Positions 1-31,156 of a stretch of DNA of 31,156 bases are shown here, one piece after another. Position numbers and translations under genes: made by a program. Each line of letters starts with the position of its first letter. Position 1 is the stretch's first letter. Under the pieces are notes generated by a model. That model was not told the DNA's origin. It did not search any database and saw only the letters and a list, made by a program, of their open reading frames with translations. The stretch lies in contig BTVJ01000089.1 in NCBI GenBank assembly GCA_045863395.1, positions 1 to 31,156 of the forward strand, read 5' to 3'. The DNA comes from Myxococcales bacterium (GTDB lineage: Bacteria > Myxococcota_A > UBA9042 > JABWCM01 > BTVJ01).

Positions 1-1
1 G

Positions 2-1381
2 CACGCCGTCGCCGTCGTCGTCGTCGTCGCAGGCATCGCCCAGGCCATTGCCGTTCGTGTCTTTCTGGTCCGGGTTTGCGACCTTGGGGCAGTTGTCCGT
101 CAGGTCGTCCACCCCGTCGCCATCGTCGTCCGGGTCGCAGAGGTCGCCGATGCCGTCGCCGTCCAGGTCGGCCTGCTGCACGTTCTTCTGGTCCGGGCAG
201 TTGTCGACGTTGTTCGGGACGCCGTCGCCGTCCCGGTCCGCGTCGCACTCGTCGCCCAGGCCGTCGGCGTCCATGTCCTCCTGGCCCGGGTTCGCAATCA
301 GCGGGCAGTTGTCCGCCCCGTCGAGCACCCCATCGCCGTCGTCGTCCTTGTCGACGCAGTCGGCCTCGCCGTCGCCGTCCGTGTCGGGGAAGGACTCGTC
401 GACCTCGCCATCGCAGTTGTCATCGACGCCGTTGCAGGCCTCAGCCTTGGGCTCCGTGCCGCTGCACGCCATCTTGCCCGCGACGCAGGCCGCCGAGCCC
501 GGGCAGGAGCCGAAGGCGTTGTCCAGCGTACAGGCTCCTGCGGCGATGTCCTCGTCGACCTTGCCGTCGCAGTCGTCGTCCGCGCCGTTGCAGACCTCGG
601 CCTTGGCGTCGGGCGCCGTGCACTCTCCGAGCCCTACGACGGAGCAGGACCGCTCACCGGCACAGCTCCCGAACGCGTTGACCGAGGCGCACGTCGTGCT
701 CAGCCCCTTGGCAATGGCCCGCTCCGAGCACTCGCAGATGCCCGCGTCCGCTACACACTGCGTGCCGCCCGCGCCGGAACACGCGTACCCCGCCGGGCAG
801 TCCGCGCCGGCACCGCAGGGTGCCCCGCAGAACGACCCCTCCGCGCCACCGCCGTAAGGGAGGCAGTCCGCGCCCTCGCCGCAGTCCTTGGACGACGTGC
901 AGGGGTCGCACAGGGTAAGGTGCTGGGGCAGGCAGATGTAGACGGTGTCGGCTCCCGTGTTCTCCAAGAGACGGCACGAGAACCCGTCGGGGCACGACTC
1001 CAGGCACTCCTTCGTGCACACCTTGCCGTCGGCGCTCTCGACGCAATAGCCCGAGAGGCAGTCGCCGTTGGACGAGCACTCGCAGAGGAAGCCGCCCACC
1101 TCGGTGCACGCCTCGGCCGTGTCCTCGTCAGGAACCCCCACGTCGGGTACGTCGACCCCGCCGCCGCCCAGGTCGGGGTCCGGGGTGCTCACGTCCGGGG
1201 TCGCGACGTCTGGGGCGGCAGTGATGCCGTCGCTCCCGAGCACGTCGGCGTCGGACGACCCAGCGCCGGGGATGCGGCTGTCACTACCGCAGGAGACCAC
1301 ACAGAAGCTGGCCAGCACCACGGCGATGGCGAAGAGGAATGATCCGGACCCGCTGATGCTCGTCACCCGGTGCTTGTCCAC
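2..1381 (-). CDS. Cys/Asp-rich lipoprotein with MopE-like (putative metal-binding) and thrombospondin type-3-like repeats; 3' end runs off the window
   Basis: Absent from the ORF track because it has no stop in the window; translated by hand. GTG at 1381 follows AAGGGAGG. Reads [31 protein letters not shown] (hydrophobic signal plus lipobox-like VVSC), then a Cys-rich domain, [16 protein letters not shown] motifs and DNCP..DxDGDGxGDxCD repeats (e.g. [20 protein letters not shown] at the edge). The + ORF 48..857 is its antisense shadow. Confidence 0.9.
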
Positions 1382-1415
1382 GTGGGCCTCCCTTGGCGGC
1401 GATGGTCGACCAGCC

Positions 1416-1446
1416 ATTATAGGGTGACTGAGGGGTGTACATACAA
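1416..1446 (-). promoter_or_regulatory. Putative promoter of the repeat lipoprotein gene, with an overlapping palindromic operator
   Basis: Minus strand reads TTGTAT-N19-TATAAT (perfect -10 at 1416-1421). The palindrome TGTA-N2-TACA at 1436-1445 overlaps the -35 region. Confidence 0.5.
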
Positions 1447-1480
1447 GGGCCGCTCGCGAGGCGGGAGCCGGAGCCTGAAA

Positions 1481-2356
1481 CTAAGGAAGGGCCGCGGCAA
1501 CCCCGAGGATCTCGCGGGCCTCCTCCGGCGAGGCGATGGTCCGCCCCGCCTCTCTGGCGATGCGAACGAGGGCCTCGACCAGCGCTCCATTGGACGACGC
1601 CTTCGAGCCATCCGGCAGATAGAACGTGTCCTCCAGGCCGGTGCGCAGGTGGCCGCCGAGCTCCGCCGCCCGCCGGTGGAGGTCCCACACCTCCTCACGG
1701 CCAATCCCGATGGTCTGCCACTCCACGCCGCCCTCCAGCTCCTCCACCAGCAGCGGCAACCAGGACCCCTTCGCGGGCATCCCGCTGGCGACCCCCATGA
1801 CGAAGGACGCGTGGACCGGCGGGCGCAGCATCCCCACCTGTCGAAACAGGGCCAGGCTCCGCACGATGCCGGTGTCGAAGCACTCGCACTCGGGGAGCAC
1901 GCCGAGGCGATCCATCGCGTCCAGGTACCCCTGGATCTTCCCGACGGGGTTGTCGAACAGCAGCGGGGGCCACGCCCAGGTGCCGTCCTTCTTCGCCTTG
2001 AGGTAGTTGAGCGACCCGGCGTTGAGCGCCGCCAGCTCCGGCCGCACCCGCTCCAGGCAGGCGAGGGGGCCCGCGATGTCGGCGCCCATCACGCCCGTGG
2101 ACATGTTGATGACGAGCTGGGGCGCGCGCGCGCGGATCGCGTCCACGATGGCGCCCGCGACGTCCGGATCCCAGCTCGGGAAGCGGCCCATCCCCGGGCG
2201 CTGATCGCGGAAGTGGCAGTGGACGACGGTGGCCCCCGCGTCGAAGGCCTGGCCCGCGGCCTCGGCCATCTCGTCGGGGGTCACCGGGACCGCGTGCTGC
2301 CGGGGGTCCGTCAGGACGCCGGTCAGCGCGCAGGTGATCACGACCTTGTCGCTCAT
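1481..2356 (-). CDS. Beta-keto acid cleavage enzyme (BKACE/DUF849, 3-keto-5-aminohexanoate cleavage family), ~291 aa
   Basis: True start MSDKVVITCALTG (ATG 2356, ATGA overlap with the upstream stop). Family motifs include PVTPDEMA, metal-binding HCH (VVHCHFRD), NMSTG, LNAGS, ECFDTG and RTGLEDTFY. Confidence 0.9.
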   Translation of the reverse strand: MSDKVVITCALTGVLTDPRQHAVPVTPDEMAEAAGQAFDAGATVVHCHFRDQRPGMGRFPSWDPDVAGAIVDAIRARAPQLVINMSTGVMGADIAGPLACLERVRPELAALNAGSLNYLKAKKDGTWAWPPLLFDNPVGKIQGYLDAMDRLGVLPECECFDTGIVRSLALFRQVGMLRPPVHASFVMGVASGMPAKGSWLPLLVEELEGGVEWQTIGIGREEVWDLHRRAAELGGHLRTGLEDTFYLPDGSKASSNGALVEALVRIAREAGRTIASPEEAREILGVAAALP

Positions 2357-2814
2357 GGGGTGTTGCTCCCGGGTGAGGCCGGCGCGTCCGCTGGCGAGGC
2401 CGAGATGCGGCCCGGCGACTGCTCGCGCGGCGGGTTGCGGTGGCAGTGGTTGCAGCTCCCGTGAGGCGGGCGGGTCTTCATCTCCCGCACCACGCCGTCG
2501 AGCGCGATGCGCGCGCTCACCGGCGGGAAGAGCTGCTCGGTGGTGAAGAAGTTGCCGGCGGAGTTGGTGACGAGGCGAACATGCACCCCCTTCGCGTCGG
2601 TGATGGTCACCTCGGCCCCGACGGCGGGCGCAGTCCCCTGGTGGTCCACGTAGGCGGTGCCGGCAGCGGAGAACTTGGGCGCCCGCGGCTCGCGCAGGTG
2701 GCACCCAATGCAGTCCTCGCCGGGCATCATGGTGGGGCCGGCGTCCTCGCGGCGCTTGCACCCTGTGACGCTCAGTGCGACCAGGAGGATTACGAAGGTC
2801 TGGAGCCTGCGCAT
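2353..2814 (-). CDS. Small diheme c-type cytochrome lipoprotein, ~153 aa
   Basis: MRRLQTFVILLVALSVTGC is a lipoprotein signal. Two CxxCH motifs (CIGCH, CNHCH) flank a small beta-rich segment (GAEVTITDAKG...TNSAGNFF). Confidence 0.8.
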   Translation of the reverse strand: MRRLQTFVILLVALSVTGCKRREDAGPTMMPGEDCIGCHLREPRAPKFSAAGTAYVDHQGTAPAVGAEVTITDAKGVHVRLVTNSAGNFFTTEQLFPPVSARIALDGVVREMKTRPPHGSCNHCHRNPPREQSPGRISASPADAPASPGSNTP

Positions 2815-2998
2815 GACCGCAAGCTGATACCAGATGGGAGGCCGGCTGCCAACCGAAGGGATCGCCAAAGAGGCGAGTGAGGCACGGACACGCCTCACCC
2901 TCGCCCGGAGGCGCTCCCGCAAACGACGCCGGTGAGGGTGAGGTGCGTACCGTGGCAGCACTCATCGGCCTGCCGACCCGGACCTTTAGGTCTTTCTC

Positions 2999-5728
2999 TC
3001 ACTCCGCCCGCCCTCGCGGCAGCAGGCGCAAGAGGGCGGGCAGGACCAGGGTTGCCGCGACCATGCAGGCGGCGACCCCCAGGACCAGGGTCAGCCCGAG
3101 GGACCACATGCCCCGATGATCGGACGACATCAGCGCGCCGAAGCCCACGATGGTCGTCAGTGAGGAGACGAGGACCGCCTTGCCCGTAGTTGCGGGCAGA
3201 TCGGCGGGGGGAGTGCCGCGAAGCCATCGGTGGACCACATGGACGCCGCTGTCGATGCCGATGCCGAGGATCAGGGGGATCGCGATGACGTTCGCGAAGT
3301 TGTACCCGATGCCGAGCGCGTTCATGCCGCCGACCATCCACACGAGACCGAGCGCCAACGGGAACAGCGCCAGCAGCGTGCCGCGGATCGTCCGGAAGTC
3401 GATGAACAGCAGCACGAGCACGGCGAGGGTCGCGTAGATGGCCGAGGCCTCCAGCCCGTCACGCAGGAGCTTGCCGAAGGCGACGAAGGTGACCGGGATG
3501 CCGGTGACCTCTGGGTCCAGACCCTTCAGGTGGCCGTTGAACGCCTCCATGAACTCGGGGTCGGCGATGGAGCCCCGCGGAAAGACGCGCACGAGGTACC
3601 GATCCCCCCCCGCGGTGTGACGGAACAGGGCATCCCGCACCTCGGACGGGAGGTCGTCGGGGCCCATCGCGACCGCATCGCTGCGCACGAAGTCCTGCAT
3701 CTCGCCCAGCAGCGCGTCAAGGCGCTGCTCCAGATTGGACAGACGGGCCTCCAGCTCGTCGGGCGGTAGCCCCCGGATCAGGGCCAGCAGGAGCTCGCCC
3801 TCCGCTGCGCCGGCCGCCACCGACGGGATCAGCGAGTCCTTCCCGTGCATGCGCAGGGTGAGGGGAAGATCCACCTTCATGTACTCGATGGCAGCCGCGA
3901 GCTGGCGGTCGAGCTCCGCGCCCTCCGGGGTCACCGGGTCGGCCAAGGTCAGGCGGGGCAGCCGCGCGAGGGCCTCTTTGGCGGACCGGATGGCCGGCTC
4001 CTTCTCCTGCTGGTTGGCAGGGAGGTAGGTGGCGATGGAGTCCACCCGCGCGACCAGGTCCTTGCGCGCAGCGGCGGCGTCCGCCAGGGTGCGGGCCTCG
4101 CCGGGCGAGTGTGCGACCATGACGGCGTAGTCGGGGCTGAAGGCCTCGGCGCGGCGCAGCTTCTCGTAGGCGGCGCGCGCGGGCACCTCCGGGTCGAGGA
4201 ACTGGTTGACGTCGAAGCTGAAGTGCATCGGGCGGATCGCGGGGACCAGCGCCAGGGTCACGAGCGCCGCCGCGCCCAGCGTGAGGACCGGCCGCCGCAC
4301 CACCGCCCGCCCGATGCCACCACCGCTCGCCCGGTCCCGGCGGAGGGGATATGGGCGACCCTTGCGCGCGAGGCGCTCGTAGCGCATGGCGAGCAGGCAG
4401 GGGGCCAGCGTGAGCGCCGCGACGAGGGTACACAGCAGGCCCGCGGCGGAGATCACCGCGAGCTCCTGCATTCCGGTGAACTCCGTGATGCCCGTGGCCA
4501 GAAACGCGGCGGCGCTCGTGGCGGCCCCCGTGACGATGGCCGGACCCGCATCCCGGATCGCCTCCGCGAGCGCCTCCGTGAGAGAGCGGCCGGTTCGCAG
4601 CGCCTCGTCGAAGCGTGCAACGATGTGGACCCCGAAATCGACGCCCAAGCCGACCAGGAACGCGAGGAAGCCGGAAGAGAGCATGTTGATGCGCCCATAG
4701 GCGAGCGCGGTGAAGCCCAGATCCAGCAGGACGCCGACGACCAGGGGGACGTAGACGACCACCGTGACGGCCAGCGAACCGTAGAACAGCAGGAAGAGCA
4801 GCGTCACTCCGGCGAGGGCGACCAGTGTGGTGACCATCAGGTCCCGGGAGACGATGGTCATCTCGGCGGCGATGTAGGAGGGATACCCCGCGACCCCCAC
4901 CCAGACGCCCGCGGGCGCCAGCCGGGCGGCCGCCTGCTCGACGCCGTGGACGAAGGGGATCAGGGTCGAGGCCTCGTCGTTGGCGGTCGCCGGCTGAGCG
5001 AACAGGAGCACCAGGCGACCGCCGTCTGCGGCCAGGTACCCCTGGTCGTCTGCGCCAGCCACATCCAGGGCGCCCCCATCAATGGCCCGCACCATCTGAA
5101 GCTCGGTCCAGTCGGGCGCGCTCAACGCCTCCCGCAGCAGCCGGAAGGCGTCGCCCAGCCCACCCTCTCCGGCCGGCGCTCCGGTCTCCGCCAGGGAGCT
5201 CAGGCCCTCGGTGTCCCCCTCCTCCAGGCGCGCGAACAGCGCGTTGAGCTGGGCGAGGGCGCCCGAGACACCATCGAGGTGGACGGGCGCCCTCCCCTCG
5301 CCCAGCGCGTCGCCGACCTTGCGCGCCAGGTCTGCGATGGTGCGGATCCTGCCATCATCGGCGTACAGGAGCCCCCAGCGCCTGAACGGCTCCGCATGGA
5401 CCCGGTGGGTCACGGTGCCGACCTTGGGGTCCTCCCGAAGGGTAGCCGCGAGCTCGTCCGCGAACCGACGATTGCGCGCGACGTCGTCCCCCTCGATGAC
5501 GACGACGACGCTCAGCGCCGCCCCAAACTCCCGGAGGAAGGTCTGGTAGCGGGCCTGATCGGCGTTGTCCTCGCTGACCATGTTGGTGCGGGAGGTGTCG
5601 ATGCGGAGGCCGTGCGTGACGAGCAGCACGACCGCCACCGCGGTGAGCGCGGCCCAGATCCCGAAGACCAGGCGGCGCCGATGGAGAGCCGCGTGCGCGA
5701 TGGACGAGAGGACCTTGTCGCGGAGCAA
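2999..5728 (-). CDS. MMPL/RND-superfamily lipid transporter (HpnN-like), 909 aa
   Basis: TTG start after GGAGG. Two repeats of 1 TM + large periplasmic domain + 5 TM. Contains GLGVDFGVH and GIGIDSGVH motifs plus TGKAVLVSSLTTIVGFGAL. Confidence 0.88.
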   Translation of the reverse strand: MLRDKVLSSIAHAALHRRRLVFGIWAALTAVAVVLLVTHGLRIDTSRTNMVSEDNADQARYQTFLREFGAALSVVVVIEGDDVARNRRFADELAATLREDPKVGTVTHRVHAEPFRRWGLLYADDGRIRTIADLARKVGDALGEGRAPVHLDGVSGALAQLNALFARLEEGDTEGLSSLAETGAPAGEGGLGDAFRLLREALSAPDWTELQMVRAIDGGALDVAGADDQGYLAADGGRLVLLFAQPATANDEASTLIPFVHGVEQAAARLAPAGVWVGVAGYPSYIAAEMTIVSRDLMVTTLVALAGVTLLFLLFYGSLAVTVVVYVPLVVGVLLDLGFTALAYGRINMLSSGFLAFLVGLGVDFGVHIVARFDEALRTGRSLTEALAEAIRDAGPAIVTGAATSAAAFLATGITEFTGMQELAVISAAGLLCTLVAALTLAPCLLAMRYERLARKGRPYPLRRDRASGGGIGRAVVRRPVLTLGAAALVTLALVPAIRPMHFSFDVNQFLDPEVPARAAYEKLRRAEAFSPDYAVMVAHSPGEARTLADAAAARKDLVARVDSIATYLPANQQEKEPAIRSAKEALARLPRLTLADPVTPEGAELDRQLAAAIEYMKVDLPLTLRMHGKDSLIPSVAAGAAEGELLLALIRGLPPDELEARLSNLEQRLDALLGEMQDFVRSDAVAMGPDDLPSEVRDALFRHTAGGDRYLVRVFPRGSIADPEFMEAFNGHLKGLDPEVTGIPVTFVAFGKLLRDGLEASAIYATLAVLVLLFIDFRTIRGTLLALFPLALGLVWMVGGMNALGIGYNFANVIAIPLILGIGIDSGVHVVHRWLRGTPPADLPATTGKAVLVSSLTTIVGFGALMSSDHRGMWSLGLTLVLGVAACMVAATLVLPALLRLLPRGRAE

Positions 5729-5968
5729 GCGAGCCTCCCGGGGCCCGAGTCGTTCACGGAGGCGGAGCGGGCCACGGCAGCCAGGAGTGCGGCCCAGGGC
5801 GACCCGGGTCGGAAGCGCGCCGCCGAGCGTTGGAGCGTCTCGACATCGCGTCGCCGCCGGTGCTCGCAGCGCCAGCGCAGACGCGGAGGATGCGGAGACG
5901 TGAGCTGGCCGGACATGCGCTGGCCGGACATCGAGCGTCGGAGTTCGATGACCACCGAGGTGCAGACA

Positions 5969-5998
5969 GGGTGGGAGAGGGCAAGCGCCCTCCCCCCG
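5969..5998 (-). terminator. GC-rich hairpin just 3' of the RRM gene (terminator or stabiliser, no U-tract)
   Basis: Minus strand GGGGGAGGGC-GCTT-GCCCTCTCCC forms a 10-bp stem with one G-U pair, ~10 nt after the stop. Confidence 0.4.
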
Positions 5999-6008
5999 TC
6001 ACGGCAGC

Positions 6009-6410
6009 CTAGAAGCGGTCGCGATCACGGCCGCCGCGGCCGCCGCCACCACCGCCACCACCGAAGCCGCCGCCACGGCCACCGCCGCCGCCGCCGCCGC
6101 CGAAGCCGCCGCCACGACCGCCGCCGCCGCCGAAGCCGCCGCCACCGCCGCCGCCACGGCCGCCCTTCTCCTCCGCCAGGTCGACCTTGATGGTGCGCCC
6201 GTCGAGGCTGGTGCCGTTCATCTCGTTGAGCGCGTTGGACGCGTCGGCGGCCTCCGCGAAGGTGACGAAGCCGAACCCACGGGAGCGTCCCGTGTCACGG
6301 TCCGTGATCACCTTGGCGTCCGTCACGTCCCCGAACTGCTCGAACGCTTGGCGGAGACCCGCGTCATCGGTGTTCCAGCTCAAGCCACCCACGAAAAGCT
6401 TCTTCGACAT
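6009..6410 (-). CDS. RRM (RNP-1) RNA-binding protein with Gly/RGG-rich tail, ~133 aa
   Basis: MSKKLFVGGLSW (RNP2) and RSRGFGFVTF (RNP1), followed by C-terminal GGFGGGGGRGG repeats. Confidence 0.95.
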   Translation of the reverse strand: MSKKLFVGGLSWNTDDAGLRQAFEQFGDVTDAKVITDRDTGRSRGFGFVTFAEAADASNALNEMNGTSLDGRTIKVDLAEEKGGRGGGGGGGFGGGGGRGGGFGGGGGGGGRGGGFGGGGGGGGRGGRDRDRF

Positions 6411-6680
6411 CTGTCCACTCTCTGCCATGTTGGACGCCCACGTTCCCGGGGAGCGCCTCGGACCGGACGGGTGAACCTCCACCCGCCCTGGAGCGCGGCC
6501 AAGCCGCCTCCAATCAAGGGTTGCGCATCATCCTGAAGCGGACTCGGGACCGGTCTACGATCTGGCAGCGTTCCACGCAGGCGTGGCCTGCTTGGAGGCG
6601 CCTCGGGCGCGTGCGCCGCGGGGAGGATCGGTGAACCTGGTGAACCTTGGACACTCCGAGAACTCATGCACAGGGTGGCC

Positions 6681-6709
6681 ACTGTAGAAAAAAAACCGGA
6701 GGGCGTCAA
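6681..6709 (-). promoter_or_regulatory. Sigma70-type promoter for the RRM gene, implying a ~260-nt 5' leader
   Basis: Minus strand TTGACG-N17-TACAGT (-35 at 6704-6709, -10 at 6681-6686) with a T8 tract in the spacer. Confidence 0.65.
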
Positions 6710-6784
6710 CAGGGATTCAACCTCCCGAATCGGAACGGCTTGCGTGGCACTGGGGAGCCGCACACACAGCGCTCTGAAGCACCC

Positions 6785-7636
6785 TCACGGCGAACGCGCC
6801 AGCAGGACCCACATGAGGTCATCCGCAGGATAGGGGAGCGACGCCCGATCAGGGATGAGGCGCCCGACACTCTCGACGGCCCTCCCCCACCAGCGCCCCT
6901 CCGACTTGTAGCGCAGCAGCGAGCGGGCGTGCTCTGCCAGGATCCTTCGCGGCGGGCGACCCCGGTCGAGCAGCGTGAAGCCGTGCCGCTCGAAGAGGCG
7001 CACCACGCCCTGCGGTGAGAACCAGTGCAGGACGCTGGGCGGGCTGTACTCATGCCAGTGTTGACCGAAGAGGCGCGCGGCAACGCTCTCCCGGTTCCAC
7101 GTCTCGATCAGGCAGAGCCCGCCTGGGCGGACCAGGCGCGCCACGGTGGCGACGCCCGCCCGAAGATCACGGAGGTGCGGCAGCACCTGGACCATCACCA
7201 CGACGTCGAACGAGGACTTTAGCTCCACGTCCTCCAGAGCGCCCCGGTGCATCTCCAGCCCGAGCTCGGATCGCGCGTGGCTGACCATGGTCCCGTTCGG
7301 CTCCAGCCCGACGCCAGTCCAGCCCTCGTCGCGGAGACCCGCGAGCACGTAGCCGGCCGCAGCACCCACGTCGAGGAGCCGCCCCGGCGCGACCCTGTTG
7401 CGGAGGAGCCTCCCGTAGAACCGCCCTCGCTCCCGGAGCTCGTCGCTGCTGGCCAGGTAGTCGGCATACCCGGCACCGCCACCGAAGAAGTACGCATCGC
7501 CATAGACGGCGTCGAGGTGACCGGTGCCAGGCTCCAGCTCGGCGAAGCGATGGCTGCACGTGTCGCAGCTCCGAATCCAGTACCCATGCGCCTGAAACAG
7601 ACGGGACGACGACTGATCGCAGATCGGACAGATCAC
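6785..7636 (-). CDS. Class I SAM-dependent methyltransferase with N-terminal Zn-ribbon, ~283 aa
   Basis: Likely start GTG 7636 after GGAGG (the ORF track extends to 7708). Motifs: CPIC...CDTC, motif I LLDVGAAAG, GLEPN, FDVVVMVQVLPH, LVRPGG, PPSVLHWFS. Confidence 0.85.
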   Translation of the reverse strand: MICPICDQSSSRLFQAHGYWIRSCDTCSHRFAELEPGTGHLDAVYGDAYFFGGGAGYADYLASSDELRERGRFYGRLLRNRVAPGRLLDVGAAAGYVLAGLRDEGWTGVGLEPNGTMVSHARSELGLEMHRGALEDVELKSSFDVVVMVQVLPHLRDLRAGVATVARLVRPGGLCLIETWNRESVAARLFGQHWHEYSPPSVLHWFSPQGVVRLFERHGFTLLDRGRPPRRILAEHARSLLRYKSEGRWWGRAVESVGRLIPDRASLPYPADDLMWVLLARSP

Positions 7637-7736
7637 GGGCCCTCCAGGGAGCAGGTGACGCGCCCTGACCGTCGCAGAGTGCGAGGGCGTCGTCAACGTG
7701 GCACGCATCTCCGTAGGTGTCGTCCGTGGGATGCAC

Positions 7737-7757
7737 GGGGGGGCGACGGCCCCCCCC
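7737..7757 (-). terminator. GC hairpin immediately after the degenerate HxsB-like gene
   Basis: GGGGGGGC-GACG-GCCCCCCC is a perfect 8-bp stem a few nt past the stop; no U-tract. Confidence 0.4.
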
Positions 7758-7759
7758 TG

Positions 7760-9142
7760 TCAGGCCGCGGCGTGGGCCCAGCGGTCGAGAACCTGTCGGG
7801 TCGCCGGGTCCGCGTCGCGCACCAGCCGGAAGAGGACGTCGAGCATCCGAATCTGCGCCTGTGCGTGGGTGGAGTCCCCCATGCGGCCGTGGATGCTCCC
7901 CTGATCCCACAGGTTCTCCACCGCCGACGACCCGCAGAACGGGGCGTAGGCCTGGTCCACCCACCCCGGCTGGCCGTCGAGTGTGCTCGCGAGCGCGAGG
8001 GCCCGCACGGTGGGGTGGCTGACGAGGTCGTGGTAGCCCGCACGGTCCACTGTGCCGAGCAGGAAGGTGTCGTCGCCCAGGAGGCCCGTGAGGCGCCCAC
8101 CCTCGCTGGAGTAGACCCGGCCGTCTACGTCGTAGGCGAGCTGCCCGAGGCCGTCGGGGCCAGGGCTGCGCGGCTCGGCTCCCGGACCATCGTCGAGCCC
8201 GAGGATCCGCCTGAGGAGGGTCGCCGCGGTCACCTCGACCACGGTCTCTCCGCCCCGCCCGGCCTCCACGAGGGACATCACCGCGCGCTCCCAGGCGCCC
8301 AGCCAGGCGTCCAGAGGAGCTGGCGAGCCCCCCCACAGCGCGGTGTCGAGGGGCGTACAGCGGAGGAGCTGGACGGTGTGGCACCCGGCGCGCACGTGGT
8401 CGGCCAGCAGCGCCCCCGCGGAGGCGACGTTGCGCGCCCCGAGGGTGATGACGCCGCGCACGGCCAGGCGCGGCGCCAGGGACTCGACCTGGCGCAGCGC
8501 GGCGGAGCGCTCTGCCTCCGAGAGCTGCGCGGGGCCGTCGACGCAGGCCCGCACCTCCACGCCGGCGTCGACCAGCAGGGCGGCCGCGTCCTGATCCAAC
8601 GCACTCAGCCCCGTGCTCACGGACAGGCGCAGCTCCTTGAGCGAGAGCTTGTTCTTGCGCCGCGCATAGTCGAGGACGTGCCGGACGACAGGGAGCGCCA
8701 GCAGCGGCTCCCCGCCTACGATGTCCAGATCCAGGGTGGTGCTCGTCGTCATGAAGGCGGTGTCGCACGCGCGCTCGGCCGTCTCGGGGCGCATGTCTTC
8801 GGCCGAGACGGCGAACTCTGCGGCCTGGGGGAGCGCCGTGCGTCGCGTGACGGCGACGACGTGGCGAGACGGGCCGGTGCGGAGCCAGGGGCGCCGAGAC
8901 CGCAGACGGCGGGCCAGGGCGTCCTGGTCCAGCCCGTCACGCAGGAAGCCACGCGAGCTCAGCTCCGACCACGCCACGTCGGACGGCGCCAGGGTCCCCT
9001 CCACGAGCCGCCGGAACGAGTCACCGTCGAGCCAGGTCCAGTCGCCCGCGTCGTTGGTGACGAGCACCTGACCGTCCAGCTCCCGAAAACGTAGCGGACC
9101 CGCGACCTTCGAGCTGACCTTTCGAACCTGCGCAGCGAGCAT
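7760..9142 (-). CDS. HxsB-like radical SAM paralog lacking the CxxxCxxC motif (predicted catalytically inactive), 460 aa
   Basis: Intact ORF with strong RBS (AAGGAGG). Colinear with the neighbouring HxsB: GPSRHV/GPSLHA, DMRPETAERA/DMSRETASRA, GGEP, DGP, RSPGPDGLGQLAYDVDGRVYSSEGGRL/RTPGGAAIGQLAYHPQGNVYSSDEGRM, QGSIHGRMGDS/QGSIFGRMQDS. The cluster-binding loop has no Cys. Confidence 0.85.
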   Translation of the reverse strand: MLAAQVRKVSSKVAGPLRFRELDGQVLVTNDAGDWTWLDGDSFRRLVEGTLAPSDVAWSELSSRGFLRDGLDQDALARRLRSRRPWLRTGPSRHVVAVTRRTALPQAAEFAVSAEDMRPETAERACDTAFMTTSTTLDLDIVGGEPLLALPVVRHVLDYARRKNKLSLKELRLSVSTGLSALDQDAAALLVDAGVEVRACVDGPAQLSEAERSAALRQVESLAPRLAVRGVITLGARNVASAGALLADHVRAGCHTVQLLRCTPLDTALWGGSPAPLDAWLGAWERAVMSLVEAGRGGETVVEVTAATLLRRILGLDDGPGAEPRSPGPDGLGQLAYDVDGRVYSSEGGRLTGLLGDDTFLLGTVDRAGYHDLVSHPTVRALALASTLDGQPGWVDQAYAPFCGSSAVENLWDQGSIHGRMGDSTHAQAQIRMLDVLFRLVRDADPATRQVLDRWAHAAA

Positions 9143-9189
9143 GGCGGCCTCCTTGAGGTCGTGGATTCAAGCAGCGCCGCCGGCGCCTG

Positions 9190-10746
9190 TCAACGGGCGT
9201 CGGCCGCCCGCAGGAGGGGGGCCGGCTCCTCCACGCGCAGCGTGGCGGGCGCCTCGGCGGGCTGCAGATAGTGCTCCTGGGGTCGGCTGATTGTCCAGCG
9301 CGTGATCAGCTCCCGCTCATCCGCCGGGGCGCTGTGCAGCCACCGCAACAGGATGTCGAAGATGCCTCTGTGCTTCATGCACCAGGCCGAGTCCTGCATG
9401 CGCCCGAAGATGGACCCCTGGGTCTTGTAGTTGTACTCCGGCTGCTGCCCGCACCACGCCTTGTAGACGCAGGTCGCGCACCCCGGCTGGGAGTCGTTGG
9501 GGCGCGCGAGCACCACCCCCCCCCCCGCGGCGCACAGCCTGATGTCGCGGTAGGTGGGCCGGTGGGGGGTGGCCATGAGGAACGCCTCGTCGCCCATGGC
9601 CGCGACCATGCGCCCCTCGTCGCTCGAGTAGACGTTTCCCTGCGGGTGGTAGGCGAGCTGACCGATGGCGGCGCCGCCCGGGGTGCGCAGGTCCAAGTAG
9701 TTCGGATCGTAGTCACCGACGATCTTGCAGAGCATGATCGCGGCGTTGCGCTCCATGACCTGCACGCCCTGCTTGTTGAGCTCGATGATGTACGCCAGCG
9801 CCTTGCGGTAGAACTCCAGGAACTCCTCCATGGAGTACCCGAGGTTCTTGCGCGTGGCCTCGGCGAATCCGAAGGGGTCCAGCTTGCGCAGGAACACCGC
9901 GCGGCAGCCGACCCGCACGTACTCGTCGACGATGTCCTTCCACCGCGGCAGGGAGAGGCGCGTGATGGTCGGCAGCGCCTCGACGCGGTAGAGGATGGGG
10001 TCGAGGCCCATCTCGCGGTAGCGCTCGTTGACGCGGGCGATCCAGCGGACGGTCAGGGCGTGGCTGTTGCCACCATTGAAGATGCGGATCCGGTTGTGCA
10101 GGTCCTCGGGACCATCCAGGCTGGTGCAGATCTGGACCCTGTTCTCCACGAGCCAGTCCAGACGCGCCTCGGTCATCAGGCTGAAGTTCGTGACCAGGGA
10201 GAACGACAGCTTCTTGCCGAGGCGGGCGTTGCGCAGCCGCGCCTCGGTGACCACATACGTCAGCACGTCCCAGTTGGCGGTCGGCTCGCCCCCCTGGAAC
10301 TCGATGTTGAGCCACGGGCTGGTCGTGCTGAGCGCCACGTCGATGGCCCGGGACGCCGTCTCCCGGCTCATGTCCGTGTCGACACGCCCCATGCCCACGA
10401 TGGACGAGTGACAGTACTGGCAGCCGTGGTTGCAGCGCTCCGTAAGCACGAAGGCGTGGAGCGACGGCCCGTAGCCCAGGAAGGACTTCTTCCGCCAGTA
10501 GCGTCTGGCCTGCGCCGTGACGTCCAGCTCCCCCGCGATGAGGTTGGCGGCGGCCAGGCGGTCCCAGAGGGCCTCTCCTGGCTGGACGTCCCCCTCCACG
10601 AAGCGGCGGAGCTCCTCGGGCTCCAGGAAGGCGTGGTCGCCCAGGTCCGTGGACACCAGGACCGCGTCGTCGAGGACCCGGAGGTTGAAGGGGACGGCGA
10701 AGCCCGGCTTCACGCGACGTAGTCGGACGAGATCGGTCATGTTCAT
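9190..10746 (-). CDS. hxsB: His-Xaa-Ser system radical SAM maturase HxsB-type enzyme, 518 aa
   Basis: CNHGCQYC radical SAM motif, IEFQGGEP, CTSLDGPEDLHN, the family-typical YLDLRTPGGAAIGQLAY...YSSDEGRM, and C-terminal CATC-x5-C...C auxiliary cluster ligands. Confidence 0.85.
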   Translation of the reverse strand: MNMTDLVRLRRVKPGFAVPFNLRVLDDAVLVSTDLGDHAFLEPEELRRFVEGDVQPGEALWDRLAAANLIAGELDVTAQARRYWRKKSFLGYGPSLHAFVLTERCNHGCQYCHSSIVGMGRVDTDMSRETASRAIDVALSTTSPWLNIEFQGGEPTANWDVLTYVVTEARLRNARLGKKLSFSLVTNFSLMTEARLDWLVENRVQICTSLDGPEDLHNRIRIFNGGNSHALTVRWIARVNERYREMGLDPILYRVEALPTITRLSLPRWKDIVDEYVRVGCRAVFLRKLDPFGFAEATRKNLGYSMEEFLEFYRKALAYIIELNKQGVQVMERNAAIMLCKIVGDYDPNYLDLRTPGGAAIGQLAYHPQGNVYSSDEGRMVAAMGDEAFLMATPHRPTYRDIRLCAAGGGVVLARPNDSQPGCATCVYKAWCGQQPEYNYKTQGSIFGRMQDSAWCMKHRGIFDILLRWLHSAPADERELITRWTISRPQEHYLQPAEAPATLRVEEPAPLLRAADAR

Positions 10747-10815
10747 GCAGGACGCCCTCGAACTAGAGGTTCGGCTCGACCGGTGAGCATACCCGAACCC
10801 GGACCAGAATTCTCC

Positions 10816-11832
10816 TCATTCGGGCGTGGGCGTCCCGTGACCGCTTGCGCCGGCGGTGCCCTCCGCGGCGCGGCAGAGCCGGTCCTGGACAGCCAGCCAG
10901 TCGTCTCCGGGAGGGGGAGCTTCGACGAGCACCAGGGGAACCCCCGCTGCGTCCAGACGGTGGAGGGTCGCATAGAGCCTCGCGCCAAAGCCCTCGGCGC
11001 CCGGAGGGAGCACGACGGAGTGCACTCCGGGCGGCAGCCCCTCGATGGGGCCGCGCGAGATTACGGCCGCGCCGGTGACGGCCGCGCCAGCCAGGGCGCT
11101 GGCCTCGAGGACCACGACCCGGGCTCGTGGCGCGTAGTGCCGGCGCGCCAGCCCCGGCGACGGCAGCTCGCCCTCCGCGCCGGCGCCCGCCAGGACCTCC
11201 ACGTCGCCCACGATCTCACGGATGCGGGCCACGGAGAGCCCCCCTGGGCGCAGCACCCGGGGGACGGCACCCGTCAGGTCCAGCACGGTGGACTCGATCC
11301 CGACGACACAGGGGCCGGCGTCGACGAGGACGTCCACATGGTCGGCAAGTCCCAGCGCCACGTGGTCTGCGGTGGTCGGCGACAGGCGCGTGTAGCGGTT
11401 CGCGCTAGGCGCCGCCACGGGGACGGCGGCGAGGCGCAGGAGGGCCAGGGCGACCGGGTGAGCCGGCACCCGCAGGCCGACGGCGTCGAGCCCCGCAGTG
11501 ACCTCACGCGGCACCGACTCACCGCGAGGCACTACGAGGGTCAGGGGGCCGGGCCACAGCGCCCGCGCGAGCCGCTCGGCGAGCGGCGGCCAGGATGCGG
11601 CGAGGGCGCGCGCCTGCTCGAGCATCGCCACGTGCACGATCAGGGGGTTTGTCGCGGGTCGCCCCTTCGCCTCGAAGATGCGGCGCACCGCGACCACGTC
11701 CAGCGCACAGGCCCCCAGGCCATAGACGGTCTCCGTCGGGAAGGCGACGAGCCCGCCCTGGCGCAAGGACTCAGCCGCCGGGAGGAGCGCGCCGTCGTCG
11801 GGATCGGTGGGTGAGACGGTGACGCGGATCAT
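10816..11832 (-). CDS. sua5: L-threonylcarbamoyladenylate synthase, Sua5 type (YrdC/TsaC domain + SUA5 C-terminal domain)
   Basis: VAFPTETVYGLG, KGRPATNPLIVH, LWPGPLT, APSANRY, GIESTVLD, LRPGG, SPGLARRHYAP. Confidence 0.95.
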   Translation of the reverse strand: MIRVTVSPTDPDDGALLPAAESLRQGGLVAFPTETVYGLGACALDVVAVRRIFEAKGRPATNPLIVHVAMLEQARALAASWPPLAERLARALWPGPLTLVVPRGESVPREVTAGLDAVGLRVPAHPVALALLRLAAVPVAAPSANRYTRLSPTTADHVALGLADHVDVLVDAGPCVVGIESTVLDLTGAVPRVLRPGGLSVARIREIVGDVEVLAGAGAEGELPSPGLARRHYAPRARVVVLEASALAGAAVTGAAVISRGPIEGLPPGVHSVVLPPGAEGFGARLYATLHRLDAAGVPLVLVEAPPPGDDWLAVQDRLCRAAEGTAGASGHGTPTPE

Positions 11833-11853
11833 GCGCAGGAGGGGGTCATTGGA

Positions 11854-13680
11854 TCAGGCGACCCGAGCGCGCCGCACCACACCGAGGACCAGGGCGAGCA
11901 GGAGCAGCCAGGGCGCCGGCGCCCCGCCCCCCGTCGAACAGCCGGAGTCGTCGCCACCGCTCTCCTCCTCGGGCAGCGGGTCGAAGATCGCGATGTCGCC
12001 GCCAGCGTCCGTCGCCCCGGCATCCGCCTGAACCGTGGGGCACGCAGAGGGCGAGAGCTCACCATCGCAGCACCACCCGCTCTGGACCACGTTGGCGCCG
12101 CAGCGGCAGGGCTGAGCCACGGCGGCTCCGTCCGTGCAGCTCTTGATGGACGGCTCGATGGTGAACGCCTTGGGGCCCGCGATGTTGTTGGACTCGTCGG
12201 TCTCGGACACCTGCGCCAGGGTGTCGACGATGGCCCAGGACACGTACCCACCGGGCACGACCCCGTCGAAGACGAACAGGGCCTTGACCGACGCGCCCGG
12301 CGCCAGCTCCGTAAAGGACTGGAACTTGTCGCCCCGGGCCCCCAGAGCAGGGGTCTCCGTCGCGTCGAGCACCACGTCCACGTCGAACGCCCCGGCTGCC
12401 GAGGAGCCCATGTTGCGAACAGTGACTGCGTAGCCGATCTCGCTCCCCGCCGCGACGACGGTGAAGTCCTCGATGGCCAGATCGACTCCCTCCACGGGCT
12501 CGGGCGGCAGGATGGTCACGGAGACGGGCCCCTTGGAGTTGTTGGACTCCAGGTCCTCGGCGATCACGTTGAAGGGGTCGGCGAAGGCCCAGCTCTGGTA
12601 GGTCCCCTCCGCAAGCCCGTCCCACACGATGGTCGCGGTCGCCTCCTCCCCGGGGGCGATGCCGGACACCGTCGCCGAGCGGGTGATGGGCGGCGTGGGT
12701 CCCAGCAGATCGGGCGCAGCGGGGCTGTCGAGGACGACGAGAACCTCGAAGCTCCCGACCGGGGCCAGGCCAAGGTTCTGCACGTCCACCTCGTAGGTCA
12801 CCGTCGACTCCGCCACGGTCGCCCGCAGGTCGGTCACCGCGAGATCCGGCGAGTCCTCGTCGGGGACCAGGTTCCGGGCCACGAGGATGGGCCCGAGGAG
12901 GTTGTTGTCTTCATCCTCCTCGTCGATGGCGTCGCCCTTGTCATCCCATGGCACGTCCGCATACACCCAGGACGTGTGGAGGCCGTCGGGGACCGCGGGC
13001 CACGAGAAGGTGATGGTCTTGGTCTCGCCGGAGCCAAGGCCGGCGGCGTGGTCCCAGTTCTGCCCCGTCTCCCCCCCCTTCAGCACGTAGATGGGGTTTG
13101 CCCGATCCGGGGCGTCGTAGCGAAGGTTGGTGCGAAACGGCGTGGCGGTGGCGGCTCCCCCGTTGTGCACGGCCACGACGTAGTTGAACTTGCCGTCCGC
13201 CCCCCAGGTGAGGGTCATGTTCGAGACGAAGATCTCGGGTTTGGCGCCCGCCGCTACCTGCACGCTGAACGGCACGGGCCCGAACAGGTTGTTCCCCTCC
13301 TCTGCCTCGGGAACGAGGTCGAGGCCATCGACCAGGACCCACGAGGTGAACGCGCCGTTGGCCCGTGGCACGGGACCGAGGGTCATCTCCCGGGTCTCCC
13401 CCGAGAACAGCCCCTCCATCCACTCTGCGGGGTAGCCGCGGGAGTCCGGGGCCGGCGCTGCAGCGGAGTGCGGGAAGACCTCCACGAGGAACTTCTTGGA
13501 CTTGGCGGTGCCGGCGTTCTGGACGGTCACCTTCCAGGACACGTCGCGACCCGACACCTGAGGCGTCACGTCGATCACCTGGAGGTCGACGTAGGTCGGT
13601 GCAGCGGCCGCGGGTGCCGCAAGCACGACGATCACCAGCGCGAGGCCCAGCAGGGATGGTCGGTGGACACGGACGATCAT
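11854..13680 (-). CDS. Secreted surface protein with four CARDB-like Ig domains and a C-terminal MYXO-CTERM-type sorting signal, ~608 aa
   Basis: ATG 13680 after GAGGAG, followed by a signal peptide. Four repeats of DLxV...VxNxG...SW..D...ExxExNNxxGP. C-terminus DDSGCSTGGGAPAPWLLLLALVLGVVRRARVA (GC motif, TM helix, basic tail). Confidence 0.85.
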   Translation of the reverse strand: MIVRVHRPSLLGLALVIVVLAAPAAAAPTYVDLQVIDVTPQVSGRDVSWKVTVQNAGTAKSKKFLVEVFPHSAAAPAPDSRGYPAEWMEGLFSGETREMTLGPVPRANGAFTSWVLVDGLDLVPEAEEGNNLFGPVPFSVQVAAGAKPEIFVSNMTLTWGADGKFNYVVAVHNGGAATATPFRTNLRYDAPDRANPIYVLKGGETGQNWDHAAGLGSGETKTITFSWPAVPDGLHTSWVYADVPWDDKGDAIDEEDEDNNLLGPILVARNLVPDEDSPDLAVTDLRATVAESTVTYEVDVQNLGLAPVGSFEVLVVLDSPAAPDLLGPTPPITRSATVSGIAPGEEATATIVWDGLAEGTYQSWAFADPFNVIAEDLESNNSKGPVSVTILPPEPVEGVDLAIEDFTVVAAGSEIGYAVTVRNMGSSAAGAFDVDVVLDATETPALGARGDKFQSFTELAPGASVKALFVFDGVVPGGYVSWAIVDTLAQVSETDESNNIAGPKAFTIEPSIKSCTDGAAVAQPCRCGANVVQSGWCCDGELSPSACPTVQADAGATDAGGDIAIFDPLPEEESGGDDSGCSTGGGAPAPWLLLLALVLGVVRRARVA

Positions 13681-13936
13681 GGGAGCTCCTCTGTGGTCTT
13701 GGCCGCGGCCTCTCACCCCTCGTCGCCGCAAGGGGCAGCAGCCGCGCCATTCTACGGATGTCGGCGGGCGAGCGCCACCGGGTCTGCGGTAGGTTGCACC
13801 GAGGACCGTCCTTTGATCACGAGTACAACGGGGATCGACCCGGGGGACCTCGTCCCTGGACGGATGTACGCTGCATGCTTTACGGCGGCGCCGTCCGGAG
13901 GTAGCGTGGCACCGACTCGAACCGTGAGGAGCGCAC

Positions 13937-15094
13937 ATGCCTCGACACCCGGACCACAACCCGGTGATCGCCGCCGTCGGAGGGTCGGCCTTCGGCCGCT
14001 TTGCTGCCCGCCTGGCCCGCCTTCAAGGGGAGACCTACCCCCTCCACATCGGCGACACCTGGCTCCCCCCCGGCCCTGGGCTCCGCCTCCAGGACCTCTC
14101 GGACGTGGAGCACCCCGACCTTCACCGCTACGCCAACCCGGGGGGCGATGCCCGGCTGCTCGCGGCGCTGTCCACCAAGGTCGCGGAGCGCAACGGGATG
14201 CCCCCTGGCTCCACCGCGCTGCTGGTCACGGCGGGCGCGACCGGAGCCCTGAGCGCCGCGGCCACGGTAACGCTCCGGACCGGCGACGAGGTCCTGATCC
14301 TCGCGCCCTATTGGCCCCTGATCCGGGGGATCGCGACCCTCACGGGGGCGACCCCCGTCGAGGTCCCCGCCCTGGGCCTCGGAAGCAGCCCGGTCGAGCT
14401 CGTGGCTGCCTTGGAGGCCCACACGACGGACCGGACCGCCGCGATCTACTTCAGCACCCCGAGCAACCCGGCGGGCGAGGTGTTCTCCAGCGCTGCGCTG
14501 GATGCCATCGCGACCTTCGCGCGGGTACGCAACCTGTGGATCTGGAGCGACGAGGTGTACGAGGACTTCGCCTACGCCGGGGAGCATGTCTCGATGGCCC
14601 GCTTCGCACCGGAGCGCACCTTGACAGCGTTCTCCTTCTCGAAGGCCTACGGCATGACCGGCCACCGAGTCGGCTACCTCGCGGGACCGCCGGACGCCAT
14701 CGACGCGGCGCGGCGCGTGACGACCCACCTGTGGTACTCGGTGACGACGGCGGCGCAGGCGGTCGCCCTGCGGGGCCTCCTGACCGGCGGCGCGTGGCTG
14801 GACGCGGCACGCCAGAGCTACGCGGATACCGCAGGCCGCGTTGCAGCCCTGTTGGGCGTGGCGCCACCATCGGGAGGCACGTTCCTGTTCGTCGATGCTG
14901 CGCCGGCACTGGACGAGCGTGGGCTCACCGGCTTCCTCGAGGACTGCCTGGAGGACAACGTGCTCGTCGCGCCGGGCACGAGCTTCGGCGCCGCCTACGG
15001 CACCTGGATACGGCTGTGCTTCACGGCGGTTCCCCCGGACGTGGCGCTCCGCGGCGCAGAGAAGCTGGCACTGAGGCTGGCGCGCCGCCCCTGA
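13937..15094 (+). CDS. PLP-dependent class I/II aminotransferase (aspartate aminotransferase-like), 385 aa
   Basis: RBS GAGGAG. Motifs: VTAGATGAL, PSNPAG, SDEVY, SFSKAYGMTGHRVGY (PLP lysine), PGTSFG...IRLCF. Confidence 0.92.
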   Translation: MPRHPDHNPVIAAVGGSAFGRFAARLARLQGETYPLHIGDTWLPPGPGLRLQDLSDVEHPDLHRYANPGGDARLLAALSTKVAERNGMPPGSTALLVTAGATGALSAAATVTLRTGDEVLILAPYWPLIRGIATLTGATPVEVPALGLGSSPVELVAALEAHTTDRTAAIYFSTPSNPAGEVFSSAALDAIATFARVRNLWIWSDEVYEDFAYAGEHVSMARFAPERTLTAFSFSKAYGMTGHRVGYLAGPPDAIDAARRVTTHLWYSVTTAAQAVALRGLLTGGAWLDAARQSYADTAGRVAALLGVAPPSGGTFLFVDAAPALDERGLTGFLEDCLEDNVLVAPGTSFGAAYGTWIRLCFTAVPPDVALRGAEKLALRLARRP

Positions 15095-15121
15095 CCGGGT
15101 CCCACCTCCTCCTCACGTTTC

Positions 15122-15170
15122 TTGACGGATCACGGATCGCTGTCTAGGGTCACTTCCATAGACGAAGTGA
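15122..15170 (+). promoter_or_regulatory. Sigma70-type promoter with an inverted repeat over the predicted start site
   Basis: TTGACG-N17-TAGGGT (15122-15150), followed by TCACTTC-N7-GAAGTGA (15150-15170). Confidence 0.5.
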
Positions 15171-15261
15171 GGGTGGCGATCAGAACCGGGAACGGCCGCG
15201 CTGCGGAGCGCGGGCCGATGCTCCGGGATCCCGCGCACAGGAGCCGAAGGAGGGCTACACC

Positions 15262-15447
15262 ATGGCCATCAGGACACTGGACTTCGCAGATGACGGACGC
15301 GAGAAGACCACCTACGCGCTCGTCTTCCTCCTCGCGATCCTCACGGCGGTGGTCGTGACACTGCTCGTAGCTGGAAGCTTGCGCGACGAGCGCTACGCCC
15401 CCCGCGCCCCGCACCCGCCTGCGACGGAGAGACCTGCTCCGCGCTGA
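15262..15447 (+). CDS. Small single-pass membrane protein, 61 aa, function unknown
   Basis: Strong RBS (AAGGAGG) 8 nt before ATG. One hydrophobic helix (YALVFLLAILTAVVVTLLVAG) and a Pro/Arg-rich tail. Fills an otherwise empty intergenic gap. Confidence 0.7.
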   Translation: MAIRTLDFADDGREKTTYALVFLLAILTAVVVTLLVAGSLRDERYAPRAPHPPATERPAPR

Positions 15448-15502
15448 GCCCCGGCAGAGAGGTCTCCCAAGCGCCAGCGCCGAGCAGACCGACCACCGAG
15501 GG

Positions 15503-23833
<8,331 letters not shown>

Positions 23834-24110
23834 GTCCAACATCCTCCAGATGACGGCCCTGACCTCGCGGCAGTCTAGCGGAACCACAGATGCGAATGAA
23901 GGATGATCGGTACGCCCGGTCACCGAAGTTGCGCGATGCATCCAAGCCGTATGCTGGCGGCTCCAGGGGGCTCCGAACGTCCCGCCGGGCGGCCCGTGGA
24001 TTGGTGTCCCGCCCCGAGCGGGTTGTCAAGCAGGGGACCCTGCACTAAGGTGTGCCGGCTCGCCCGAGGGGGACCCGACGGGACCACGACTGCACCAAGC
24101 GAGGATCATC

Positions 24111-24440
24111 ATGGCAGGAAAGAACGTACACGAGTTCAACGACGGCAACTTCGACACCGAGGTCGTCCAGGCGGACGTCCCCGTGCTCGTCGACTTCTGG
24201 GCGACCTGGTGCGCCCCGTGTCGGGCCATCGCCCCCATCGTCGAGGAGCTCGCCGACGACTACCAGGGGAAGATGAAGGTCGGAAAGGTCGACGTGGACA
24301 ACAACCACGAGATCGCCACCCGATACCGCATCACCAGCATCCCGTCGGTCTACCTCTTCAAGGGAGGCGAGGTGGTGGAGCAGATGGTTGGCGCCCGCCC
24401 AAAGGCCTACTTCGTCCAGACGATCACAAAGCACCTGTAG
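24111..24440 (+). CDS. trxA: Thioredoxin
   Basis: 109 aa with VLVDFWATWCAPC, KVDVD, ITSIP and VGA motifs; RBS GAGGA. Confidence 0.95.
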   Translation: MAGKNVHEFNDGNFDTEVVQADVPVLVDFWATWCAPCRAIAPIVEELADDYQGKMKVGKVDVDNNHEIATRYRITSIPSVYLFKGGEVVEQMVGARPKAYFVQTITKHL

Positions 24441-24654
24441 TCGCACTCGCCACATATCGTCACTCCCCCTCGCTCCTCGACTCGACTCGCGTTCGATTTT
24501 TTTTCTGAATACGTTTCGCGTGGTTGCAGCCCTTGTGTGCGCTGCCTTCCTGAGCACGGCTTGACCAGCCGTGGGGGCAGTGGTACCCATAGCGCCAAAA
24601 CCAGACCCAGAGTCGAGATCGAGCAACCGACTAAATAGATTCGGAGAGTTGGCA

Positions 24655-25689
24655 ATGGCGGGTGACACGCCGACCGGGTCCCGGAAGGACCACCATCTAC
24701 GCATCTGCCTCGAGGAGGACGTCGGCTTCGCCGGCGTGCGAAACGGGTTCGAGCGCTACCGCTTCGACCACGACGCGCTGCCCGAGGTGGACCTGGCCGC
24801 GGTCACCACGGAGACCCGGGCCTTCGGCAAGGCGCTCAGCATGCCCCTGATGATCGGCGCGATGACCGGCGGCACGGCCAAGGCGGGGGAGGTCAACCGA
24901 ATCCTGGCGGCAGCCGCACAGCAGACGGGCATCGGCTTCGCCCTCGGCTCCCAGCGGCGCATGCTCGAGGAGGACGACGCCTTCGAGAGCTACGACATCC
25001 GCCAGATCGCGCCGGACGTGCTGCTCATGGGCAACATCGGCGCCGTCCAGCTCAACTGCGGCGTCACCCCCGAGATGGTGTCGCGGCTCGTGCGACGCAC
25101 TGGCTGCGACGTGATGGCCTTCCACCTGAACCCGCTCCAGGAGGCCATCCAGCCAGAGGGCGACACCAACTTCGCCGGCCTGTGCCACAAGATCGAGGAG
25201 GCCGCCGCCGCGCTCCCGGTCCCCGTCGTGCTCAAGGAGGTCGGCGCGGGCATCAGCGCGGTGACCGCGCAGAAGATCCGGCGCCTCCCGGTCGGGGGCG
25301 TCGAGGTCGCCGGCGTCGGTGGCACGTCGTGGTCGCGCATCGAGGCGCTCCGATCGAGCAACCGCATCCAGGCCGACACCGGCGAGGAGCTGGCCTCCTG
25401 GGGCATCCCCACGGCAGAGAGTCTGGTTACGTGCCGGCGCATGCTCCCGGACCTCCCGATCATCTGCTCTGGCGGCATGCGCACGGGCCTCGAGATCGCC
25501 AAGGCGCTGGCTTTGGGCGCGGACTTGTGCGCCATGGCCCTGCCCTTCCTGCAGGCTGCGCAGGGCGGCGTGGACGCCGTCGTCGAGCGCATCGAGCAGA
25601 TCCGGTACGAGCTTCGGACCGTGATGTTTCTCACGGGAGCCGCTACAGTGGAGGGGCTGCGGACGCGCGCGGTCCTCCGACGGATCTAG
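24655..25689 (+). CDS. fni: Type 2 (FMN-dependent) isopentenyl-diphosphate delta-isomerase, ~344 aa
   Basis: RKDHHLRIC, AMTGG, GSQR, NIGAVQL, HLNPLQEAIQPEGDTNF, KEVGAG, GGTSW, WGIPT, SGGMRTG. Start taken at ATG 24655 after GGAGAG. Confidence 0.95.
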   Translation: MAGDTPTGSRKDHHLRICLEEDVGFAGVRNGFERYRFDHDALPEVDLAAVTTETRAFGKALSMPLMIGAMTGGTAKAGEVNRILAAAAQQTGIGFALGSQRRMLEEDDAFESYDIRQIAPDVLLMGNIGAVQLNCGVTPEMVSRLVRRTGCDVMAFHLNPLQEAIQPEGDTNFAGLCHKIEEAAAALPVPVVLKEVGAGISAVTAQKIRRLPVGGVEVAGVGGTSWSRIEALRSSNRIQADTGEELASWGIPTAESLVTCRRMLPDLPIICSGGMRTGLEIAKALALGADLCAMALPFLQAAQGGVDAVVERIEQIRYELRTVMFLTGAATVEGLRTRAVLRRI

Positions 25690-25730
25690 GTTCCACCCAA
25701 GGACTGGAATTCACCCCCGGAGGGATACGA

Positions 25731-27062
25731 ATGATCGCTCAGCTTGCAAGGCTCGCGACCCGGCGCTACGAGGTGCAGATGAGGACGTCGCGGATCTCGG
25801 GCTTCTACAAGCTCCCCGTCGAGGAGCGGCTCTCACACGTTCAGCGCTTCGCGGGCCTGACCGACGAGGACGTCGCCACCCTGCTGGCGAGCGACAGCCT
25901 GTCCATGGCGCAAGCCGACCGCATGATCGAGAACGTGGGCGGCCTGTTCCACCTCCCGGTGGGCTTCGCAGCCAACTTTCGCATCGACGACGAGGACGTG
26001 CTGGTCCCGATGGTCATCGAGGAGCCCTCGGTGGTCGCCGCGTCCTCCAACGCCGCCCGCATGATGCGCGAGGGGCGCGGCATCGAGACCTCCGCCACCG
26101 CCCCGGTGATGGTCGGGCAGATCCAGGTGTGCAACATCCCGAACCTCCCGGCCGCCGAGGCGCGCGTACTCGCCGCGGAGCGCGTCCTGCTGGAGCACGC
26201 CAACGCCATGCACCCGCGGCTCCTGGCCCGCGGGGGGGGCGCCCGGCGCATCTCCCTGCACACGTTCCCCGACACCGCGGTGGGCCCCATGCTGGTCGTG
26301 CACATCCACGTGGACGTGCAGGACGCCATGGGCGCCAACCTGATCAACTCCATGGCGGAGGGCCTCGCCGAGCCCATCGAGACGCTGACGGGCGGCGAGG
26401 TCAACCTGCGGATCCTCTCCAACCTGGCCGACGAGCGGCTCGTCCATGCGACGGGACGTATCCCACTCTCGATGCTCGCGAACCGGAAGCTCGGCCTGAG
26501 CGGCGAGGCCGTCGCGGACCGCGTGGTCAGCGCCAGCGTGTTCGCGGAGGTGGACCCCCACCGGGCGGCGACCCACAACAAGGGCTTCATGAACGGCGTA
26601 GACGCGGTGCTCCTCGCGACGGGGCAGGACTGGCGCGCCGTCGAGGCGGGCGCCCACGCCTACGCCTCGCGCAGCGGCCGCTACACCGCGCTGTCCACCT
26701 GGCGCCGTGAGGACGAGGAGCTGGTCGGGCGCGTGACCATGCCCATGCAGGTCGGGACCGTCGGTGGCGTGACGAAGGTGCACCCGGTGGTCAGGGTGCT
26801 GCTCAAGGTGCTCGGCGTAGACGGCGCCGGTCACCTGGGGCGCATCGCAGCCGCCGTGGGCCTCGCCCAGAACCTGGCTGCCATCCTGGCGCTCGCCACC
26901 GAGGGCATCCAGCGGGGTCACATGTCGCTGCACGCGCGCAACATCGCGGCGTCTGCAGGAGCCAGCGACGAGCAGATCGACCAGGTGGTCAGCGAGATGG
27001 TCCGCACCCAGTGCTTCACGCACGAGACGGCGGAGCTGCTGGTCAAGGAGATCTGCCGATGA
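25731..27062 (+). CDS. mvaA: Class II hydroxymethylglutaryl-CoA reductase, ~443 aa (alternative start 25779)
   Basis: SRISGFYKL, MIENVGG, EEPSVVAA, DAMGAN, ILSNLA, RAATHNKGFMNG, GQDWRAVEAGAH, EGIQRGHMSLH. Confidence 0.93.
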   Translation: MIAQLARLATRRYEVQMRTSRISGFYKLPVEERLSHVQRFAGLTDEDVATLLASDSLSMAQADRMIENVGGLFHLPVGFAANFRIDDEDVLVPMVIEEPSVVAASSNAARMMREGRGIETSATAPVMVGQIQVCNIPNLPAAEARVLAAERVLLEHANAMHPRLLARGGGARRISLHTFPDTAVGPMLVVHIHVDVQDAMGANLINSMAEGLAEPIETLTGGEVNLRILSNLADERLVHATGRIPLSMLANRKLGLSGEAVADRVVSASVFAEVDPHRAATHNKGFMNGVDAVLLATGQDWRAVEAGAHAYASRSGRYTALSTWRREDEELVGRVTMPMQVGTVGGVTKVHPVVRVLLKVLGVDGAGHLGRIAAAVGLAQNLAAILALATEGIQRGHMSLHARNIAASAGASDEQIDQVVSEMVRTQCFTHETAELLVKEICR

Positions 27063-28078
27063 GCGCGGGCGCGAAGGTCCACGCAGCGCTGGAGCGGCTG
27101 CGGGGCGAGCACTGGCCGGCCATCGAGGCGGCCATGGGGCGGGTGGCTCCGCGCCGCGCGGGGGCCGGCACCCTCCCCGACATGACCTGGTACCACCTGG
27201 ACACGGGCGGCAAGCGGCTCCGGGCGGTCATCCCCCTGGCCATGGCCGAGGCGTGGGGGGCCGACCCGGCGGACCTGGTCTCGTTCGGCGCGGCGGTGGA
27301 GATGATCCACAACGCGACCCTGGTCCACGATGATCTGCAGGACGGCGACACGCACCGCCGGGGCCGCGAGACGGTCTGGCGTCGCTATGGCGCCCCCCAG
27401 GCCATCAACTGCGGCGACGCCATGTTCTTCTTCGCCCTGCGGCTGCTGGAGCAGCTCGACGCCGCTCCGGCAACCCGGGCGCGTCTGTCCTCGCTCGTCG
27501 CCCGCTGCACCCTCGACGTCATCGGCGGCCAGGTCGCGGAGTTCCAGCTCAAGGAGGCCGAGAGCCCCACGGAGGCCGCCTACCTGGCCATGGTCCGCGG
27601 CAAGACGGGCGGCCTGTTCGTTCTGCCGTTGACGGGCGCCGGGATGTTGCTGGGGCTGGACGAGCCTCGCCTTGCGGCTCTGGAGGAGGCAGGCTCCCAC
27701 CTGGGGGTCGTCTTCCAGGTGCAGGACGACCTGCTCGACCTGCTCGGCGACAAGGGGCGCGACCAGCGGGGCACGGACATCGCCGAGGGCAAGATCAGCC
27801 TGCCGGCGGCCCACTTCCTGGCGACGGCGCCGGAGCCCCGGCGCTCCGAGGTAGACGCGATCATCCGAAAGCCGCGGGAGGAGACCTCTGCGGCCGAGAT
27901 CGGGCGCGTAATGGACCTCTTCGAGCAGCACGGCTCCATTCGGCACGGGATCGCGCTGATCCAGCGCACGGAGCGTCAGGTCGCCGCGGCAGCAGCGCTG
28001 CTCGACAACCCGGAGGCTGCCTCGCTGCTCACGGGCCTGGTCGACGTGTTCCTGGAGCCCATCCGCCCTCACCTCTGA
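27059..28078 (+). CDS. Polyprenyl diphosphate synthase (probable GGPP synthase, CrtE/IdsA-like), ~339 aa
   Basis: ATGA overlap with the HMGR stop. Motifs: GGKRLR, first Asp-rich motif HNATLVHDDLQDGDTHRRG, GGQ, KTG, second motif FQVQDDLLD, DIAEGK. Confidence 0.9.
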   Translation: MSAGAKVHAALERLRGEHWPAIEAAMGRVAPRRAGAGTLPDMTWYHLDTGGKRLRAVIPLAMAEAWGADPADLVSFGAAVEMIHNATLVHDDLQDGDTHRRGRETVWRRYGAPQAINCGDAMFFFALRLLEQLDAAPATRARLSSLVARCTLDVIGGQVAEFQLKEAESPTEAAYLAMVRGKTGGLFVLPLTGAGMLLGLDEPRLAALEEAGSHLGVVFQVQDDLLDLLGDKGRDQRGTDIAEGKISLPAAHFLATAPEPRRSEVDAIIRKPREETSAAEIGRVMDLFEQHGSIRHGIALIQRTERQVAAAAALLDNPEAASLLTGLVDVFLEPIRPHL

Positions 28079-28095
28079 CCCGCTGAGGCATCGCC

Positions 28096-29742
28096 ATGAC
28101 CGACGTCATCGTCGTCGGGGCCGGCATCGCCGGCCTGACGTGCGCCCACGCCCTGGCGCGAGCAGGAAAGCGCGTGCTGGTGCTGGAGCACAACCACCAG
28201 GCCGGCGGCCTCATGGCCGGCATCTGGCGCAAGGGCTTCCACTTCGACGCGGGGGACCAGTCCTTCGAGAGCCTGGGCATGACGCTGCCGCTGCTCGAAG
28301 AGATGGGGATCCCCCGAAGTCGCTTCCGCCGCTCCACCTACCAGATCCGCATGCCGGGGCTCGACACGGTCGTCACGAGCCTCGACCAGCTCGAGGAGGC
28401 CTTTGCCGGGGCGTACCCGGCGGACAGGGCCGGCCTGCGCCGGGTCTTCGACGCGCACCGCCGCACGAGCGCCCTGTGCACCGCCGTCTCGGAGGGGGAC
28501 TGCATCCCCTACGTGGGGGACGGCGGGCAGAGGCGCGCCCGGCGCTGGGCCCGCCTGGCCGCGAGGCTCCTCCCCGAGGCCCGCATGCTCGCCGCATCGG
28601 TCACAGAGGAGTTCGGGCCGTGGTACGCCCGCCAGATGGCAGCAGGCCCGCTGCGGGACACCCTGGGAAGCGCCGGCTACAGCCGCATGAGCGTGTTCGT
28701 CGCGAGCGCCTTCTGGCATCTGTGGGCCAATGACTACTGGTACCCGGAGGGCGGCTACGCCCGGCTCTGGGAGGATCTGGTCCACGGGCTGCGCGCGGCG
28801 GGGGGCGAGGTGCGGTTCAAGACGACGGTGGCGGGACTGCGGACCCGCGGGGACCGGGCGACGGCGGTCGTCACGTCACGCGGCGAGCGCCTCGACGCGG
28901 ACACCATCGTGTGGACCGGCGACCTGCGCTCCGCGGTGATGCACCTTACGGGACCGGAGCGCTGGCCGCGCCGGGTCGTCGACGCAGTGCAGCGGGCCCC
29001 CCTGTCCGATCCGCTCGTGTCACTGTACCTCGGCCTCGACCTGCCACCGGAGTCGCTCCGTGAGACCCTGCGCGCGAGCCACCTGTTCTGGTTCCCCCAG
29101 CATGGGCGCACCCAGAACACGGCGCGCCCCGACGCGGATTTTCACGTGGGGCAGTTCCTGGAGGTCACCTCCCACTCCCTGACGGACCCCAGCCTCTGCC
29201 CACCTGGTCAGACCGGCCTCGTCGCCCAGTCCATGACCCGCTGGGACTGGGACCGCCACTGGGGCACCGCTGGCGACCCCATGGTCCGCGCCCGGGCCTA
29301 CGAGGACGCCAAGCGGCGCGTCGGCGATCAGCTCCTGGCGGGGCTCGCGCGGCTGCTGCCCGGCATCGAGGACCGCGTCGTGTTCCAGGACGTCGGCACG
29401 CCGCCGTCGACCATGCGCTTCACCCGCGCGGCCGACGGCGCCTCCTGCGGCTTCATGCTCAACCTGCTGGAGTTCCCCTTCAAGGCGACGCTGGCGCGCT
29501 TCACCACCCCGCTCCGGAACGTCCTGCTCGCGGGCCACGGCACTATTTGGCCGGGCTCAGTGCCCATGGCGGCCCTGAGTGGGCGCATCGTCGCCCAGCG
29601 CCTCATCGAGGGGTACTACACGCATGGGATCGGGCGCCTGACGGCCCGGCTGGTGGACACGGGCGCCCGCGCCGCCGTCCCCGACGGCCTGCGCGAGCTC
29701 CCTCTGGCGCCGAAGGTGCGCGCCCGCAAGGAGGCCGCCTGA
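28096..29742 (+). CDS. Phytoene desaturase-family FAD-dependent oxidoreductase (CrtI-like superfamily, divergent), 548 aa
   Basis: Rossmann motif VIVVGAGIAGL...VLE...GG, then FDAG, YPEGG, LYLGLD, GTP, TPLRNVLLAG...SG. Lies between the prenyl synthase and phytoene synthase genes. Confidence 0.78.
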   Translation: MTDVIVVGAGIAGLTCAHALARAGKRVLVLEHNHQAGGLMAGIWRKGFHFDAGDQSFESLGMTLPLLEEMGIPRSRFRRSTYQIRMPGLDTVVTSLDQLEEAFAGAYPADRAGLRRVFDAHRRTSALCTAVSEGDCIPYVGDGGQRRARRWARLAARLLPEARMLAASVTEEFGPWYARQMAAGPLRDTLGSAGYSRMSVFVASAFWHLWANDYWYPEGGYARLWEDLVHGLRAAGGEVRFKTTVAGLRTRGDRATAVVTSRGERLDADTIVWTGDLRSAVMHLTGPERWPRRVVDAVQRAPLSDPLVSLYLGLDLPPESLRETLRASHLFWFPQHGRTQNTARPDADFHVGQFLEVTSHSLTDPSLCPPGQTGLVAQSMTRWDWDRHWGTAGDPMVRARAYEDAKRRVGDQLLAGLARLLPGIEDRVVFQDVGTPPSTMRFTRAADGASCGFMLNLLEFPFKATLARFTTPLRNVLLAGHGTIWPGSVPMAALSGRIVAQRLIEGYYTHGIGRLTARLVDTGARAAVPDGLRELPLAPKVRARKEAA

Positions 29743-30638
29743 TGACCCGCACGCTGCGCAGGGGGTATCGCCAGTCACGCCGGATCCTCCAGGAGCACGG
29801 CCGCACCTTCGCGTTCATGACCCGCTTCATGACCCGCCCGCAGGCGCGCGGAGTCGCCGCGGTCTACGGCTTCGCCCGGACGGTGGACGACGCCGTCGAC
29901 GAGGCAGACGGGCTCACGGCGGGCGAGATCCAGGCGTCCCTCGTCCGGCTCCGGAGCGACCTGGAGGCGGCCGTGCGAGGCTCCTATGCCAGCGACCGCT
30001 TCGAGGCGCTCGCCCACACCATCCACACGTTCCGCATCCCGCTCCAGCCCTTCTTCGACCTCGTGGACGGGTGCGCCATGGACCTGACGCTCACCCGCGT
30101 CCCGGACTGGGAGCTGCTCGACCGCTACTGCTACGGCGTCGCGGGCACCATCGGGCTGATCCTCACACCGATCGTCGGCTATGAGGGGGGGCCAGCGACC
30201 CTGGAGTACGCCAAGCAGCTCGGCACGGCCATGCAGCTCACGAACATCCTGCGGGACGTGGGCGACGATCTGAACCGGGACCGCATCTACCTGCCCGCCG
30301 ACGAGCTGGCTCGCTTCGGCCTCGCGGAGGCGGATCTCTTCTCTCGGGTGCCCACCGCCGCCTTTCGCGCCCTCATGGAGTTCCAGGTCGGCCGCGCCCG
30401 CGCGCTCTACAGGCAGGGCGCGCGCCTGCTCCCGTTGGTCACCAGCGCGGCCGGAAGACTGGCATTTGCGGTCGGAATCGAGGGGTATGGCGCGATCCTG
30501 GACAAAATCGAGGAGAATGGCTACGACTCTCTCACTCGACGGGCCTTTACCACTACGCGGGAGAAGCTCATGACCATCCCTCCCTACCTGCTTGGCCGCG
30601 CAAGGCTGGCCCGCCCGGCGCCCACCGCAGACCTGTAA
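29742..30638 (+). CDS. crtB: Phytoene/squalene synthase family protein (CrtB-like), ~298 aa
   Basis: TGATG overlap with the upstream gene. Motifs: GRTF, YGFARTVDDAVD, DGCAMDL, YCYGVAGTIG, LGTAMQLTNILRDVGDD...RIYLP. Confidence 0.85.
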   Translation: MTRTLRRGYRQSRRILQEHGRTFAFMTRFMTRPQARGVAAVYGFARTVDDAVDEADGLTAGEIQASLVRLRSDLEAAVRGSYASDRFEALAHTIHTFRIPLQPFFDLVDGCAMDLTLTRVPDWELLDRYCYGVAGTIGLILTPIVGYEGGPATLEYAKQLGTAMQLTNILRDVGDDLNRDRIYLPADELARFGLAEADLFSRVPTAAFRALMEFQVGRARALYRQGARLLPLVTSAAGRLAFAVGIEGYGAILDKIEENGYDSLTRRAFTTTREKLMTIPPYLLGRARLARPAPTADL

Positions 30639-30670
30639 CCGCTGGCGCAGAGGAGGTTACACATCGCAGC

Positions 30671-30699
30671 TTGACGCAGCGCACCGCGTCCCCTAGATT
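30671..30699 (+). promoter_or_regulatory. Sigma70-type promoter with no convincing downstream CDS
   Basis: TTGACG-N17-TAGATT, 32 nt after the crtB stop. Confidence 0.6.
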
Positions 30700-30705
30700 G
30701 CCCTT

Positions 30706-30860
30706 CGAGACCCGAGATTGATATCCCGCTCCCCGACTTCGCAGGCGGCCCGCGAGGGCAGCGCCGCAGGCGGGGGATCAATCACGGCGCTTCGTGAGCT
30801 TCCTCAGCGCCGGCCGACCACGTTCGGCTGGCCACTCTCCCTGCTCTTTACCGTTCCTCA
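30706..30860 (+). ncRNA. Candidate structured small RNA (family not recognised)
   Basis: Lies directly downstream of the promoter. Long stem 30716-30730/30769-30783 (14 of 15 pairs) encloses a GCCC-GCGA-GGGC GNRA hairpin. Further stems at 30786-30811 and 30809-30832, then a CU-rich tail. G-U pairs favour the + strand. Confidence 0.4.
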
Positions 30861-30966
30861 CCCCTGCACCCACCACACAGTGCGGGGGGGCGACCCGGGG
30901 GGGGCGCGCCCCCCACCCCCCCACTCGTCGGGGGGGGCGCCCCCCCCCCCCGCCGCCGCGCCGCCG

Positions 30967-31155
30967 CTACTTGCGCAGCCCGAAGTAGCCGCGCAGCACC
31001 CACAGCCGCCGCCAGCGGTTCAGCCGCTCGAAGCGCGCGCGCCGCTGCGCGCCCATCGCGTCGGGCTGGAACTGCGCCCACTTCTTGTAGATGCCGCCCA
31101 GGTCCAGGCCCTCGAACCAGCGGCGCAGCGGCCCGGGCATCCAGCGCGTGGACAG
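30967..31155 (-). CDS. 3' end of an unidentified protein gene entering from the right edge
   Basis: Hand translation gives ...LSTRWMPGPLRRWFEGLDLGGIYKKWAQFQPDAMGAQRRARFERLNRWRRLWVLRGYFGLRK* with GC3-rich codons. The TAG abuts a low-quality stretch, so the true end is uncertain. Confidence 0.55.
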   Translation of the reverse strand: MSTRWMPGPLRRWFEGLDLGGIYKKWAQFQPDAMGAQRRARFERLNRWRRLWVLRGYFGLRK

Positions 31156-31156
31156 C

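Follow-up and report, generated by a model that had tools for sequence, protein, structure and literature searches.

The closest described system is HXS, an antiphage system of four genes, HxsD-HxsB-HxsC-HxsA, with HxsA as an effector carrying HxS repeats (Li et al., Nat Commun 2026, PMC13128918). According to that report, in which Hxs was characterized only in 2026, as a gammaproteobacterial phage defense, 99.7% of HXS systems are found in Pseudomonadota, and active-site substitutions in HxsB abolish HXS function, showing that the cluster motif is required (PMC13128918). The window analyzed here, a 31,156-nucleotide contig of a Myxococcales bacterium, carries two adjacent genes related to HxsB, designated A and B. 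Gene A scores as HxsB on the model TIGR03978, its paralogue B shares the fold, and HxsD homologues are present in this genome and in those of its relatives. However, the locus differs from HXS in several respects. The window's genome does not encode the four-gene system, since neither HxsC nor HxsA was found in it above cut-off (best scores of 100.8 bits against a cut-off of 267.9 and 28.6 bits against 121.65, respectively), and the HxsB context of HxsC, HxsA, and HxsD nearby is found for neither A nor B. Unlike a patchy defense island, the cassette of HxsD, HxsD_rel, and HxsB in Myxococcota occurs in most genomes of the class. Furthermore, B lacks the very cluster motif that is reported as required (PMC13128918).

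Genes A and B are co-oriented on the minus strand in open frames, and the 460-codon frame of B is unbroken (Table 1). Their adjacency and shared orientation, the 47-bp gap, the end-to-end alignment of the products, and the strong ribosome-binding site had been described in an earlier note on this DNA, and all were confirmed on the sequence. A scan of positions 6400-11000 for terminators yielded 0 sites; a G8/C7 hairpin was read by eye after the stop of B. Downstream of B lies a methyltransferase gene (6785-7708), which was dropped as a candidate member of the system because it does not adjoin B-type genes in relatives.

Table 1. Features of the A/B locus, in positions of the window
Feature	Positions	Strand	Evidence
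Gene A: intact HxsB-family radical SAM/SPASM-type protein, 518 aa	9190..10746	-	TIGR03978 464.3 bits; PF04055 46.1 bits
Gene B: full-length HxsB-like protein, 460 aa, without radical SAM cluster motif, 1/4 C-terminal Cys	7760..9142	-	TIGR03978 234.3 bits; no Pfam match; 30% identity to A
A/B spacer, 47 bp; Shine-Dalgarno AAGGAGG at 9148-9154, 5 nt before ATG of B	9143..9189	-	read from sequence
B residues 100-115 (RRTALPQAAEFAVSAE): shortened loop replacing the CX3CX2C cluster-binding loop	8798..8845	-	A/B alignment
B residues 391-404 (QPGWVDQAYAPFCG): position of A's C-terminal Cys triad; Cys403 alone remains	7931..7972	-	alignment
B residues 424-430, STHAQAQ, replacing SAWCMKH (fourth C-terminal Cys of A)	7853..7873	-	alignment
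B residues ~14-95: N-terminal domain, common to A and B	8858..9103	-	DSSP of B model

The two proteins were aligned by BLASTP over 479 columns (A 8-484 and B 5-455; E 1e-60). A contains CNHGCQYC at residues 105-112, and its radical SAM loop reads T-ERCNHGCQYCHSSIVGMGRVDT-DM, with 22 residues between T and DM; the same loop in B, T-RRTALPQAAEFAVSAE-DM, has 16 residues and not a single Cys. At the C terminus, where A has Cys at positions 423, 426, 432, and 456, QPGCATCVYKAWCG of A is changed to QPGWVDQAYAPFCG in B, and SAWCMKH is changed to STHAQAQ. B thus has no CX3CX2C and one of the four C-terminal Cys, and the five Cys that it contains in total are scattered. Retained in B are GGEP, DGP, GQLAY...YSSxxGR, and QGSIxGRM as well as the equivalents of R221 and T260. 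Each statement of the earlier note about the loop, the C-terminal sites, and the retained motifs therefore holds in the alignment. All four SPASM-type C-terminal Cys are present in 76 of the 87 aligned sequences that have the three radical SAM Cys, and by likeness to related enzymes they probably serve as cluster ligands in HxsB. Judged by its motifs, A is presumably catalytically active. The cluster is the defining feature of radical SAM enzymes, and without ligands for it B would not carry out reductive cleavage of SAM. As an enzyme homologue devoid of essential cofactor residues, B has, in its primary structure, the hallmark of a pseudo-enzyme.

To account for the loss of Cys in B, an assembly error has to be considered. 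Sequencing runs of three studies yielded contigs that span B wholly or for the most part and show 0 differing letters in it, which rules out this source. The doubtful patch of the window sits in A, not in B: 19 of the 20 letters changed in the run comparison fall within 9501-9574, where every one of the four runs compared, as far as it extends over the patch, differs from the window, and the twentieth is at 7082. The family-consensus version of the patch is carried by a database protein 97% identical to A. Two RNA-labelled runs (X1 and X2) yielded contigs of 8.4-8.6 kb spanning the whole stretch under study, for which a DNA origin is possible. A further run (X15) gave four short contigs of 318-930 nt inside 7637-10567 and no cover elsewhere in 6700-11000; the runs were selected by means of this stretch, and such a gap proves nothing. 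The 930-nt contig bridges the spacer (8365-9294) and does not imply a single A-B transcript. Since contigs of RNA libraries over B can derive from DNA, they do not demonstrate transcription of B.

Scoring against family models placed A above the cut-off of the equivalog TIGR03978 (370 bits) and B below it (Table 1); the comparison, proposed in the earlier note, identifies A as HxsB and B as an HxsB-like protein. A Pfam search of B at E <= 0.01 returned no match, PF04055 (Radical_SAM) included. The AlphaFold2 model of B (pLDDT, 95.8; pTM, 0.93) shows the full fold of a radical SAM/SPASM peptide maturase, including the partial TIM barrel of the radical SAM superfamily, and matches structures of CteB, anSME, SuiB, and viperin. 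In the Foldseek search of the B model, CteB (5WHY, E 2e-16), anSMEcpe, TigE, and SuiB lead the matches. The best structural matches, namely, CteB (5WHY and 5WGG), SuiB (5V1S), TigE (8VPO), and anSMEcpe (4K36), have E values of 2e-16 to 1e-8, query TM scores of 0.51-0.66, and the same domain order. These proteins are, however, active enzymes with radical SAM and auxiliary clusters, whereas B lacks the ligands, and the identity is 11-15%. In the ESM Atlas the model reached a TM score of 0.91 to HxsB clusters labelled only "HxsB family," and a sequence search of the PDB found CteB alone (E 2e-4) and no solved HxsB-like structure.

CteB and SuiB carry a peptide-binding RRE at the N terminus. In the B model, DSSP assigned three strands followed by three helices to the N-terminal domain (E18-22, E25-29, E35-38, H40-48, H56-63, and H73-83), and G33, G49, and L61 vary little or not at all across the B clade. 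Because it resembles CteB and SuiB, and given what is known of those enzymes, we infer that this is an RRE-like, peptide-binding domain.

The relatives of B were then placed in trees of 199 and 89 sequences. Close homologues (P0002, P0003, and P0004; 78, 68, and 50% identity) have full-length sequences devoid of the motif, and B falls inside an old monophyletic clade of ~68 sequences (support, 0.998), almost all of them motif-less. One member, P0051, 39% identical to B, has CX3CX2C. The four C-terminal Cys are present in basal members of the clade and lost in later ones. The cluster loop is mostly deleted, with Cys in 1%, 0%, and 0% of the 68 members at the three Cys columns. Conservation was compared between intact proteins (n = 76) and the B clade (n = 68). 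Q151 is kept in 97% of the intact proteins versus 1% of the clade, N187 in 91% versus 4%, S209 in 99% versus 7%, E377 in 100% versus 15%, and the three positions of the GGE motif in 99-100% versus 69%, 46%, and 32% (the last being E154). In contrast, G36, L64, H97, E332, P356, G370, F389, G392, P421, and G433 are found in 86-100% of the intact group and in 91-100% of the clade. As read from these columns, the radical SAM core motifs have decayed throughout the clade, and the N-terminal domain and the C-terminal motifs have been retained.

The clade is not the only one of its kind. A second, independent motif-less clade of ~35-42 sequences keeps GGE (62/93/88%), DGP (90-95%), and the four C-terminal Cys (93-95%), and one genome (G081) has an HxsB-family copy in which two of the three radical SAM Cys are lost. 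The HxsB family thus appears to have yielded cluster-less paralogues repeatedly: the clade of B, the second clade, and the G081 copy. These conservation patterns bear on whether B could be an enzyme of another kind, one that would use the barrel, and perhaps SAM, in the absence of the cluster or with unusual metal ligands. GGEP, DGP, and the equivalents of R221 and T260 are retained in B, such that SAM might be bound without a cluster, and the second clade keeps most core motifs along with its C-terminal Cys. However, Q151, N187, S209, and E154 are not conserved in the B clade, the five Cys of B are scattered, and the total number of Cys falls to 0-2 in some of the sampled full-length homologues that lack the motif, which makes it unlikely that the clade conserves a hidden alternative cluster site. 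We regard another enzymatic activity as quite improbable.

Purifying selection was evident in the relatives. For orthologues in other families, which are 31-42% identical to B and lie outside its own lineage, the NG86 method gave dN/dS values of 0.16-0.23 for B-type genes in one genus (g5) and of 0.057 in another (g6), versus 0.050 for the adjoining intact HxsB; identities in the latter genus are 90% for the B-type and 94% for the intact protein. These values and the confident fold speak against a decaying pseudogene or an assembly artifact, as do the open frame, the full-length homologues, and the agreement of runs from three studies over B. There are observations on the other side: B diverges faster than A (P0003 is 68% identical to B versus 84% for P0200 and A, if both come from one organism), one of two B-type copies in genome G004 (contig C8) appears truncated or frameshifted, and a doubtful patch does exist in the window, though in A. 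Taken together, this explanation is largely refuted, and we assign it hardly any weight. The earlier note had taken B for a maintained paralogue without a cluster, as opposed to a pseudogene in decay, a proposal borne out by the old clade, the selection on its relatives, the confident fold, and the independent runs. Given its conservation among related bacteria, B is probably a noncatalytic helper that still functions rather than a dead gene.

We then surveyed the neighborhoods of B-type genes. In the window's class, 15 B-type loci were seen. An intact HxsB forms a tandem with the B-type gene at 4 of them, HxsD and HxsD_rel precede it at 8, and neither is nearby at the other 3, so that 12 of them adjoin some Hxs component and are linked to the pathway. 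The tandems are found in four genomes of three families and in two orders, A-B (G000 and G001) and B-A (G005 and G013); if P0003 and P0200 are from one organism, the A-B tandem would seem to be kept in this closer relative as well. With 4 of 15 loci, the expectation that B-type genes consistently neighbor an intact hxsB was not borne out. Of the 107 class genomes, 90 have an intact HxsB above cut-off, and the usual cassette of the class is HxsD, HxsD_rel, and intact HxsB. An intact HxsB also accompanies the B-type gene in 12 of the 13 genomes that have one, a co-occurrence that is uninformative because intact HxsB is so common in the class. Myxococcota HxsD has a conserved C-terminal tail of ~70 residues past the 90-position model, and this tail is a candidate substrate. 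When 301 genomes of the phylum were searched with a profile at E <= 1e-40, a threshold that more-diverged B-type genes would escape, no B-type match of <=240 bits was found outside the class. Matches below the family cut-off outside the class were a full-length one in G293 (351.9 bits) and partial ones on short open frames in G196 (357.4 bits) and G137 (305.1 bits).

Enzyme/pseudo-enzyme pairs of paralogues exist, for example, the methyltransferase heterodimer METTL3-METTL14. Such pairs resemble the present case in that a catalytically dead paralogue is under selection next to or with an active relative, and they differ from it in that the physical pairing of A and B is only predicted. In the prediction of an A+B complex, the median score was 0.44 (0.46, 0.44, and 0.02 in the individual runs) versus 0.00 for the best of three controls, with agreement between the runs in at least 74% of contacts and a partner pLDDT of at least 86. 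Of the solved complexes, 116 of 157 reach the mark for this score, as do 2 of 215 mismatched pairs; these counts hold only approximately here because our own alignments were used. At the mark, scores of <=0.60 belong to only 18 of the 157 solved complexes and to both mismatches that pass, and by the counts of the tool a pass this weak is, without a good prior, more often wrong than right.

An obligate heterodimer, the narrowest reading of the earlier note, was weighed against the distribution of the genes; here B would form a structural part of A, and catalysis would depend on enzyme and pseudo-enzyme together. The tandem arrangement with its 47-bp gap and strong ribosome-binding site, the recurrence of tandems in both gene orders, and the complex score relative to its controls are all consistent with such a pair. 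Yet, the lowest of the three complex scores was 0.02, intact HxsB lies on another contig at the 8 of 15 B-type loci that have HxsD and HxsD_rel, and in at least 77 of the 90 class genomes with intact HxsB the profile search found no B-type gene, which indicates that HxsB in general needs none. An obligate pair therefore seems rather unlikely to us. As to the noncatalytic heterodimer partner put forward in the earlier note, the maintained paralogue stands, and a direct A-B heterodimer receives weak in silico support from the score of 0.44.

The loci with HxsD_rel point to another kind of partner. In G004 (two loci), G019, G058, G040, G030, G074, and G076, the B-type gene directly follows HxsD_rel, and in several genomes the two abut with no gap (e.g., L048, 9510-9755 and 8097-9509). 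These genomes have a single HxsD locus each, with intact HxsB on another contig. In relatives, the small genes for HxsD (TIGR03976) and the "HxsD-like protein" NF038315 precede an intact HxsB or a B-type gene; in the window's genome, in contrast, they are on another contig. B could accordingly have HxsD and HxsD_rel rather than A as its partners and serve as a cluster-less adaptor binding HxsD-type proteins or their C-terminal tails, its position by A reflecting only a shared pathway. Gammaproteobacterial HxsD is reported to pull down a radical SAM partner, HxsC (PMC13128918), and the order of genes at the 8 loci and the single HxsD locus per genome are in line with such an adaptor. However, HxsD and HxsD_rel of the window's genome, on contig C15, are unlinked to B, and we consider an exclusive role of this kind possible but doubtful.

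The explanation that we favor, and hold to be fairly probable, is that B is a maintained noncatalytic paralogue of HxsB in an Hxs-like pathway of Myxococcota. The pathway would be a Myxococcota variant of Hxs consisting of HxsD, HxsD_rel, and HxsB, without HxsC or HxsA. B would have no means of holding the [4Fe-4S] cluster of radical SAM enzymes, and this copy is also without the set of C-terminal Cys found in its intact relatives. With the whole fold, the RRE-like N-terminal domain, and the family-specific C-terminal motifs still in place, B may bind protein or peptide partners of the pathway, namely, its substrate and HxsD or HxsD_rel and perhaps A as well, and may act as a scaffold, a substrate presenter, or a regulator for intact HxsB. 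A further-reaching reading, which we offer tentatively and think less likely than its opposite, is that cluster-less paralogues serve the intact HxsB that remains, either as dedicated noncatalytic subunits or as substrate/HxsD adaptors. If so, they would represent the first radical SAM enzyme/pseudo-enzyme partnership described, in a chromosomal three- or four-component system of Myxococcota (HxsD, HxsD_rel, HxsB, and cluster-less HxsB) distinct from antiphage HXS. Our literature search found no description of a maintained noncatalytic HxsB paralogue or of an enzyme/pseudo-enzyme pair in the radical SAM superfamily, in agreement with the earlier note, whose author knew of no described pair of this type.

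In public databases, B-type proteins are annotated as "HxsB," "AslB," or "hypothetical," and a separate family model for them would prevent their misannotation as active maturases. B-type genes would also offer a simple genetic handle on partner recognition by HxsB-type maturases. More broadly, cluster-less members under selection beside intact paralogues or accessory proteins would show a second, noncatalytic use of the radical SAM fold, namely, in binding, presenting, or regulating.

The earlier note had described gene A, an intact HxsB-family gene, and gene B, its HxsB-like neighbor, as co-oriented and aligning end to end, and the comparison confirmed this: the products share 30% identity over 479 columns (BLASTP, E 1e-60), the spacer is 47 bp, and AAGGAGG lies 5 nt upstream of the B ATG. 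Scored against family models, A reached 464.3 bits with TIGR03978 (HxsB; cut-off, 370) and matched Pfam Radical_SAM; B scored 234.3 bits, below the cut-off, and a Pfam search with it gave no match. The proposed loss of metal ligands at separate sites was also borne out, all three replacements being present in B. At the site of the radical SAM [4Fe-4S] motif CX3CX2C, the loop of B is 6 residues shorter and carries no Cys; QPGCATCVYKAWCG of A becomes QPGWVDQAYAPFCG, and SAWCMKH becomes STHAQAQ. One of the four C-terminal Cys residues of A (423, 426, 432, and 456) is retained. Judged from its sequence, B is unable to bind a radical SAM cluster.

Coordinates of the genes and sites discussed in the text (G000, genome of the window; other G numbers, related genomes; C, contigs; L, loci)
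Feature	Location	Coordinates	Strand	Length
A, intact HxsB-family gene	window	9190-10746	minus	518 aa
B, HxsB-like gene without CX3CX2C	window	7760-9142	minus	460 aa
Doubtful patch inside A	window	9501-9574		74 bases
Inverted repeat, G8-CCGTCG-C7	window	7737-7757
Methyltransferase gene	window	6785-7708
ORF with Cys-rich repeats	window	15503-23941	minus	2812 aa
Three consecutive radical SAM genes	L061 (G000:C15)	3273-6652	minus
HxsD gene	L061 (G000:C15)	~6900-7632		~175 aa
Second intact HxsB and following gene	L058 (G000:C121)	8867-11371
HxsB-like gene lacking two radical SAM Cys	L065 (G081:C126)	5220-6770
Second B-type cassette	L056 (G004:C8)	8168-9430 and following

The A-B stretch is present in 20 public sequencing runs of 8 studies, and contigs from four runs of three studies were compared with window positions 6700-11000. 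The whole of B was covered with 0 other letters by contigs of 8.4 kb (run X1) and 8.6 kb (X2) and by an X3 contig (6700-9497), and X15 contigs over 7637-8184 and 8365-9294 were likewise identical. All 20 differing letters lie outside B: 1 at 7082 and 19, mostly transversions, in a G-rich run inside A, where each covering run differs from the window. The database protein P0199 is 97% identical to A, with differences confined to residues 391-417, the residues encoded by this patch; there it follows the family consensus (...RALVLASTNDSQ), and the A protein of the window reads ...GGGVVLARPNDSQ. Since both the runs and P0199 disagree with the window at this G-rich run, its version is doubtful and probably reflects either an allele that is rare or a mistake made during assembly or polishing; the cluster motifs of A lie outside the patch and are unaffected. 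The absence of any difference over B in runs of three studies all but rules out an assembly artefact as the source of its Cys loss.

One search with B returned 49 homologous proteins; in addition, 954 cluster representatives matched at E 0.001 or better, the best 150 of which were used. Among the matches listed, CX3CX2C was absent in 104 of 186 of 400 to 560 aa, a share that is not representative of the whole family because the query itself is motif-less. The 199 aligned sequences were sorted by Cys content: 76 had 3/3 radical SAM and 4/4 C-terminal Cys, 54 had 0/3 and 4/4, 48 had 0/3 and 0 or 1 of 4, and 21 showed other combinations. In a FastTree phylogeny, B falls in an almost wholly motif-less clade of ~68 sequences (support, 0.998), in which the C-terminal Cys persist in basal members and are gone from later branches, so that their loss was stepwise. 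The nearest homologues, P0002 (78%), P0003 (68%), and P0004 (50%), lack the motif and are of full length; one clade member, P0051, does carry CX3CX2C. Public annotations of clade members read 'hypothetical', 'uncharacterized', or 'AslB', and source names of homologues include Myxococcota, Myxococcales, and Polyangiaceae. A phylum search of 301 genomes (E 1e-40 or better) found B-type matches, at 240 bits or less, confined to the window's class. A second, independent motif-less clade of ~35 sequences (support, 1.0; members among P0009-P0048), with Binatia as the source name and some labelled Candidatus Binatia, is nested in the intact lineage and retains the C-terminal Cys and most core and SAM-site motifs; some of its members are publicly named 'HxsB'. 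For its member P0028 and for the intact P0251 the longest contig is given with one and the same length (41,355 nt), a hint that the two may share a contig.

The dN/dS ratios (NG86) were computed on B-type orthologues of relatives in two genera, g5 and g6, and for those relatives they answer the earlier question of selection, lying at 0.057-0.233. In three g5 pairs they were 0.159-0.233 for B-type genes, 0.108-0.143 for the HxsD-like protein HxsD_rel (NF038315), and 0.055-0.082 for HxsD; in one g6 pair they were 0.057 for the B-type gene and 0.050 for the adjacent intact HxsB. Positions conserved at 85% or more in the 76 intact sequences were then compared with the 68-member B clade. Core radical SAM positions have decayed there (Q151, 1%; N187, 4%; S209, 7%; E154, 32%; R221, 22%; E377, 15%). 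G36, L64, H97, E332, P356, G370, F389, G392, P421, and G433 are still at 91-100%, and the retained positions fall either within the N-terminal domain or within the C-terminal region, with its GQLAY..G, QPG, P.xG, and QGS motifs. Full-length motif-less homologues, purifying selection in orthologues, and a clade that, on its phylogeny, is old all speak against B as a dying pseudogene.

An AlphaFold2 model of B built from the clade alignment had a mean pLDDT of 95.8 and a pTM of 0.93. Foldseek matched it in the PDB to peptide maturases of the radical SAM/SPASM type that carry a peptide-binding domain at the N terminus, namely, CteB (5WHY; E 2e-16), anSMEcpe (4K36), TigE (8VPO), SuiB (5V1S), ChlB, and SkfB; by sequence alone, a PDB search with B found nothing but CteB (E 2e-4). 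The Atlas's own model of B fell on HxsB clusters (TM, 0.91). The confident model and the maturase matches indicate a complete architecture without ligands. For the heterodimer suggested earlier, complex prediction gave a median ipSAE of 0.44 against 0.00 for the best of three controls, but one of the three runs reached only 0.02 (the others, 0.46 and 0.44). Contact agreement between runs was at least 74% and partner pLDDT at least 86. Of 157 solved complexes, 116 reach the ipSAE mark, as do 2 of 215 mismatched pairs; passes at 0.60 or under comprise only 18 of the 157 and both of the passing mismatches, counts that are only rough here because custom alignments were supplied. The prediction lends weak in silico support to direct A-B contact.

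Across the window's class, HxsB is above cut-off in 90 of 107 genomes, and HxsD is found in 87 at E 1e-5 or better (63 above cut-off), the usual order being HxsD, HxsD_rel, and intact HxsB. Of 29 loci examined, 21 were intact non-tandem HxsB loci; HxsD lay within 1.5 kb upstream in 15 of these, and BLAST also found HxsD_rel in 10 of the 15. B-type genes were seen at 15 loci in 13 genomes. The expectation that they would consistently adjoin an intact hxsB failed, as tandems account for only four loci, two in the order A-B (G000 and G001) and two in the order B-A (G005 and G013). Eight follow HxsD and HxsD_rel, and precede pcnB where the DNA extends downstream (G004, two loci; G019, G058, G040, G030, G074, and G076), with an intact HxsB on another contig. 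At the remaining three (G002, G076, and G104), on contigs of only 5-13 kb, neither neighbor was seen. Cassette-type B genes form one subclade, and both tandem types lie in a neighboring part of the tree. The cassette gene of L065 has lost two of three radical SAM Cys (S-N-Q-A-C-R-Y-S) and reads GAEP for GGEP, keeps 4/4 C-terminal Cys, and has an intact HxsB elsewhere in its genome; by its sequence, this gene appears to be partway through losing the cluster. G004 carries a second cassette in which HxsD and HxsD_rel are identical, the B-type gene is split over two frames and apparently truncated or frameshifted, and pcnB is shortened N-terminally; strain variation, faulty assembly, or decay of a duplicate may account for it.

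In the window's own genome, a second intact HxsB (529 bits) lies on contig C121, and the gene after it encodes 311 aa, with a hemerythrin HHE domain at the N terminus. HxsD and HxsD_rel are adjacent on C15, with no HxsB beside them; the three divergent radical SAM genes upstream score 81-85 bits with the HxsC model, a weak match of a level common to many radical SAM genes in this genome. Myxococcota HxsD proteins (also L047-L049, L052, and L054) run ~70 residues beyond the 90-position model, with a tail conserved across families (an acidic run, DDLDFLDDPLGIAVPWEE.F, and GPG.SGGFKP); speculatively, this tail might serve as a docking peptide or itself be the substrate of this HxsA-less system. 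Within the window, the inverted repeat lies 2 nt past the B stop without a T run, and a terminator scan reported nothing there. The methyltransferase, 51 bp past that stop, has a Cys-rich N terminus and a Methyltransf_23 domain, and the 2812-aa ORF is built of numerous repeats rich in Cys (CNGxDDDCDG... as well as TSP3-like D-rich units).

As described in the available text of a 2026 report (PMC13128918), the HXS system of Gammaproteobacteria, HxsD-HxsB-HxsC-HxsA, blocks phage DNA entry; HxsA, an HxS-repeat effector, is matured by HxsB and HxsC, pull-downs showed binding of HxsD to HxsC, HxsB and HxsC were not observed to form a stable complex, function was lost upon substitution in the active site, and Pseudomonadota account for 99.7% of the systems. 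In contrast, the cassette of the window's class lacks HxsC and HxsA (best scores in the window's genome, 100.8 and 28.6 bits; cut-offs, 267.9 and 121.65) and is nearly universal in the class, indicating an Hxs-like system that differs from HXS. In the available text of PMC9062424, HxsB appears only as one cluster of a sequence-similarity network. Our literature searches gave no description of cluster-less HxsB homologues or, in agreement with the earlier note, of a radical SAM enzyme/pseudo-enzyme pair.

B is a conserved member of its clade, predicted to be well folded, and is genetically linked to Hxs components. The reading of B as a non-catalytic paralogue, maintained as a pseudo-enzyme of the radical SAM superfamily, is partly supported: maintenance and ligand loss stand at the sequence level, but consistent pairing with an intact HxsB does not. 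The retained N-terminal RRE-like domain and C-terminal family motifs would bind the partners of HxsB, be it the substrate, HxsD, or HxsD_rel, and B would serve intact HxsB as a scaffold, presenter, or regulator. Cluster motifs have been lost independently among duplicated HxsB genes in the B clade, in the second clade, and in G081, and this recurrence argues that a cluster-less copy is selectably useful once an intact paralogue is present.
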